DNA from: Methanobacterium sp.
GTDB lineage: Archaea > Methanobacteriota > Methanobacteria > Methanobacteriales > Methanobacteriaceae
Assembly (NCBI GenBank): GCA_049706655.1
Contig: JBNAKM010000003.1
Coordinates: forward strand, 121,587 to 185,586
Direction of reading: 5' to 3'
Length of the DNA: 64,000 nucleotides
Each line of letters opens with the position of its first letter. Within the stretch, counting starts at the first letter, position 1. Of this stretch, positions 1 through 64,000 are shown piece after piece. Under the pieces are notes generated by a model. It searched no databases. It saw only the letters and a list, made by a program, of their open reading frames with translations, and was not told where the DNA came from. Position numbers and translations under genes: made by a program.

Positions 1-1388
1 ATGTCTCTGACCACTGATTGAACAGCTTTTTTATTGTTAAAAATGGTTGGAACAGTCCCAGTTTCTACATATATTGCCTTACCATCTTTTCTAACAATTT
101 TTTCTTCAGTATAATCTGAACACTTTCTATCATTTTCTGCCATATAGTATCGATTTTTTGAACTTTCAATACAATCTGGATGTATAATCTCTTCTAAACT
201 CATTCCTATAATTTCCGGGGTATCTTTTGTTCCAAGAAGCTTTGCTGTTGCCTCATTTGCAAAAACTATTTTTTTATTTATAAATACCACCACTGCATCT
301 GGAGAAACATGGGTTAAAATCCGGTATCTGGTTTCGCTTTCTCTTAGAGCTTTTTCTACTTCTTTTTGAGCATTTATATCATGACATATCAGTAATTTTC
401 CAGTTTCTATATTCTGATTGTCATAAAGTGGGGCAATTTGCATTTTAATCCAACTATTAACTGGATCTTCAATAAATACTTCATCTACACAGTCCGGAGA
501 TTCTTTATAAAATGATAGTATTTCCTGCCAGTTTTTAAAAATATCCTCTGCCTTTTTGCCTGCATCTTCATGAGAAATCTGAAATATCCTTTGCGCTTCT
601 GAATTAAAATCTAGAAGCCGGTCTTCAAAATCAAATATAAAAAAGCTGTTATTCATGCTTCTAAATAGTTCATGGTATGCAATTGGAATATTATGGAGAA
701 GTTGAAACTGAAATAGAGTAAAAGCAATTAAAATTCCACTTATTACAAATAAAAAAGGAGTTAAATCCAGCCCATTGAGGGTAAATAAATTTGCTGCATA
801 GAGAATATTAGAAGTTAAAGGTATGGCAGCGCATAAAATTAGCATTGAAGTTTGATATTTATATTTTCGAGGTGAATTGATAAATGTATGGAATAGTATA
901 ACAATTCCAAGTAGAATTAAGAAGTATGCATATACCATGTTAACCCAGACGCCCATATTATGTCCGTAAATAAGTATATTTCCAGGTAAATTAGATGAAA
1001 TGATAATTTCAGGCCATATTAGGCCATGCCACTCATTGGTAAACACAAGAAAAAGAACAATAAGTGGTATAATAAAAATAAATAGAATATAACTGTTTTT
1101 AAGGAATTTTTCATATTTAGCATAGCTTAAGGAAAATAGAAGCCAAAATGGAGCTATTGTGGCAACTCCAATGTAACTTAGTTTCGCATATGCTATTTTG
1201 GAATATATATCTGTACTTGAAAACTCTAAAAATGAAAAAAGTGCCCATATACCTACAGAGATCATTAAAAGAATAAAATAATCATGTAATTTAATAGAAC
1301 GTTTTTTAAGAGCATATATTGCTAGAAAAAATGGAATTAATGATGTTATGATTAATTCCAATGAATAATGTGAAAATTGAAATCCCAT
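1..1388 (-). CDS. Membrane sensor protein, probable histidine kinase: N-terminal 7TM (HisKA_7TM-like) region plus PAS domains; runs off the left window edge
   Basis: Not in the ORF track. Hand translation from ATG at 1388 (GGAG upstream) gives MGFQFSHYSLELIITSLIPFFLAIYALKKR...SKIAYAKLSYIGVATIAPFWLLFSLSY. The window edge reads AVQSVVRD, a PAS/PAC C-terminal motif. Confidence 0.8.
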   Translation of the reverse strand, partial: MGFQFSHYSLELIITSLIPFFLAIYALKKRSIKLHDYFILLMISVGIWALFSFLEFSSTDIYSKIAYAKLSYIGVATIAPFWLLFSLSYAKYEKFLKNSYILFIFIIPLIVLFLVFTNEWHGLIWPEIIISSNLPGNILIYGHNMGVWVNMVYAYFLILLGIVILFHTFINSPRKYKYQTSMLILCAAIPLTSNILYAANLFTLNGLDLTPFLFVISGILIAFTLFQFQLLHNIPIAYHELFRSMNNSFFIFDFEDRLLDFNSEAQRIFQISHEDAGKKAEDIFKNWQEILSFYKESPDCVDEVFIEDPVNSWIKMQIAPLYDNQNIETGKLLICHDINAQKEVEKALRESETRYRILTHVSPDAVVVFINKKIVFANEATAKLLGTKDTPEIIGMSLEEIIHPDCIESSKNRYYMAENDRKCSDYTEEKIVRKDGKAIYVETGTVPTIFNNKKAVQSVVRD

Positions 1389-1831
1389 AATCAATCTCCA
1401 TAGCTAATACTAATAATTATCTATTTTAAAATATTATTTAATAATATCTTTTATGTTTTATGTATTTAACTTTTTAATTTAAAATTAACTTATTTATTTT
1501 TAAATTTAAATGCATGAAAAAATGATAATTTAACTTTATGGAGGTTAATTTAAGTAATATAAAAAATATCGGGTTTAAAGTCTATATAATGTATTTAAAG
1601 ATTATATTAATGACTTATATGATATTTAAATCAATTTAATTAGAAAAATTACTTCAATGGATAAAATTTAAGATATTTTAAGGATTACCGTAAGATATAT
1701 TTGTTGATTTATATAATATTTAAAAAGAATAAAATGGCTAATTTATTATAAAATTATAGCTAAGTGTCTGTATTGCAAATTATGATCATATTGCTGAATA
1801 TTTTTTAAATTTTACAACTAAAGGCGATAAA

Positions 1832-2800
1832 ATGCGATTTCCAATTACAAGAATGCGAAGATTAAGAAAAGATCCTCAAATAAGAAATATTTTAAGTGAA
1901 ACAAAGCTTCAACCTGAAAATTTTATTTATCCAATGTTTATTAAAGAAACATTAAAAGATGGACAAAAAGAGCATATTGATACAATGCCTGGACAATATC
2001 GATACTCATTAAATGATGCTGTAGATGAAGCTAAAAGACTTGAAGAGATGGGGTTATGCTCTGTTCTTTTATTTGGAATGCCTGAAGTAAAAGATGAAAC
2101 TGGATCTTCAGCTTACTATGATGATGGTATAGTTCAAAGGGCAGTTTATGGAATAAAAGAAGAAACTGACCTTGTAGTTATTACAGATGTCTGCATGTGT
2201 CAGTATACATCTCATGGACACTGTGGCATAATTAAAGGAGAACAAATTTTAAATGATGAAACTCTTGAATACCTTTCAAAAATTGCTTTATCTCATGCAG
2301 AAGCTGGAGCTGATATTGTAGCTCCTTCGGATATGATGGACGGTAGGATTGGGACCATAAGAGAAACTCTTGATGAAAATAACTTTGATGATACTTTGAT
2401 AATGTCTTACGCTGCTAAGTATGCATCAGCGTATTATGCTCCATTTAGGGAAGCAGTGTCCTCTGTACCTTGCTTTGGAGATAGAAAATCCTACCAGATG
2501 AATCCTGCTAACCTAAATGAAGCTTTAAGAGAAGCTGAACTTGATATTCTTGAAGGTGCAGATATTTTAATGGTAAAACCTGCAATTGCTTACCTCGATG
2601 TCATTAAAAGCATTAAAGACGCTTTTAGTTTGCCTACTGCAGCTTATCAGGTAAGTGGAGAATATTCAATGTTTATGGCAGGTATAAAAGCAGGATATCT
2701 TACTGAAGATGTCATATTCGAATCATTAACATCTATTAAACGTGCTGGTGCAGATCTTATTATTTCTCATTTTGCACCCGAATTTTTAAAAACAATATGA
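1832..2800 (+). CDS. hemB: Porphobilinogen synthase (delta-aminolevulinate dehydratase)
   Basis: [14 protein letters not shown] zinc motif; [37 protein letters not shown]. Confidence 0.98.
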
Positions 2801-2829
2801 TCAACTAAAAATCAAATGGAGAAAACAAG

Positions 2830-3735
2830 ATGAATCCGGAGTTAATCGGTAAAATCGCACAAATTGCATCAGTTCTTGAAGTAAGCGGCCATCCAAAACC
2901 AGGAAATGTACATCGTACGCAAGATTTCGACGACATGATTTTTGAGGACTTCCTTATAAGCGGAATTGTAATTGGAGATTTAATGAAAAAAGCTGCTGAA
3001 AGAGGAATGAAATATAAAGATGATTATTCACTTCATAAAATACGCCTTGGAGAAATAATAAAAGAAGCAGTTCTTGAAACAGATAAATGGATTGGAAATA
3101 ATACCAATTTAGGTATCATAATTCTTTTAACACCATTATGTGCAGCAGCAGGAATGAGCAGTAATATTGAAGAATTAAGGAAAAATGTAGAGAGAATAAT
3201 GAGAGCAACTACCTCTAAAGATGCAGTTAATCTCTATGATGCAATTAATGCTGCTGATGCCGGTGGAATGGGTGAACAGGAAGAGCTGGATGTTGCAGAT
3301 GCAGAAGCAAGGGGCAGAATTATAAAAGAAGATATAAACATGTTTAAGGTGTTTGAAATGTCTGCTAAATGGGATTTGTTATCTACAGAACTTACAACTG
3401 GAATGCCAGTAACTTTTGAAACTGGTTTTCCTACATTTAAAGAAATAAAAGCTGAATATGGTCTAAATAAAGCTACAGTTCAAACATTTCTTACTATTTT
3501 AGCCAATAATCCTGATACATTAATTTCCCGTAAATATGGAAATGACACTGCAAGAATAGTTTCAGCTGATGCAGATTCTATATTACAAAATGGTGGAATA
3601 TTAAATGCTCAAGGAGAGCTTTTAATACGCCAATTCGACCAACAGCTTTTGAAAAATAAATTTAATCCGGGAACAACAGCAGATATAACTGCTGCTTCAA
3701 TTATGGTAGCATTTCTGGATGAATTTGGACAGTGA
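2830..3735 (+). CDS. citG: CitG-family (triphosphoribosyl-dephospho-CoA synthase-like) protein
   Basis: LEVSGHPKPGNVHR, NTNLG, DTLISRKYG, NPGTTADITAA motifs. Confidence 0.88.
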   Translation: MNPELIGKIAQIASVLEVSGHPKPGNVHRTQDFDDMIFEDFLISGIVIGDLMKKAAERGMKYKDDYSLHKIRLGEIIKEAVLETDKWIGNNTNLGIIILLTPLCAAAGMSSNIEELRKNVERIMRATTSKDAVNLYDAINAADAGGMGEQEELDVADAEARGRIIKEDINMFKVFEMSAKWDLLSTELTTGMPVTFETGFPTFKEIKAEYGLNKATVQTFLTILANNPDTLISRKYGNDTARIVSADADSILQNGGILNAQGELLIRQFDQQLLKNKFNPGTTADITAASIMVAFLDEFGQ

Positions 3736-3801
3736 ATTTAAGGTTAATAAGGTATAAAACTAAAATAAAATTATTTCATTTATTGCACTGGAGAAAATAA
3801 A

Positions 3802-5331
3802 ATGCTTCAAAATATTATTGATGAATTACACATTTACGAGAAAAAAGTTTTAAAGGGATTGGAAGCATCAGGTTATGAAGCAACACCTGAAGAAATTGTA
3901 GAATCCCAAAAAATGGATATTAAATCTGTTATGAGTGCTTCTGGTTCTTTAGAATCTAAAGGTCTTATTGAAGTTCAAAAAGATGTCGACGAGGTTATCA
4001 GTTTAAGTGAAACTGGAAAAGAATATGCTGAAGAGGGTTTACCTGAAAGAAGAGTACTGTCAGTCTTAAACAAAGAAGATTCTATCCCTATGAAGGATAT
4101 GGGTCCTAAGGCAGGATTAGGTTCTTCTGAAGTAAAAGTCGCTATTGGATGGCTGCGGAAGAAAAATTGGGCTACTATCGATAAAGGTAATGTTAAGATA
4201 ACTGATGAAGGAAGAAAAGCAGTTTCAGAAGAATACAGCGACGAAGTTCTCCTTGATAAAATTCTTGAAGTAAATAAATTACTGTTTTTTAACCCATCTA
4301 AGTTACTAGAGGAGGGATTTAACCTTTTAAAGAAAAGAAAAGGAATATTAGAAGTTAAAAAAGAACCTAAATTTAAACTAAAAGTTACTGAAAAAGGTAA
4401 AGAGCTTCTGGATATAGGAATTGAAATAAGGGAAGAAGCTACTCAATTGACTCATGAACAGCTAAAAACAGGTTCATGGAAGGAATTGAGTTTTAGAGGC
4501 TATGATGTCCATGCAGAACACCCTGAAACTTTCCCCGGTAAAATGCACCCTCTACAAAGGACAATTAATGATATAAGGCAAATTTTTCTTAATATGGGGT
4601 TTACAGAATCTGAAGGTTCAATATTAGAATCAGCATTCTGGAATTTCGACTGTCTTTTCCAACCTCAAGATCATGCAGCGCGTGAAATGCAAGATACTTT
4701 TTATATAAAAGAGCCTAAAGAAGTAAATTTGCCTTCATCAGAGCTTGTAGATAAGGTTTCAGATGCTCATGAAACTGGAGGATCTACTGGTTCTGAAGGT
4801 TGGGGTTATTCATGGGATTTAGATGTTGCCAAGCAATCAGTACTTCGAACTCACACAACATGTGTTTCTGCACGTTATTTAGCTGAAAATAAGCCTCCTT
4901 TAAAGATGTTTTCTGTTGGAAGAGTCTTTAGAAGGGAAACAATAACTTATAAACATCTTCCTGAGTTTCATCAAGTAGAGGGGATAATTGCAGCAGAGGA
5001 TATTACATTTAAAAACCTACTTGGCATTTTAAAAGAATTCTATCATAAGTTAGGATTTGAAGTTAGATTTAGACCTGCTTATTTCCCTTATACATATTTA
5101 TCTGTTGAATGTGAGATTTATCTTCCGGATAAGGAGACCTGGATTGAGCTTGGTGGTGCAGGAATGTTTAGACCTGAAGTTTTAGAACCTCTTGGAGTTA
5201 AAACTCCTGTTGCAGCATTTGGGCTTGGTATTGAGAGACTTGCAATGATGAGACTTAATATTAAGGATATCAGAATGCTCTACAAGAGTGATATTGGCTG
5301 GTTAAGGCATTTACCTGTAAAATTAGATTAG
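3802..5331 (+). CDS. pheS: Phenylalanine--tRNA ligase alpha subunit (archaeal type)
   Basis: [57 protein letters not shown]. Confidence 0.98.
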
Positions 5332-5448
5332 TTAAACTTAACCTTTCAAATTTTTATTTTATATCTAATTTGTTATTTTTCAATAACTTGGATATAATAT
5401 AACTTTTATAAATAGTGGCATAATTCATTACTTTTATAAGGAGATTTA

Positions 5449-8187
5449 ATGTCATTTAAACAACAAGTTGATATTGTATCCCGATTAAAATTAATATCCG
5501 AAATTTTTGCCATTGCTATTTTTATCGGCGGCTTAATAATATTTTTAGGCTGGACATTTGACATTACTATTTTCAAAACTCCAGGACCTGCTTTTTCTGC
5601 AGTTAAGACTAATACGGCCCTATGTTTCATATTTTTAGGTTTATCTTTATGGTTTCTACAAGAAAAAAGGTCAAATAAAAATAATTTGCTGATTGGAAGA
5701 ATATTGGCAATTATAGCTGCATTAATAGGTTTTTTAACTCTCTGTCAGTATTTGTTTCATATTAACTTAGGGATAGATCAGCTTATTTTTTCTGAATCAT
5801 TGGGAGCAGTTCAAACTTCTTATCCAAATAGAATGGCAGATATAACTGCAATGATATTTTTATTAATTGGAACTGCACTTCTAATTCTAGATAATAAAAT
5901 TGGTAAAAATTACTTTCCTTTCCAGTATTTAGCTCTTATAGGAGGCTCAATAACGCTTCTAATTACCCTCGGTTACGTTTATCAAACTTCAATTTACAGT
6001 AATCAATCTGGATCGATTCCTTCTGTTTATACCACAATACTATTTACTCTATTGTTTTTTGGTGTTATCTTTTCACGCCCAGATAAAGGAATAATGAAAA
6101 TATTAACTAGTAGCAGAATAAGTGGCGCATTTGGCCGGCGTATTTTACCTGCTGTTATATTTATACCCTTAATTTTAGGATTACTACGTTTTTTAGGAGA
6201 AATATATGGTTTATATGATGCTGCATTTGGAGTGGCTTTAATGGCATTTTCTACAATTATCATTTTAGTTTTAATTGTATGGGGAAGTATGGTATCTCTT
6301 GATAAAGCAGATATTCAACGTTTAAAAGCAGAAGAATATAATAAATTTCAGGCAAGAGCTTTAGGTCAGATAAAAGATGCAGTTGTAGCCACAGACAATG
6401 ATTATTTTATTAATTACTGGAATAAAGGTGCAGAGAAGTTATATAATGTTAAAGCAGCGGATGCAATTGGTAAAAAATTGGATGAAATATATAAATACCA
6501 ATGGCTTAACCCTGCAGATGAAATGGAATCAATTAATTCTTTAAAGACTATTGGAAGCTGGAAAGGCCAGAGTATCCATATAAGAAATGATGGAGAAAAA
6601 ATATACGTTGAATCATCAGTCAATATTCTTAAAGAGGATGAAAATAGCGTTATTGGAACTCTTGGAGTTATACGTGATATTACTGAACGAAAAAGAGCTG
6701 AAAAAGCCATTGTTGAATCGAGAAATTATTTAGATAAAATCATTAATTCAATTCCAGATCCTGTTTTTGTTAAAGATCGTGATCACTGTTGGACTTTAGT
6801 AAATGATGCATTTTGCGAATTTATAGGTTATCCCCGTAAAGAGCTTTTAGGTAAATCAGATTATGATTTTTTCCCTAAAAATGAAGCAGATGTATTTTGG
6901 AGAAAGGATGAGGAAGTATTTATTTCAGGTATTGAGAACATTAATGAAGAAGAATTTACAGATTCTGAAGGTAATATACATATCATAGTTACTAAAAAAA
7001 CATTGTATTCTGATATTTCTAGGAAAAAGTACATAGTAGCTATTATAAGAGATATAACTGAGATTAAGGAAATCCAGGATGCATATAAAGAAAGTGAGCA
7101 AAAATACAGGGAACTAATTGAAAATGCTAACAGTATCATAATTAAAATGGATAAAAATGGCCATATTATGTTCTTTAATGAGTTTGCAGAGCATTTCTTT
7201 GGTTTTTCTAAAGAAGAAATAATAGGAAAAAATGTTATTGGCACTATAGTTCCTGAAATTGAGTCTTCTGGTCGAGACCTTGAAGAACTTATCAAAAATA
7301 TTTTAAAATCCCCAGAAAATCATCAAACTAGTGAAAATGAAAATATCACTAAAGATGGGAAAAAAGTATGGATTTCATGGGCTAATCGGGAAATTTATGA
7401 TAAAAAAGGAGAATTAATAGGCATTTTAAGTGTTGGAACAGATGTTACTGAGCGTAATAAAATTGAAAAAGAAAGAGAAGAACTTATTAAAGAACTGGAG
7501 CGATCCAACTATGAGCTTCGGCAATTTGCTTATATAACTTCTCATGACTTGCAGGAACCTCTTAGAAGCATTACAAGTTTTGCACAACTTCTAGAAATTA
7601 GATATAAATGCCAATTGGATGATGAAGCCGATGAATACATTGATTTTATAGTTAATGGTGGCCATAGAATGAAGGAAATGATTCAGGGCCTTCTAGAATA
7701 TTCACAAATTGGTACAAGTGAAAAGAAGTTAAAACCTGTAAATACTGAAGATATACTTAAAAAAGCTGTTTCTAACCTTAACACTGCTATTGAAGAGAAT
7801 AATGCATCAATAACAAATGATCCTCTCCCTATAGTACTGGGAAATGAAGGTCAGCTTATCCGATTATTCCAAAATTTAATTGGAAACGCTATTAAGTTTA
7901 AAAAGGCAGATGAACAGCCGAAAATTCATATATCCATTAATCCAGATACAAAAAACAACAGATACATATTTAAATTTGAGGATAATGGAATTGGAATTGA
8001 TCCTCAATATAAGGACCGTATTTTTGAAGTTTTCAAACGTTTACATACTCTTGATGAATATATGGGGACAGGAATTGGCCTTTCAATCAGCAAAAGGATT
8101 ATAGAAGTTCATGGCGGTGAAATATGGATGCAATCTGAACTTGGAAAAGGTTCTATCTTCTATTTCACCCTCAAATCTGCTACATAA
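5449..8187 (+). CDS. Membrane-bound multi-PAS sensor histidine kinase
   Basis: Hydrophobic N-terminal region, three PAS/PAC repeats (RDITERK, RDITEIK, TDVTERN), H-box SHDLQEPLR, N-box NLIGNAIKF, G-boxes DNGIGI and GTGIGL. Confidence 0.95.
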   Translation: MSFKQQVDIVSRLKLISEIFAIAIFIGGLIIFLGWTFDITIFKTPGPAFSAVKTNTALCFIFLGLSLWFLQEKRSNKNNLLIGRILAIIAALIGFLTLCQYLFHINLGIDQLIFSESLGAVQTSYPNRMADITAMIFLLIGTALLILDNKIGKNYFPFQYLALIGGSITLLITLGYVYQTSIYSNQSGSIPSVYTTILFTLLFFGVIFSRPDKGIMKILTSSRISGAFGRRILPAVIFIPLILGLLRFLGEIYGLYDAAFGVALMAFSTIIILVLIVWGSMVSLDKADIQRLKAEEYNKFQARALGQIKDAVVATDNDYFINYWNKGAEKLYNVKAADAIGKKLDEIYKYQWLNPADEMESINSLKTIGSWKGQSIHIRNDGEKIYVESSVNILKEDENSVIGTLGVIRDITERKRAEKAIVESRNYLDKIINSIPDPVFVKDRDHCWTLVNDAFCEFIGYPRKELLGKSDYDFFPKNEADVFWRKDEEVFISGIENINEEEFTDSEGNIHIIVTKKTLYSDISRKKYIVAIIRDITEIKEIQDAYKESEQKYRELIENANSIIIKMDKNGHIMFFNEFAEHFFGFSKEEIIGKNVIGTIVPEIESSGRDLEELIKNILKSPENHQTSENENITKDGKKVWISWANREIYDKKGELIGILSVGTDVTERNKIEKEREELIKELERSNYELRQFAYITSHDLQEPLRSITSFAQLLEIRYKCQLDDEADEYIDFIVNGGHRMKEMIQGLLEYSQIGTSEKKLKPVNTEDILKKAVSNLNTAIEENNASITNDPLPIVLGNEGQLIRLFQNLIGNAIKFKKADEQPKIHISINPDTKNNRYIFKFEDNGIGIDPQYKDRIFEVFKRLHTLDEYMGTGIGLSISKRIIEVHGGEIWMQSELGKGSIFYFTLKSAT

Positions 8188-8225
8188 TATAAAATTGATA
8201 AAATTAATTTTATTTAATAAATATG

Positions 8226-8489
8226 CTATTTCCTAAAGCGAAAAATTATAATTACCGTTGCAAGACCCAAAAAAATTCCAATTGCATTTGGAGTAACAAT
8301 AAAAAAGTCATTGGTGCCTAAACCATAAATTACCCAGCAAAAACAATTTATAATCATTACAAGGTACATTATTGGAGAAACGGTATGAGATGTCTTATCT
8401 CTTATTATGTCTTTAATTTGATCAATAGGGCTTATAAACATCAATATTGCAAAAAAACTCGCGATTAGCCCTATAGTTTCAATTGACAT
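8226..8489 (-). CDS. SemiSWEET / MtN3-family three-helix transporter
   Basis: 87 aa, three hydrophobic segments, MFISP...IIRDK...SP, NCFCWVIYG and TPNAIG motifs. Confidence 0.85.
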   Translation of the reverse strand: MSIETIGLIASFFAILMFISPIDQIKDIIRDKTSHTVSPIMYLVMIINCFCWVIYGLGTNDFFIVTPNAIGIFLGLATVIIIFRFRK

Positions 8490-8621
8490 GATCTAAATTA
8501 TATTTAAATTAAAATTTAAATTTTTTTAAATTCTAGTTTTAATTAGATTTTAATCTCTACTTAAACTAAATTTCTTAAAAATTGGGAAAAGTAATAGAAT
8601 TAATCAACATTAGAAGTTATA

Positions 8622-10175
8622 TTAAGAATTATCTTGAAGAAGAGTCTTCTTTAGCTCCCTTATTGATTCAGTTATTAAATCAATTCTAATTACGTTAATA
8701 TCATTTTTCTGCAGATACATTGCAAGCTGTACTGGAGTTAAAGTTTCTTCTATATCTAAAAGAATTGCATCAGCTTCAGATGCAATAGCATATACTCCAT
8801 AATCTTTTAGAACTTTGAAAGCAGCTTCTATATCATTTGTTTTTACTCTATAAGAACGTACTTTTTTTTCTACATCTGCAATATCAATATTTTTTCTTTG
8901 AAGTTCAATAAGAATATGTTTTCTAAGGGTATCTTTGATTATATCTAAATCGATATTTTCTTTTCCCTGATTTATACGTACGGCTTGTGCAATCTGGGCT
9001 AAATCTCTTGCATGGGCAAAACTTGGTTGTAAACCTTCTCCTCCTTCTGAAATTGGAGTATATACATTTAAAAATTTAGTTACAACTTCCACATCATAGA
9101 TTTCTCCTAATTCATCCAAATTTTTCATAAATACCTCTGCAAGCTCATCAAGAGGTGGATTTTTAAGGAAGATATGTAATGGTGCTCTCCTTAAGTGAGC
9201 TTCGTCCATGATACTTATATCTAAATTAGTTGAAAAAGCAGGAATAAAATGGCTGTGTACAATTACAGGAACTCCCCTTACATAAATAACATCTCTTTTA
9301 TTTTCCATTGGAACAATAAGTCTATTTAAAAGAAGTTCATGATCATCACGCTGTCTTCCGAGGTCATCTATTAAAAGAACTCCACCATTAGCTTTAATAA
9401 TAGGTGAAGTTTCATAAACACCTTTATCTGGATTATAATTTGTTTCAAGTTTATTTAGGCTGAGTTCTGCACCTGTAAGTACAAAGGGCGCATGTATTTT
9501 AACCCATCTTGGATCTTCTGGCTGCTCGGGACATTTTTTATGGAAATCAGGGTCATAAAATTGAATTACTGCCCCTCCAAATTCTATAAATTTGGGAATT
9601 ATGCTTGGTGGAAGAAGATCTGACATTTTACTTATAATAAATGTTTTACCAGTCCCTGGAGGTCCATATATGAAAATACCTTTTCCAATTGTAGATGATT
9701 CTAATAATACTTCTTTTGCATGTTCTACTCCTACAACATCAAGGAATGTTTTTTCAACAACATTATCAGGGATACTTATTGGATGCCTTCCTTTTAATTG
9801 GGCCTCCATAATTTCATAGTAATCATCATAAGAAACAGGTGCCATACCAATATATGGATTTTCCTCAATTGCTCTTCTGGCTTTTTCATGTCCTTTTTTT
9901 GTTACAGTATATTCAACGCTTGAAAAAAGGAAACCACCACCAGTAGGAGCACAAAAACCATCTTCTTCCAGTTTTCTAAGGGTTTGTTCTAAAATGTCCC
10001 AGTGAATACCCGTCATTTCATTTATTAAACTTGTTTTTATGGTTCCATAGCTTGATATAATCTTTAAAATTAAATTTTTAATAAAGGACTCTGAGAGTTT
10101 TAATTGTTCGAGGTTTCGGGGTTGCTTAAGGATTTCAAAAATTTTTTCCATTTTCTCATCGTGATAGTAGTTCAT
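8622..10175 (-). CDS. AAA+ family ATPase with N-terminal winged-helix-like region, function unknown
   Basis: Walker A GPPGTGKT, Walker B LLIDDLG, sensor-1-like FSTN, arginine-finger-like HLRR; SD AGGTGA. Confidence 0.8.
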   Translation of the reverse strand: MNYYHDEKMEKIFEILKQPRNLEQLKLSESFIKNLILKIISSYGTIKTSLINEMTGIHWDILEQTLRKLEEDGFCAPTGGGFLFSSVEYTVTKKGHEKARRAIEENPYIGMAPVSYDDYYEIMEAQLKGRHPISIPDNVVEKTFLDVVGVEHAKEVLLESSTIGKGIFIYGPPGTGKTFIISKMSDLLPPSIIPKFIEFGGAVIQFYDPDFHKKCPEQPEDPRWVKIHAPFVLTGAELSLNKLETNYNPDKGVYETSPIIKANGGVLLIDDLGRQRDDHELLLNRLIVPMENKRDVIYVRGVPVIVHSHFIPAFSTNLDISIMDEAHLRRAPLHIFLKNPPLDELAEVFMKNLDELGEIYDVEVVTKFLNVYTPISEGGEGLQPSFAHARDLAQIAQAVRINQGKENIDLDIIKDTLRKHILIELQRKNIDIADVEKKVRSYRVKTNDIEAAFKVLKDYGVYAIASEADAILLDIEETLTPVQLAMYLQKNDINVIRIDLITESIRELKKTLLQDNS

Positions 10176-10290
10176 CTAATCACCTGAATCATTTGGATCC
10201 GCTGAATTTCTTCAATAGAGTGTTGATTATTATTCATAAGTTTTTAAAATATATAACTGTGTATTGTCACGCTTTATTCATGCATTATAA

Positions 10291-10971
10291 TTATAATAAG
10301 TCCTGAAGTTGACCAATATGTTCAATTACATCTATTTTAATACCTTTCTTTTCAAGATAGGCCATATCAGTTTCTGTTAAATTAGAATTAACGAGTATAG
10401 CTGACATACCTGATTCCAGCGCACCTTGTATATCTTCACTAAATTTATTACCAATCATAATAGATTCTTCAGCAGAACACTCCATTTTTTCCATTGCGGT
10501 CTTAAAAATTTGCGTATCTGGTTTATTAACTCCTGCTTCTTCAGATGTTATAACATGATCAAAAAAGTGATGGAGATCAAGTCGAATTAATTTTTCCCAT
10601 TGTTTAATAGTTAGACCATTTGAAATAACCCCTAAGCGATAACCTCTTTTTTTGAGATGGATCAGTGTTTTGGTCGTTTGTGGAAATAGTCTTAAAAGTG
10701 CAAATTTAACATTATGATAGGTAATCATTCCTAAAGCTATTAAAAGAGGCTTTTCTTCTCCAAAGACTCTCTTAGTTAGAATATTAAAATGTTTATCATA
10801 ATTTGATCCGTATTCACTGATTATTTCTCTTAAAAGTTTATATGCTTCGTCTGATTCAAGAGGTAAGCCAGCATCAATCATTACATTTAATGCAGCCTTT
10901 CTTGCAAGCTTTGCAAAGCCAGAAGTGTCATATAATGTATCATCAATATCAAAAAAAACTACTTTTATCAT
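10291..10971 (-). CDS. HAD-superfamily hydrolase
   Basis: FFDIDDTLYD motif I, ISNG, KPD, IGNKFSEDI; ATG at 10971 lies behind a GGTG SD. Confidence 0.93.
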   Translation of the reverse strand: MIKVVFFDIDDTLYDTSGFAKLARKAALNVMIDAGLPLESDEAYKLLREIISEYGSNYDKHFNILTKRVFGEEKPLLIALGMITYHNVKFALLRLFPQTTKTLIHLKKRGYRLGVISNGLTIKQWEKLIRLDLHHFFDHVITSEEAGVNKPDTQIFKTAMEKMECSAEESIMIGNKFSEDIQGALESGMSAILVNSNLTETDMAYLEKKGIKIDVIEHIGQLQDLL

Positions 10972-11146
10972 TATCACACCGGATATAGTTGTAAAGAATT
11001 GATTATAATCTTGTAATTAAGAAGATATAAACTTAAGGAAAAAGAAATTATGTTTTATTCCTCTGTAGAACAATAAAGATAAATAAACAATTTAAATCTT
11101 AAAAAACAAGTTATATCTATTTATTAATAAAAATAAACGAATATGT

Positions 11147-11791
11147 TTAAAAGAAAGCATCTAAACTACTCTGCTTTTCTTTATGGAGAATATCCTGTTC
11201 AGAATATCCAAAAGACTCAATTATTCTTCCAACAGCTGGTAGAACTTGATTTTCAATGTAATAATTAGGGTCATAGTTAGAAAGTTTTGCATCTTCTATT
11301 GGCTCAGCACGTTTACTTATTGGCTCTCTTCCTTTAACTACAACATATCTTATAATTGAACCTCTCGCAATGTTTCGGCCGCGTTCTATGGATTTTTTAG
11401 CAGCGAGAACATGAGGAGCCATCTGGGAATATTCATGTGGATTTTTAGTAAGCTGTGTGTGAATAACTAAATCTTCAAGCTTAACATTGCCTTTTTTAAT
11501 ATCTTCAATCACATTTTTAACAATTTTCACAGCTTTTTCAGGGGAAGCGTCTTTCAAAATAGCATTCAGAACTTTTCGCTGAGTATCTTTTGTTATGGGT
11601 GCCCAATCTCTTCTTACAAGTTCTAAACCCTTAACAATTATAGTATCATTTTCAATAAGCGCATATCTTTTTTTGGTTACGAAGAAACCTCTTTTAAAAA
11701 AACCTTCGTACTCAAGTTCCATACCATCAGGTAACTCTTTATTAACTGCTTTAAGGAACTTTCGAGCATTTTCTATGATTTCTTCCTCCAT
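11147..11791 (-). CDS. polB2: Split family-B DNA polymerase, small C-terminal subunit
   Basis: [25 protein letters not shown] and C-terminal PIP box QSSLDAFF; has its own SD and ATG; no exonuclease or YxDTD motifs. Confidence 0.92.
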
Positions 11792-11831
11792 AAGACACCA
11801 TTATTAAATAAAAATAGATGTATTAATTGAT

Positions 11832-12212
11832 TTATTCAACTAATACGCCGTTTATGATTCCATCTTGACCTGGTCTTGAAGTAACTTTAACTCTTCCAGC
11901 ACTGGTCTCGACTACAGCACCTTTTGTTATAATGTTTCTACGTACAAAGTGAGTGTTTGCACTGTTTTCAACAACACTTAAAATTTCTGCAATTTCAACT
12001 TTGTTAGTTTCAGGATTAACAACATTGATTTTATTTTCGTTTGTAAGTCTTATTTTGTCATTACCACCGGTTGTACGGATTTTTTTGATTTTTCTATCTC
12101 CTATTTTAGTTTCAGCAGCTCCTTTTCCAAGTTCAGATTTTCTCTTGTTCTTGTTAAGTTTAGCTCTTCCTCCGCTAGGTTTTCTTAATGATTCTCCTTG
12201 CCAAATTGCCAT
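11832..12212 (-). CDS. rps8e: 30S ribosomal protein S8e
   Basis: MAIWQGESLRKPSGGR, RRNIITKGAVVET, VTSRPGQDGIING. Confidence 0.98.
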   Translation of the reverse strand: MAIWQGESLRKPSGGRAKLNKNKRKSELGKGAAETKIGDRKIKKIRTTGGNDKIRLTNENKINVVNPETNKVEIAEILSVVENSANTHFVRRNIITKGAVVETSAGRVKVTSRPGQDGIINGVLVE

Positions 12213-12613
12213 TTTTTCACCTCGAATGATTTATATGATTAATTTTTAGTTATTAAGAATATACTTAAATAGAATTTGTGAATCTTCTAAATTTAAGAAA
12301 TTATTCTCAAAAAAGCACTATTTTGAATAGTTAGCAGTATATATTAATTCAAGAACACCTTATTTATAGATATCCTTAAATTAGCTATATTTGAATATTT
12401 ATTTGAACATATTTAAATATTTTAATTGAATCTACTTTAAATATACTCTTTAACTTTTAATATATAACAAGCCATATATATTTTATTATGCTATCCAATA
12501 ATTAACTTTAAATTATTGGTTGTTTGATTTAGTATAAAAAGGCTTTTAAAGTAAATTTTATCTAAAATTAATAAAATAGTAAAGATATAAAGAATGAAAA
12601 CAAGGGTGAACTT

Positions 12614-13624
12614 ATGAAAATCAGTATGGCACACGGCGCTGGTGGAGAAATGATGCAGAGTCTAATATCAGACATTATTCTTGGCAATATAAAAAATAAA
12701 AGTGTTAATGGGGGAATAGGTCTTGGAGAACTCGATGATGGTGCTACAATCCCTCTTGAAGATTACGAAATTGTAATCAGTACCGATGCTCACACTATTG
12801 ATCCAATATTCTTTCCTGGTGGAGATATTGGGAGAATATCAATTACTGGGACTGTAAATGATGTAGCAGTGATGGGTGCAAAGCCCCTTGCAATTGCAAA
12901 CGCAATGGTTATAAGTGAAGGATTTACAAGTGAAGAATTTGAAAGAGTAATTAAATCAATGGATGAAGCATGCACCGAATCTGGTGTGTCACTTGTAACA
13001 GGAGATACAAAAGTTATGGAGCAAGGTAAACTTGATAAAATTGTAATTTCAACAACTGGAATTGGAATTGCTAAAAAAGGTCAAGTTACACGTGATGCAG
13101 GCCTAAAAGTAGGAAATAAAATCATTTTATCTGGTAGTGTAGGGGATCATGGAATTGCATTAATGTCTTATCGTGAAGGATTTGGATTTGAAACTGATTT
13201 ACAATCTGACGTTGCTCCTGTAGTTGAAATGACCGAAAAAGCATTAGAAATTGGTGGAGTAACAGCAATGAAAGATCCTACAAGGGGAGGAATTGCAAAC
13301 GCTTTAAATGAGCTTGCATCTAAATCTGGCGTAGGAATGATGATTTATGAGGATAAAATTCCAATAAAAGCTCAAGTTCATGCAGCATCAGAAATGCTTG
13401 GAATCGATCCATTTGAAGTTGCTAACGAAGGAAAAGTCGTAATGGGTGTTGAAGCTGAAAAAGCAGAAGAAATTCTTGAAGCTTTAAGAAATACTAAATA
13501 TGGAAAAGAAGCTCAAATTATAGGCGAAGTTACTGAAGATAAGCATGTAGTTATGGAAACTTCACTTGGTGGGAAAAGAATTCTCGAAGCCCCAATAGCA
13601 GACCCTGTACCTAGGGTTTGTTAA
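12614..13624 (+). CDS. hypE: Hydrogenase maturation protein HypE
   Basis: AHGAGG, FFPGGDIG, GDTKV, MKDPTRGG, ANEG and C-terminal PRVC. Confidence 0.97.
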   Translation: MKISMAHGAGGEMMQSLISDIILGNIKNKSVNGGIGLGELDDGATIPLEDYEIVISTDAHTIDPIFFPGGDIGRISITGTVNDVAVMGAKPLAIANAMVISEGFTSEEFERVIKSMDEACTESGVSLVTGDTKVMEQGKLDKIVISTTGIGIAKKGQVTRDAGLKVGNKIILSGSVGDHGIALMSYREGFGFETDLQSDVAPVVEMTEKALEIGGVTAMKDPTRGGIANALNELASKSGVGMMIYEDKIPIKAQVHAASEMLGIDPFEVANEGKVVMGVEAEKAEEILEALRNTKYGKEAQIIGEVTEDKHVVMETSLGGKRILEAPIADPVPRVC

Positions 13625-13758
13625 AACTATTTTTTAAATACATAATACTCGTAAAAATATATTTATATTTTAAAATCTAAAAAGTAATAAAATATTTTAA
13701 AAGTTGAAGGAAAATCTCGTTTTCTGAACTAAAATTTAAAATTTTTGAGGGTTAAAAA

Positions 13759-14214
13759 ATGGAGAGTTTGTGGGGAAAAAGGTTTTTAGCTTTATTTATT
13801 GACGCTGTAGTTGTTTCACTTATATTATGGATATTAAGTGCTCTTATTTATCCTTTAATTGCAATAACAGGAACATATGGAGTTTTAAATTACTGGTTCA
13901 TTTTAGCTGCAATACTAATTATTGGATATTTCACGTATTTGGAAGGCAATTATAATACAACAATCGGAAAGAATATTGTGAAAATTAAGGTTATTGCAGA
14001 TAATGGAGAAATGAACTATGAAACTGCATTTAAAAGAAATCTATCCAAAATTTTATGGTTACCTTTAATTGTTGATATTATAGTAGGATATGCTTCAGGT
14101 GACTCTAAGAGTAGGTATCTTGATAAATTTGCAGGAACTAACGTAGTTAGTGTTAAATTTGAACAAAAAAAGGCAACAGCTGAATCAGATACTCCTAAAA
14201 GTACATCAAAATAA
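13759..14214 (+). CDS. RDD-family membrane protein
   Basis: KRFLALFID, TIGK..VKIKV, FKRN, RYLDKFAGTNVV pattern. Confidence 0.85.
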   Translation: MESLWGKRFLALFIDAVVVSLILWILSALIYPLIAITGTYGVLNYWFILAAILIIGYFTYLEGNYNTTIGKNIVKIKVIADNGEMNYETAFKRNLSKILWLPLIVDIIVGYASGDSKSRYLDKFAGTNVVSVKFEQKKATAESDTPKSTSK

Positions 14215-14348
14215 TTTTAGTTAATAATTAAATAACTAATTGATTTCTTTTTTAAATTTCTTTTTAAATTTTTAATATTTTAAAATAAACAATCTATATT
14301 AGTTGATTAAATAAAAAATAGCATAAAAATCACTAAGTCGTGAAATAT

Positions 14349-14996
14349 ATGGATAGACAAAATCTTAAAGCCACTTTTATGGGTGCTTCAACACAACAGG
14401 GCTATGATATTGCCACTAAAAGTAGAGAAATTGTTCGGTCATTAATTGCAGATAAAATAGAAGGATTAACTGAAGAGGAAAAATCAATTATTGAAAGAAT
14501 TGTACATTCTACAGCAGATCCTGAATATGCAGATATAACCAGAATATCTCCTAGTTTTATAGATGAAAGCATTAAAGCGATTAAAAATAAAAAAAATATT
14601 TTGACAGATATAAACATGGTAAAAGCAGGTATTAACAAGTATGAGGGTGAAATAAATTGTTATATAAGCCATGAAGATGCTATTAAACTCGCCAAAGAGG
14701 AGCAAATAACACGTGCAGCAGCTGCAGTACGTTTAGCATATGAAAAAGGTTTTAATGGAATTTTTGTTGTGGGTAATGCGCCAACAGCACTCTTTGAAGC
14801 AATTAATTTGGTTGAAAATGAAGGAATGGAAATAAGTTCTATTATTGGTGTTCCTGTTGGTTTTGTAGGGGCTGCAGAATCTAAGGAAACACTTAAAAAT
14901 ACAAATATTCCTTATATTATAACTGAAGGTCCAAAGGGAGGAACTCCAGTTGCAGTTGCAGCTGCAAATTCTATTATTGGACTTGCAAAAAAATAA
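14349..14996 (+). CDS. cbiC: Cobalt-precorrin-8 methylmutase
   Basis: RIVHSTAD, DINMVKAGI, VGNAPTAL, GVPVGFVGAAESK, GPKGGTPVAVAA; exact start uncertain. Confidence 0.95.
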   Translation: MDRQNLKATFMGASTQQGYDIATKSREIVRSLIADKIEGLTEEEKSIIERIVHSTADPEYADITRISPSFIDESIKAIKNKKNILTDINMVKAGINKYEGEINCYISHEDAIKLAKEEQITRAAAAVRLAYEKGFNGIFVVGNAPTALFEAINLVENEGMEISSIIGVPVGFVGAAESKETLKNTNIPYIITEGPKGGTPVAVAAANSIIGLAKK

Positions 14997-15074
14997 AATA
15001 AATGGCTAAATTTTTAATGTATTTATTTTTATAAACAAAATGTATAATAAAAGCTTTATTTAAGGAGTTAGACA

Positions 15075-16334
15075 ATGAAGTCAGAAGATTTATTTATTGA
15101 TGCCAAAAATTACCTCCCTGGAGGGGTAGATTCTCCGGTCAGGGCCTACAAGCCATATCCGTTCTTTGCAAAATATGGTCAAGGTTCAAAATTATTTGAT
15201 GTAGATGGAAATGAGTATATAGATTACTGCCTTGCATATGGCCCTCTTGTTCTTGGTCATGCTAACCATAAAATATTGAAAGAAGTCAAGGGTCAATTAG
15301 ATCATGGAACAGCTTTTGGAGTACCAACAGAAAAAGAAATAGAACTAGCAAAACTTGTAATTAAAAAGATGCCTTGTGCTGAAATGGTAAGGTTTGTAAA
15401 CTCTGGTACTGAAGCTACAATGAGTGCAATAAGGCTTGCAAGGGCAGCAACAGGTAAAAAGAAACTGATTAAATTTGAAGGTTCTTATCATGGTGCTCAT
15501 GATTATGTTCTTGTAAAATCTGGCTCTGGAGCTGCTGGATTACCTGATTCTCCAGGAGTTCCTGAAGAAACTACAAAAAATACTATTTTAGTTCCTTTTA
15601 ATGATGAAGAAGCTTTAACTAAACTCATTGAGAAAGAAGGAAATGAAATTGCGGCAATAATTGTAGAACCAGTCATGGGAAACATTGGATGTATTTCACC
15701 TAAAGATGGATATTTACAATTTTTACGAAAAATAACAGAAGAAAATGATATTATTTTAATATTTGATGAAGTGATTACTGGTTTTAGAATTGCAGAAGGT
15801 GGCGCACAGGAATATTTTGGCGTTACTCCCGATCTAGTTACTCTTGGAAAGATTCTCGGCGGAGGATTCCCTATGGGGGCTTTAGCAGGTAAAAAGGAAC
15901 TTATGGAAATGATTGCACCTTCAGGAAGTGTATATCAGGCAGGAACATTTAATGGAAATCCTATATCTGTTACAGCGGGGCTTGCAATGTTGAATCAGCT
16001 AGATAGTAGCTTTTACACTAAGCAAAATGAAAATGGAAATTTTTTAAGGAGCGGATTAAAAGAAATACTTGAAGATAATGGCCTTAACTTTAATGTAGAA
16101 GGATTGAGCTCCATGTTCCAAGTATACTTTACGGATAGTGAAGTTTTAGATTACAGCAGTGCTAAATCGGCTGATACAGAAAAATTTAACCTTTATTTCC
16201 ATGAACTGCTGAAAAAAGGTGTTTTTATCCCTCCTTCACAGTTCGAATGTTGTTTCTTATCTTTAGCTCATAGCAAAGAAGATATTGAAAGAACAATAGA
16301 ATCCATTGATTCTGCTTTAAAAATAATTAAATAA
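15075..16334 (+). CDS. hemL: Glutamate-1-semialdehyde 2,1-aminomutase
   Basis: [51 protein letters not shown]. Confidence 0.98.
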
Positions 16335-16343
16335 TTTCTTTTT

Positions 16344-17132
16344 TTATTTTAGAGCATAGATAGCGATTATACTTAAAAAAGCTATTATTAATGTTAAAAT
16401 ACCTATTTTTGCATAAGAATAGATGTTGTTATAATTATTTACTTTAATTTCGCGTTTATCTTTTATATATGAAATTAAATGTTTTTCCTGTTCTATGACA
16501 TCATCAATAAGCATTTTCTGATTATTAATATCATCTTTAATGTTTCTCTCTTCCATTACATTCCATAATGACCATGTATTATTTTTAACATCCAGTATTT
16601 TTTCCTGTTTAATGCTATTTAGTATTTTTTCCTGTTTTTTAATATTTTTATAAAGATTTTCTAGAAATTTTTGCCTTTTTTCTGCTTTAACCCTTATTAT
16701 TTCTACCATTTGTTGTAAATCTTCATATTCATCATAATATAAATCGTTATAATTGTCATTAACAGGTTTTTTATAAGATGAGTTAGAATTAACGGAGTTT
16801 GACGCTTTATAATTTTTAAGAATATCTATATTTTCATGATATTCTAAAGCATTTCCACATTCACATCCTTTGAAATCATCAGGAGATTCTCCATTTTTTA
16901 ATTCGTAGTATCCGGAGCAGCTTCTGCAGACAAGATATCCCTTATATTCTTTTTTCTTGGCATGCGTTTTATTGTAAATATTTTTTAATTCATTTAGAGT
17001 TATTGCCTGATTTTTTTCTTTAGTTTCGGATTCTTTTATTGCACCGTTTTTTGCGTAAATGCCCTTTAATCCTTCTATACTATCAGAAGGATTTTTCCCA
17101 TAAATTTTATCTACTTCATCTTTCAAACTCAC
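16344..17132 (-). CDS. Hypothetical protein: zinc ribbon, coiled coil and C-terminal TM anchor
   Basis: [14 protein letters not shown]...CECGNALEY four-Cys motif, E/K/Q-rich helical region, hydrophobic C-terminus; GTG start behind GGTGG. Confidence 0.75.
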
Positions 17133-17593
17133 AAAAATACCACCAAATAAGGTCTTTAGACATCTCGTGAAATTTTAGGAGTAGGTTTACTAATAGAAAA
17201 TTAACTCAAATAAAATGGTTAATGCTAAAGTCCCCCCTTATGCCCATATATTTGTGAGTATCAACTAATATAAGTATATTTCTTATTTTATTAATTAGAT
17301 ATACTTAAATACAAATATGTAACATAAATATTACTGATTACATACGGATAATATATATTTTATTAATAAAAATATTATTTCTTTAATTATGTGCTTATTT
17401 GTTGATAAAAATGCTTATTAAATAGATTAATGTCATGAATCTCACTAAAATTATGTATTTTTTAAAAAGAAGTAATTAATTAGGAAAAAATTATTAATTT
17501 TTCGACTTAAATTTATAAGTTATCTTAAATAATTAATTCTATAATCTTAAATAGTAGTAATTAATACTATTTTAGAAAAATCTGGAAGATACC

Positions 17594-18328
17594 ATGAAAA
17601 TTGCAGCAGGACTTGGAAATAATAAAAATATAATTAAAGCATCTAAAATGGTTGATTTTGAGGTTATTCTAACTGAATCTGAAGAAGAATTAGTCAAAAT
17701 GCTTCTAAACAATGAAGTTGATGCAGCAGTAAGAGGATCTCTAAGCGCTTCAAATATTTTAAATATTTTAAGGGATAATTATGGTAATAATTTGTATAGG
17801 GCTTCTTATTTAGAAGTTGGTGGAAATAAATTCTTATTTGCACCTGTTGGGATTGATGAAGGGGGTAATTTAGAAGATAAGTTAAAAATAATCGAATCTG
17901 GAGCTGAATTTTTATTAAAATTAGGGATTAAACCTAAAATTGGTATTCTTTCAGGTGGAAGAGCTCAAGACATTGGTAGAAGCTCTAAGATTGATAATTC
18001 CATTAAAGAAGGCATAAATTTAACAGAGATCATAAAGGATAAATATTCTGTAAAACATTACTTTATATTAATAGAAAATGCAATAAAGGATAATGCAAAT
18101 TTTATTATTGCACCTGATGGAATAACTGGAAATTTAATATTCAGGACTCTTGTTTTTTTGGGTTCAGCTAAAAGTTACGGTGCTGTTACACTTGGAATTA
18201 ACCACATTTTCATTGATACTTCACGATCACAGAGCGTTGAAGGATATAAAAGAGCTTTAAACTTTTCATATTATCTATCAAGACTAAATAGTAGGAACGA
18301 ACATGGAAATATTAAAACCGCTTTATAA
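17594..18328 (+). CDS. mtxX: Methanogenesis marker protein MtxX (phosphotransacetylase-like)
   Basis: [42 protein letters not shown]. Confidence 0.9.
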
Positions 18329-19070
18329 AGCATACGAATGGTATATCTCACGAAATCTAAAGCCTGAAAACATGCCAAAACATATAGCGATCATTATGGA
18401 CGGTAACAGGCGTTATTCAAAATTAATGGGAAACATGCAAGCAATAGAAGGTCACAAACGAGGAGTAAATACCCTTGAAAAAGTTCTTGACTGGTCAATT
18501 GAACAGGGCATAGAAATTGTAACTGCATATGCATTTTCTACTGAGAACTTTAAAAGACCTTCTGAAGAAGTTAAGGGATTAATGCATCTTTTCCAAAAAG
18601 AATTTGAGGGAATTGCTAAAAATCCTAAAATTCATAAAAATAGAGTCAGAGTAAAGGCTGTAGGTCAACTGCAACTACTTCCAGATAATGTAAGAGATGC
18701 TATAAAAATTGCAGAAGAATCTACATCTTCTTATGATAAAAGAATTGTAAATATTGCAATTGGTTATGATGGGCGTATGGAAATAATTGATGCAATAAAA
18801 AAGATATCAGCGGATGTTAAAGAAGGAAAAATAGATCTTAAAGATATTAACGAAGATTTAGTTAATGAAAATTTGTATACTGCAGGTTTAGCTGATCCAA
18901 ATCTAATAATAAGAACAAGCGGTGAAGAGAGACTAAGTGGATTCCTTCTATGGCAGTCATCCTATTCAGAACTTTATTTCTGTGATAGTTTATGGCCGGA
19001 ACTTAGAAAAGTTGACTTTTTAAGGGCCTTAAGATCATATCAAGAAAGAGAACGGCGTTTTGGAATTTAA
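18303..19070 (+). CDS. uppS: cis-prenyltransferase (polyprenyl diphosphate synthase)
   Basis: [37 protein letters not shown]; overlaps mtxX by 26 nt. Confidence 0.97.
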
Positions 19071-19114
19071 AAACTTCCTTTCATTATAAAATACTTTAAA
19101 TTTGAGGTAATTTT

Positions 19115-19873
19115 ATGATTGATTCACATTGTCATGTTGATTTTAAAGATTTTAACAAAAATAGAGAAGAAGTGATGGAAAGAGCCAGAAAAAAGTTAAG
19201 TGCAGTAGTTAATTCTGGAGCTACATTAGGTGGAAACAGAAGAACGCTTAAACTTGTTGAGGATTATAAAGGATTTCTATATGGAACTTTAGGTTTTCAT
19301 CCAGAAAGTGCATCTAAAGCAGATTCATCAATAATTGAACAGGCTTTTAAAGAAATACATCAAAATATAGATAAAGCAGTTGCAGTTGGAGAAACAGGAC
19401 TTGATTTTTATCATATTGAAGACAATGAATCAAGAAATAGGCAAATAAAAGTATTCAAATCGTTTATAGATATGGCCAATGAATATGAAATGCCTATATT
19501 AATTCATGCAAGGGATGCCGAATCTAAATCATTTGAATTAATAAAGAAATATTCAAGGGATATAGATGTTATATTTCACTGTTATGGCGGAGATTTAGAA
19601 ACATTGAATAAGATTATAGAAGAAGATTATTATGTTTCATATTCAACTATAATCTGTTATTCTGATTATCATAATAACCTTGTTAAAGAAACGCCGCTTG
19701 AAAATATCTTAACTGAAACAGATAGTCCTTACCTTTCACCATTTAAAGGTCAAAAGAACGAACCCGCTTTTGTAGAAGAAACAATTAAAAAAATTGCAGA
19801 AATTAAATCAATATCTCCTTTAAATGTAGATAAAAAAACTGAAAAAAATGCAAAAAAAGTTTATAGCATCTAA
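19115..19873 (+). CDS. tatD: TatD-family hydrolase/DNase
   Basis: IDSHCH, GFHP, VGETGLD, IHAR, FHCY, TETDSPY. Confidence 0.95.
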   Translation: MIDSHCHVDFKDFNKNREEVMERARKKLSAVVNSGATLGGNRRTLKLVEDYKGFLYGTLGFHPESASKADSSIIEQAFKEIHQNIDKAVAVGETGLDFYHIEDNESRNRQIKVFKSFIDMANEYEMPILIHARDAESKSFELIKKYSRDIDVIFHCYGGDLETLNKIIEEDYYVSYSTIICYSDYHNNLVKETPLENILTETDSPYLSPFKGQKNEPAFVEETIKKIAEIKSISPLNVDKKTEKNAKKVYSI

Positions 19874-19878
19874 TTTTT

Positions 19879-20262
19879 TTATTTTTCTGTGTCTAATTCT
19901 TCAAATACTTCTTTTGCAGCATAAATACCATTTAATGCTGCTGGAAAACCTGCATAAACTGCCATCTGTATTAAAACTTCTACAATTTCTTCTCGGGTGC
20001 AGCCAACATTTAAAGCACCTTTGATATGGCTTCTAAGTTGTAATGGGGCAGTTCCAAGGGCAGTTATTGCTGCTACAGTTACAAGCTCTCTTGTTTTTAT
20101 ATCTAAGCCCGGACGTGTGTATACATCTCCATAAGGAAATTCAGCAACGAACCGTGCTAAATCTGGAGCGATATCTTCTAATGTGTCGGCTAATTGTTTA
20201 TATGAATCTGGATTCATTATTTTGAGCATTTCAATTCCTTTTTTATAACGATCTTCACTCAT
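19879..20262 (-). CDS. Carboxymuconolactone decarboxylase family protein
   Basis: [42 protein letters not shown]. Confidence 0.92.
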
Positions 20263-20495
20263 TTTTTCTCCTCTAATGAATTTATAGTGAGTTATTAAAT
20301 GTTTTAAACTATATTTTTTAAATCTTGTTCATGTGCTTTAAACTTTAATTAACACGTTTAATTAAAATAATTTAAAATTATAAATATTTAATAAGTTATC
20401 TTCTTCATGAAAGAAAACACTTAATATAATTAAATATACCAATTATTTATAGTATCTAATCATTTATATAAAAATCAGATATTATGGTGAGATAA

Positions 20496-20759
20496 ATGAA
20501 TAAAAAAATCTTTTATACACTAACATTATTTATCATAGCGGTATTAGGAATTCAAAGCGTAAGTGCAGGTCCAATGGATACTGTACAGAATATTACAGAT
20601 TCTTCTCAGCAAGCATTAAATAATGCATCAGAAATAGCAAATCAGACAGCACAGGAAGTTGAACAAACTTTAGATCCAATCCAGAGTATCTTAAACAGTA
20701 TAAACTCAGTTTTGCAGGAAATTCAGCAAATCATGAATTTCTTTAATGGCGGACAATAA
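20496..20759 (+). CDS. Small secreted helical protein, unknown function
   Basis: Signal peptide MNKK-hydrophobic-VSA; SD GGTGAG; Q/N/S-rich mature part. Confidence 0.75.
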   Translation: MNKKIFYTLTLFIIAVLGIQSVSAGPMDTVQNITDSSQQALNNASEIANQTAQEVEQTLDPIQSILNSINSVLQEIQQIMNFFNGGQ

Positions 20760-20797
20760 AACCTTAATTTATTTTTAATTTAATTTTCAGTGATAAG

Positions 20798-21457
20798 ATG
20801 AAGCCTTATATAACACTAAACGCCGCAATGACTTTAGATGGTAAAATAGCCACAAAAACTGATAGTTCTGAAATTTCGGGTAAAGAAGACTTAATCAGGG
20901 TTCATGAAATTCGAAAAGAAGTTGATGCCATAATGGTTGGCATCAATACGTTGATGGTAGATGATCCAAGGCTTACAGTGCACAAGATAGATGCTAAAAA
21001 AGAAGATAATCCTATAAGAATAGTAGTTGACAGTAAAGCCAGAACACCTCTTCATTTTCGGATATTAAATGATGATGCACCTACAATAATTGCAGTAACA
21101 GAAAATGCTGATGAAGAAAAAATTAGGCAGTTAGAAGAAAAGGCAACAGTACTAAAGTGTGGTAAAGATAGGGTTAATCTTAAACAATTGATGAAGAAAC
21201 TAAAAGAAATGGGGATAAATACTCTCCTGCTTGAAGGTGGATCAACGCTAAATTATTCAATGCTTGAAAATGGCCTTGTTGATGAAGTTAGGGTATGTAT
21301 AGCACCAATGATTGCTGGTGGCATGGATGCAAAAACACTGGTTGATGGTGAAGGTATTGATGAAATGAAGGATTCAATTAAGCTGGAACTAGTTAAAAAT
21401 TATCCACTAGGAAAAGATTTAATTTTAGAATACAAAGTAAAAAATAATTTAAATTAG
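20798..21457 (+). CDS. arfC: 2,5-diamino-6-ribosylamino-4(3H)-pyrimidinone 5'-phosphate reductase (RibD C-terminal type)
   Basis: AAMTLDGKIA, DAIMVGINT..DDPRLT, LLEGGSTL. Confidence 0.92.
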   Translation: MKPYITLNAAMTLDGKIATKTDSSEISGKEDLIRVHEIRKEVDAIMVGINTLMVDDPRLTVHKIDAKKEDNPIRIVVDSKARTPLHFRILNDDAPTIIAVTENADEEKIRQLEEKATVLKCGKDRVNLKQLMKKLKEMGINTLLLEGGSTLNYSMLENGLVDEVRVCIAPMIAGGMDAKTLVDGEGIDEMKDSIKLELVKNYPLGKDLILEYKVKNNLN

Positions 21458-21458
21458 C

Positions 21459-21614
21459 TTATCTTTTTAATACAAGCAGATAAATTCCTAAAATCAGCAA
21501 GATTATAGCTATTGCCCATATTAAGTAAACAAAGAACCATTGAGCAGCAAAATAAACTACCATTATCAAAAGTGCAATTACTATATAAATAATCCCTGTT
21601 AATTTGTCATTCAT
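21459..21614 (-). CDS. 51-aa two-TM small membrane protein (not in ORF track)
   Basis: Hand translation MNDKLTGIIYIVIALLIMVVYFAAQWFFVYLIWAIAIILLILGIYLLVLKR; purine-rich AGGGGG upstream of the ATG. Confidence 0.65.
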   Translation of the reverse strand: MNDKLTGIIYIVIALLIMVVYFAAQWFFVYLIWAIAIILLILGIYLLVLKR

Positions 21615-21851
21615 TGCTTAACAACCCCCTACTTTTTTTATTATTTTTCTTTAACATTATTATTATATTTTTATATTTAACGTACTGATTTAAAATTAAA
21701 ATATCTGGAAATAGATCATCTTAATAACTTAATTTTAATTCAAATGATTATCAATGCTTTAAATAACTTTTACATTTATATTAATTTTTAGATTTCGAGA
21801 ATAAAAAGTGATTTTTATTGATTATAACATATTAAATTGAGGGGGAATTAT

Positions 21852-22511
21852 ATGAAGATTATAGCTCATAGAGGAGCATCTTATTTTGAACCTGAAAATA
21901 CAATAAGGGCATATAAAAGGGCAATAGAGATGGGTGCGGATTTTGTTGAAACTGATGTACGTATTACCCAAGATAAAGAACTGGTTATAATGCATGATGC
22001 TGATATTTCTAGAACAACAAATGGAAAAGGTTTGGTTAAGAATTTAACACTTGATGAATTGAAAGAATTTGATGCAGGATTAGGTGAGAGGATTCCCACA
22101 TTAAAAGAAGTTATTGAACTTGTCAAAAATAAAACAGGGCTAATAGTAGAAATTAAAGAGCCTGGAACTGAAGGAATAATAATGGATAAACTAGATGAAT
22201 CTAATTTAGAAAAAACTATATTGGCCTCTTTTTACCACAAAACTATTAAAAATATTAAAAATTCCACATCCGACATTAATACTGGGATCATATTTGTTGG
22301 AGAACCGGTAGATGTGGCAAAATTGGCTGCTGATGCCAGTGCAAATGTTATTTTTCCAAGTTATAGATATATGACTGAAGAACTTGTTAAAGATGCCCAG
22401 AAACATAATTTAATAGTTTATCCATGGGCTATTGATGAAGAAAAAATATTTAATAAGTTCATTAAAATGGGTGTAGATGGGATTATAACAAATAAATTAA
22501 TTGGAAAATAA
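21852..22511 (+). CDS. Glycerophosphodiester phosphodiesterase family protein
   Basis: IIAHRGAS..EPENT, VETDV, MHD, VEIK, VDGIITN; ATG at 21852 follows GAGGGGG. Confidence 0.93.
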   Translation: MKIIAHRGASYFEPENTIRAYKRAIEMGADFVETDVRITQDKELVIMHDADISRTTNGKGLVKNLTLDELKEFDAGLGERIPTLKEVIELVKNKTGLIVEIKEPGTEGIIMDKLDESNLEKTILASFYHKTIKNIKNSTSDINTGIIFVGEPVDVAKLAADASANVIFPSYRYMTEELVKDAQKHNLIVYPWAIDEEKIFNKFIKMGVDGIITNKLIGK

Positions 22512-22517
22512 ATAAAA

Positions 22518-23183
22518 TCAAATTAAACCTTTATTTTCCAATATTTCAACTGGATTATCTCTTAATATGGCTGAAATATGTTCTTTAGGAATTCCGGCAC
22601 CTAATGCTAATCTATATGCAGTTTCATAAGATATTATGTCATCTGGAGAATGGGTATCTGTATCTAAAACCAGATTAGCACCTACTTCAAATGCAACTTT
22701 AGCTACGTGGCCATTTGAAAGGCTATGACCTTTTCTTGCGCTTATTTCAAGAGCTATATTGTTTTCTTTAGCAAGTTTTGCTTCTTCGTGTGTTATAATG
22801 CCTGGATGCGCTAATATATCTACTTCAGGGCAGTTTACAGCAGCTAAATTTGTTCCTCCAATAACTGGCTCTGCAAGTGTTTCTCCATGGACAACTACAA
22901 TTTCTGCTCCAAGCTTTCGAGCCTTATTTGCAAGTTTTCCTATGATTTCTGCAGGTGCATGGGTTATTTCAGCTCCTGGAATAACTTCTATATCCCAGTT
23001 TTCTTTTATATCAAGTATCACATTTTTAATTCGCCTAACACAATCCATATTAGATGCGTCAACATGATCAGTTATTGCAATTGCTTCATGATTCAAAACA
23101 CTGGCCCTTCTTGCAATTTCTGAAGGTAAAAGTTCTCCATCGCTAAATATACTGTGCATATGAAGGTCTATTCGCTTATTTAT
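22518..23183 (-). CDS. PHP-family phosphatase (histidinol phosphatase-like); probable ATA start
   Basis: IDLHMHS motif spans the track's ATG at 23159; AITDH, GAEITH, VHGET, LAHPG, DTDTHS. Confidence 0.9.
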
Positions 23184-23346
23184 AAAATTCCCTCCTTAGT
23201 TATCTCCCAAGTGTTAATAAGACTGATTTAAAGATTTATATATTGAAATACATATTTGTATTTACTAATCTTTTTATTAGTAAATGATATAATAAATATA
23301 CTTATATCCACTAGTTTAAATTTAAAATTTTTTTATTGGTGCTAAA

Positions 23347-24219
23347 ATGAATTGTTCTGTATTTGTCCCTTCTCATATTACTGGCTTTTTTGAAATAATA
23401 GACAACGAGAATCCTCTTAAAAAAGGGTCAAGAGGTGCTGGAGTTGTTATGGACAAAGGAGTTATTACTGAAGTCAAATTGGGAAATAGAAATGGGTTTA
23501 ATATTACAATAAATGGAAAAAAAGATCCTAAAAACGTTACAATTACTGAAAAAGTCATTGAAATTATTAAAAGAGATTATAATTTAGATTTTGAAAAAAT
23601 AAACATTAATCATAATGTTGAGGTGCCTATAGGAGCAGGATTTGGTACTTCTGCAGCATTTGCATTAGGAACCGTTCTTGCAGTTTCAAATATTTTTAGT
23701 TTACCTTTAACTTTTAACAGAGCGGCCCAAATTGCTCATGTAGCAGAGTTAGAAATGAGCAGCGGTTTAGGGGACGTTGTCGGCGAAATATCTGGAGGAA
23801 TGGTTTTAAGACTTAAAGAGGGTGCACCTGGGATTGGAATAATCGATAAATTGATATTAAAAGAGTCTCCAGAACTTTATGTTATTTCAAAAACTTTTGG
23901 GGAGATTAAAACATCGGATATTATTGAAGACTCTGCATATAAAGAAAGAATAAATTCTATTGGGGGAGATTTACTTTTAAAACTTATTAAAAAGCCCGAA
24001 CCTCAAAATTTAATGAAATTATCGAAAAAATTTGCTGAAAAAACAGAACTTCTGACCAATGAAGTTTTAGAAACAATAAATATACTGGAAGAAGAAACTT
24101 TAGGAGCTTCTATGGCTATGCTTGGAAATACTGCTTTTGCTATATCTAAAGTGCCAGATACAAGTATTGAAAATGCTTTAGTCGCTAAGCTTAATTATTC
24201 TGGATTAAAATTTTTATAA
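23347..24219 (+). CDS. Pantoate kinase (GHMP family)
   Basis: FVPSHITGFF, GSRGAG, PIGAGFGTSAA, AHVAE..SGLGDV, ASMAMLGNT. Confidence 0.92.
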   Translation: MNCSVFVPSHITGFFEIIDNENPLKKGSRGAGVVMDKGVITEVKLGNRNGFNITINGKKDPKNVTITEKVIEIIKRDYNLDFEKININHNVEVPIGAGFGTSAAFALGTVLAVSNIFSLPLTFNRAAQIAHVAELEMSSGLGDVVGEISGGMVLRLKEGAPGIGIIDKLILKESPELYVISKTFGEIKTSDIIEDSAYKERINSIGGDLLLKLIKKPEPQNLMKLSKKFAEKTELLTNEVLETINILEEETLGASMAMLGNTAFAISKVPDTSIENALVAKLNYSGLKFL

Positions 24220-24423
24220 TGTTTAATTAATTCATTTTTTAAAGAGGATAATTAAAATAAGCACTATAATTAATATTCTAAATATAATATAGATGGTAAA
24301 CCAATCCATACTTAGTTATATTTAATAATTATTTATTATTTTTTAATAAAATAGATATATTTAATGTGATGTCTTTAAATTAGGCACTAAAGCGTCTAAA
24401 ATTATATTATCCTTTCTAATAAA

Positions 24424-25203
24424 TTAGACATCTTCAATATTATAATGAATTCCCTCTTCATCAAGTTTTCTTGTAATGCTACCGGTCATTTTACCAACAG
24501 CAAAAACAAGGACATTTAAACCTCTTTTAGCTGCAGCAACAGTAGCATAGGGTGTTGCAAACTCAAAATCTGGAGAAATATTTAATTTATCAGCCATTGC
24601 CTTTGAAATAGTTCCCATTACACCAATGCGGTCAAATCCTTTTTTATATATTTCCTCAATTTTCTCTAAGCTACAGGATCTTGAACCACCTTTAGTTATA
24701 GTTGGAAGTCTTATTATGGTTACATTACCATTTTTTAGCTCAATAGTACCATCTAATCTTATTAAAGCAACATCTTCGCCTTTTTCGGCATCTTGGAGCA
24801 CTTCAGCTGTTGCGGGAGATTTCTCTCTAATGGCATAAAGCGTACCATTAACCATTTTAAGTCCTACTTTTTCGCCAACTTTGAGTTTTGTTCCTGCAAT
24901 TGCAGGCCATATTGACTTGTAGGTGTTCATTGTTTCTACAACTTCGTCAGCATATTTTCTAAGTTCAACAGCCTCTTTTTTAATCTTTTCAATTCCTCTT
25001 TTAGTAATATGATATCTTATCTGATCTTCCCTAATTTCTACAAATCCTTCGTCAGTTAAGCTCTTTATGTTTTCAGAAACTGCCTGAACGGTAATTCCAA
25101 GTTTTTCAGCAATATCCTTTTGCCTTAAATGAGGCTGATTTTTGGCAATCTCTGCTAAAATCTGAAACCTTGTAAGTTCACCTTTTTTTTTAAAAACTTT
25201 CAT
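24424..25203 (-). CDS. Winged-helix transcriptional regulator with C-terminal domain
   Basis: [25 protein letters not shown] followed by wing YHITKRG. Confidence 0.85.
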
Positions 25204-25225
25204 CTCTTGGCTCCAAAATAGATAA

Positions 25226-26632
25226 TCAGGTTAAAATTTTCCCATGCAAGTATTCATCAAGAGTTAAGAGGAATTTGTCCATTTTATCTTCTTCTATGTA
25301 AGCACCGCAAGCAACAGAGTGTCCTCCTCCGTTTCCACCGAATTTTTTAGCAACTTTTCTGATTATATTTCCGAAATGTATCCCGTCATAGGCTAAAAGA
25401 CGTGAACACCGGAGAGAAATTTTTACCCCTTCACCACCAGCAACTGGTGTAAATCCAATAATTGGCTTTCTCCAATCACCATAACTTAAAATCATTCCCG
25501 CAACTGTCCCTATTACCTCACTTTTAATTTCACTACCTTCAAAATATTGTAAATTTTGAAGTTGAGTAATTCTATCTTCCTCACGGACCCAGTCCATTTT
25601 TTTAGCAAGATATATTCTGTGTTCTTTAGTAAGATATTCCATTTCATCTAAATAGGATCCTCTATCGCCCTTTAAAACATTAAAAGCTATTTCTGGATGA
25701 CTATGACGACTGCAAGCATTGACTGCGGTTGAAAATTCACTGGCATCTCTAAGAGGAGAATATTTCTTTTCACCTAAAAATTCATAGTATTCTCCAGCAA
25801 TTAATTTAGGGACGTGTTTTATATATCTTTTAGGCACTTCACGGCTTAACATTTTGACAAGTTCAGAAAATATTTTACCCTTTTCTTCTTGGGTTAGATC
25901 AGATAAAGTACGTGCTTTTTTACCAGTTTTAGTTGGAATTCCAAGCTCATTAAGCATGTGGATACATTCATTACGATTGTTTGTTATTGGAAGGTTAACA
26001 TCACCAAAATATGAAAGTGCAACAAATATAGGTCTTGTTTGTCTTCCATAAATGGAAAGGTCGTTTCCAGAGGCAACAAGTTTATTTTGAATACTGTCTG
26101 AGAGAATATTTCTGTTTAAACCCATTAATTTTCCTGTCAAGCTGTTCTGCATGTCTCCAACAGCACTTAAAATACCTAACCAGCTTAAGTCCGAAAATCC
26201 AAAAGTTCTAGCAAGTAAATATGACATTCCTCCACCAGAAATCTCATGAGAACCATCTAAATTATAATAATGGGGATTTATCTCTAAAAATTCACTTGAA
26301 GTATGATTATCATAAATTTGAGGTCTTAATGGAGGGTGATGATCTAAAATAAGTATTTTTGATGAGGAATTACCTAATTTGTCAACGCTTTGGCCTGATC
26401 CAAGGTCTGAAAAAATGGTTAATTCATTTTCAAGCTCAAGTCCATCTATTTTATCTAAATTTATAAATTCAACTTCATGATCTTTTTCAAGCCGATCTAA
26501 CATTAATGAAAGCAATGAACCTGCAGTTATTCCATCACAATCAATATGGCTGTATATCTTAATGTCTTCGGCATCTTTAACCATTTCATGTGCTTTAGAA
26601 TATGCTTTTTTCATTAATTCGTTATTTTCCAT
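25226..26632 (-). CDS. recJ: RecJ-like DHH family nuclease
   Basis: [32 protein letters not shown]. Confidence 0.9.
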
Positions 26633-26684
26633 TAATTTTCTCCAATGAAATCATTTAGCTTTTAATTAAATTCTTTATTTGATA

Positions 26685-26957
26685 CTATGATCTCATTCCT
26701 TTTATCATATTGCTTATTTTTATTAAAAGTTCTCTTTTAGGTATATTTTTATCTACAGAAATCCTTCCTGAGTTTTCCCACCATGAACGTGAATAAGACT
26801 TATCATTTTCAACTTCCGGACTCAGCTGAAGTTTTTTTGCAGCATTTGAAATTTCTCTAAGTTTAGGAGAAGGTACTGCATCATTTTTAGAAATACGTCT
26901 TCCTTCTTTTTTAGTTTTTTCAGAATCAATATAAACAGGCCATATTATTGTTTTCAT
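26685..26957 (-). CDS. srp19: Signal recognition particle protein SRP19
   Basis: [33 protein letters not shown]; ATG at 26957 behind GAGGT. Confidence 0.95.
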
Positions 26958-27021
26958 ACAATAAACCTCTGATATTTTCATATACTTATCAATTATCTCT
27001 TTAAGTTAAAATAATTGTAAA

Positions 27022-27795
27022 TTAATCCTTCATCACATCTACTAATTTATCCAGCATGTCCTTAAATGTGTATACTTCAGGCATAACTGGTTCAATTTCA
27101 TAAGCATCAAGAACTTTTTTAGTTATTGGACCTATTGCAGCAACAGTAACTTCTTTATTTTTAAGTATATCAATAATTTCTTCTTTTCCCTGTTTTTTAG
27201 CAATTTTAATAAGATTTTTAACAGTTAAAGGACTTGTAAACATTATAATGTCAATATTTCTTTTCAATATGTCCTCAATAAGTTCATAGATTTTAGATTT
27301 ATCATCGGGCATCTCTGATTTGTATGCATCTGCCAGAATTACTTCTGCACCTCTTGCTTGAAGGCCATGGGGAAGTGTATATCGGGCTACCATTGTTCTT
27401 GGAAGTCCTATCTTCATTCCCTTAACATCAAATTGTTCAAATGCCTCAAGTAGCCCTTCTGCAGTGTAATTAGCAGGAATTAAATCGGGTTTAACACCGT
27501 ATTTTTCCAGTGGTTCGGCAGTTTTAGGGCCAATAACTGCAACTTTTAAATCATGAGCTTTTTTGAGGTTACAGTATTTGAAGAAAGCTTCAATAGCTCT
27601 TGGAGATGTAAATACTAGCCAATCAAGTTCTTTAAGGATATTACAGAGGTTTATCATTTCTTCTGGCTTTGAATCCTTAAGTTCAATTGTAGGAGTTACA
27701 ATAGGAATGGCTCCATAAGATTTAACCATTTCAACTGAATCTTTAGCTCTTTCAGCAGGCCTAGTAATTACAATTTTTTTACCTTTCAAGCTCAT
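27022..27795 (-). CDS. hemD: Uroporphyrinogen-III synthase
   Basis: VITRP, VFTSP, VIGPKTA, MFTSPLTV, AIGPIT; directly downstream of cobA. Confidence 0.93.
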   Translation of the reverse strand: MSLKGKKIVITRPAERAKDSVEMVKSYGAIPIVTPTIELKDSKPEEMINLCNILKELDWLVFTSPRAIEAFFKYCNLKKAHDLKVAVIGPKTAEPLEKYGVKPDLIPANYTAEGLLEAFEQFDVKGMKIGLPRTMVARYTLPHGLQARGAEVILADAYKSEMPDDKSKIYELIEDILKRNIDIIMFTSPLTVKNLIKIAKKQGKEEIIDILKNKEVTVAAIGPITKKVLDAYEIEPVMPEVYTFKDMLDKLVDVMKD

Positions 27796-27808
27796 AATTG
27801 AACCTCTA

Positions 27809-28522
27809 TTATTCTTTAATTCCATTTATTTCTTTAAATATATCTACAACATGACCTATAACTACTAAAGCAGGAGGATTTATGTCTTTTTCAGTTATAT
27901 TTTGGAGAGTGCCGGTTATAATTTTCTGATTTTCCATAGTACCATTTTCAATTACGCACACTGGAGTATTTGGATCTTTATATTTCATTATTTCAGTAAT
28001 ATTTTCTGCTAAATTTCCAATACCCATAAGAATTACAATGGTATCAGCCTTGAAATCCCATGAAACCTGCTTTGACTCTTTAGTTGGGTCCTCATGACCA
28101 GTAACAAATGTAACTGAAGTTGCAACGCCTCGATGGGTAACTGGAAGCCCTATGCTTGTTGGGGCACCTACTGCAGAAGTTACTCCAGGAATTGATTCAA
28201 ATGGAAGTCCTTCTCTAGTAAGGGCAAGCATTTCTTCTCCTCCTCTTCCAAATACAAAGGGATCTCCACCTTTAAGCCTTACTACAACATCATTTTCTTC
28301 TGCTTCTTTAACCAGTATTTCATTTATTTCATTCTGGGTTTTAGAATGATGTCCGGCCTGTTTTCCAACATATATGAGTTTAGCGCCTTCTGCATACTTT
28401 AATATTTCTTCATTTGCAAGTTTATCATATAAGACTACATCAGCTTTTTTTAATGCGTTAATTGCTTTTAAAGTAATTAATTCAGGATCTCCCGGGCCTG
28501 CGCCTACTAAATAAACTACCAT
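27809..28522 (-). CDS. cobA: Uroporphyrinogen-III C-methyltransferase
   Basis: [39 protein letters not shown]. Confidence 0.97.
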
Positions 28523-28586
28523 GTATTCACCATTTTATTTATAAAAAAATGTAATTAATAATTTAATTAAATGATTTTGACTTTAA

Positions 28587-29243
28587 TCAAGACTTAAAGT
28601 TTACTATTCCTTTAAAGAATTTAAATCCATCATCTGAACCTAAAACTGATTCTGAAGCTCTTTCTGGGTGAGGCATTACAGCACATATAAGTCCTGTTTC
28701 ATCACAAACTCCAGTTATACCTTCAAGGGACCCATTTGGATTTTCTCCTTCAAATTTAAGTACAATCTGGTCTTGATCGTGAAGTTTTTCTATTTCTTCA
28801 GTATAGTATCTGCCTTCAGCGTGAGCTATTGGCATTTTTATTATTTCACCTTTTTTGTAAAGACTTGTAAATGGAGTTCTTGTAGTTACTACCTTCATTT
28901 CTGCGCTTTTACAGATGAACTTGGCGTTTTTATTGTTTGTAAATACGCCGGGCACTAATCCTACTTCTCCAAGTATTTGAGCACCATTACAAATTCCAAG
29001 AACTGGTCTTTCTTCCTTAACAACTTCTTTTATTCCTTCAATAACTGGGGTGATACTTGCTATTGCTCCAGCTCTTAAGTAATCTCCGTAAGAAAAACCA
29101 CCAGGAATTACTATGGCGTCAAAATTAGTTAGATCACTCTGATTCCACCAGACGTATTCTGGTTCGCCTCCTGCTAGTTCAAGGGCGTGAAAAACATCTC
29201 TATCACAATTAGAACCAGGAAAACGTATGATTCCTACTTTCAT
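28587..29243 (-). CDS. purQ: FGAM synthase glutaminase subunit PurQ
   Basis: [38 protein letters not shown]. Confidence 0.98.
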
Positions 29244-29268
29244 AATCATTCCTCTTTAATTTATGTAA

Positions 29269-29520
29269 TTATTCCTTTGGGGTTATTTTAATTTCGTAAT
29301 CGTGGATTACAGGGTTACACAGAAGCCTTTGACACATATCATCTACTTCTTCACGAGCCAGATTTTCATCTGCTTCATCAATTGTAAATTTAATTATTTC
29401 AATGGTATCGGTACCTTCAACTTCGTATCCTAAAAGCGCAAGTGCTCTTTGAATTGTTGAAGCTTCTGGGTTTAACATGCCTTTTTTAAGGCTTATTTTA
29501 ACTTCAGCATCATATTTCAT
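29269..29520 (-). CDS. purS: FGAM synthase subunit PurS
   Basis: [23 protein letters not shown]; upstream of purQ. Confidence 0.96.
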
Positions 29521-29925
29521 ATAATCACCTGGATAATATTTAATAAGAATTTAGTTATAAAATTATATTCATAAATCACAGTCTGTACTTATTAATTTTT
29601 TCATAGATGAATTTCAATATTATTATTATTATAAACTCTAATCAAACAATTTATTAGTAATATCTTATTTCTATTGATATATACATATTCAATTTTAAAG
29701 GTTGAATATTAACTGTTTAGATTTAAGAAATCTTAAAAGCCCTACTATTCTTTAAATTAGTTTATTTTATTTATTAAGCTTTTCTTGATCTGCAGAATAT
29801 ATTTTATAATAATATTATCTTTTAATATTTGTCTTATAATTAAAATAACAATTATTCAATTACTTAAATTAGTATAATTATAAAAGAAATTTGTAATTTA
29901 AAAAAATAAAATCAAAAAAAAAGAT

Positions 29926-30237
29926 TTATTTGTCTTTTTTAAGTTCAGGTATTGCCCCTACGTTTTCTTCATACAACTTAACTTGTTGTATTAACCAAGC
30001 AGCTAACTGTTTTGCTGCTAATGGGGCTAATATAACTTCTCCTTGAACTTCACGTATTATGTTTATTTCTCCAGGACTCATAGGTATGTCCTGTTTTAAT
30101 GGTTCTTCAGAATAAAATATAATTCTAAAATCATGAGGGGTAAAACCGCCAAATGCACCTGTAGCATAGATCCTTGGAGAATCTGAAGACATTATATATG
30201 GAATTTCCATTTCATCAACTTTCTTTTCATCAGCCAT
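29926..30237 (-). CDS. DUF3467-like small protein
   Basis: PRIYATGAFGGFTPHDFRIIF and EVILAPLAAKQLAAWL..QVKLYEENVGAI match the DUF3467 pattern as I recall it. Confidence 0.7.
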   Translation of the reverse strand: MADEKKVDEMEIPYIMSSDSPRIYATGAFGGFTPHDFRIIFYSEEPLKQDIPMSPGEINIIREVQGEVILAPLAAKQLAAWLIQQVKLYEENVGAIPELKKDK

Positions 30238-30248
30238 GTAATCAATCC

Positions 30249-30674
30249 TTAAGCTCTTAAATTATAGGCCTTACGAGGTATAAACACATCTTTAATACTT
30301 GAACTAAAGTATTCAGTAAAAGAAACTTCAGGATTTACTGCCTTGTCTATCTGCTGAACTAGTTCTTCTTTTTCTGTTTCTTTAATGGATAAGTCTACTT
30401 TTCTTAAGTATTCTTCATCCTGTAAAATTCCAAGTATTAATGCTCTTCGATCATTTATGTTTATTGCATACTTAGATTTATTTCCAGGTTCTAATATTAC
30501 TAATCCTATTTTTTCTAGTTCTGATAAGTGAGTATACAACGTTTTTGATGAGATATCTGTCATTCGTTCCAGTTCTGCAACTGATAAGTATTCCCCCCAC
30601 CTTTCTAGTAATTCTTCCAATATTCTAACTCTTTTGGTGTCTCTAAATATTTCTTTTAGAATATATGAAGTCAT
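30249..30674 (-). CDS. Winged-helix (ArsR-like) DNA-binding protein with C-terminal extension
   Basis: RVRILEEL, LSVAELERMTDISSKTLYTHLSELEKIGLV, KYAIN; ATG at 30674 behind GGTGG. Confidence 0.8.
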   Translation of the reverse strand: MTSYILKEIFRDTKRVRILEELLERWGEYLSVAELERMTDISSKTLYTHLSELEKIGLVILEPGNKSKYAININDRRALILGILQDEEYLRKVDLSIKETEKEELVQQIDKAVNPEVSFTEYFSSSIKDVFIPRKAYNLRA

Positions 30675-30727
30675 TTTTACCACCACAATATTAACATTAG
30701 TTTTGACCCTTATAAAACTTCGGATTT

Positions 30728-30746
30728 AATTACAATAATTGTAATT
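30728..30746. promoter_or_regulatory. Perfect 9-1-9 inverted repeat, candidate operator in the divergent promoter
   Basis: AATTACAAT-A-ATTGTAATT between two divergently transcribed HTH-type genes. Confidence 0.6.
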
Positions 30747-30809
30747 TTTTACACAAATAATGTTTATGATTGATTAAACATATAAATTAGATTATATAAA
30801 CTATCTTTG

Positions 30810-31118
30810 ATGTCTGAAATTGATGAAATTATCTCTAAATTAACTGATTGTGAACAAAGAATAATGAAGACAATCGGACGACTTAATGCCTCACCTAACA
30901 AGAACTTTACAAGACAAACATTAAAAAAGAAATCTACGGATAAAGAAATACTTCATGTAGATTCGGCAATTAAGAAATTTAGAAAGCTGAAACTATTAAG
31001 AGTATATAGGGCCCCCGATAATTTCGCTGCAACAAATTTAGGTTTTAATGTAGCACAAAAATTAAAACAAGAAGATTGTAAGAATAAATATAATGGGCTT
31101 AGAATAATACGCCGATAA
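30810..31118 (+). CDS. Small basic hypothetical protein, probable winged-helix fold
   Basis: LTDCEQRIMK start, VDSAIKKFRKLKLL helix, FAATNLG wing-like motif; K/R-rich; no clear SD. Confidence 0.6.
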   Translation: MSEIDEIISKLTDCEQRIMKTIGRLNASPNKNFTRQTLKKKSTDKEILHVDSAIKKFRKLKLLRVYRAPDNFAATNLGFNVAQKLKQEDCKNKYNGLRIIRR

Positions 31119-31453
31119 TTTAATTTTCTTTGTAACTAAAATATTTTCCTCATTTATAACTCTTCACGAATAATCCAAAATGACTAATTTAAGTGATCTA
31201 TACGGTTGGGTTAGTATAATTTAAAAAACATTGATTTGATTTTATTTAACGATATTTGAAAAAAAGATACTATTATTACTTATTAGTGCCTATATATTAT
31301 TAGGATATCAACAATTAATATAACATGAAGTTTAAATATCTAAAAGAATAAATGGAACAAGATATTAGATTCATGAGATAATTAAAATAATAATACTTAT
31401 ACTCTTAGAATTATGTTTAAATATATAAATAAAAGGGATATGATGGTTGTAAT

Positions 31454-33232
31454 ATGTGTGGAATTATTGGATGTATATTAGATAATAAAAAAGCTGCTCC
31501 TGTGCTTTTAGAATGTGTAAAACGATTAGAATACAGAGGTTATGACTCTGTAGGGATTGCAACTTCTGGAAGTGCAATAAAAATTAAAAAAGATAAAGGT
31601 AAAATTAATGAAGTTCAAGGAAATTTAAGTTTAACTGATTTACCTGGAGAAATGGGGATAGCACATGTTAGATGGGCTACACACGGACTTCCAACGAAAG
31701 AAAATGCTCATCCTCATACTGATTGTAAAAACAAGATAGCTGTAGTACATAATGGAATAATAGAAAACTATAAAGAATTAAAAACTCAGCTAGAAGAAGA
31801 GGGACATATATTTAAATCAGAAACTGATACTGAAATTATTCCTCACCTTATAGAAAAATATATTGATGAAGGAAATAATTTTGAAGATGCGATAAGACTT
31901 GCAGTAAATAATCTCCAAGGTTCTTATGCAATTGCAGCTATATACAGTGATGAGCCAAATAAAGTTGTTGGAGTAAGAAAGGAAAGTCCTCTAATAGTAG
32001 GTAAAGGCGAAACTGAGTCTTTCATAGCATCTGATGCTCCTGCAATATTACAACACACAAATAATGTTATTTATCTTGAAGATAATGAAATGGTAATTTT
32101 AACTGGTGAAGGAATTATTATTAAAGATACTGATGGTAATATCACTCAAAAAGAAGTTTTTGTTATTGATTGGACTCCAGATATGGCTGAAAAAGGAGGT
32201 TACAATCACTTCATGTTAAAAGAAATACATGAACAGCCTGAAGCAGTTAAAAATACACTTATGGAAGCACCAGAAATTAAAAAGATAGTTCAAAGCTTCC
32301 CTCAATTTAATCGAATTTGTTTTGTTGCCTGTGGAACTTCTTATCATGCTTCCTTAATTGGTAAATATTTGTTTGAAAATATGGTTAGAGTTCCTACTGA
32401 TGTTATACTGGCATCTGAATTTGAATATTCAGCCAATACCATTGATGAAAACACTCTTATAATAGTTATAACTCAATCTGGAGAAACTGCAGATACTCTC
32501 AGGGCTTTAAGACTTGTTAACCATAAATCAAAGAGCCTTGCAATTGTTAATGTGCTTGGAAGTACAGTAACAAGGGAAGCAGAATATGTTATATATACAA
32601 GGGCAGGTCCAGAAATAGGAGTTGCAGCAACAAAGACTTATATAAGTCAATTAACATGTATATATCTTCTCGCTATTTTCATGAGTGGAAAAGAAGAACT
32701 TATGGAAAAACTAAATAAAATTCCCGATTACATGGAATCTGCACTTCAAAAAGAAGATATTATAAAAGAAATTGCTGAAAAATACAAGAATGCACCTGAT
32801 TTCTTCTTCATTGGAAGAGGATTTTCTTATCCCACAGCAATGGAGGGTGCATTGAAACTTAAAGAAATAACATATATTCACGGCGAAGGATATGCTTCAG
32901 GCGAGCTTAAGCATGGCCCTTTAGCCCTTATTGATGATGAAGTACCTGTAGTTGCAGTGGTACCTCCAGGTAAAAGCCACGATAAAACTTTAAGTAATGT
33001 AGAAGAAGTAAAAGCTAGAGGGGCTAAAATAATTAGCCTTGGATCATCTTCTGATAAAGATTTAAAATATCAATCTGATGATATGATAGAATTCGAGGAT
33101 GAAATCGATGAGATGTTTTCAGCTATACCTTATGTGATTCCATTACAGATTTTATCATATTATATAAGTGTTTTAAAAGGAATTGATCCAGATAAACCTA
33201 AAAATCTGGCTAAATGTGTAACTGTGGAATAA
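31454..33232 (+). CDS. glmS: Glutamine--fructose-6-phosphate aminotransferase
   Basis: [44 protein letters not shown]. Confidence 0.98.
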
Positions 33233-33300
33233 TTATTCCATATACACGTATATTTTTTTATAAAATTAATTTTAGCATTTTACAAATTAAAATAAAAAAT

Positions 33301-34113
33301 TTAATTAATAGAATTCGAATTTAAATCAAGATCCATAACATAATGCTCTTCTACAAAATAGCCTCTTTCCCCCAGTTCTTTAATTATTTCTACCAGGTTT
33401 TCAAGGTCTCCAGCTTCTGTTGATTCTACTTTAATGTCTTTTTCGCTAACGTATAGTTTATTGCTGGGTCTTTTAAAATCTTCAGCCACTTTTAACCAAA
33501 GGCTCTTTGGAACTCTTTCATTAAATAATTTAATACTTCCTGAAGCTTCTCGAACTACCTCACTATCTGTTTCAGAATCTTTTAATTTTTGGAAGCTTTC
33601 TATTTTTGTTTCAAGATTATTATGAATTCTTTCAGATTCTTTTACTCCATTTTCTTTTAATTTAGTAGTATATTGCTGTATTAATTCCATTAAATCTTTC
33701 TGGTTTTCAATTAACTCCTGTTCAGATATTTTTCTTTCTATTGCATAGGTAATAGCCCTTGAAAGTAGCCTACCACTTACATCCCCTTTCATCAGATAAT
33801 CCTGCGCGCCCTGCCTTACTGCTTTAACAGCCACTTCTTCGTCATCTAAACCACTTAATATTACTATTGGAAGTTCTGAATTGTATTCATGTGCTTTTGT
33901 AAATGTTTCAAGACCCATACTATCTGGTAAACTTAAATCTAAGAGCATAATATCATAGTTATCTTTACTTAAATAATTCAAGCCATCTTCAAGCTTTTTA
34001 GCATTAACTATTTCATATTGAGGCTTTGAAATGTCCTTAAACATTTCTTTAATGAATCTGGCATCTGCATCATTATCCTCTATAAGTAAAACTTTAACTA
34101 TTTTATTTAACAA
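33301..34113 (-). CDS. Response regulator: receiver, coiled coil and unassigned C-terminal domain
   Basis: LLIEDND, LLDLSLPD (phosphoacceptor Asp), ILSG, GAQDYLMKG; TTG start at 34113 behind AGGTGG. Confidence 0.9.
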   Translation of the reverse strand: MLNKIVKVLLIEDNDADARFIKEMFKDISKPQYEIVNAKKLEDGLNYLSKDNYDIMLLDLSLPDSMGLETFTKAHEYNSELPIVILSGLDDEEVAVKAVRQGAQDYLMKGDVSGRLLSRAITYAIERKISEQELIENQKDLMELIQQYTTKLKENGVKESERIHNNLETKIESFQKLKDSETDSEVVREASGSIKLFNERVPKSLWLKVAEDFKRPSNKLYVSEKDIKVESTEAGDLENLVEIIKELGERGYFVEEHYVMDLDLNSNSIN

Positions 34114-34279
34114 AATGACCACCTTCTACAATAATCCTAAAGGGAGTATTTTTACCAAAAACTTCTAAAATCAGTTATTGGTCAATACTATCTTACTATT
34201 TTTTAATATTTTTAATTTTTCTATATGATTTAAAAATGTTTTGATTATACTTTTTAGGATATATTTTGATTTTTAATAT

Positions 34280-34519
34280 TCAAGGATATGACTCATTTTC
34301 TGGAATTACTGAATAATGTTCTTCTACAAAGTATCCCCGGTCACCTAATTCTTTTATAATTTCAACTACATGCCCTAACTGCCTAGTATCTGTAGATCTT
34401 ACCCTAATTGTCTTTTCATTAATGAAAATCTCTCTATCATGTTTTTTATAATCTAGAGCTATTTGACACCATAATCGTTTAGGTACTTGTTCATTATTCA
34501 GTTCAATATATCCCTTCAT
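34280..34519 (-). CDS. 79-aa stand-alone paralog of the response regulator's C-terminal domain
   Basis: 37/67 ungapped identities to the regulator C-terminus, counted by hand; SD AGGAG. Confidence 0.85.
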   Translation of the reverse strand: MKGYIELNNEQVPKRLWCQIALDYKKHDREIFINEKTIRVRSTDTRQLGHVVEIIKELGDRGYFVEEHYSVIPENESYP

Positions 34520-34986
34520 AGTAATGTCTCCTATTTGGGTAAAACTTAATTTTTAACTTGAAATTTATCTGAAATAAAGCAAAAACTGTCCTTTTATCAA
34601 GAATATAGTTATGTTCTGCATAATATAAATTTATTACTAAATATTATTATTAGTGTAATTATGTAAGCAAATAGTTAAACTAAGAATAATAATGTATGTT
34701 GAAATAATTAATTTTAGATAAATCGATCAATATGTCCTCAATGTCAATAAATAGAATTTAAGGAAACTTAAGAAAATATTATGGTATTTTAACGTTAATT
34801 TACGTTTTAATAGGTTTACATTCCCTCAATTCCCTTGCTTTATCACTGTATATTTCAGTTTTACTTGCTTATGATATTTCTTATAGTTATTAACCAAATA
34901 AAGAAAATTATTTTGAAGTAATTTAGAAATATTTAAATCCTAAAAGGTTTATACTCGGTATAGACAAAGAAATTGAAGGGTTTATA

Positions 34987-35304
34987 GTGAATACAGCAAA
35001 AATAGGAAAAGTTTTCATTGTTTTAATGGTTTCACTTGTTGCATTTGGATGTGGATCATTTGCAAACGTATTAAATGCAGGCAATGATGTTACTAATGGT
35101 CTAATACCTTCAACATTTGCATTTTCAAGCAATGAACAGATTTTACAGATAGAAGATCCTTCATTTGAACCAGTTCATATAATGAGACATTTTTACAATA
35201 ACACTACAAATTTAACTAATTCGACTAATCTTAATAGCACTATTAGTTCTACAACTAACCAAACTTCAAAGCCAGTTAATGGAACTAAGAAGAACCAAAA
35301 TTAA
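34987..35304 (+). CDS. Exported or membrane-anchored small protein with Asn/Thr-rich tail
   Basis: N-terminal hydrophobic segment ending AFGC; tail dense in N-x-T sequons. Confidence 0.7.
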   Translation: MNTAKIGKVFIVLMVSLVAFGCGSFANVLNAGNDVTNGLIPSTFAFSSNEQILQIEDPSFEPVHIMRHFYNNTTNLTNSTNLNSTISSTTNQTSKPVNGTKKNQN

Positions 35305-35528
35305 TAATTGAACTTAAATTTATATATTAATGTTCATTAATTAACTTATCATGATTTTTATAAATTTAAAGGAACTAAAACTATCAATATTAAATTTAAA
35401 TCTGTTTAACTAAAGTGATTTAGCTTGTTTTACTATAATTTTACAAAATATAAAATATTTATATAAAATATTAACCAATATTTTTCTAGTCTATTTTAAT
35501 TTAATATTTTTTTGATCTGGAGATCGTT

Positions 35529-38021
35529 ATGATAATTCTACGGAGAAACAAAAAGAACGTTGAAATTTTCCCTATAGGAAGCTCTAAAGGTGCATTAAAT
35601 TCAAGAAGAAAGCCTATTTTTCATGGAAACTTAAAACTTAAACGGGTTAATAATAAAATAAAACCCTATAAATTTATAGTTAAAAAAGGGGATAAAGAAT
35701 CTCTTTTTCCTCCAAGTGAAGCCATAAAAATTCTTAAAAAACAGAATGTTTACATAATTGGCAGTGATCCAGAAATAGAAGAAATGCTGGATTCTTTAAA
35801 TATAAAATATAAAAGAACTAGAATTTGTAAACACTGCACAATGAGTGGACATATTACTATTATAAATCCTGAAATAGCTTATGAGTACCATAAAGATTAT
35901 ATATGTAGAAGATGTGCAGAAGAAGAAATAAAGAGGGAATTAAAGTCTCATTCTTATGATTTAAGTGCATTTAGGAACTTTAAAAATATGCTGGATAAAA
36001 CAGGTGATTTAAATAAAGTTCTAAGTGTATTTAATCCTAATTTTAATCCTATTAAAAATCCAGATTTAACGCTTTATGATAAAGTAGTGGTCAAAGAAGA
36101 AAAACTTTCAAAAATTAGTATTGATGAAATAAATATTCCAAAAGACTTTAAAAAAGTTCTTAAAAAGCAAGGAAAACATCTTCTTCCAGTTCAGGCACTC
36201 GCCCTTTCTAATGGGCTTCTTGAAGGTAATAATCTTCTTGTTGTCTCTGCGACTGCGAGTGGTAAAACCATGATTGGTGAGCTTGCAGGAATACCCAATG
36301 CTCTTAAAGGAAAGAAATTTATATTCTTAACCCCTCTTGTGGCGCTTGCAAATCAAAAATACAGGGATTTTAAAAAAAGATACAGTAAATTAGGTTTAAA
36401 AGTTGCAATTAGAGTTGGAATGAGCAGAATAAATGCTAAAGAGGAATTATCAATAACTGATGAAGATATAAAAACTGCAGATATCATAGTAGGGACATAT
36501 GAAGGGCTTGATTTTCTTATTCGTTCAGGAAAGGCAGATGAACTTGGTAAATTGGGTACAGTTGTTGTTGATGAAATACATATGCTGGATGATGAAGAAA
36601 GGGGACCAAGATTAAACGGACTTTTAGACAGATTAAAATCGCTCTTTAAAGGCACGCAAATTTTAGGTCTTTCTGCAACTGTAAAAAATCCTGAAACTAT
36701 TGCAAAAGAGTTTGGCATGAAATTAGTGCAATATGATAAACGTCCAGTACCTTTAGAAAGACATCTTATTTTTGCAAGGTCAGAATATGATAAGGAAGAT
36801 ATAATGGCCAGATTATCACGTTCTGAATATAAGAATATTTCTGATAAAGGTTATCACGGCCAGACTATTATTTTCACTAATTCAAGAAGGAAAACTCATT
36901 CAATAGCTGATTATTTAACTAAAAGAAGGGTTAATGCTGCAGCTTATCATGCGGGATTATCTTATGCAAAGAAAAACAAGATAGAGCGAGATTTCGGTAA
37001 TCAAAAGATTTCAACTGTAGTTACAACAGCAGCACTTGCAGCAGGAGTTGATTTCCCTGCATCTCAAGTAATATTTGAATCACTTACCATGGGTAACAAG
37101 TGGCTTCGACCTAATGAGTTTTCGCAAATGGTGGGAAGAGCTGGAAGGCCTACATATCATGATGTAGGTAAAATATATCTTATACCTGAAGTTGGAAGGA
37201 AATTCGATGAAGAAACTGAAGATTTTATGGCTGTAAGCTTACTTGAAAGTGATGTAGAGCCAATCAATGTTGAATATACTGAAGAAGCTATTGTTGAGCA
37301 ATTTTTAGCAGATATATCTTCTAGAAGAAGATGCAAAGATGAAGAACTTGAAGTTGCTTATAAAAATAGGGATATTCCACTTACATATGATGAAATATTC
37401 AATATTTTAGTTGATTATGGGTTTGTAGTTGATAATGATGGATATTTATCTGCAACACCATATGGTAAAGCTGTATCAGTTTCTTTTCTTCATTATCAAG
37501 ACGCTAATTATATAAAAAAGAATTTAAAATCACGAAAGCCAATTGACATTGCTTTATCTTTAGAACCCTTTGAAAGCGCTTATATGTCAAATAGAGTTAA
37601 TCGGAGATTAAGTAAGGTGCTAAATATTAATTTATCCTCCAGGTTATTTGCAGATTCAACTTTAGACATATTATCATCTGCTGATGCAATTTCAAAACTT
37701 GAAGAAAATTTGAGAGAACCATTAATTAACATGCAAATTGATTTCTTTTCATGCAGATGTAAGGATAGGCCTTTTTGTTCCTGCTTTCAGATGGAACTTT
37801 CAAGAAGAATTCTTAAAATGAGAATGAATAAAAAAGACCCAGTTGATATCAGTAAAAAGCTTTTAAAGGATTATCAGATTCATATTTATCCTGGAGATGT
37901 ATTTTCTTGGCTAGATTCATTGATAAGAATGCTTGAAGCAATTAAAAGAATAGCGAATGCGTTTAGAGAAAGGAAAGTAGCTAAAGAATGTATAAGACTT
38001 ATAAGGGCAATAGAGAATTAG
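35529..38021 (+). CDS. Archaea-specific Ski2-like SF2 helicase (ASH-Ski2 / COG1202 type)
   Basis: [30 protein letters not shown]; N-terminal CKHC..CRRC and C-terminal [11 protein letters not shown] Cys clusters. Confidence 0.9.
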
Positions 38022-38707
38022 TTTATTATTTTTTTTATGTCCCTAATTATACTTTCTAAGCTCTCTTCAATGAGTAAATTCCCTAATTCTTCATCAATAC
38101 ATACTCCTTCATTTTTAACGGATTTTGCGCCGTTATTAATTCCTTCATCGGCCTTTCTAGCTTCTTTAAGACCAACCATTCCTACTTCTGGATATTTATC
38201 AAAATCACAGTGCTTATCTAATTTTGATTTATCTAAGAAACCTAAAATACTGGCTATGGATATTTCACCTGTTCCGGCATGCGGACCTTCTATTTCCACT
38301 ATTTTATTGTTAAAAATAATCTGGAGATTTAATTCTTTTTCAATTTCTTCAATATAATCAATAAGAGGTATATTTCCACCGTGTCCGTTTACAATAACTA
38401 CTTTTTTAATATTTAAACATTTTTTTGCACTTTTAAGTGTAGGAAGTAATCTTTTTCTTGCTAAAGTTTCTGCATCTATGTGAATCCCATGATTTACATA
38501 CTCATATTCCGTTGCTGCATATAATATCCCTAAGAATTTTGCGCCGCTTCTTAAAGCTGCTTGAAGGGCTAGATGAGCTGCAATTTTAGAATCAGTATCA
38601 ATTGGCAATGCAGCTCCATGATTTTCAAGATGGGAGCCAATTGCAAGAATTCCAATTTCATGTACTTTTGGAGAAATAACATTACCTGAGGAGTAGTTAA
38701 GTTTCAT
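38018..38707 (-). CDS. arfB: FAPy deformylase ArfB (creatininase family, riboflavin/F420 pathway)
   Basis: [29 protein letters not shown]; convergent 4-nt overlap with the helicase. Confidence 0.85.
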
Positions 38708-38725
38708 TGTCTCACTCTACTATTT

Positions 38726-39202
38726 TTATATTGTTAGATTCCACAACTTGTCCCCAATATAATGAATAGTTTTTATAGCTTTACCTTCATTGCTTTCAAC
38801 CATTTCAGGGCCTGAAATAAGGGCTTTACCTGTTGCAAGTGGCTTTTTATGGTTTTCGTCAATAATTATAACCAGGTCCCCTTCTTTAACTTCTGGATCA
38901 GTTTCTGTAATTCCAGGGCTCATTACGTCTGCCCCTTTAGCTACAAACCTCACTGCTCCCATGTCAACAACAACGTATTTATGGTCTATTTCAAGTTCTA
39001 ATGCACCTTTTAAAGTTGGGAAGTAAGTATCATCAATGGTCATAACAAGGGGTTTCCCATCTATTAATATTATGTCATAAAGGTCGCTTTCAAGGATTTC
39101 AACTTTGCTTTTTGGTTGAATTAAAGTGGAATAATCTCCTAATTCATTCATTAACTTTTTTAATTTCTTTTTTTGAAGGTGGTATCTTTTCCTTATTTTC
39201 AA
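38726..39202 (-). CDS. PUA-domain RNA-binding protein
   Basis: [37 protein letters not shown]; TTG start behind AGGTGA. Confidence 0.92.
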
Positions 39203-39604
39203 TTTTTCACCTGAGAAATTTCTATATTTAAATTGATAATTGTAATAAAAAAATCTATTGTAGTTTATAGATTAATAAAATAATATAACTTTATTTTTAA
39301 ATAAATTACATTAATATATCACATTATGGCTTATTAAATAATTTTGAAGTTAGTTATTAAAATTGTTCAATAATGGTAGTTTATTATACCAAAAGCTTTT
39401 TAAGAGGGATTGTTATAAAGAATAACTTAATAATTCTTCATTAACTATATTTTAAAATACAAAAACTATTATATATGAAAATCTGTAAAAAAATAGAATT
39501 GATCAACTCAAATAGCAATGGTTTAAATGCTTTAATTAACATAAATATTGCTATATTTTTTAATTAAAAGATACATTTAAATATACACATCAACATTGAT
39601 ATGA

Positions 39605-39865
<261 letters not shown>

Positions 39866-39950
39866 ACTTTAAAATATATTAAATAGCTAATTTTAATATC
39901 AAACAATTGAAATTTGATTAACTTACTAAAATTTTAAGGAGGATTAATAA

Positions 39951-40133
39951 ATGAAGGGAACGCCATCATTTGGTAAGCGTAATAAAAAGACCCACATAAG
40001 ATGTAGAAGATGTGGTAAAAATTCTTATCATGCAAGGAAAAAATACTGCGCAGCATGTGGCTTTGGTAGATCTGCAAAAGTCAGGAAATACAGCTGGCAG
40101 AATAAAAAACTAAATGGATATAGGTTGAAATAG
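39951..40133 (+). CDS. rpl37e: 50S ribosomal protein L37e
   Basis: [31 protein letters not shown]. Confidence 0.98.
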
Positions 40134-40973
40134 ATGGATGTTAAAAATCCAATTGATGTACGAATAATTGTAGAAGGTGCATCAGATGTGGAAAGCATTT
40201 CTAAAGCTATGCGTAATATAGCTTTGGGGGCTGAATACCACATTACTATATCCTCTATAATACCCACTACAAGTTCAGAAATAGCAAAAAGAGCTGTAAG
40301 TGGTGCAGATATTGTTTTAATTGCAACTGATGTCGATGCTCCAGGACGTGAACTCGCTGAAAAGTTCCAAAAAATTCTAAAAGATGAAGTTGGACATATA
40401 GAACGAGTTAAACTTCCGTTTGGACATGATGTTGAATATATAGATCCTTATATAATACAGAATGAAATAAAAAATGCAATAATAAGGTCTGGATTAATTT
40501 CTGTAGCTAATATTAAAGAATTTAAAGAGCTTAAAAATAATTTAAAAGAATCTAAAGAAAATATTAAAGGTTTAGCTCAACAAAATAAGGATTTAGATAA
40601 CCTCAATAATACGCTTTCATCTGAAATTGAGAAAGCAAAAGAAGAAATTAATGCTTCTAATAATAAGTTAGAATTATTAAATAATAACTATAATGAGTTA
40701 AAAGAATCATTTAATTCATTAAAATCTAAATTTGAAGAATCAAGGAACAAAAAGCTGTATGAAGTGTTTTCCATAGAAGAACTATGGGAAGAATCTTTTA
40801 ATGAAAAATTGAAAGATACTGAACAGATTTATTTTATAAGTAATGAATTCAAGCCAGAAAATATAGTAGTTGGCCAAAATAGAATTGCTGCATCAAATAA
40901 AGAAGATGCTATTGAATGGCTTAAAGTAATAAGAGTAGCTCTAATTTTTGAGAATTCTAAAAGAGATAATTAA
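40134..40973 (+). CDS. Toprim-domain protein with long coiled coil
   Basis: IIVEGASD and IATDVDAPG Toprim motifs, then heptad-rich region. Confidence 0.85.
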
Positions 40974-41086
40974 AAAAATAATTTATGATGAAAAAATTTA
41001 ATTATTATCAACAAATTAAGTTTAACTGTATAAATTTAATTCATTTTCATTTAAAAACATTTCTAGAGAAAATAGGAGAATCCAAA

Positions 41087-42496
41087 TTGCGGGATAAATG
41101 CGGAATTGTAGGTGCATATTCTCATAATAAATCCAACAATGTCTCAAGAGCCATTTATTATGGTCTTTATGCATTACAACATAGGGGACAAGAATCAGCC
41201 GGAATTTCAGTGTACAGTGGAAAAGAAGTGAGTACCTATAGAGGTATGGGTCTCGTTTGCGACGTGTTTAACAATGGAAACATGGAAGGGCTTGATGGTT
41301 ATGTTGGAATTGGACATGTGAGATATTCAACTACAGGAAAATCAAAAATAGAAAATTCACAACCATTTTTTGAAGAATTTGATTATGGAACTATTGCTGT
41401 TGCCCATAATGGAGATATTATTAATTCTATGGAACTTAGAGCAGAACTGGAACAGCAGGGTTATGAATTTAAATCATCAACTGATTCTGAAGTTATATGC
41501 CATTTACTTACCAAAAAATACAAAAAAACAAAAGATATGGTAACTGCTATTAAAGAAGTGGCAAAAAGACTCATTGGTTCTTATGCACTTGTTATTTTAT
41601 TAAATAATGAATTATATGCAGTTAGAGATCCAGTGGGAATAAAACCACTTTCACTAGGTAAAATTGATGATATGCTGTTAATTGGTTCTGAAAGCGTTGC
41701 CTTTGATGTTTTAGGTGGTGAATATGTTCGCGCTGTAAAACCTGGCGAAATTCTTTTAATTGGCGATGAATTAAAGAGCTTTAAGATGGAAAATAAAGGA
41801 AAAGTCAAAAGAGCTCACTGTATGTTTGAATATGTTTATTTTGCAAGACCTGACAGCGTACTGGATGATAGAGATGTTTATCAGGTTCGTTTAAATATTG
41901 GAAAGGCGCTTTCGAGGGAATATCCTGCAGATGCAGAAGTTGTAATGCCTGTTCCTGATTCCGCAATTACTGCTTCTATAGGTTATTCAAGAGAATCTGG
42001 AATTCCTTATGGAGAGGGATTGATTAAAAATCGTTATGTTGGCAGAACTTTCATTATGCCAACTCAAAAAGAGCGTGAAAATTCAGTAAGACTTAAAATG
42101 AACCCTGTTAAATCAGAACTTAAAGGCAAAAAAATTGTGCTAATAGATGATAGTATAGTACGTGGAACAACTTCCAAAGCAACAGTTAATGTTCTTAAAG
42201 AAGCAGGGGCTAAAGAAATCCATTTAAGAATAGGATGCCCTCCAATAATATCCCCCTGTTATTATGGAATAGCAATGGCAACTAAAAAAGAGCTTATAGC
42301 ATCAAATAAGGAAATTGAAGAGATTAGGGAATATTTAGGTGTAGATTCACTTGGATATTTGAGTGTTGATGCACTTGTTAAATCTATAGGCATACCTAAG
42401 AATGAACTTTGTACGGGATGCCTTACAGGGGAATATCCTACAGATTTACCTGCTGATATCGAGGATTATGAAGCTAAACGTTGTACATGTCCTTAA
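41087..42496 (+). CDS. purF: Amidophosphoribosyltransferase
   Basis: (M)RDKCGIVG Ntn start, [24 protein letters not shown], Fe-S cysteines; TTG at 41087 behind AGGAG is preferred over the track's 40985. Confidence 0.97.
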
Positions 42497-42576
42497 TTTT
42501 TATTTACTTTATAAACTCATTTAATTTATTTTACTTATTTTTAGTATAATTTAAATTTTAAACTCATAAATTAGTA

Positions 42577-43776
42577 ATGGTGATTAGAATAGTTGAATTA
42601 CTTGCTCCAGCACGTGATTTTGTTGCATTAAATGCTGCAATTAAAAATGGCGCGGATTCTGTTTATGTGGGAATAGAAGGATGCAATATGAGAGCTAATG
42701 TCTCAAATTTCACTCTTGAAACCCTTAAAGATGCTGTAAATCAATGTCATGACTCTAATAAGAAGATATATGTTTGTACTAATACTATAATGAAAAATAA
42801 AGATATTGATTATTTTAAGGAAATATTACCTGTTATTCATTCTTATAATGTGGATGCATTAATTATTTCTGACCTTGGAGCACTTAAACTTGCAAGAGAT
42901 GAAGGTGTTGATGTTCACATGAGCATTCAATCTAATATTTCTAATTTTGAGTCGCTTAATTTGCTTGAGGAGCTTGGAGTTAAACGAGTAGTTCTTTCAA
43001 GGGAATTATCACTTCCTGAAATTAATGAGATCTCAAAGAATACTAATATAGAGATTGAAACGTTTATTCATGGGGCAATGTGTGTTGCAGTTTCTGGAAG
43101 ATGTTTTTTAAGTTCATCACTCTATAACAAAAGTGCAAATTGTGGTGAATGTTTACAGCCTTGTAGAAAAAGCTGGAAATTAATTTCTGAAGATGATGAA
43201 AAATTTAATTTAGTTCAAACTGAAAATGAAAGCCATATTTTAAGTCCGAAAGATCTTTGTATGGTAAAACATGTTCCTGAACTTATTGAATCTGGGATTG
43301 ATGCATTTAAAATTGAAGGAAGGGCAAGACCTGCTGATTATGTTGCTACAGTTACAAAAACTTATCGTAAAGCTATTAATTCTTATGAAAGTGGAAACTG
43401 GAAATTCGATGAAAAATGGGTTGAGGAACTTAAAAAAGTCTTTAATAGGGGCTTTGAAACTGGTTTTTACTTTAAAACTCCTTTTAAAACAAGTGAGTAT
43501 AATGAAGCTACTTATATCAAAAAAGATATAGGAGCTGTGGTTAATTATTATAAAAACGTTTTTGCAGCTGAAATTAGGCTATGGGATAACCTTAAATTAG
43601 GTGATGAAATTATAATTCAGGGAAATAAAACTGGATCAATAATTCAAATTGTTAAATCAATGCAAATTGAAGGTAAAAATATCGAAAGTGCAAAAAAAGG
43701 TCAAAGTGTTGGATTATTGATTGAGCATAAAGTTAGGCCTAATGATATTGTTTATAAAAGAATTAAAAAAGAATAA
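42577..43776 (+). CDS. U32 peptidase family protein
   Basis: [46 protein letters not shown]. Confidence 0.93.
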
Positions 43777-43862
43777 ATCAATGGTTAAATTTTTAATTTT
43801 CTATTTCTGTCGAATATTGTTTTTAAACAATTAAAAAAGAATAATTAGGTTTTAAAAGATTA

Positions 43863-44072
43863 CTAATTTCTTATTTCTTCTTGAAATTGGTTAAATAAGC
43901 TCATTATAGTTTCTGAAGCATAAAAACTGAAGTGAATATAAATTTTATCTATTCTGGTTATTTCAATTTCTTTATATTTTATTTTATATTTGTTTAAAAA
44001 AGCTACTGCTTTATCTTTATCTTCAATGGGCAGATAAATTGATACAAGATCTCCATGAAATTCTAATTTCAT
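43863..44072 (-). CDS. Small hypothetical protein
   Basis: 69-aa ORF from ATG 44072 behind GGAG; fills the gap between genes. Confidence 0.6.
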   Translation of the reverse strand: MKLEFHGDLVSIYLPIEDKDKAVAFLNKYKIKYKEIEITRIDKIYIHFSFYASETIMSLFNQFQEEIRN

Positions 44073-44300
44073 TATTCTCTCCAATTTTATACTTTTTTTG
44101 ATTTAATAGGGTTTATCTATTTCATCATTAAATATTCTTTAATAGTATTTTATTTTAATTAAATATCTATCTATACTAAATAATTCAAAAAATTTAACTA
44201 AATAAAGTTTAATTGAGCAATTAAAAGAAAAATAGTCCTTATAATCTCTATATTAAGTTAATATTAAAAATAAAAGGAATGTAAGATTAAAAAGAGTAAA

Positions 44301-45767
44301 TTATTTACTTTCTACTCCTTCTAACTCACTTTTCAATGTTTCTGCATCATTTTCATCTAAAGACATTTCTTTAAGGAAAAAGGCAAGGATTAGAGCTACA
44401 AATGCAAGTATTATAGATGCCATGAATACATTCTGTATAGAAATAGCTAAAACTTCTTGTTGAGTTAAATTAATTGAGCTTGACATAGTTGAATTTACTA
44501 TATATCCAAATACTGGAATCGCTACAGTTGCTCCAACATTCCTGAAAAATTGCATAGCAGCAGTTGTTATTCCTATTTCCCTTAATGAAAATGCATTTTG
44601 TACGCTAATTGTAAATACTGTATACATCATCCCAGAACCTAAACCAAGGATTGTTGAATACGCAACTAATGTATAATGAGACGTATTAGGGGTCATTGTA
44701 GCAAGAAGAATTAATCCAACCCCTGTAATAATAAATTCTGCAATAGCAAGTTTCTTATATTTTCCAGTTCTTGAAATGATTTGTCCCGCAATATTAGAAG
44801 CTATAGTAAGACTTATTAACATAGGAATCATTAATAACCCTGAATTTGTAGCACTCATCCCTATAACATTTTGAGCAAATAATGGAACATAAACTATGCC
44901 TCCAAATATTATCGCAGTTGCTAAAAAATTTTCTACACTGGAAATAGTGAATGTTGAGTTATTAAATAAATACAATGGTAGAATTGGTTCTTCTGCCCTT
45001 TTTTCAGCTATAATAAACAATATAAACATTAAAGCTGCAAATATGAATAATCCAATTATTTCAGCTAAAAGAGATGTATTAAGGTCTCTTGCAAGTGTTA
45101 ATCCAAGGAAAAAAGCGCTCATTCCTAAAGAAAATGTTATGATTCCAGAGTAATCAATAATTTTTTTCACGCCTTCTAATTTAAAATTTGGAAGTGAATA
45201 CATTAGTATTGTTACTGCAGCTATTCCCACAGGTACATTTACAAAAAATATCCATCTCCATCCTATTGTATCAGTAATTACTCCACCCAATATAGGTCCA
45301 AGAACACTTGAAATTCCAAAAACAGATGCAAGTATTCCCATGTATTTTCCTCGTTCTTGAGGACTAAAGACTTCTCCAACAACAATAAATGGAAGTGATA
45401 TTAATATTCCTCCTCCAATTCCCTGAAGACCTCTAAATATAATTAATTCAAACATATTAGTGGCAAAACCGCACATAATAGATGTTATAACGAATATGGT
45501 AATTCCACCTATTATAACTGGTTTTCGGCCGTAGATATCAGATAGTTTTCCAAAAAGGATTATGGCAATGGTTGATGTTAACATATACGATGTAAAAGGC
45601 CACACGTAATATTCCATCCCTTGTAAATTACCAATAATCCGGGGCATTGCTGTACTTATAATTGAATTATCAAGAGCAGCTACGAGGAGTCCTACCATTA
45701 GTCCTGCCATTATCATGATTATTTTATGTTTTGTAAGGTTATACTGGCTTTTATAATAGTTCATCAT
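44301..45767 (-). CDS. MFS drug:H+ antiporter (DHA2, EmrB/QacA type)
   Basis: LDNSIISTAMP, GKLSDIYGRK, FRGLQGIGGG, GPILGG, WRWIFFVNVP. Confidence 0.95.
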   Translation of the reverse strand: MMNYYKSQYNLTKHKIIMIMAGLMVGLLVAALDNSIISTAMPRIIGNLQGMEYYVWPFTSYMLTSTIAIILFGKLSDIYGRKPVIIGGITIFVITSIMCGFATNMFELIIFRGLQGIGGGILISLPFIVVGEVFSPQERGKYMGILASVFGISSVLGPILGGVITDTIGWRWIFFVNVPVGIAAVTILMYSLPNFKLEGVKKIIDYSGIITFSLGMSAFFLGLTLARDLNTSLLAEIIGLFIFAALMFILFIIAEKRAEEPILPLYLFNNSTFTISSVENFLATAIIFGGIVYVPLFAQNVIGMSATNSGLLMIPMLISLTIASNIAGQIISRTGKYKKLAIAEFIITGVGLILLATMTPNTSHYTLVAYSTILGLGSGMMYTVFTISVQNAFSLREIGITTAAMQFFRNVGATVAIPVFGYIVNSTMSSSINLTQQEVLAISIQNVFMASIILAFVALILAFFLKEMSLDENDAETLKSELEGVESK

Positions 45768-45768
45768 A

Positions 45769-46224
45769 TCACTTGTGGTTCATTTTTAAAACTAGTTCTT
45801 TTATATTTTTTAAAGATTCATTGAGTATTTTTATCTCTTCTTCATCAAGACTAGAAAGATTTTCGGAAATGTTTTTCTCTACAGATTTCCGTCCGTCATA
45901 TAGAAATATTTTACCTTCTTCAGTTATTTCTATATTGATTATTCTTCGATCATCTGTGCTGCGTACCCTCTTAACCATTTTATCATTTACCAGTTTATCA
46001 ATTAACGTTGTCATATTTGGTTTAGATATGTAGAGCATTTTTCCAATTTTAGATATTGGCAGTGGACCTTCAGTTATTAGAGTTCCAAGAATTTGATAAT
46101 ATCCAGTAGGTTTAGCATATTTTAAATTTTTTTTATTCTGTATTGAGGTTTTGATCTTTCTATAAAACAGAGGATAGTAAATTAGAATATTATCTACCAT
46201 GTTTTCAAATTCTTTAAGTTTCAT
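45769..46224 (-). CDS. MarR-family transcriptional regulator
   Basis: ISKPNMTTLIDKLV, RSTDDRRII.ITEEG; immediately upstream of the MFS gene. Confidence 0.93.
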   Translation of the reverse strand: MKLKEFENMVDNILIYYPLFYRKIKTSIQNKKNLKYAKPTGYYQILGTLITEGPLPISKIGKMLYISKPNMTTLIDKLVNDKMVKRVRSTDDRRIINIEITEEGKIFLYDGRKSVEKNISENLSSLDEEEIKILNESLKNIKELVLKMNHK

Positions 46225-46719
46225 ATGATCTATCCAATAGTTTATTTTTATAATGATTATATACTATAACTATTATATTAATTAACTGTTATATTTATAA
46301 ACTTTCCTGATGATAAAATTACAATTAATAGGTATATTTTAAAATTTCCTATTATGTGAAGTTTTTAGAAAAAGGCGTTTTTTATTATGCAGATATATAT
46401 GTTATTGCTCATTTTCAATAACTTTTAAGAAAAATAAATTCATTTTATATTGAATATTTAAATTTCAATTAATTTTCTGAAGAAAAATTAAATTTTACTT
46501 CGTCATATGGTAATTTAACGAAATTCATAATTAAAATTAATAAAAATATTTTTCTTCCTTTTCGTTTGAAGTAATAATCTCTAATCTACTTATTTTCAAA
46601 ATATCCATTTATTTTTGTATTATAGTTTTATAGGAAATATTTAAGAATATGGTTATCCTTAATCTTTATAGATAGATTATGATTTTTATTTGATTAAAGA
46701 GTACATATGGAGTGATAAT

Positions 46720-47199
46720 ATGATAACTGTTGAAGAGGCCATGCAGAAAAATGTTATAAAATTTAAAGATGTAGACACAATAAGCTATGTTTCAAATGTT
46801 TTAAGAGAAAAAAAGATTAGTGGAGCTCCAATAGTTGATGATGATAATAAAGTAATGGGCATTGTAAGTGAAGGGGACATCATGAGACTAATTGAAGTCC
46901 ATTCTCCAAATGTAAACTTAATTTTACCCGCACCTCTTGATTTAATAGAACTTCCCGTTAGAATGAGACTTGAACTTGACGAACTTGCAGAAGGAGTTGC
47001 AAAAGCTGGTTCTGTTTTAGTAGGCGAAATAATGACTAAAAAAGTTTACAGTGTTAAAAAAGATGTCTCTATTTCAGATGCTGCTAAATTAATGGAGAAA
47101 TATGATATAAACAGACTCCCAGTTCTTGATAATGATAAATTGGTTGGAATAATAACAAGGGGAGATATTATTGGTGCTTTGGTGAAAAAGGATGAGTAA
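46720..47199 (+). CDS. CBS-domain pair protein
   Basis: VEEAM, ISGAPIVD..MGIVSEGD, INRLPVLD..VGIITRGD; ATG at 46720 behind GGAGTG. Confidence 0.92.
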   Translation: MITVEEAMQKNVIKFKDVDTISYVSNVLREKKISGAPIVDDDNKVMGIVSEGDIMRLIEVHSPNVNLILPAPLDLIELPVRMRLELDELAEGVAKAGSVLVGEIMTKKVYSVKKDVSISDAAKLMEKYDINRLPVLDNDKLVGIITRGDIIGALVKKDE

Positions 47200-47989
47200 G
47201 ACTAAAAGAATTGCTATTTATGGTAAAGGAGGAATTGGAAAGTCTACAATTGTTTCCAATATTGCTGCAGCATACTCTGAAGATCATAATGTCCTTGTAA
47301 TTGGTTGTGATCCTAAAGCAGATACTACAAGAACTCTTGCAGGTAAAAGGATTCCCACAATCCTTGATATTGTTAAAGAAAAGAAAAATGCCACTACTGA
47401 AGATATTATTTATTCAGGATTTGGTGAAGTACAGTGCGTAGAAAGTGGGGGGCCTGAACCCGGTGTTGGATGCGCTGGAAGAGGTGTTATTGTAGCCATG
47501 AAACTTCTAGAGAAGCTTGGAACCTTTTCAGATGATGTAGATATTATTATTTACGATGTCCTTGGAGATGTGGTCTGCGGAGGATTTGCGGTCCCATTGA
47601 GGGAAGATTTTGCTGATGAAGTTTATATAGTTACATCGGGGGAATACATGGCATTATATGCAGCTAATAATATTTGTAGAGGCATGAAAAAGCTTAAAAG
47701 TAATTTGGGTGGAATAATCTGCAATTGCAGGGGAATAGAAAATGAAGTTGAAATTGTAAGTGAATTTGCAAATAGTGTTGGAAGCAAAGTTATTGGAGTA
47801 ATTCCGAGAAATGAAATAGTTCAAAAAAGTGAAGTTGATGCAAAAACTGTTATTGAGAAATATGGAGATTCTAAACAGGCAGATTTATATAGAAAACTTG
47901 CAAAATCCGTTTATTCAAATGAAAACTTTGTTATTCCCGAACCTATGGATATAGACGAATTTGATGAGTTTTTTAGGAAATTCCAATAG
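47192..47989 (+). CDS. cfbC: NifH-like reductase CfbC (Ni-sirohydrochlorin a,c-diamide reductive cyclase, coenzyme F430 pathway)
   Basis: YGKGGIGKST, GCDPKAD, PGVGCAGRG, DVLGDVVCGGFA; short (265 aa) with no nifDK or nifI neighbours. Confidence 0.85.
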   Translation: MSKTKRIAIYGKGGIGKSTIVSNIAAAYSEDHNVLVIGCDPKADTTRTLAGKRIPTILDIVKEKKNATTEDIIYSGFGEVQCVESGGPEPGVGCAGRGVIVAMKLLEKLGTFSDDVDIIIYDVLGDVVCGGFAVPLREDFADEVYIVTSGEYMALYAANNICRGMKKLKSNLGGIICNCRGIENEVEIVSEFANSVGSKVIGVIPRNEIVQKSEVDAKTVIEKYGDSKQADLYRKLAKSVYSNENFVIPEPMDIDEFDEFFRKFQ

Positions 47990-47995
47990 TTAGTA

Positions 47996-48493
47996 CTAAT
48001 TTATTGTTGTTACAATAGTATCAACAGCTTTATCTATTTCTTTTCTAAATGTGCTCTGTTTTTTAGAATTCCAACCTGAAAAACCCCAGCTTACTAAACA
48101 ATAATATTTATTGTTTTTTTGGAAGAAATATTGGTCTTCAATATCTCCATTAGTGTTACTTATTGTTTTTATTATATTGACATTAATTCCATTAGTTTTT
48201 CTATTTAGTTTCTGTATGTTATAATCATTTTTATTTATGTTTATTGCGTTATTGTAAGCAGAATTAAATTTTTCTGCACTTAATTCAACTACTCGAATAC
48301 GTGGATCGCCCTTCATCCAGATTACCGTTCCTTTTCCGGGCATTGGATGCACTTCCCATCCTTCTGGCATTTGAAAATTAACATAATCGCTTCCATATAC
48401 TTCGGAATCTTTTTTTGAAGGTGTACTGTTTGTACAACCAAAAATAGCTGTTGTCATTAGGATAATTATTAAAATTATAATTTCATTCTTCAT
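47996..48493 (-). CDS. Probable lipoprotein, PsbP/Mog1-like fold
   Basis: Hydrophobic leader ending AIFGC, VNFQMPEGW motif, C-terminal DTIVTTI. Confidence 0.65.
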   Translation of the reverse strand: MKNEIIILIIILMTTAIFGCTNSTPSKKDSEVYGSDYVNFQMPEGWEVHPMPGKGTVIWMKGDPRIRVVELSAEKFNSAYNNAININKNDYNIQKLNRKTNGINVNIIKTISNTNGDIEDQYFFQKNNKYYCLVSWGFSGWNSKKQSTFRKEIDKAVDTIVTTIN

Positions 48494-48695
48494 TTGAACC
48501 AAACTATATTATGTTAATAATTTTATATATTATTTATCCTAACTTTATATTTCTAAATTTGAATAGTCTATTGGAATTAAACTATTTATAAAAAAGCAAA
48601 ATTTTTTAGTTACTAAACATATTCTTAAATATGTAATTAAGTATTAATCTTGAAATAATGAATAAAATTAATATAAAAAGTCATTTTAGAAGAAA

Positions 48696-49118
48696 TTAAG
48701 TCCTTATTTTTTCTATATTTAAATTTAGATTATTAAAAGAATTTAAAACTATTTCTTTTGTTTTTTTTAGATTTTTAAAATAAAATAGATGCGAGTTACA
48801 CTTACAATCGGAACATCCAAATTTTTCAACTGCACCTCCTTCTTTTGAAATTTCATTTGCGATACTACATTCCCACTTATCAGGGCTTCTTTCAAGTATA
48901 ACTTCTTTTATAGAGGCATTTGGAGAATTTAAAAGGTAGTCAATATGCCAGAAAAGCTTTTTTTCTAAGCTTAAATGCCTTTTAATTCTACTATCAATTG
49001 AATTAAGTGCAGAACCTACATAAACATAATAACCTTTTTTAAAGTCTATTGTTCCCATCTTTCCTACTGAAATATTTGAATCTTCGCATAATTTGATAAT
49101 CAGGCAATAAGTGGCCAT
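48696..49118 (-). CDS. GIY-YIG (DUF123/Uri-type) nuclease
   Basis: GYYVYVGSA, RIKRH, WHIDYLL, FGCSDCKCNSHLFY. Confidence 0.9.
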   Translation of the reverse strand: MATYCLIIKLCEDSNISVGKMGTIDFKKGYYVYVGSALNSIDSRIKRHLSLEKKLFWHIDYLLNSPNASIKEVILERSPDKWECSIANEISKEGGAVEKFGCSDCKCNSHLFYFKNLKKTKEIVLNSFNNLNLNIEKIRT

Positions 49119-49129
49119 ATTAACACCAT

Positions 49130-49750
49130 TTAGTCATTGTAACAAGGAATGCAGATAAATTTATCATTAATTTTCTTTATTCTATGTTCTGAAACCAGTT
49201 CGCCACATTTTGCACATTCTACAGATTTAAATATATTTGCCTTTTTAGGAACTTCAAGTTTTATGTGTTCTACGTTGAAAATTTCTTCATCATCAAGATT
49301 TATAATAGCTTTGGATACACTTTCAAGACGCTTATTTAGTTCATCTTTTTCATCTTCACTGGCATCACCTGATTTTACCTTCTGGCGAAGTTTATTTAAG
49401 TGGGGATCAATATTTTCCACACTGAAAGATTTTTTCATTGATATTCTTACTACATCTTCAGTTTCACGTTTTATGAAAGTATATGCTTGTTTACCGTAAT
49501 CAAGGAATATAAGATTACCTTTACCAAAGGTACACCCAGTTAATACTTGAATTGCGTCTACTGCGCAAGTATCATTTTCTGTTATACAAACCATTTCTTC
49601 ATCTTGGCTTTGACCTTTTAAAAGTTCTTTAATTGCTATTTCTGCAGCTTTATATCCAATAGCAGATCCTGGACATACATGTCCATGAAATGCGGTGACC
49701 TCTGAAAAAGGTTTAATTTTATAATTTGAATTATTGTTTGTGATTTGCAT
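49130..49750 (-). CDS. FmdE/FwdE-family protein with C-terminal zinc finger
   Basis: FHGHVCPGSAIG, ENDTCAVDAIQ..TGCTFGKGN, CAKCGE...CIPC. Confidence 0.93.
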   Translation of the reverse strand: MQITNNNSNYKIKPFSEVTAFHGHVCPGSAIGYKAAEIAIKELLKGQSQDEEMVCITENDTCAVDAIQVLTGCTFGKGNLIFLDYGKQAYTFIKRETEDVVRISMKKSFSVENIDPHLNKLRQKVKSGDASEDEKDELNKRLESVSKAIINLDDEEIFNVEHIKLEVPKKANIFKSVECAKCGELVSEHRIKKINDKFICIPCYND

Positions 49751-49975
49751 GATATCATTTTATTTTTAGTTATAATAGTATTTTGTTTGCTAAAATGGTG
49801 CTTTAATTAATGATTTTATAGGAGTAACTATGTTTTTGCTATGTAGAGAATTCCAGGAATTAAAATAGTATTTAATATATTCTTGAGCGGGGTATTATAA
49901 AATATTCCTTAAACTATTAAATAGTATTTTGAAGATAAACTGAATTTACTTATTTAAAATTTAAGAGGAGATTTA

Positions 49976-50389
49976 ATGGAATACGTTTTTTATGCTAAAG
50001 GTCATCCTAACGTTACATCAGCTCATAGATCTACATTTGAAGTAACTATGGATAAAGAAATTGGAATAAAGGCAGATTGCATTATAGGAGTTTCATCCAA
50101 GACTAAACTTCAAGATTTCCCTGCTGAACTTCGGGAATCCATAAAAAATGAAAGTAGTATTATAAAAATTCAGCTTGAAACGGAAAATGCCTTTGATGAA
50201 ATTACTGGGTACGGAAATCATGAATTAACTTTAGATCACCCGACAGATATGGTTTGCAGAAAAAGTGACTACATTTGTAGCAGAACATTGATGATAAAAG
50301 CTGATAAAGCTGCAATTGATCTTAAAAGAGAACTTGTTGATGATTTAAAAAAAGGAAAAGATTTAAAGGTTAAAATAATTGTTGATTAA
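49976..50389 (+). CDS. DUF371-family protein
   Basis: GHPNVTSAHRSTFEVT, DCIIGV, RKSDYICSRTL, ADKAAIDL. Confidence 0.88.
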   Translation: MEYVFYAKGHPNVTSAHRSTFEVTMDKEIGIKADCIIGVSSKTKLQDFPAELRESIKNESSIIKIQLETENAFDEITGYGNHELTLDHPTDMVCRKSDYICSRTLMIKADKAAIDLKRELVDDLKKGKDLKVKIIVD

Positions 50390-50525
50390 ATGGAGAAATA
50401 GTTATAGGGAAATTATCAACACTTTTTTTCAGATTTTTATGTTTTTAACTATAAAATTATAAAGAAAAGTTAAAATACCTTAGTTCTAGATTATTTCAAT
50501 CAATAAAAACTTTTGAGATAGTTCT

Positions 50526-51206
50526 TTAGTTATAAATCTTAAAAATGGAGTCAAACAATCGATTAGTGTTATTATACACCTCATCATTTCCTTTTAATCC
50601 TGGAATCTCATAGACAATTACTGAAGTTCCTGTAGAGACCATAGGATAGTCAACCGCATTAATTGATGATTGTTCCGGACTTTTATTTACATTCTGTTGG
50701 TAATAATTGAAATCTGGCAAAAGACTATGAATAGATTCTGCTGAACTTATAGATTTATTATCCATCGTTGGAGTAGCTAAATAATATCCTTTTCCATAAC
50801 CAGGCACGTGGTTATGACAAATAATTACTAGATTATAGTTTGATTTCTTGATATCTGGAATTACATATTTAGCTACAAGAGATTCGCCATTTTGTCTACC
50901 TATTTGGAAGTTTTCCGGCTGATCAGTAACGTTAATTTGATAATTAACAATTTCAACATTATGTTTATTTACATAATCTTTTATAACTTCTGGAACAACG
51001 TTTTTAGCTGAAATTTCCCGTGGATGCATTCCAGTAATAATTGCTATTTTGAGACCAGAATCCGAATGTCCATATGTATTTTTGATAACTAATCCTTTAT
51101 TATCTGAGCCAAGAATGTTATTACTTGCCTGATTGGAATTAGTTCCTAAGAGTAATCCTGATGCGATTGTTAGGATAATCATTAGTATTATTAGTTTTAA
51201 TTTCAT
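50526..51206 (-). CDS. Exported protein with zinc-carboxypeptidase (M14)-like motifs
   Basis: N-terminal hydrophobic leader; ITGMHPRE (HxxE), VIICHNH, VYEIP. Confidence 0.6.
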   Translation of the reverse strand: MKLKLIILMIILTIASGLLLGTNSNQASNNILGSDNKGLVIKNTYGHSDSGLKIAIITGMHPREISAKNVVPEVIKDYVNKHNVEIVNYQINVTDQPENFQIGRQNGESLVAKYVIPDIKKSNYNLVIICHNHVPGYGKGYYLATPTMDNKSISSAESIHSLLPDFNYYQQNVNKSPEQSSINAVDYPMVSTGTSVIVYEIPGLKGNDEVYNNTNRLFDSIFKIYN

Positions 51207-51562
51207 TTCATATCACTATGTTATATAATAAGAATAAAATTGATTTTTAATTGAGAATTATTTTTTTATTAAATAAGTTTAACCATTTGATATCATACAT
51301 CTATTTTATAAAATAAATTACTTTTTAATTAGTAAATTTAATCTAAGTTATAAGATTTTTAGTCCTTAAAAATAATTAAAATAGTTACTTGAAGCTAGAA
51401 AAAAAAAATTTCAAAATCGTTTTTCTAACAAAATTTTAATTTACTAGATTTCAGATATTTATATTCAAAATAAAATCTTTAATAGATAACTTAGATATTT
51501 CAATGATATAGTTATATTTACCATGTTTATATTTTATGTTGATTATCAGTATGGATGGTACT

Positions 51563-51757
51563 ATGGAACACATAGAAATTCTTAGAAAAGAAATAGAACT
51601 TTTAAAAGAAAAATCAGACAATTTAAATACATGTGATGAAACTTGCGAGAAGTTACAAGAAGAAATTGAAGCATTAATCCAAGAGCTTGAGGAAGTTAAT
51701 CAAGATTTAGAGATTAAAATTAGATATAAAAAAGCATGTATTGATTTAACAAAATAG
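51563..51757 (+). CDS. Small acidic coiled-coil protein
   Basis: E/K-rich heptad pattern with central CDETC; start uncertain (51536-51563). Confidence 0.6.
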   Translation: MEHIEILRKEIELLKEKSDNLNTCDETCEKLQEEIEALIQELEEVNQDLEIKIRYKKACIDLTK

Positions 51758-51792
51758 AAACTCATTTTAAATGTTTTGAATTTTAAAAAGTT

Positions 51793-51879
<87 letters not shown>

Positions 51880-51931
51880 AAATTCAAATGTTAAGTTAAC
51901 ATGAGAACATACCATAATCTCTATGTTTACC

Positions 51932-51946
51932 TATTTAAATGTTTTC
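51932..51946 (-). promoter_or_regulatory. BRE/TATA promoter of tRNA-Leu
   Basis: Minus strand GAAAACATTTAAATA, about 50 nt upstream of the tRNA 5' end. Confidence 0.55.
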
Positions 51947-52023
51947 ATTTAGCTAACAATTTTTAATACTTTAAATTATCATTGCATTAAAAAAATTAAA
52001 GAAAATTAGTAAAAAATAATAAA

Positions 52024-52152
52024 TTAATCTTGTTTTTTCATGGGCTGCTGGCAGCATACTATTGCGCATTCATCACAGCCGCATGGCTCTTCCACGACGA
52101 CAACCATTCCACATTCTTCACATTTATATTTTTCACCTTTTTCTGATGCCAT
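52024..52152 (-). CDS. 42-aa desulforedoxin-like Cys-rich protein (not in ORF track)
   Basis: MASEKGEKYKCEECGMVVVVEEPCGCDECAIVCCQQPMKKQD; strong SD AGGTGA; CxxCG...CCxxPM signature. Confidence 0.85.
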   Translation of the reverse strand: MASEKGEKYKCEECGMVVVVEEPCGCDECAIVCCQQPMKKQD

Positions 52153-52252
52153 TTTATCACCTTTATTATTTAATTTAGTTATTAGTATTATGTAATAAAT
52201 TATAAATTAAATTATCATTGATATAAATTAAAAGATTAAAAGGTATTTTCCC

Positions 52253-52540
52253 ATGAAAGCTGTTAAAGAAGTTGATGATGGTATTTTGGTAGATATAGAA
52301 GTTTCTACAAAGTCAAATAAGTTTGAAATTTCGGGATATAATGAATGGAGAGAAAGAATCGAAATCAGGATAAAATCACCTCCTCTTAAAGGTAAAGCAA
52401 ATAAAGAAATAATTCAATATTTTTCAAAACTTACTAAAAAACATATTGAATTAATTACAGGACATAAAAATCAGTTAAAGACTTTAAAAATATATAATAT
52501 TTCTAAAAAGGAATTTCTTAAAATTTTAGATACATTCTAA
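52253..52540 (+). CDS. DUF167 / UPF0235 (YggU-like) protein
   Basis: IRIKSPPLKGKANKEII, LITGHKNQLK. Confidence 0.9.
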   Translation: MKAVKEVDDGILVDIEVSTKSNKFEISGYNEWRERIEIRIKSPPLKGKANKEIIQYFSKLTKKHIELITGHKNQLKTLKIYNISKKEFLKILDTF

Positions 52541-52688
52541 TAACTATTTATTAAAATCCCATTTTATAGAATAATAATGTGTTAAAATTCTGCAATTTAA
52601 TACTAAAAAAGTTTATAAGACATCTGAGTTTATTTATAATATACGATTAACTAAATAGATTTTATGTAAATTAAAAAGGTGAAATTAT

Positions 52689-53537
52689 ATGAAAGCGGTG
52701 ATACCAGCTGCTGGACTTGGTACTAGATTTTTACCCGCCACAAAAGCGCAGCCAAAGGAAATGCTCCCAGTTTTTAACAAGCCAACAATACAATATGTGG
52801 TAGAAGAAGCAGTATCTTCAGGAATTGATGATATTTTAATTATAACCGGAAAAGGAAAGCGTTCAATTGAAGATCATTTTGATAGATCTTTTGAGTTAGA
52901 ATATTTCTTAAAAAATGGCGGAAAAACTGATTATCTTAAGGAAGTAGAATCCATATCTGAGCTAGCTGATATTTATTATGTCAGGCAAAAAAAGCAAAAA
53001 GGATTAGGTGATGCAATTTCATGTGCTAAAAAACATATTGATGGAGAACCGTTTGCAGTTTTATTGGGCGATACAATAGCCCAATCAAGAGTACCATGTA
53101 CAAAGCAATTAATGAATGTCTATGATAAATATGAATCTACAGTAATTGCCATTGAAGAAGTTCCCGATGAAAGAGTAGAGAGATATGGAATTATTGATGG
53201 AACTAAAATTGACAATTCACTTTATAAAATTAATGATCTTGTAGAAAAACCTAAATTAAAGGACGCACCATCTAATTTAGGGATTTTAGGTCGATATATA
53301 TTAACTCCTGAAATATTTGACTATATAAATGAAATTCCTCCGGGTGTTGGGGGTGAAATTCAACTTACTGATGCTCTAAGGCTTTTTGATGAAAGTTATG
53401 GTTGTATTTTTAATGGTAAACTTCATGATATTGGAAATACAGTAGATTGGCTTAAAAGCTCCATAGAAATTGCACTTGAAAATGATGATGTTAATGGAGA
53501 ATTACGAGAATATTTAGCAAACATACTGCTGAAATAA
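52689..53537 (+). CDS. galU: UTP--glucose-1-phosphate uridylyltransferase
   Basis: AVIPAAGLGTRFLPATKAQPKEMLP, GLGDA, VEKP, GEIQLTDA. Confidence 0.97.
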   Translation: MKAVIPAAGLGTRFLPATKAQPKEMLPVFNKPTIQYVVEEAVSSGIDDILIITGKGKRSIEDHFDRSFELEYFLKNGGKTDYLKEVESISELADIYYVRQKKQKGLGDAISCAKKHIDGEPFAVLLGDTIAQSRVPCTKQLMNVYDKYESTVIAIEEVPDERVERYGIIDGTKIDNSLYKINDLVEKPKLKDAPSNLGILGRYILTPEIFDYINEIPPGVGGEIQLTDALRLFDESYGCIFNGKLHDIGNTVDWLKSSIEIALENDDVNGELREYLANILLK

Positions 53538-53679
53538 TTCTTTTTTAATTTTTTTTTATTTTTAATATTGCTTTTTTTAAAATGATATAATAAATTATTT
53601 AAGTTATATTGGCAAAAGTGAGACTATACTTGATTATTTACTATTAAAATATTATTTAAAATGAAATAAGTGTGATTTT

Positions 53680-54801
53680 ATGATGATTTCAATTGTTATT
53701 CCAGCCTTAAATGAAGAAGGAATTGTTGGAAAAACTGTTAAAATGGTTCCAGTTCAAAAACTAAAAGAAAACGGATTTGATGTAGAAATAGTTGTTGTAG
53801 ATAACGCATCAACAGATAATACTGCTCAAGAAGCACGTGAAGCAGGAGCAAGAGTAGTATTTGGAGAAAAAAGAGGATATGGTAATGCTTACTTAAAAGG
53901 ATTTAGTGAAGCAAAAGGAGATATTATTGTAATGGGCGATGCAGACGGTACTTATCCTTTTGAAATGACTTATGAATTCATTCAGCCAATTGTGAATGGT
54001 GAAGCAGATTTTGTAATGGGTTCTAGACTTAAAGGAGATATAAAAGAGGGGGCAATGCCTGCATTACATAAATATATTGGTAATCCATTTCTAACCTGGT
54101 TATTGAATGCTTTATTTAAAGCAGGTATTTCTGATTCTCACTGTGGAATGAGGGCGATAAAAAAAGAAACAATCAAATTATTAGACCTTAAAAGTCCTGG
54201 AATGGAATTTGCATCAGAAATGGTTATTGAAGCTGCTAGAAAAAATGTTAAAATAGCTGAAATACCAATTAACTACTATCCTAGAGAAGGTGAATCAAAG
54301 CTCAGTTCTTTTACTGATGGCTGGAGACATGTTCGATTTATGATGCTTTACAGACCTACTCCTTTTCTTTTAGTGCCAGGTATTATAGTTCTAATTATGG
54401 GATTAGCTTTCTTTATAGGAGTTATTTTACAACAATATAGGATGCATTCTCTAATTTTAGGAAGTTTACTTCTTTTAATTGGATATCAGATGCTTTTGGC
54501 TTGGATACAATTTGGCGCATTTGGAGCAGCCTATGGAATTACAAGAACTTCCCCAATAATAAAAAAAATCATGAATTATCATTCACTTGGTAGAGAATTG
54601 GGAGTAGGGTTACTATTGCTTTTAGCAGGTGCTGCTGTTGGAATTAAAGTATTAATCAGCTGGAGTGCAGTTGGTTTTGGATCTCTTTCTCAGATTCAAT
54701 ATGCAGTAATGGCAATGATATTATCTATTTTAGGAATTCAGACAATATTTTCTGGAATGTTTTTAAGTCTTTTACTGCTAAACAATCGATGTGAAGAATA
54801 A
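53680..54801 (+). CDS. GT2 glycosyltransferase (polyprenol-phosphate glycosyltransferase-like) with C-terminal TM helices
   Basis: [34 protein letters not shown]; hydrophobic C-terminus. Confidence 0.92.
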
Positions 54802-54948
54802 ACTGGTTAGAAGTCCATAATTTTCTATTTATTGAAAATTAAAGTCTAATAAACTTTTAAATTAAAGCGTTTATAAGTTCTATGTCTGTTAAATAGATTT
54901 TCTAAAAAATAAAGTTGTCTATATTTTAAGGTATTTGTGAGGATTGAA

Positions 54949-56082
54949 ATGAAAATAGCTTTTATTTATGATGCTGTTTATCCATTTGTAACTGGTGGAG
55001 CAGAAAAAAGAATTTATGAACTTGCTAGAAGACTTATTTTAAAAGGTCATGAAGTGCACTGGTATGGAATTGGTTGGTGGTGGCCAGAGGAAGGAAAAAG
55101 AGATATTGAATTTGATGGCATAAAACTGCATGGTGTTTGTAAGCCCATGGATCTTTATAACAATGGCAGGAGATCTATAAAAGAGGCTATAGTTTTTGCT
55201 TTAAAATTATTTCCTAAATTAAAGCAAGAAAAATTTGATATTATTGATTGTCAGGGTTTTCCCTTTTTTTCTTGCTTTACAGCAAAATTTTACTCTTTAT
55301 ACAATAAATCTGATCTTGTAATCACATTGCATGAGGTCTGGAATGATTACTGGTATGAATATCTAGGAAAAGCAGGAATTTTTGGTAAATTAATTGAAAA
55401 AATAGTGGTTAATTTATCCAGTAATATAATTGTTGTTTCTGAAAAGACCAAAAAAGATCTTAAAAAAATAAGAGATTCAGAAAATTCTGTAATTATCCCA
55501 AATGGCATCGACTTTGAAGAAATTAATAATATAGAACCTGGAGATCAAAAATCAGATATTATATTTGCTGGAAGGCTAATTAAAGATAAAAATGTTGATT
55601 TATTAATTAAAACTATAGGAATTATAATTAAAGAAAAAGCTGAAATAAGATGTTTGATTATTGGAGATGGACCTGAAAAAAAGAAATTAATTAATCTAGC
55701 TGAAAAACATAAACTTCAAGATAATATTATATTTAAAGGATTTTTAGATGATCATAAGGATCTATTTAAATATATGAAATCTTCAAAAGTTTTTGTACTT
55801 CCTTCTAAAAGGGAAGGTTTTGGGATGGTTGTAATTGAAGCGAATGCTTGCGGTCTACCTGTAGTTGTTATAGATTATAAAATGAATGCTGCAACTGATC
55901 TTATAACTGATGATATAAATGGATTTGTATCTGGCCCTTCATATGAAGAAATTGCACATAAAATCCTTGAATCGCTAGATAAAAGGGAAAAAATGCAGTA
56001 TAAATGTATTGAGAAATCTAAAGAGTATGATTGGAATAAAATTGTAGATTCATTGGAAAAATATTATAAAAATCTAATTTAA
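54949..56082 (+). CDS. GT4 glycosyltransferase
   Basis: GGAEKR, IPNGID, AGRL..KN, EGFGMVVIEANACG. Confidence 0.95.
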   Translation: MKIAFIYDAVYPFVTGGAEKRIYELARRLILKGHEVHWYGIGWWWPEEGKRDIEFDGIKLHGVCKPMDLYNNGRRSIKEAIVFALKLFPKLKQEKFDIIDCQGFPFFSCFTAKFYSLYNKSDLVITLHEVWNDYWYEYLGKAGIFGKLIEKIVVNLSSNIIVVSEKTKKDLKKIRDSENSVIIPNGIDFEEINNIEPGDQKSDIIFAGRLIKDKNVDLLIKTIGIIIKEKAEIRCLIIGDGPEKKKLINLAEKHKLQDNIIFKGFLDDHKDLFKYMKSSKVFVLPSKREGFGMVVIEANACGLPVVVIDYKMNAATDLITDDINGFVSGPSYEEIAHKILESLDKREKMQYKCIEKSKEYDWNKIVDSLEKYYKNLI

Positions 56083-56091
56083 ATCTAATAA

Positions 56092-57261
56092 ATGAGAATA
56101 GGACGTGTTAAGATTAATATTCTTTTAGTATCCCCATATTTCTATCCTGAAGTAGGTGGAGCAGAAAATTATGTTTATAATATTTCAAAAAGACTTGTAG
56201 AAATGGGTCATAAGGTTACAGTTTTATGCAGTCATGAAAGAGGTCAGGATGAAATAATAGATGGAATCCAAGTAATCAGGTTAAAAATTAGCTTTAAGAT
56301 ATCAAGAACTCCAATTAGTGTAGGACTTTTAAATTCAATGCAAAAGTTAATTAAAAAAAATAATTTTGATATTATAAATATAAATCTTTCAGTACCTTTT
56401 TTCCCAGAAATTGCAGTATTAATAGGTAAAATAAATAAAATTCCATGTGTTTTAACTTATCATAACGATATAATAAGAGACGATTCTGTCATGAAGTTAA
56501 TAACGACAGTTTATAATAGCACATTAAATAAAGTCCTTTTAAATTCAGTTGATTTGATAATAACTCCTTCCCCTTTTTGTTATAATGAATCTGAATTTCT
56601 AAAGCCATTTAAAGATAAGTTAATATGGATACCTCCAGGAGTAGATATTGAAAAATATAGTAATAGCTCTTTAAATATTCGCAATAACCATAATATTCCT
56701 GAAAATTCGGATATAATACTATTTGTAGGGGTTATAAGTAAATCACACTCTCATAAAGGTGTTGATTATTTGATTAATGCTTTTAAAGAAGTTCTAGAAG
56801 AGACACAAGATGTTTATCTTGTTTTAGTTGGAGAAGGAAATTTAGTTCCAGAATATAAAAAAATGGCTCAAAATCTTGGAATTTCTAATAATGTTATTTT
56901 CGCTGGATTTGTATCTGAAGATGAATTAATAGGATATTATAATAGCTCTAACATGGTTGTCTTACCTTCGACTACTGTTCAAGAAGGTTTTGGAATGGTA
57001 TTAATTGAAGGAAATGCATGTAGAAAGCCAGTTATTGGTTCTGAAATAGGTGGAATACAGTATGTTATTGAGAATGGTAAAACCGGCTTGCTTGTGCCTC
57101 CTAAAAACTCACATGCATTAGCTAAATCAATTATCGAAATTTTAAATAATAAAAATCTCTCTAAAAAAATGGGAAATGCTGGAAGAAAACTTGTAGAAGA
57201 TAAATATACCTGGAATAAGGCGGCTAAAATGACCGAGGAAGCCTTTAAGGAGTTAATATGA
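56092..57261 (+). CDS. GT4 glycosyltransferase
   Basis: GGAENY, IPPGVD, HKGVDYL, EGFGMVLIEGNAC. Confidence 0.95.
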   Translation: MRIGRVKINILLVSPYFYPEVGGAENYVYNISKRLVEMGHKVTVLCSHERGQDEIIDGIQVIRLKISFKISRTPISVGLLNSMQKLIKKNNFDIININLSVPFFPEIAVLIGKINKIPCVLTYHNDIIRDDSVMKLITTVYNSTLNKVLLNSVDLIITPSPFCYNESEFLKPFKDKLIWIPPGVDIEKYSNSSLNIRNNHNIPENSDIILFVGVISKSHSHKGVDYLINAFKEVLEETQDVYLVLVGEGNLVPEYKKMAQNLGISNNVIFAGFVSEDELIGYYNSSNMVVLPSTTVQEGFGMVLIEGNACRKPVIGSEIGGIQYVIENGKTGLLVPPKNSHALAKSIIEILNNKNLSKKMGNAGRKLVEDKYTWNKAAKMTEEAFKELI

Positions 57262-58448
57262 AAATTTGTTTAATATCTAATCTTTATCCTCCATTTATAA
57301 TAGGTGGGGCAGAAGTAGTGATAGAAAAAATTGCAACTGAACTTGTAAAAAGAAAACATGAAGTTGTAGTCATTAGTACAAATCCAAATAGTGAAAAACA
57401 AATTGAAGAAAAAGATGGAGTTAAAATATATAGAATTAGTCCATTAAACTTTTATAATTTATATAATTATCAAGATCATAACGAAATTACAAGATTATTA
57501 TGGCATGGGGCAGATTTATGGAATCCTGATGCTTATTTTACTATTAAGAATATTTTGAAAAATGAAAAGCCAGATATTGTACATATTCATCACTTTAAAG
57601 GCTTATCAAGCTCTATATTTAGTGCAGTAAAAAATTTAGATTTACCATTAGTATTTACAGCTCATGATTGCTCTTTAATATGCCCACGAACTGCGTTATT
57701 ACATGCAAATGGAGATGTATGTACTGAAAAGAAGACATTATGCTCAATTTACAGTAAATTTCAAAAATATTCAATTAAAGATAAGGTAGATTGGTTTGTA
57801 GCTCCTTCCCAATTTTTAATAGATACATTAAGATTAGATGGGTTTTTTACAAATGTAAAAACTTCAAAGATTCCACTTGGAGTAGAGTTACATAACGAAC
57901 GAATAAATAAAGAATATGATACTATTGATATATTATTTGCTGGAAGTTTAAGCAAACATAAAGGAGTTCCTATATTAATTGAAGCTTTTAAAAGGTTAAA
58001 TAATGAAAATATAAGACTTCATATTTTGGGAAAAGGAAAAGATGAAAGTGAATTTAAAAAAATGGCAGAATCTGATAAAAGAATTATATTCCATGGATTT
58101 GTAAATGGAGAAAAACTTGAAAACTTTTATAAAAATGCAAATATTTCCATTTTACCTTCAATTTGTTATGATAATTCTCCAATGATGATTTATGAGAGTT
58201 TAGTAAATAGTACGCCGGTTATTGGAAGTAAAATTGGAGGAATCCCTGAATTAATCAAAGATAATTATAATGGATTCTTATTTAATAGTGAAAATATAGA
58301 TGAACTTGAAAATATACTTAAAAAACTGGTAGAAAATCAATCTCTCTTAAAAGAACTGGAAAAAAATGCATTTCAATCTGCTAAAAAATACAGTATAGAA
58401 AAACACATACAAGAACTTGAAAAGATATACATTGAGTTAATTAAATAA
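57258..58448 (+). CDS. GT4 glycosyltransferase (Cys-insert subtype)
   Basis: GGAEVV, TAHDCSLICP, HKGV, DNSPMMIYES, IGGIPE. Confidence 0.93.
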   Translation: MKICLISNLYPPFIIGGAEVVIEKIATELVKRKHEVVVISTNPNSEKQIEEKDGVKIYRISPLNFYNLYNYQDHNEITRLLWHGADLWNPDAYFTIKNILKNEKPDIVHIHHFKGLSSSIFSAVKNLDLPLVFTAHDCSLICPRTALLHANGDVCTEKKTLCSIYSKFQKYSIKDKVDWFVAPSQFLIDTLRLDGFFTNVKTSKIPLGVELHNERINKEYDTIDILFAGSLSKHKGVPILIEAFKRLNNENIRLHILGKGKDESEFKKMAESDKRIIFHGFVNGEKLENFYKNANISILPSICYDNSPMMIYESLVNSTPVIGSKIGGIPELIKDNYNGFLFNSENIDELENILKKLVENQSLLKELEKNAFQSAKKYSIEKHIQELEKIYIELIK

Positions 58449-58534
58449 ATTATTATAGTGTAATTACTAATTTAAGATAATAATTAAATAGTAACTCTTT
58501 TGAATTATGTGATCAGACATAGGATGGAAATTAC

Positions 58535-60652
58535 ATGCTCAACAATTTAAACATTCCCAATTTTAAAAGCTTAAAAATTAATCAATACTTTTTATTGGTT
58601 ATTTTAAGTCTTTTAGTGACTGATATTTTAATTATTTTAAATATTCCAGTTTTAAGGCCACTATTTACATTTACATTTTTCACATTTGTCCCTGGAATGT
58701 TAATTACCTATATTTTAAGATTAAATCAACTTGAATTCTCAAAAAAATTCGTTTTATCAATTGGTTTAAGTATTGCTTTACTATATTTTGTAGGTTTAGC
58801 ATTAAATAGTTTTATACCAACTTATTTGAAGCCTTTATCTTTATTTAATACACTTATATCAATAAACATTGTATTAATATTCCTTGCATTTTTAGCATAC
58901 AGATTAAATAAGGAAAAATTCAATATAACTACGTTTTTTAATTTTAAAATTAATTTAGAAGGTAAATTAAAGTTTCCATTATTGTTACCGCTTTTATTAC
59001 CTTTTTTAATGATTTTTGGGACATTCTTAATGAATAATGCAAATATCAATACACTTTTGATTGGGACATTGATATTTATACCTGTTTACCTTGTAATAAT
59101 CGCATATCTAAATGAAAGAGTACCCTCAGTTGTATATCCAATTTCAATTTTAATGATATCAGTTACTCTTCTTTTAATGGATGGTTTAAGTTCTTACCAT
59201 TTAATGGGAAGAGATATTCATAAAGAGTTCTATTGTTTCCAATTAACTTTAAATAGTTTTCACTGGGATATGAATTCATTTTATGACACTTTTAACGTTT
59301 GTTTAAGTGTTACAATACTTCCTACAATATATTATGTTTTATCAAATATTAATCCAGAATATATATTTAAGTTATTCTTTGCATTAATTGGTTCTATTTC
59401 TCCGTTGGTTCTTTTCATTATTTCAAAGAAATATATTGGATCAAAATATGCATTTTATGCTGCGTTGCTTTTCATGTTTCAAGCGTTTTTCATAGGTTCC
59501 CTAACTACTACAAAACAAGTGATAGCAATTTTTTTCTTTTTCCTGGTGATTTTTGTACTGTTTGAAACAGAAATCAAAGGAATAACCAAAAAAATATTAT
59601 TTATAATATTAATGCTTTCAATTGTCTTTTCTCATTATGCAGTTGCATATATAACTTTAGCAATAGTAGTGCCTATTTTATTAATTCCATTTTTAAAAGA
59701 GTTAATTACAAATAGAAAATTGAAATTTGAAAATTTTGATGTTATACTCCTTATTGCCATTTTTGTCTTTATTTGGTACCTTTTAGTAGCAAAAGTACAA
59801 TTAAATGCAGGAAGTGCAGTAGCAAGTACAGTTTTAAATACTGGTTCAGCACCTTCTTCATCTTTTGTTGCTGAAACAAAAGATAGCATGGTACTTGCAA
59901 TGTTAGGTATAGGATTAACTTCAATTCCTAATAAAATCAGTGCTTTTGTCCATGACATTGTATTTGCAGCTATATCATTTGGACTTTTAAGTATTATTTG
60001 GAGATTTAAATACTATGTAAATAAGATTGGATATGAATTTTTATTTGGAATAGGAATATCAGTTGTTTTCTTATTTTTAATGATTGTTGTTCCTAATCTT
60101 TCTATTCATTATGGAGCTGAAAGACTATTTATACAAGTATTAGCATTTTTAGCTATTGTTTTTGTAATAGGAATAATGAACATATCTAAACTCATTAAAA
60201 AACCTAAGTTAGATATTGCACTATTATTAATCATTTTAATTGCTTTGTTTTCGTGCAATACGTATTTACAATATCACTTTTTAGATGTTCCTCATTCTCC
60301 ATACTATGAACATGACGGAAATCTTAGAAATGAATATTATATTTATGATCAGGAATTAGCTGCAGCAAATTGGATAGTAGTATCTGGTCAAAATAATTCA
60401 ACTATCATGTCTGATTGGATTGCAAATTCTAGGTTTATTCAAAATTCAGTAAATCATCAAATTAATTTGAATATTTCCTTTTTTGGAGATAATACGACAT
60501 CAACTAACGGATATATTTATTTAGGATATGTTAATGTAAATAAAAGAATTGTTTACTTGTCTTATGATGACTTTAAGAATTTAGAGGACTATCGATTCGT
60601 TTTCAGTAATAAAAATAAGATATATGATAGTGGTGCGGAGGTTTACTTTTGA
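58535..60652 (+). CDS. Large polytopic membrane protein, DUF2206-like
   Basis: Many TM segments; FVPG, GRDIHKEFY, FSHY, RLF, NKIYDSG motifs; embedded in the glycosyltransferase cluster. Confidence 0.75.
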   Translation: MLNNLNIPNFKSLKINQYFLLVILSLLVTDILIILNIPVLRPLFTFTFFTFVPGMLITYILRLNQLEFSKKFVLSIGLSIALLYFVGLALNSFIPTYLKPLSLFNTLISINIVLIFLAFLAYRLNKEKFNITTFFNFKINLEGKLKFPLLLPLLLPFLMIFGTFLMNNANINTLLIGTLIFIPVYLVIIAYLNERVPSVVYPISILMISVTLLLMDGLSSYHLMGRDIHKEFYCFQLTLNSFHWDMNSFYDTFNVCLSVTILPTIYYVLSNINPEYIFKLFFALIGSISPLVLFIISKKYIGSKYAFYAALLFMFQAFFIGSLTTTKQVIAIFFFFLVIFVLFETEIKGITKKILFIILMLSIVFSHYAVAYITLAIVVPILLIPFLKELITNRKLKFENFDVILLIAIFVFIWYLLVAKVQLNAGSAVASTVLNTGSAPSSSFVAETKDSMVLAMLGIGLTSIPNKISAFVHDIVFAAISFGLLSIIWRFKYYVNKIGYEFLFGIGISVVFLFLMIVVPNLSIHYGAERLFIQVLAFLAIVFVIGIMNISKLIKKPKLDIALLLIILIALFSCNTYLQYHFLDVPHSPYYEHDGNLRNEYYIYDQELAAANWIVVSGQNNSTIMSDWIANSRFIQNSVNHQINLNISFFGDNTTSTNGYIYLGYVNVNKRIVYLSYDDFKNLEDYRFVFSNKNKIYDSGAEVYF

Positions 60653-61758
60653 CCAGAATTTTATTTATTCATAATACTGCAATGTGGTATAGACAACATT
60701 TTTTTAAAGAATTAAGTAATAATTATGATATTTATTTTGTTTTTACCCACATGCAAGCGTCAAAAGAGATATATGATGTTCAAATAGATAATGAAATTAG
60801 TAATTTAAAAAATGTAAATTATAAAGTGCTTAAAAATTACTGGGGCATTGCTTTTGGAATCATAAAGGAAGCATTAGGGAATTATGATGTAATAGTTGGA
60901 GGAAATTGGGATAATTTCCCTGAATTAGTTGAAACTATTTTTTATTTTACAATTGCTAAAATTAGAAAAAAGAAATTCATTTTATGGAGCGAAGAATGGG
61001 ATTGGAATAAAAAATCTTCAAAAAGAAAGTTAATTGATCCTATTATAAATCTTATTGTAAAAAATTCTAATTCCATTATTGTCCCGGGTACTAAACATAA
61101 AGAAAATTTCATAAACATGGGTGCATATGAAAATAAAATTTTTATAATGCCAAATGCATGTGCTTACGATTCATCTAGAGAAAGTAAAAATCAATTAAAC
61201 CATAAAACCATTGTATATGTAGGTCGACTGGTCGAACGTAAGGGAGTTCAATATTTAATAAAAGCATTTAAAAAATTAAAATCTGATTTTAATGATAGTA
61301 AGTTATTGATAGTTGGCGATGGAAATTATAGAACTGAGCTTGAAAAGCTTTCAGAAAAAATAGGTGTTGATGGAGTTTATTTTTGCGGTCAAGTTGATAA
61401 TAATGAATTAAAAAAGTACTATGAAATGTGTAATATATGTGTTATACCTTCAATAATTTGTGAAATGGGAGATCCATGGGTTTTTGTACTTAATGAAGCA
61501 ATGTACTATGGAATGCCAGTTGTTGCAACTGATGCAGTAGGTGCGGCTTTTGATATGATTAAAAATGGAAATAATGGATTTATTGTTCCCGAAAAAGATT
61601 CTGAAGCTCTTTGCGAATCAATAAAAGAAATACTATCTAATCCAGTTTTGGAAAAAAATATGGGCTATAAATCAAAAGAAATAATTAAAAATGAATTTAC
61701 TTACAAAAATATGATTAATGGCTTTAATTCTGCATTAAATTATGTGATAAACAAGTAA
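60649..61758 (+). CDS. GT4 glycosyltransferase
   Basis: YVGRLVERKG, DPWVFVLNEAMYYGMPVV; TTG start overlapping the upstream stop. Confidence 0.92.
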   Translation: MTRILFIHNTAMWYRQHFFKELSNNYDIYFVFTHMQASKEIYDVQIDNEISNLKNVNYKVLKNYWGIAFGIIKEALGNYDVIVGGNWDNFPELVETIFYFTIAKIRKKKFILWSEEWDWNKKSSKRKLIDPIINLIVKNSNSIIVPGTKHKENFINMGAYENKIFIMPNACAYDSSRESKNQLNHKTIVYVGRLVERKGVQYLIKAFKKLKSDFNDSKLLIVGDGNYRTELEKLSEKIGVDGVYFCGQVDNNELKKYYEMCNICVIPSIICEMGDPWVFVLNEAMYYGMPVVATDAVGAAFDMIKNGNNGFIVPEKDSEALCESIKEILSNPVLEKNMGYKSKEIIKNEFTYKNMINGFNSALNYVINK

Positions 61759-61774
61759 AATTAAAGGTGCTAAA

Positions 61775-62908
61775 ATGTCAAAGGTTATACTATCAAAAAG
61801 CTCTTTTCCTCCAATTTGTGGTGATGGAGCAAGATTATATCATATAATAACTAGATTCAAGGATAATTCAACAGTTTTAGTATTCAGTAGTCCGTATGGT
61901 AGTACTGAAGCAATAGAGAAAAATTATGGTAAAGTTGAAGTTATAAAAATATTTTTAGGAATAAGCAATTTATTCAAAAATGATGAAAATCTAAAACAGT
62001 TAAATAAAGAAGATTCACTGCTCATTTATGCTATGCAGCCTGATTTACTTTTATTAATACATAGTATAAAAAATGCCAAAAAAAATGGTACTCGAATAAT
62101 TGTAGATGTAGAAGATATGCCTACTTTTGCTAATAATTTTCCTTATAAATTATTTAATTTTTATATTAAAAAAAGATATAAGGATGTCCTTAAAATTGCG
62201 GATAAAGTAATATGTATCTCTGAATATTTAAAAAAGGAATTAATATCTGATTATAATATTGACAAAGATAAGATTGAGGTTATCCACAATGGTGTAGATA
62301 TGTCCTTTTTTAAAAGAAATGATAGAGCCCGGAAAACCTTAAGGGAAAAATATGGTATTAATGATGATGATATTGTTTTTATATATTCTGGGGCAATTGT
62401 TGACTGGTCTGGGGCAATATCTTGTTTAGATGCATTTAAGGAAGCTATAAATAAAAATCCAAAAATTAAAGTATTTTATATTGGGAATGGAGATATAGAT
62501 GACCTTAATAATAAAATCAAGGACTTACAAATAGAAGATAATGCTAAATATTTAGGTTATTTTGAATTTGAAAGAATGCCTGAACTCCTTTCTATTGGTG
62601 ACGTTGGTTTACTTCCCTTTGAAAAGGATCCCCTTACTGAAGCGGCATCTCCAATAAAAATTTTTGAATATATGAGTGTTGGAATGCCTGTAATTTCTAC
62701 AGATATGATGGGAACTAAAGAGGTAATAAAGGACTCTTATAATGGCATGCTTGTTAAAAATAATGCAGAATTTGTATCAGCACTTCTTAAAATATCAGAA
62801 GATAGAGCATTTTATCAGAAATTGAAAAATAATAGTTTTGAAACAGTTAAAGAGTATGATTGGGAGTTTTTAACCAAAAGATTTGAGGATTTAGTAGATA
62901 ATTCTTAA
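61775..62908 (+). CDS. GT4 glycosyltransferase
   Basis: IHNGVD, YSG, SPIKIFEYMSVGMPVI. Confidence 0.92.
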   Translation: MSKVILSKSSFPPICGDGARLYHIITRFKDNSTVLVFSSPYGSTEAIEKNYGKVEVIKIFLGISNLFKNDENLKQLNKEDSLLIYAMQPDLLLLIHSIKNAKKNGTRIIVDVEDMPTFANNFPYKLFNFYIKKRYKDVLKIADKVICISEYLKKELISDYNIDKDKIEVIHNGVDMSFFKRNDRARKTLREKYGINDDDIVFIYSGAIVDWSGAISCLDAFKEAINKNPKIKVFYIGNGDIDDLNNKIKDLQIEDNAKYLGYFEFERMPELLSIGDVGLLPFEKDPLTEAASPIKIFEYMSVGMPVISTDMMGTKEVIKDSYNGMLVKNNAEFVSALLKISEDRAFYQKLKNNSFETVKEYDWEFLTKRFEDLVDNS

Positions 62909-62921
62909 ATTATAATGTAAT

Positions 62922-64000
62922 TTAATTTTTTTGGAGGTTGCGTATTTTCAAAGATCCTTTTTCCATGAATTTTAATATTTCACCATCTTTAACCTTTCTT
63001 TTTGATTGTATTTCTTTTCTTTTATTAGTAGTATCACTCAAATGCTTAATATTCCAAATAACTGCTTTAATGAAATTTTTAAAATTACTGGAGTCCCTAT
63101 TTACAAATATTCCACTAAATGATAAAATAAATTCAATAGCTAATTTTAGGGGTAAATAGAATATTAAATTCTTCGTAGAATAGTATTTAATTAATATACG
63201 AATGGAATTTTTGAATAATAAAAAACTTACCAGATCTGACGGCTTTTTCTTAAATGATTTGTGTTGTTTATGGTAGCAGATAGAGTCGGGACAATAAGCT
63301 ACTTCATAACCTAATAATCGCGCATACCAGCTTACATCCACGTCATCATGAACTGCAAAAATAAGAGAATCTAAAAATTCATCTGGATCAGTCTTATTAA
63401 TAAATTCTACTGATATAAACATGCAAGTACCTAAAACATAAAAAAATCCTTCTTTTAGATTTTCATCGTATTTTCCAGTATCTTCTTCATCTGACCCTCT
63501 GCTTATTCCAAAGCCGTATTTATCTAAAATACCTCCGGTTGAATCTAAAATGCTATGATCTTCGTATTTGAGTAATTTAGCCTGGGATAGTGCAATTTTT
63601 TTATCATTTCCACAACTTAAAACCAGTTTATCTAAAAAGTATTTATCTACAGCAGTATCATTGTTTAAAAGCAATATATAATTGGGATTTAAATATTTAA
63701 GGGCAAATCTAATCCCTATATTATTTCCTTCAGCAAATCCATAATTTTCATGATTTCTAATAAACATAACATTTTTTGAGGGATTATAGTTATCATCTAT
63801 TACTTCATTTTCTTTATATTCAAAGTAATTTAGAGATTTTGACTCTTTATCGCAGTAATGTCTAATTTTTTCTACTGAATTGTCATGAGAACCGTTATCA
63901 ACTATAATTAAATCATAATTTGAGTAATTAATTTGTTCTAACGATTTCATGCATTCTATGGTATCTTCCCATCCATTCCAGTTAAGAACTATTATTGTAA
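62922..64000 (-). CDS. GT2 glycosyltransferase; start lies beyond the right window edge
   Basis: Frame continues past the track's ATG as TIIVLNWNGWEDTIEC; VDNGSHD, NYGFAEGNN, LLNNDT, DDVD. Confidence 0.93.
   Translation of the reverse strand, partial: TIIVLNWNGWEDTIECMKSLEQINYSNYDLIIVDNGSHDNSVEKIRHYCDKESKSLNYFEYKENEVIDDNYNPSKNVMFIRNHENYGFAEGNNIGIRFALKYLNPNYILLLNNDTAVDKYFLDKLVLSCGNDKKIALSQAKLLKYEDHSILDSTGGILDKYGFGISRGSDEEDTGKYDENLKEGFFYVLGTCMFISVEFINKTDPDEFLDSLIFAVHDDVDVSWYARLLGYEVAYCPDSICYHKQHKSFKKKPSDLVSFLLFKNSIRILIKYYSTKNLIFYLPLKLAIEFILSFSGIFVNRDSSNFKNFIKAVIWNIKHLSDTTNKRKEIQSKRKVKDGEILKFMEKGSLKIRNLQKN

Follow-up and report, generated by a model that had tools for sequence, protein, structure and literature searches.

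The window, a 64,000-nucleotide stretch of DNA from Methanobacterium sp., encodes an orphan response regulator whose C-terminal domain is, as far as the search tools used here reach, a new output domain specific to one archaeal lineage, and beside it a stand-alone paralogue of that domain. This stand-alone (free) copy is under strong purifying selection and yet is dispensable; it is an accessory to the regulator, not an obligatory partner. The model that we prefer, with a probability of roughly 0.45, is that the free copy shares the binding target of the fused domain and is an optional modulator of the orphan regulator's output.

Archaeal response regulators rarely bind DNA. As to the output mechanism of most of them, a census made in 2018 could only list lineage-specific output domains, some of which were documented as occurring both fused to a receiver (REC) domain and alone (Galperin, Makarova, Wolf, Koonin 2018, J Bacteriol 200:e00681-17, PMC5847659). 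To these the present locus contributes a further domain, with no entry in the domain libraries that were searched. Its occurrence in free and fused form is a new instance of something that had been recorded for archaea before.

Gene organisation

The features of the locus are collected in Table 1. The regulator most likely starts at the TTG at 34113 (270 residues) rather than at the GTG at 34122 (the 273-residue reading), since this GTG sits within the AGGTGG Shine-Dalgarno sequence. The database gene calls for the window regulator and for its orthologue in Methanobacterium sp. ACI-7 are both of 270 residues, and a GAAGGTG-type motif before the regulator is kept in ACI-7, in an ENA contig and in the MFD02809 MAG. 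The free gene is preceded by AGGAG, and GGAG or GAGG is found at an equal distance from its start in 4/4 lineages; both genes have a Shine-Dalgarno sequence of their own, as a preliminary description of the locus had stated.

Table 1. Features of the regulator locus (positions in the window)
Feature	Position	Strand	Remarks
Response regulator gene	33301..34113	minus	270 aa + stop, TTG start; from the ORF list, database form P0006 = 270 aa
C-terminal output domain	33337..33540	minus	residues 192-259, ~68 aa, acidic (pI 4.5-4.8)
Flexible linker	33541..33573	minus	residues 181-191, non-conserved
Two long amphipathic helices	33574..33774	minus	~residues 114-155 and 158-180; AlphaFold2 secondary structure
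Receiver (REC)	33781..34092	minus	residues 8-111 of the 270-aa form; Pfam PF00072
Shine-Dalgarno AGGTGG of the regulator	34119..34124	minus	5 nt before TTG 34113
Free 79-aa output-domain paralogue	34280..34519	minus	BLASTP against the regulator C-terminus
Shine-Dalgarno AGGAG of the free gene	34528..34532	minus	8 nt before ATG

The free gene lies upstream of the regulator on the same strand, with a spacer of 166 nt between them, and the regulator is convergent with glmS (31454-33232, plus strand). This order of free gene, regulator and convergent glmS is kept in the three lineages with enough flanking DNA. The adjoining genes include no histidine kinase gene, so that the regulator is an orphan. 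Scans for sigma-70 promoters and intrinsic terminators were uninformative, the host being an archaeon.

Architecture of the regulator

The Pfam Response_reg model (PF00072) matches the receiver in full, scoring 70.3 bits where the cut-off is 30.2 (E 1.9e-19, over residues 11-114 in the 273-residue reading), and AlphaFold2 modelled the domain with a pLDDT of 81-95 throughout. E12, D13, D59, S87 and K109 (270-residue numbering) are invariant in the 46-sequence family alignment; from their positions in the receiver fold we take these to be the acidic pair (E12/D13), the phospho-Asp (D59), the Ser/Thr (S87) and the Lys (K109). The five residues that the preliminary description had picked out in the window receiver are retained in all 46 sequences.

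The receiver is followed by two long predicted helices with hydrophobic residues every 3-4 positions, split by an invariant glycine (Gly156). A coiled-coil connection to the output domain had been proposed; the long amphipathic helices are indeed predicted, but they are broken at Gly156 and then give way to a low-confidence linker, and a coiled coil is only plausible. The helix pair is a candidate dimerisation element, whether as a coiled coil or as a helical hairpin. The linker has a pLDDT below 50 (residues 182-192, AlphaFold2), a mean column identity of 0.39 and 0/11 invariant columns.

The output domain

The output domain is the best-conserved region of the family, with 25/68 columns invariant and a mean column identity of 0.83. 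It is acidic (pI 4.5-5.9), and two independent predictions agree on a beta-alpha-beta-beta-alpha-beta secondary structure. Confidence in the models is low to moderate, with a pLDDT of 67 for the free protein and of 55-63 for the domain within the regulator. The invariant residues fall at three sites: the loop between strand 1 and helix 1 (N-E-x-V-P-K-x-L-W), the loop between helix 2 and strand 4 (K-E-L-G-E-R-G-Y-F) and strand 4 itself (E-E-H-Y). In this topology both conserved loops lie at one end of the domain and therefore would form a single conserved patch, a placement that derives from the topology rather than from coordinates.

The domain had no match in Pfam, NCBIfam or the PDB sequences. 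With the C-terminal 89 residues as query there was none in Pfam and a single insignificant one in NCBIfam, of 14 bits (E 0.018) where the cut-off is 434. The Pfam models of nine named archaeal output domains (HalX, HalOD1, HalOD2, MetOD1, MetOD2, NitrOD1, NitrOD2, NitrOD5 and TackOD1) matched neither the free protein nor the C-terminus of the regulator at E<=1, and at E<=10 they matched none of 29 members of the family. A match to the NrpR regulatory domain (E 0.15) was rejected, as it appeared in only 1/29 members.

A DNA-binding output like that in OmpR/PhoB, NarL/FixJ or NtrC regulators (winged-helix or HTH) was considered and rejected; no such family matches the C-terminus, and the domain is acidic. 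The NCBIfam models of DNA-binding regulators matched far under their cut-offs and cover the receiver, some extending into the helical linker. Since the DNA-binding matches are confined to these parts, and since the domain is acidic, the name "DNA-binding response OmpR family regulator" given to family members at JGI is unsupported.

When the model of the free protein was compared with the PDB, by Foldseek and by a wide VIA-align search, only generic ferredoxin-like matches were returned (Z 6.2-7.3, Foldseek E >=0.03), where a Z of 7-8 is usual for models that lack a true match. The best of them include an ACT domain, the C-terminal domains of Lrp/AsnC proteins and a RAM protein that stands alone, mixed with unrelated ferredoxin-like folds such as the reverse-transcriptase palm, heavy-metal-associated domains and Cas2. 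The predicted order of the elements and the size of the domain are those of ACT, RAM (Lrp-AsnC ligand-binding) and other ferredoxin-like regulatory modules. The structural matches are generic (Z <=7.3, Foldseek E >=0.03, for a model of pLDDT 67), and at the level of sequence there is no relationship.

The free copy

BLASTP aligned residues 195-261 of the regulator with residues 3-69 of the free protein without gaps, with 37/67 identities and 53/67 positives (E 2e-25); this is exactly the count given in the preliminary description and lies far beyond chance. The free protein begins precisely at the first strand of the output domain. For its orthologues the identities are 87%, 76% and 66%. Over 51 free and fused domain sequences 22 columns are invariant, and the free copies retain 22/22 of them. 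A receiver remnant 5' of the free gene, as expected of a 5'-truncated tandem duplicate of the whole gene, was sought and none is present; at the DNA level the free and fused copies match in a 54-nt conserved motif block only.

Among the three intact free copies pN is 0.08-0.16 against a pS of 0.47-0.75, which is near saturation (Fisher p <=4e-9), and pairwise dN/dS is ~0.03-0.15. All three lineages preserve the frame, the length of 79 codons, the start codon and the Shine-Dalgarno sequence. The earlier argument against decay, which had been made from conservative substitutions, is borne out by these values, and the free copy is neither strain-specific nor neutrally evolving, being intact and strongly constrained in three species-level lineages. 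Recent transfer of one allele is ruled out, as the intact copies share 76-87% protein identity.

Phylogenetically the free copies group in a single clade (support 100/100) that is nested among the domains of the regulators and has a long stem, of 1.29 substitutions per site. The topology inside the clade (window with ACI-7, ENA with Logan) mirrors that of the corresponding regulators. The clade is not sister to the regulators of its own hosts, but its placement is unreliable because of the long branches and an alignment of 75 columns. Some positions are conserved and yet different in the two forms (L-W-C in the free copies and L-W-L in the fused; Q-L-G-H-V and D-L-E-N-L, respectively). The long stem is equally compatible with the free copy having gained a different function. 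When a complex between the free protein and the output domain of the regulator was predicted, the score was 0.00; the prediction was run without controls and speaks neither for nor against binding.

Distribution and loss

Within the M. bryantii/veterum/oryzae group, a single genus in GTDB, 20/23 species genomes have the fused form, as one copy per genome; it was found in 0/291 genomes from 26 other genera of the Methanobacteriaceae. The free copy was found in the window genome, in ACI-7 and in two metagenome lineages (the ENA contig and one from Logan); this corresponds to 2/23 species genomes, with 21/23 lacking it, and is much rarer than the preliminary description, made from one stretch of DNA, could know. 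About 18 species have the fused regulator without any free copy. Within the genus the free gene was never seen apart from the regulator, and the two are adjacent and co-oriented in every lineage having both.

Losses of the free gene are seen among close relatives. A clean indel of ~294 bp, spanning the free gene, separates the MFD02809 MAG (MFD02809.bin.1.56), which lacks this segment, from the ENA contig (contig_93212), although the flanks of the two are 93-96% identical. In the Logan copy, codon 21 is an in-frame TGA, and an otherwise invariant glycine is changed (G62C). The free copy is an accessory because it is rare and is lost or broken in close relatives; with its rarity, one deletion and one nonsense allele, any role that it has is weak or conditional.

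Distant stand-alone homologues (P0055, P0056 and P0063) have no adjoining regulator, and so the domain can work alone; stand-alone homologues in other contexts adjoin genes for aldehyde:ferredoxin oxidoreductase or amine oxidase. Weak per-genome matches of P0055 outside the genus (E ~1e-3) were discarded as spurious; they lie inside proteins whose translations, read by eye, look HypE-like, agmatinase-like, Trm1-like and AglB-like. A 695-residue protein (P0054), matched in five stretches by the exhaustive profile search, was rejected as a chance match; it is a tandem-repeat, surface-type protein and shares only the short V-P-x-x-x-W-L-Q-V. A word-indexed search for longer proteins with the 79-residue query returned none, which is an artefact of the method, as the fused form exists; a region-restricted search and the genome searches recovered the fused family.

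Comparison with known output domains

The nearest published description is that of MetOD4, a domain of ~80 residues, absent from Pfam and found in Methanobacterium only, where it exists on its own as well as fused to REC, with Metbo_1869 (ADZ10090, UniProt F0TAL8) of M. lacus AL-21 as its representative (PMC5847659). Literature searches for it returned this one paper, whose supplements hold no MetOD4 alignment. If MetOD4, or another named domain too divergent to recognise, were the domain described here, the output module would not be new. The published description does fit in every descriptive respect: small size, absence from Pfam, restriction to Methanobacterium, and free and REC-fused forms. 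It is at the level of sequence that the identity fails. The M. lacus counterpart of Metbo_1869, which was located by locus-tag interpolation rather than taken by accession, is probably a 237-residue regulator whose C-terminus is homologous to a 110-residue ORF directly upstream (E 3e-11), and against this inferred representative hhalign gave the output-domain profile a probability of 0.1% for the C-terminus and 0.3% for the upstream free paralogue. Moreover, the profile found nothing in that genome or its genus (0/32 species genomes), ACI-7 carries a pair of each kind at separate loci, and those other named output domains of archaea that have a Pfam model do not match. We therefore regard such an identity as very improbable; the dissimilarity to MetOD4, the generic folds and the empty library searches bear out, as far as the tools reach, the earlier view that this is an undescribed output module.

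The MetOD4-type locus is nevertheless a close parallel in layout, in that the probable M. lacus pair too has its free copy directly upstream of the fused copy, both on one strand. Two matches per genome to the free ~110-residue MetOD4-type protein were found in 25/32 species of the M. lacus genus and in 11/23 species of the present genus, and in the M. lacus group they are neighbouring free and fused copies wherever inspected. This pair is widespread and its genes overlap in M. lacus, whereas here the genes are spaced apart, the fused form is common and the free copy is rare.

HalOD1 (PF18545), NitrOD1-5, MetOD1 (PF18546) and TackOD1 (PF18551) are domains of 70-200 residues with a narrow phyletic range and no DNA-binding motif (PMC5847659). 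The present domain resembles them in its narrow range, in having no such motif and in being both free and fused to REC, but it matches none of the models of those registered in Pfam. Further, HalOD1 and the NitrOD domains occur for the most part alone, with numerous copies and few fusions, whereas here fusion is the rule, at one copy per genome, and the free form the exception.

Discussion

The regulator is similar to CheY-type single-domain or protein-binding regulators in that the receiver is intact and there is no DNA-binding or enzymatic output, so that signalling by protein-protein contact is likely; it differs from these in its dedicated, highly conserved extra domain and long helical linker. 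Protein-protein contacts were also what the authors of the 2018 census inferred as the mode of action of such lineage-specific archaeal output domains (PMC5847659). In the model that we prefer, phosphorylation of Asp59 would be relayed by the two long helices, which probably dimerise, to the small acidic alpha/beta domain, and this domain, with no DNA-binding features, would most likely bind either a partner protein or a small ligand. The free gene would have arisen once from the C-terminus of the regulator, diverged fast at first, and then passed by vertical descent through a small sub-lineage, where purifying selection kept all the family-invariant residues. Its product may bind the partner or ligand of the fused copy, outside phosphorylation control, and could in this way set a basal level of the regulator output or compete with it, as an optional modulator and not as a required subunit.

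The preliminary description had put forward three candidate roles for the free copy: a partner, a dominant-negative titrator or a phosphorylation-independent version of the fused one. Alternatively to the preferred model, the free domain could pair with the fused output domain itself and so cap or disrupt the dimer of the regulator, rather than bind a target further downstream. Physical pairing is frequent in beta-alpha-beta-beta-alpha-beta modules of the ACT and RAM kind, and among the generic fold matches are dimeric ACT, RAM and stand-alone RAM proteins; paralogues of 55% identity with all of the invariant residues could keep a homotypic interface, and the two genes are adjacent and co-oriented wherever both occur, in an order also kept, with overlapping genes, in the unrelated MetOD4-type pair. 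The regulator works, however, without a free copy in about 18 species, and the distant stand-alone homologues have no regulator nearby; a direct partner or dominant-negative role is possible but on balance unlikely. The free copy may, on the other hand, have diverged towards a new partner or ligand, adjacency to the regulator being a trace of its origin. The long stem with short branches inside the clade would fit a burst of change followed by constraint, the positions that are conserved but differ between the two forms are consistent with it, and so are the stand-alone homologues beside oxidoreductase and oxidase genes. Retention of every family-invariant residue, both conserved loops included, argues rather for the same binding chemistry, and the free gene never leaves its regulator within the genus; such an independent function seems to us distinctly doubtful. 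That the free ORF is a functionless leftover of a partial gene duplication in the course of being lost would account for its presence in so few species, for the clean indel in a near relative and for the copy with an in-frame stop and a changed glycine. Against this, synonymous sites of the intact copies approach saturation while few replacements have occurred, and frame, length, start and Shine-Dalgarno sequence persist in three lineages; because a neutral 240-bp ORF would not stay intact through such divergence, the relic is largely refuted and we consider it scarcely credible.

The unrelated domain of the M. lacus group shows the same layout, which suggests that free-plus-fused pairing is functional in general. 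We can speculate that two unrelated output domains of the Methanobacteriaceae have each independently given rise to a pair with the free gene upstream of the fused one, as instances of a general and so far undescribed archaeal signalling design in which the twins hetero-oligomerise under phosphorylation control or compete for one target; this is an unlikely reading at present, and if true it would describe a two-component output without DNA binding.

The practical reach of these observations is modest, as the family is limited to one genus. The evolutionary evidence is unusually clean, as nearly all species of that genus have the fused gene, in one copy. The free paralogue, selected and yet naturally present or absent between near-identical strains, provides comparison material for its effect on the regulator, as does ACI-7, which is cultured and fully sequenced and carries both the output-domain pair and the MetOD4-type pair.

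Architecture of the regulator and its free paralogue

The orphan response regulator gene lies directly downstream of the gene for a 79-aa protein (the free copy) that resembles the regulator's output domain. Regulator residues 195-261 align without gaps to residues 3-69 of the free protein, with 37 of 67 positions identical and 53 similar (BLASTP, E 2e-25); the preliminary description had counted the same 37 identities. Of the two candidate starts of the regulator, TTG appears more likely than GTG, since AGGTGG lies 5 nt 5' of the TTG, the GTG falls within that Shine-Dalgarno sequence, and the database gene calls for both the window regulator and its orthologue in the cultured Methanobacterium sp. 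ACI-7 give 270 aa. The free gene has AGGAG 8 nt upstream of its ATG, and an equivalent is retained in all four lineages having the gene; each gene does therefore carry a Shine-Dalgarno sequence of its own, as had been proposed.

Positions of the features discussed (L-numbers denote retrieved DNA stretches)
Feature	Position	Strand	Detail
Regulator ORF, GTG start	window 33301-34122	minus	273 codons; ORF listing
Regulator ORF, TTG start	window 33301-34113	minus	270 aa
Free ORF	window 34280-34519	minus	79 codons; ORF listing
Conserved block	window ~34615-34640	minus	
105-aa ORF	window 34987-35304	plus	
Connector helix 1	regulator residues 114-155		AlphaFold2
Break between connector helices	Gly156, invariant		AlphaFold2 and alignment
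Connector helix 2	regulator residues 158-180		AlphaFold2
Low-confidence stretch	regulator residues 182-192		AlphaFold2
~294-bp segment, present / absent	L027:101-394 / L041:~3263-3268		begins and ends with ATTAA
Logan free copy	L062:740-994		contig SRR19089673_99672
Regulator remnant, genome G004	L061:3270-3476		49% identity
Distant homologue P0055	L024:456-704		metagenome contig
Distant homologue P0056/P0063	L073:767-1012		metagenome contig
110-aa ORF and 237-aa regulator, genome G118	L076:3340-4378		ORFs overlap

Pfam recognises only the receiver domain in the regulator (70.3 bits). Across the 46 aligned family members E12, D13, D59, S87 and K109 do not vary, so that the acidic pair, phospho-Asp, Ser and Lys described earlier are in place and the phospho-acceptor machinery looks intact. 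In the structure predicted by AlphaFold2 from this alignment, the receiver is confident (pLDDT 81-95) and is followed by two connector helices and a C-terminal beta-alpha-beta-beta-alpha-beta unit (pLDDT 55-63); the same topology is predicted for the free protein alone (pLDDT 67). The C-terminal domain is the most conserved part of the family, with a mean column identity of 0.83 and 25 of 68 columns invariant, compared to 0.80 for the receiver, 0.74 for the helices and 0.39 for the flexible linker. The regulator thus combines an intact receiver and a conserved helical connector with a highly conserved, acidic output domain (pI 4.5-5.9) that bears no DNA-binding signature. JGI labels several family members "DNA-binding response OmpR family regulator" or "NarL/FixJ family"; they contain no DNA-binding domain, and these names derive from the receiver match alone.

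The output domain and its distribution

The proposal that the output domain is undescribed is supported within the reach of these searches. Pfam and NCBIfam matched neither the free copy nor the C-terminus of the regulator, a Pfam scan of 29 family members with E allowed up to 10 yielded no consistent family, and a profile search of PDB sequences with the domain gave nothing below E 0.05. Foldseek and a wide structural search returned only generic ferredoxin-like matches, among them ACT domains, Lrp/AsnC C-terminal domains, heavy-metal-associated domains, Cas2 and polymerase palms, of which the best (Z 7.3, E 0.03) is at background level by the search tool's own rating.

A region-restricted homology search found 47 clusters of 259-316-aa regulators with this C-terminus, which come without exception from Methanobacterium or from unnamed metagenome bins; named carriers include M. 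veterum, M. bryantii/sp. A39, Methanobacterium sp. MBAC-LM, sp. ACI-7 and M. oryzae DSM 11106. In a profile search of all 314 species-representative genomes of the Methanobacteriaceae the domain was confined to the GTDB genus of the window, with one fused copy per genome in the window genome and in 19 of the 22 other species, and was found in 0 of 291 genomes from the 26 other genera. One genome of the genus (G004, 99% complete) has a remnant of the C-terminal domain adjoining glmS, with three in-frame stops and no receiver, and this regulator is a decayed pseudogene. Three further species of the genus gave no match to the domain. The regulator is thus common yet not essential there.

HMMER run exhaustively over 1.84 billion cluster representatives gave six matches only: the regulator cluster, the free-copy cluster, a 74-aa fragment, two distant stand-alone metagenomic proteins of 81-82 aa (P0055, E 8e-9; P0056, E 4e-5) and a repeat protein, which was set aside as a chance match. 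The distant homologues (24-36% identity to the domain) come from organisms outside the 314 genomes searched, and no regulator lies beside them on their metagenome contigs. Their neighbours are GMP-synthase, amine-oxidase and GtrA genes in one context and aldehyde:ferredoxin oxidoreductase, SRPBCC and pyruvate:ferredoxin oxidoreductase genes in the other.

Comparison with MetOD4

By description alone, the domain could equal MetOD4, an output domain of about 80 aa catalogued without a Pfam model or an alignment from three proteins, in Methanobacterium only, in the architectures "MetOD4" and "REC-MetOD4" (REC, receiver domain), with Metbo_1869/ADZ10090 of M. lacus AL-21 as its representative (PMC5847659). 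Locus-tag interpolation from three regulators named in that paper put Metbo_1869 at about 1.917 Mb of genome G118, which is probably M. lacus AL-21. At this position lies a 237-aa regulator whose C-terminal ~100 residues are homologous (28% identity, E 3e-11) to a 110-aa ORF that is directly upstream and overlaps its start; this pair matches the published pair of architectures and is probably the MetOD4 / REC-MetOD4 of Galperin et al. (2018). The present domain showed no similarity to the 237-aa regulator or the 110-aa protein (hhalign probability 0.1% and 0.3%), its profile was found in 0 of 32 genomes of the M. lacus genus, and ACI-7 has both pairs at separate loci. We conclude from these comparisons, in which the MetOD4 representative was placed by interpolation, that MetOD4 and the present domain are distinct domains whose genes are laid out in the same way.

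The MetOD4-type pair is far more widespread than the present one: the free ~110-aa query matched twice per genome in 25 of the 32 species genomes searched from the M. lacus genus and in 11 of the 23 from the genus of the window (g33 and g1 in the search), ACI-7 among them, and wherever coordinates were compared the two were a free and a fused copy, adjoining and on the same strand. No such pair was found in the window genome (89% complete).

Origin, selection and loss of the free copy

Among 5.8 billion sequences the free protein forms only four 90%-identity clusters, namely that of the window, ACI-7 (87% identity), an ENA metagenome contig (76%) and a 1.2-kb Logan metagenome contig (66%), and within the genus it is present in just 2 of 23 species genomes, those of the window and of ACI-7. 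The window, ACI-7 and the ENA contig share the order free gene, regulator (same strand), convergent glmS. When 56 domain sequences were placed in a maximum-likelihood tree, the free copies grouped as a single clade (100/100 support) nested among the regulator domains on a long stem (1.29 substitutions per site), and branching within it, window with ACI-7 and ENA with Logan, parallels that of the hosts' regulators. This fits a single derivation from the C-terminus of a regulator, with rapid change early on and vertical inheritance afterwards; the precise point at which the clade attaches is unreliable because of the 75 alignment columns and the long branches. No receiver remnant is left 5' of the free gene, and the paralogues can be aligned as DNA solely over a 54-nt motif block. 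Synonymous sites of the paralogues are strongly diverged and in many cases saturated (dS about 1 or above), by which measure the duplication is old relative to the split of the carrying lineages.

The preliminary description had argued against decay of the free copy. It is intact in three lineages (window, ACI-7, ENA), where proportions of synonymous differences are 0.47-0.75 and of nonsynonymous differences 0.08-0.16, with pairwise Nei-Gojobori dN/dS of 0.03-0.15 (Fisher p 4e-9 or lower for every pair). All 22 columns invariant over 51 free and fused sequences are also preserved in the free copies. Neutral decay in these lineages is thereby ruled out, and the free paralogue is under purifying selection, with dN somewhat higher than in the fused domain when identical genome pairs are compared (for window-ACI-7, 0.09 versus 0.055).

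The free copy is nonetheless dispensable. MAG MFD02809.bin.1.56, whose flanks share 93-96% identity with those of the ENA contig, differs from it by the clean absence of ~294 bp holding precisely the free gene, and the upstream region of its regulator is intact. In the Logan copy an in-frame TGA interrupts codon 21, and Cys replaces a Gly that is invariant elsewhere; a TGA serves as its true stop as well, and the 84-aa database protein came from reading TGA as Trp. This gene is probably a pseudogene, or else the contig, a single-run assembly in which that TGA may be a sequencing error, is misassembled.

Possible role of the free copy

In the predicted topology the invariant residues occupy two loops, between strand 1 and helix 1 and between helix 2 and strand 4, together with strand 4 itself. 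Both loops would lie at the same end of the fold, which probably makes them a single binding patch for a protein or a small ligand. The reading we favour, at a probability of roughly 45%, is that the free copy engages the same partner as the regulator, would do so without phosphorylation control, and would thereby tune the regulator's output. The main rival is that the free and the fused domain pair directly with each other, which we consider unlikely; that the free copy has acquired an independent new function seems less probable still.

Lineage-specific archaeal receiver-associated domains that also stand alone were already catalogued in 2018 (PMC5847659), and the present case is real and cleanly documented, yet of a known kind. 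The novelty lies in the domain, in its confinement to a single genus and in the evolutionary evidence for the free copy, that is, single origin, purifying selection and natural presence/absence between near-identical strains. The most interesting lead is that the layout of a free copy directly upstream of a fused copy recurs for two unrelated domains.

Sequences upstream of the free gene

All four lineages (window, L030, L027 and L062) share a conserved block (consensus about A-T-T-T-A-G-T-A-A-Y-A-A-n-T-T-T-A-T-A) some 100-130 nt 5' of the free gene, and the strain without that gene still has it; the block may serve as a TATA/BRE promoter element of the free gene or of the divergent small ORF. 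On the far side of the free gene, the longer DNA of the window and ACI-7 has a small Asn-rich ORF and a DEAD/ResIII helicase gene. The 105-aa ORF of the window, for which no Pfam match is on record, has a hydrophobic N-terminus ending A-F-G-C-G-S that resembles a signal peptide or lipobox, and a C-terminal tail dense in N-x-S/T sequons. It is found between the helicase gene and the regulator at every locus examined in the genus (99-107 aa).
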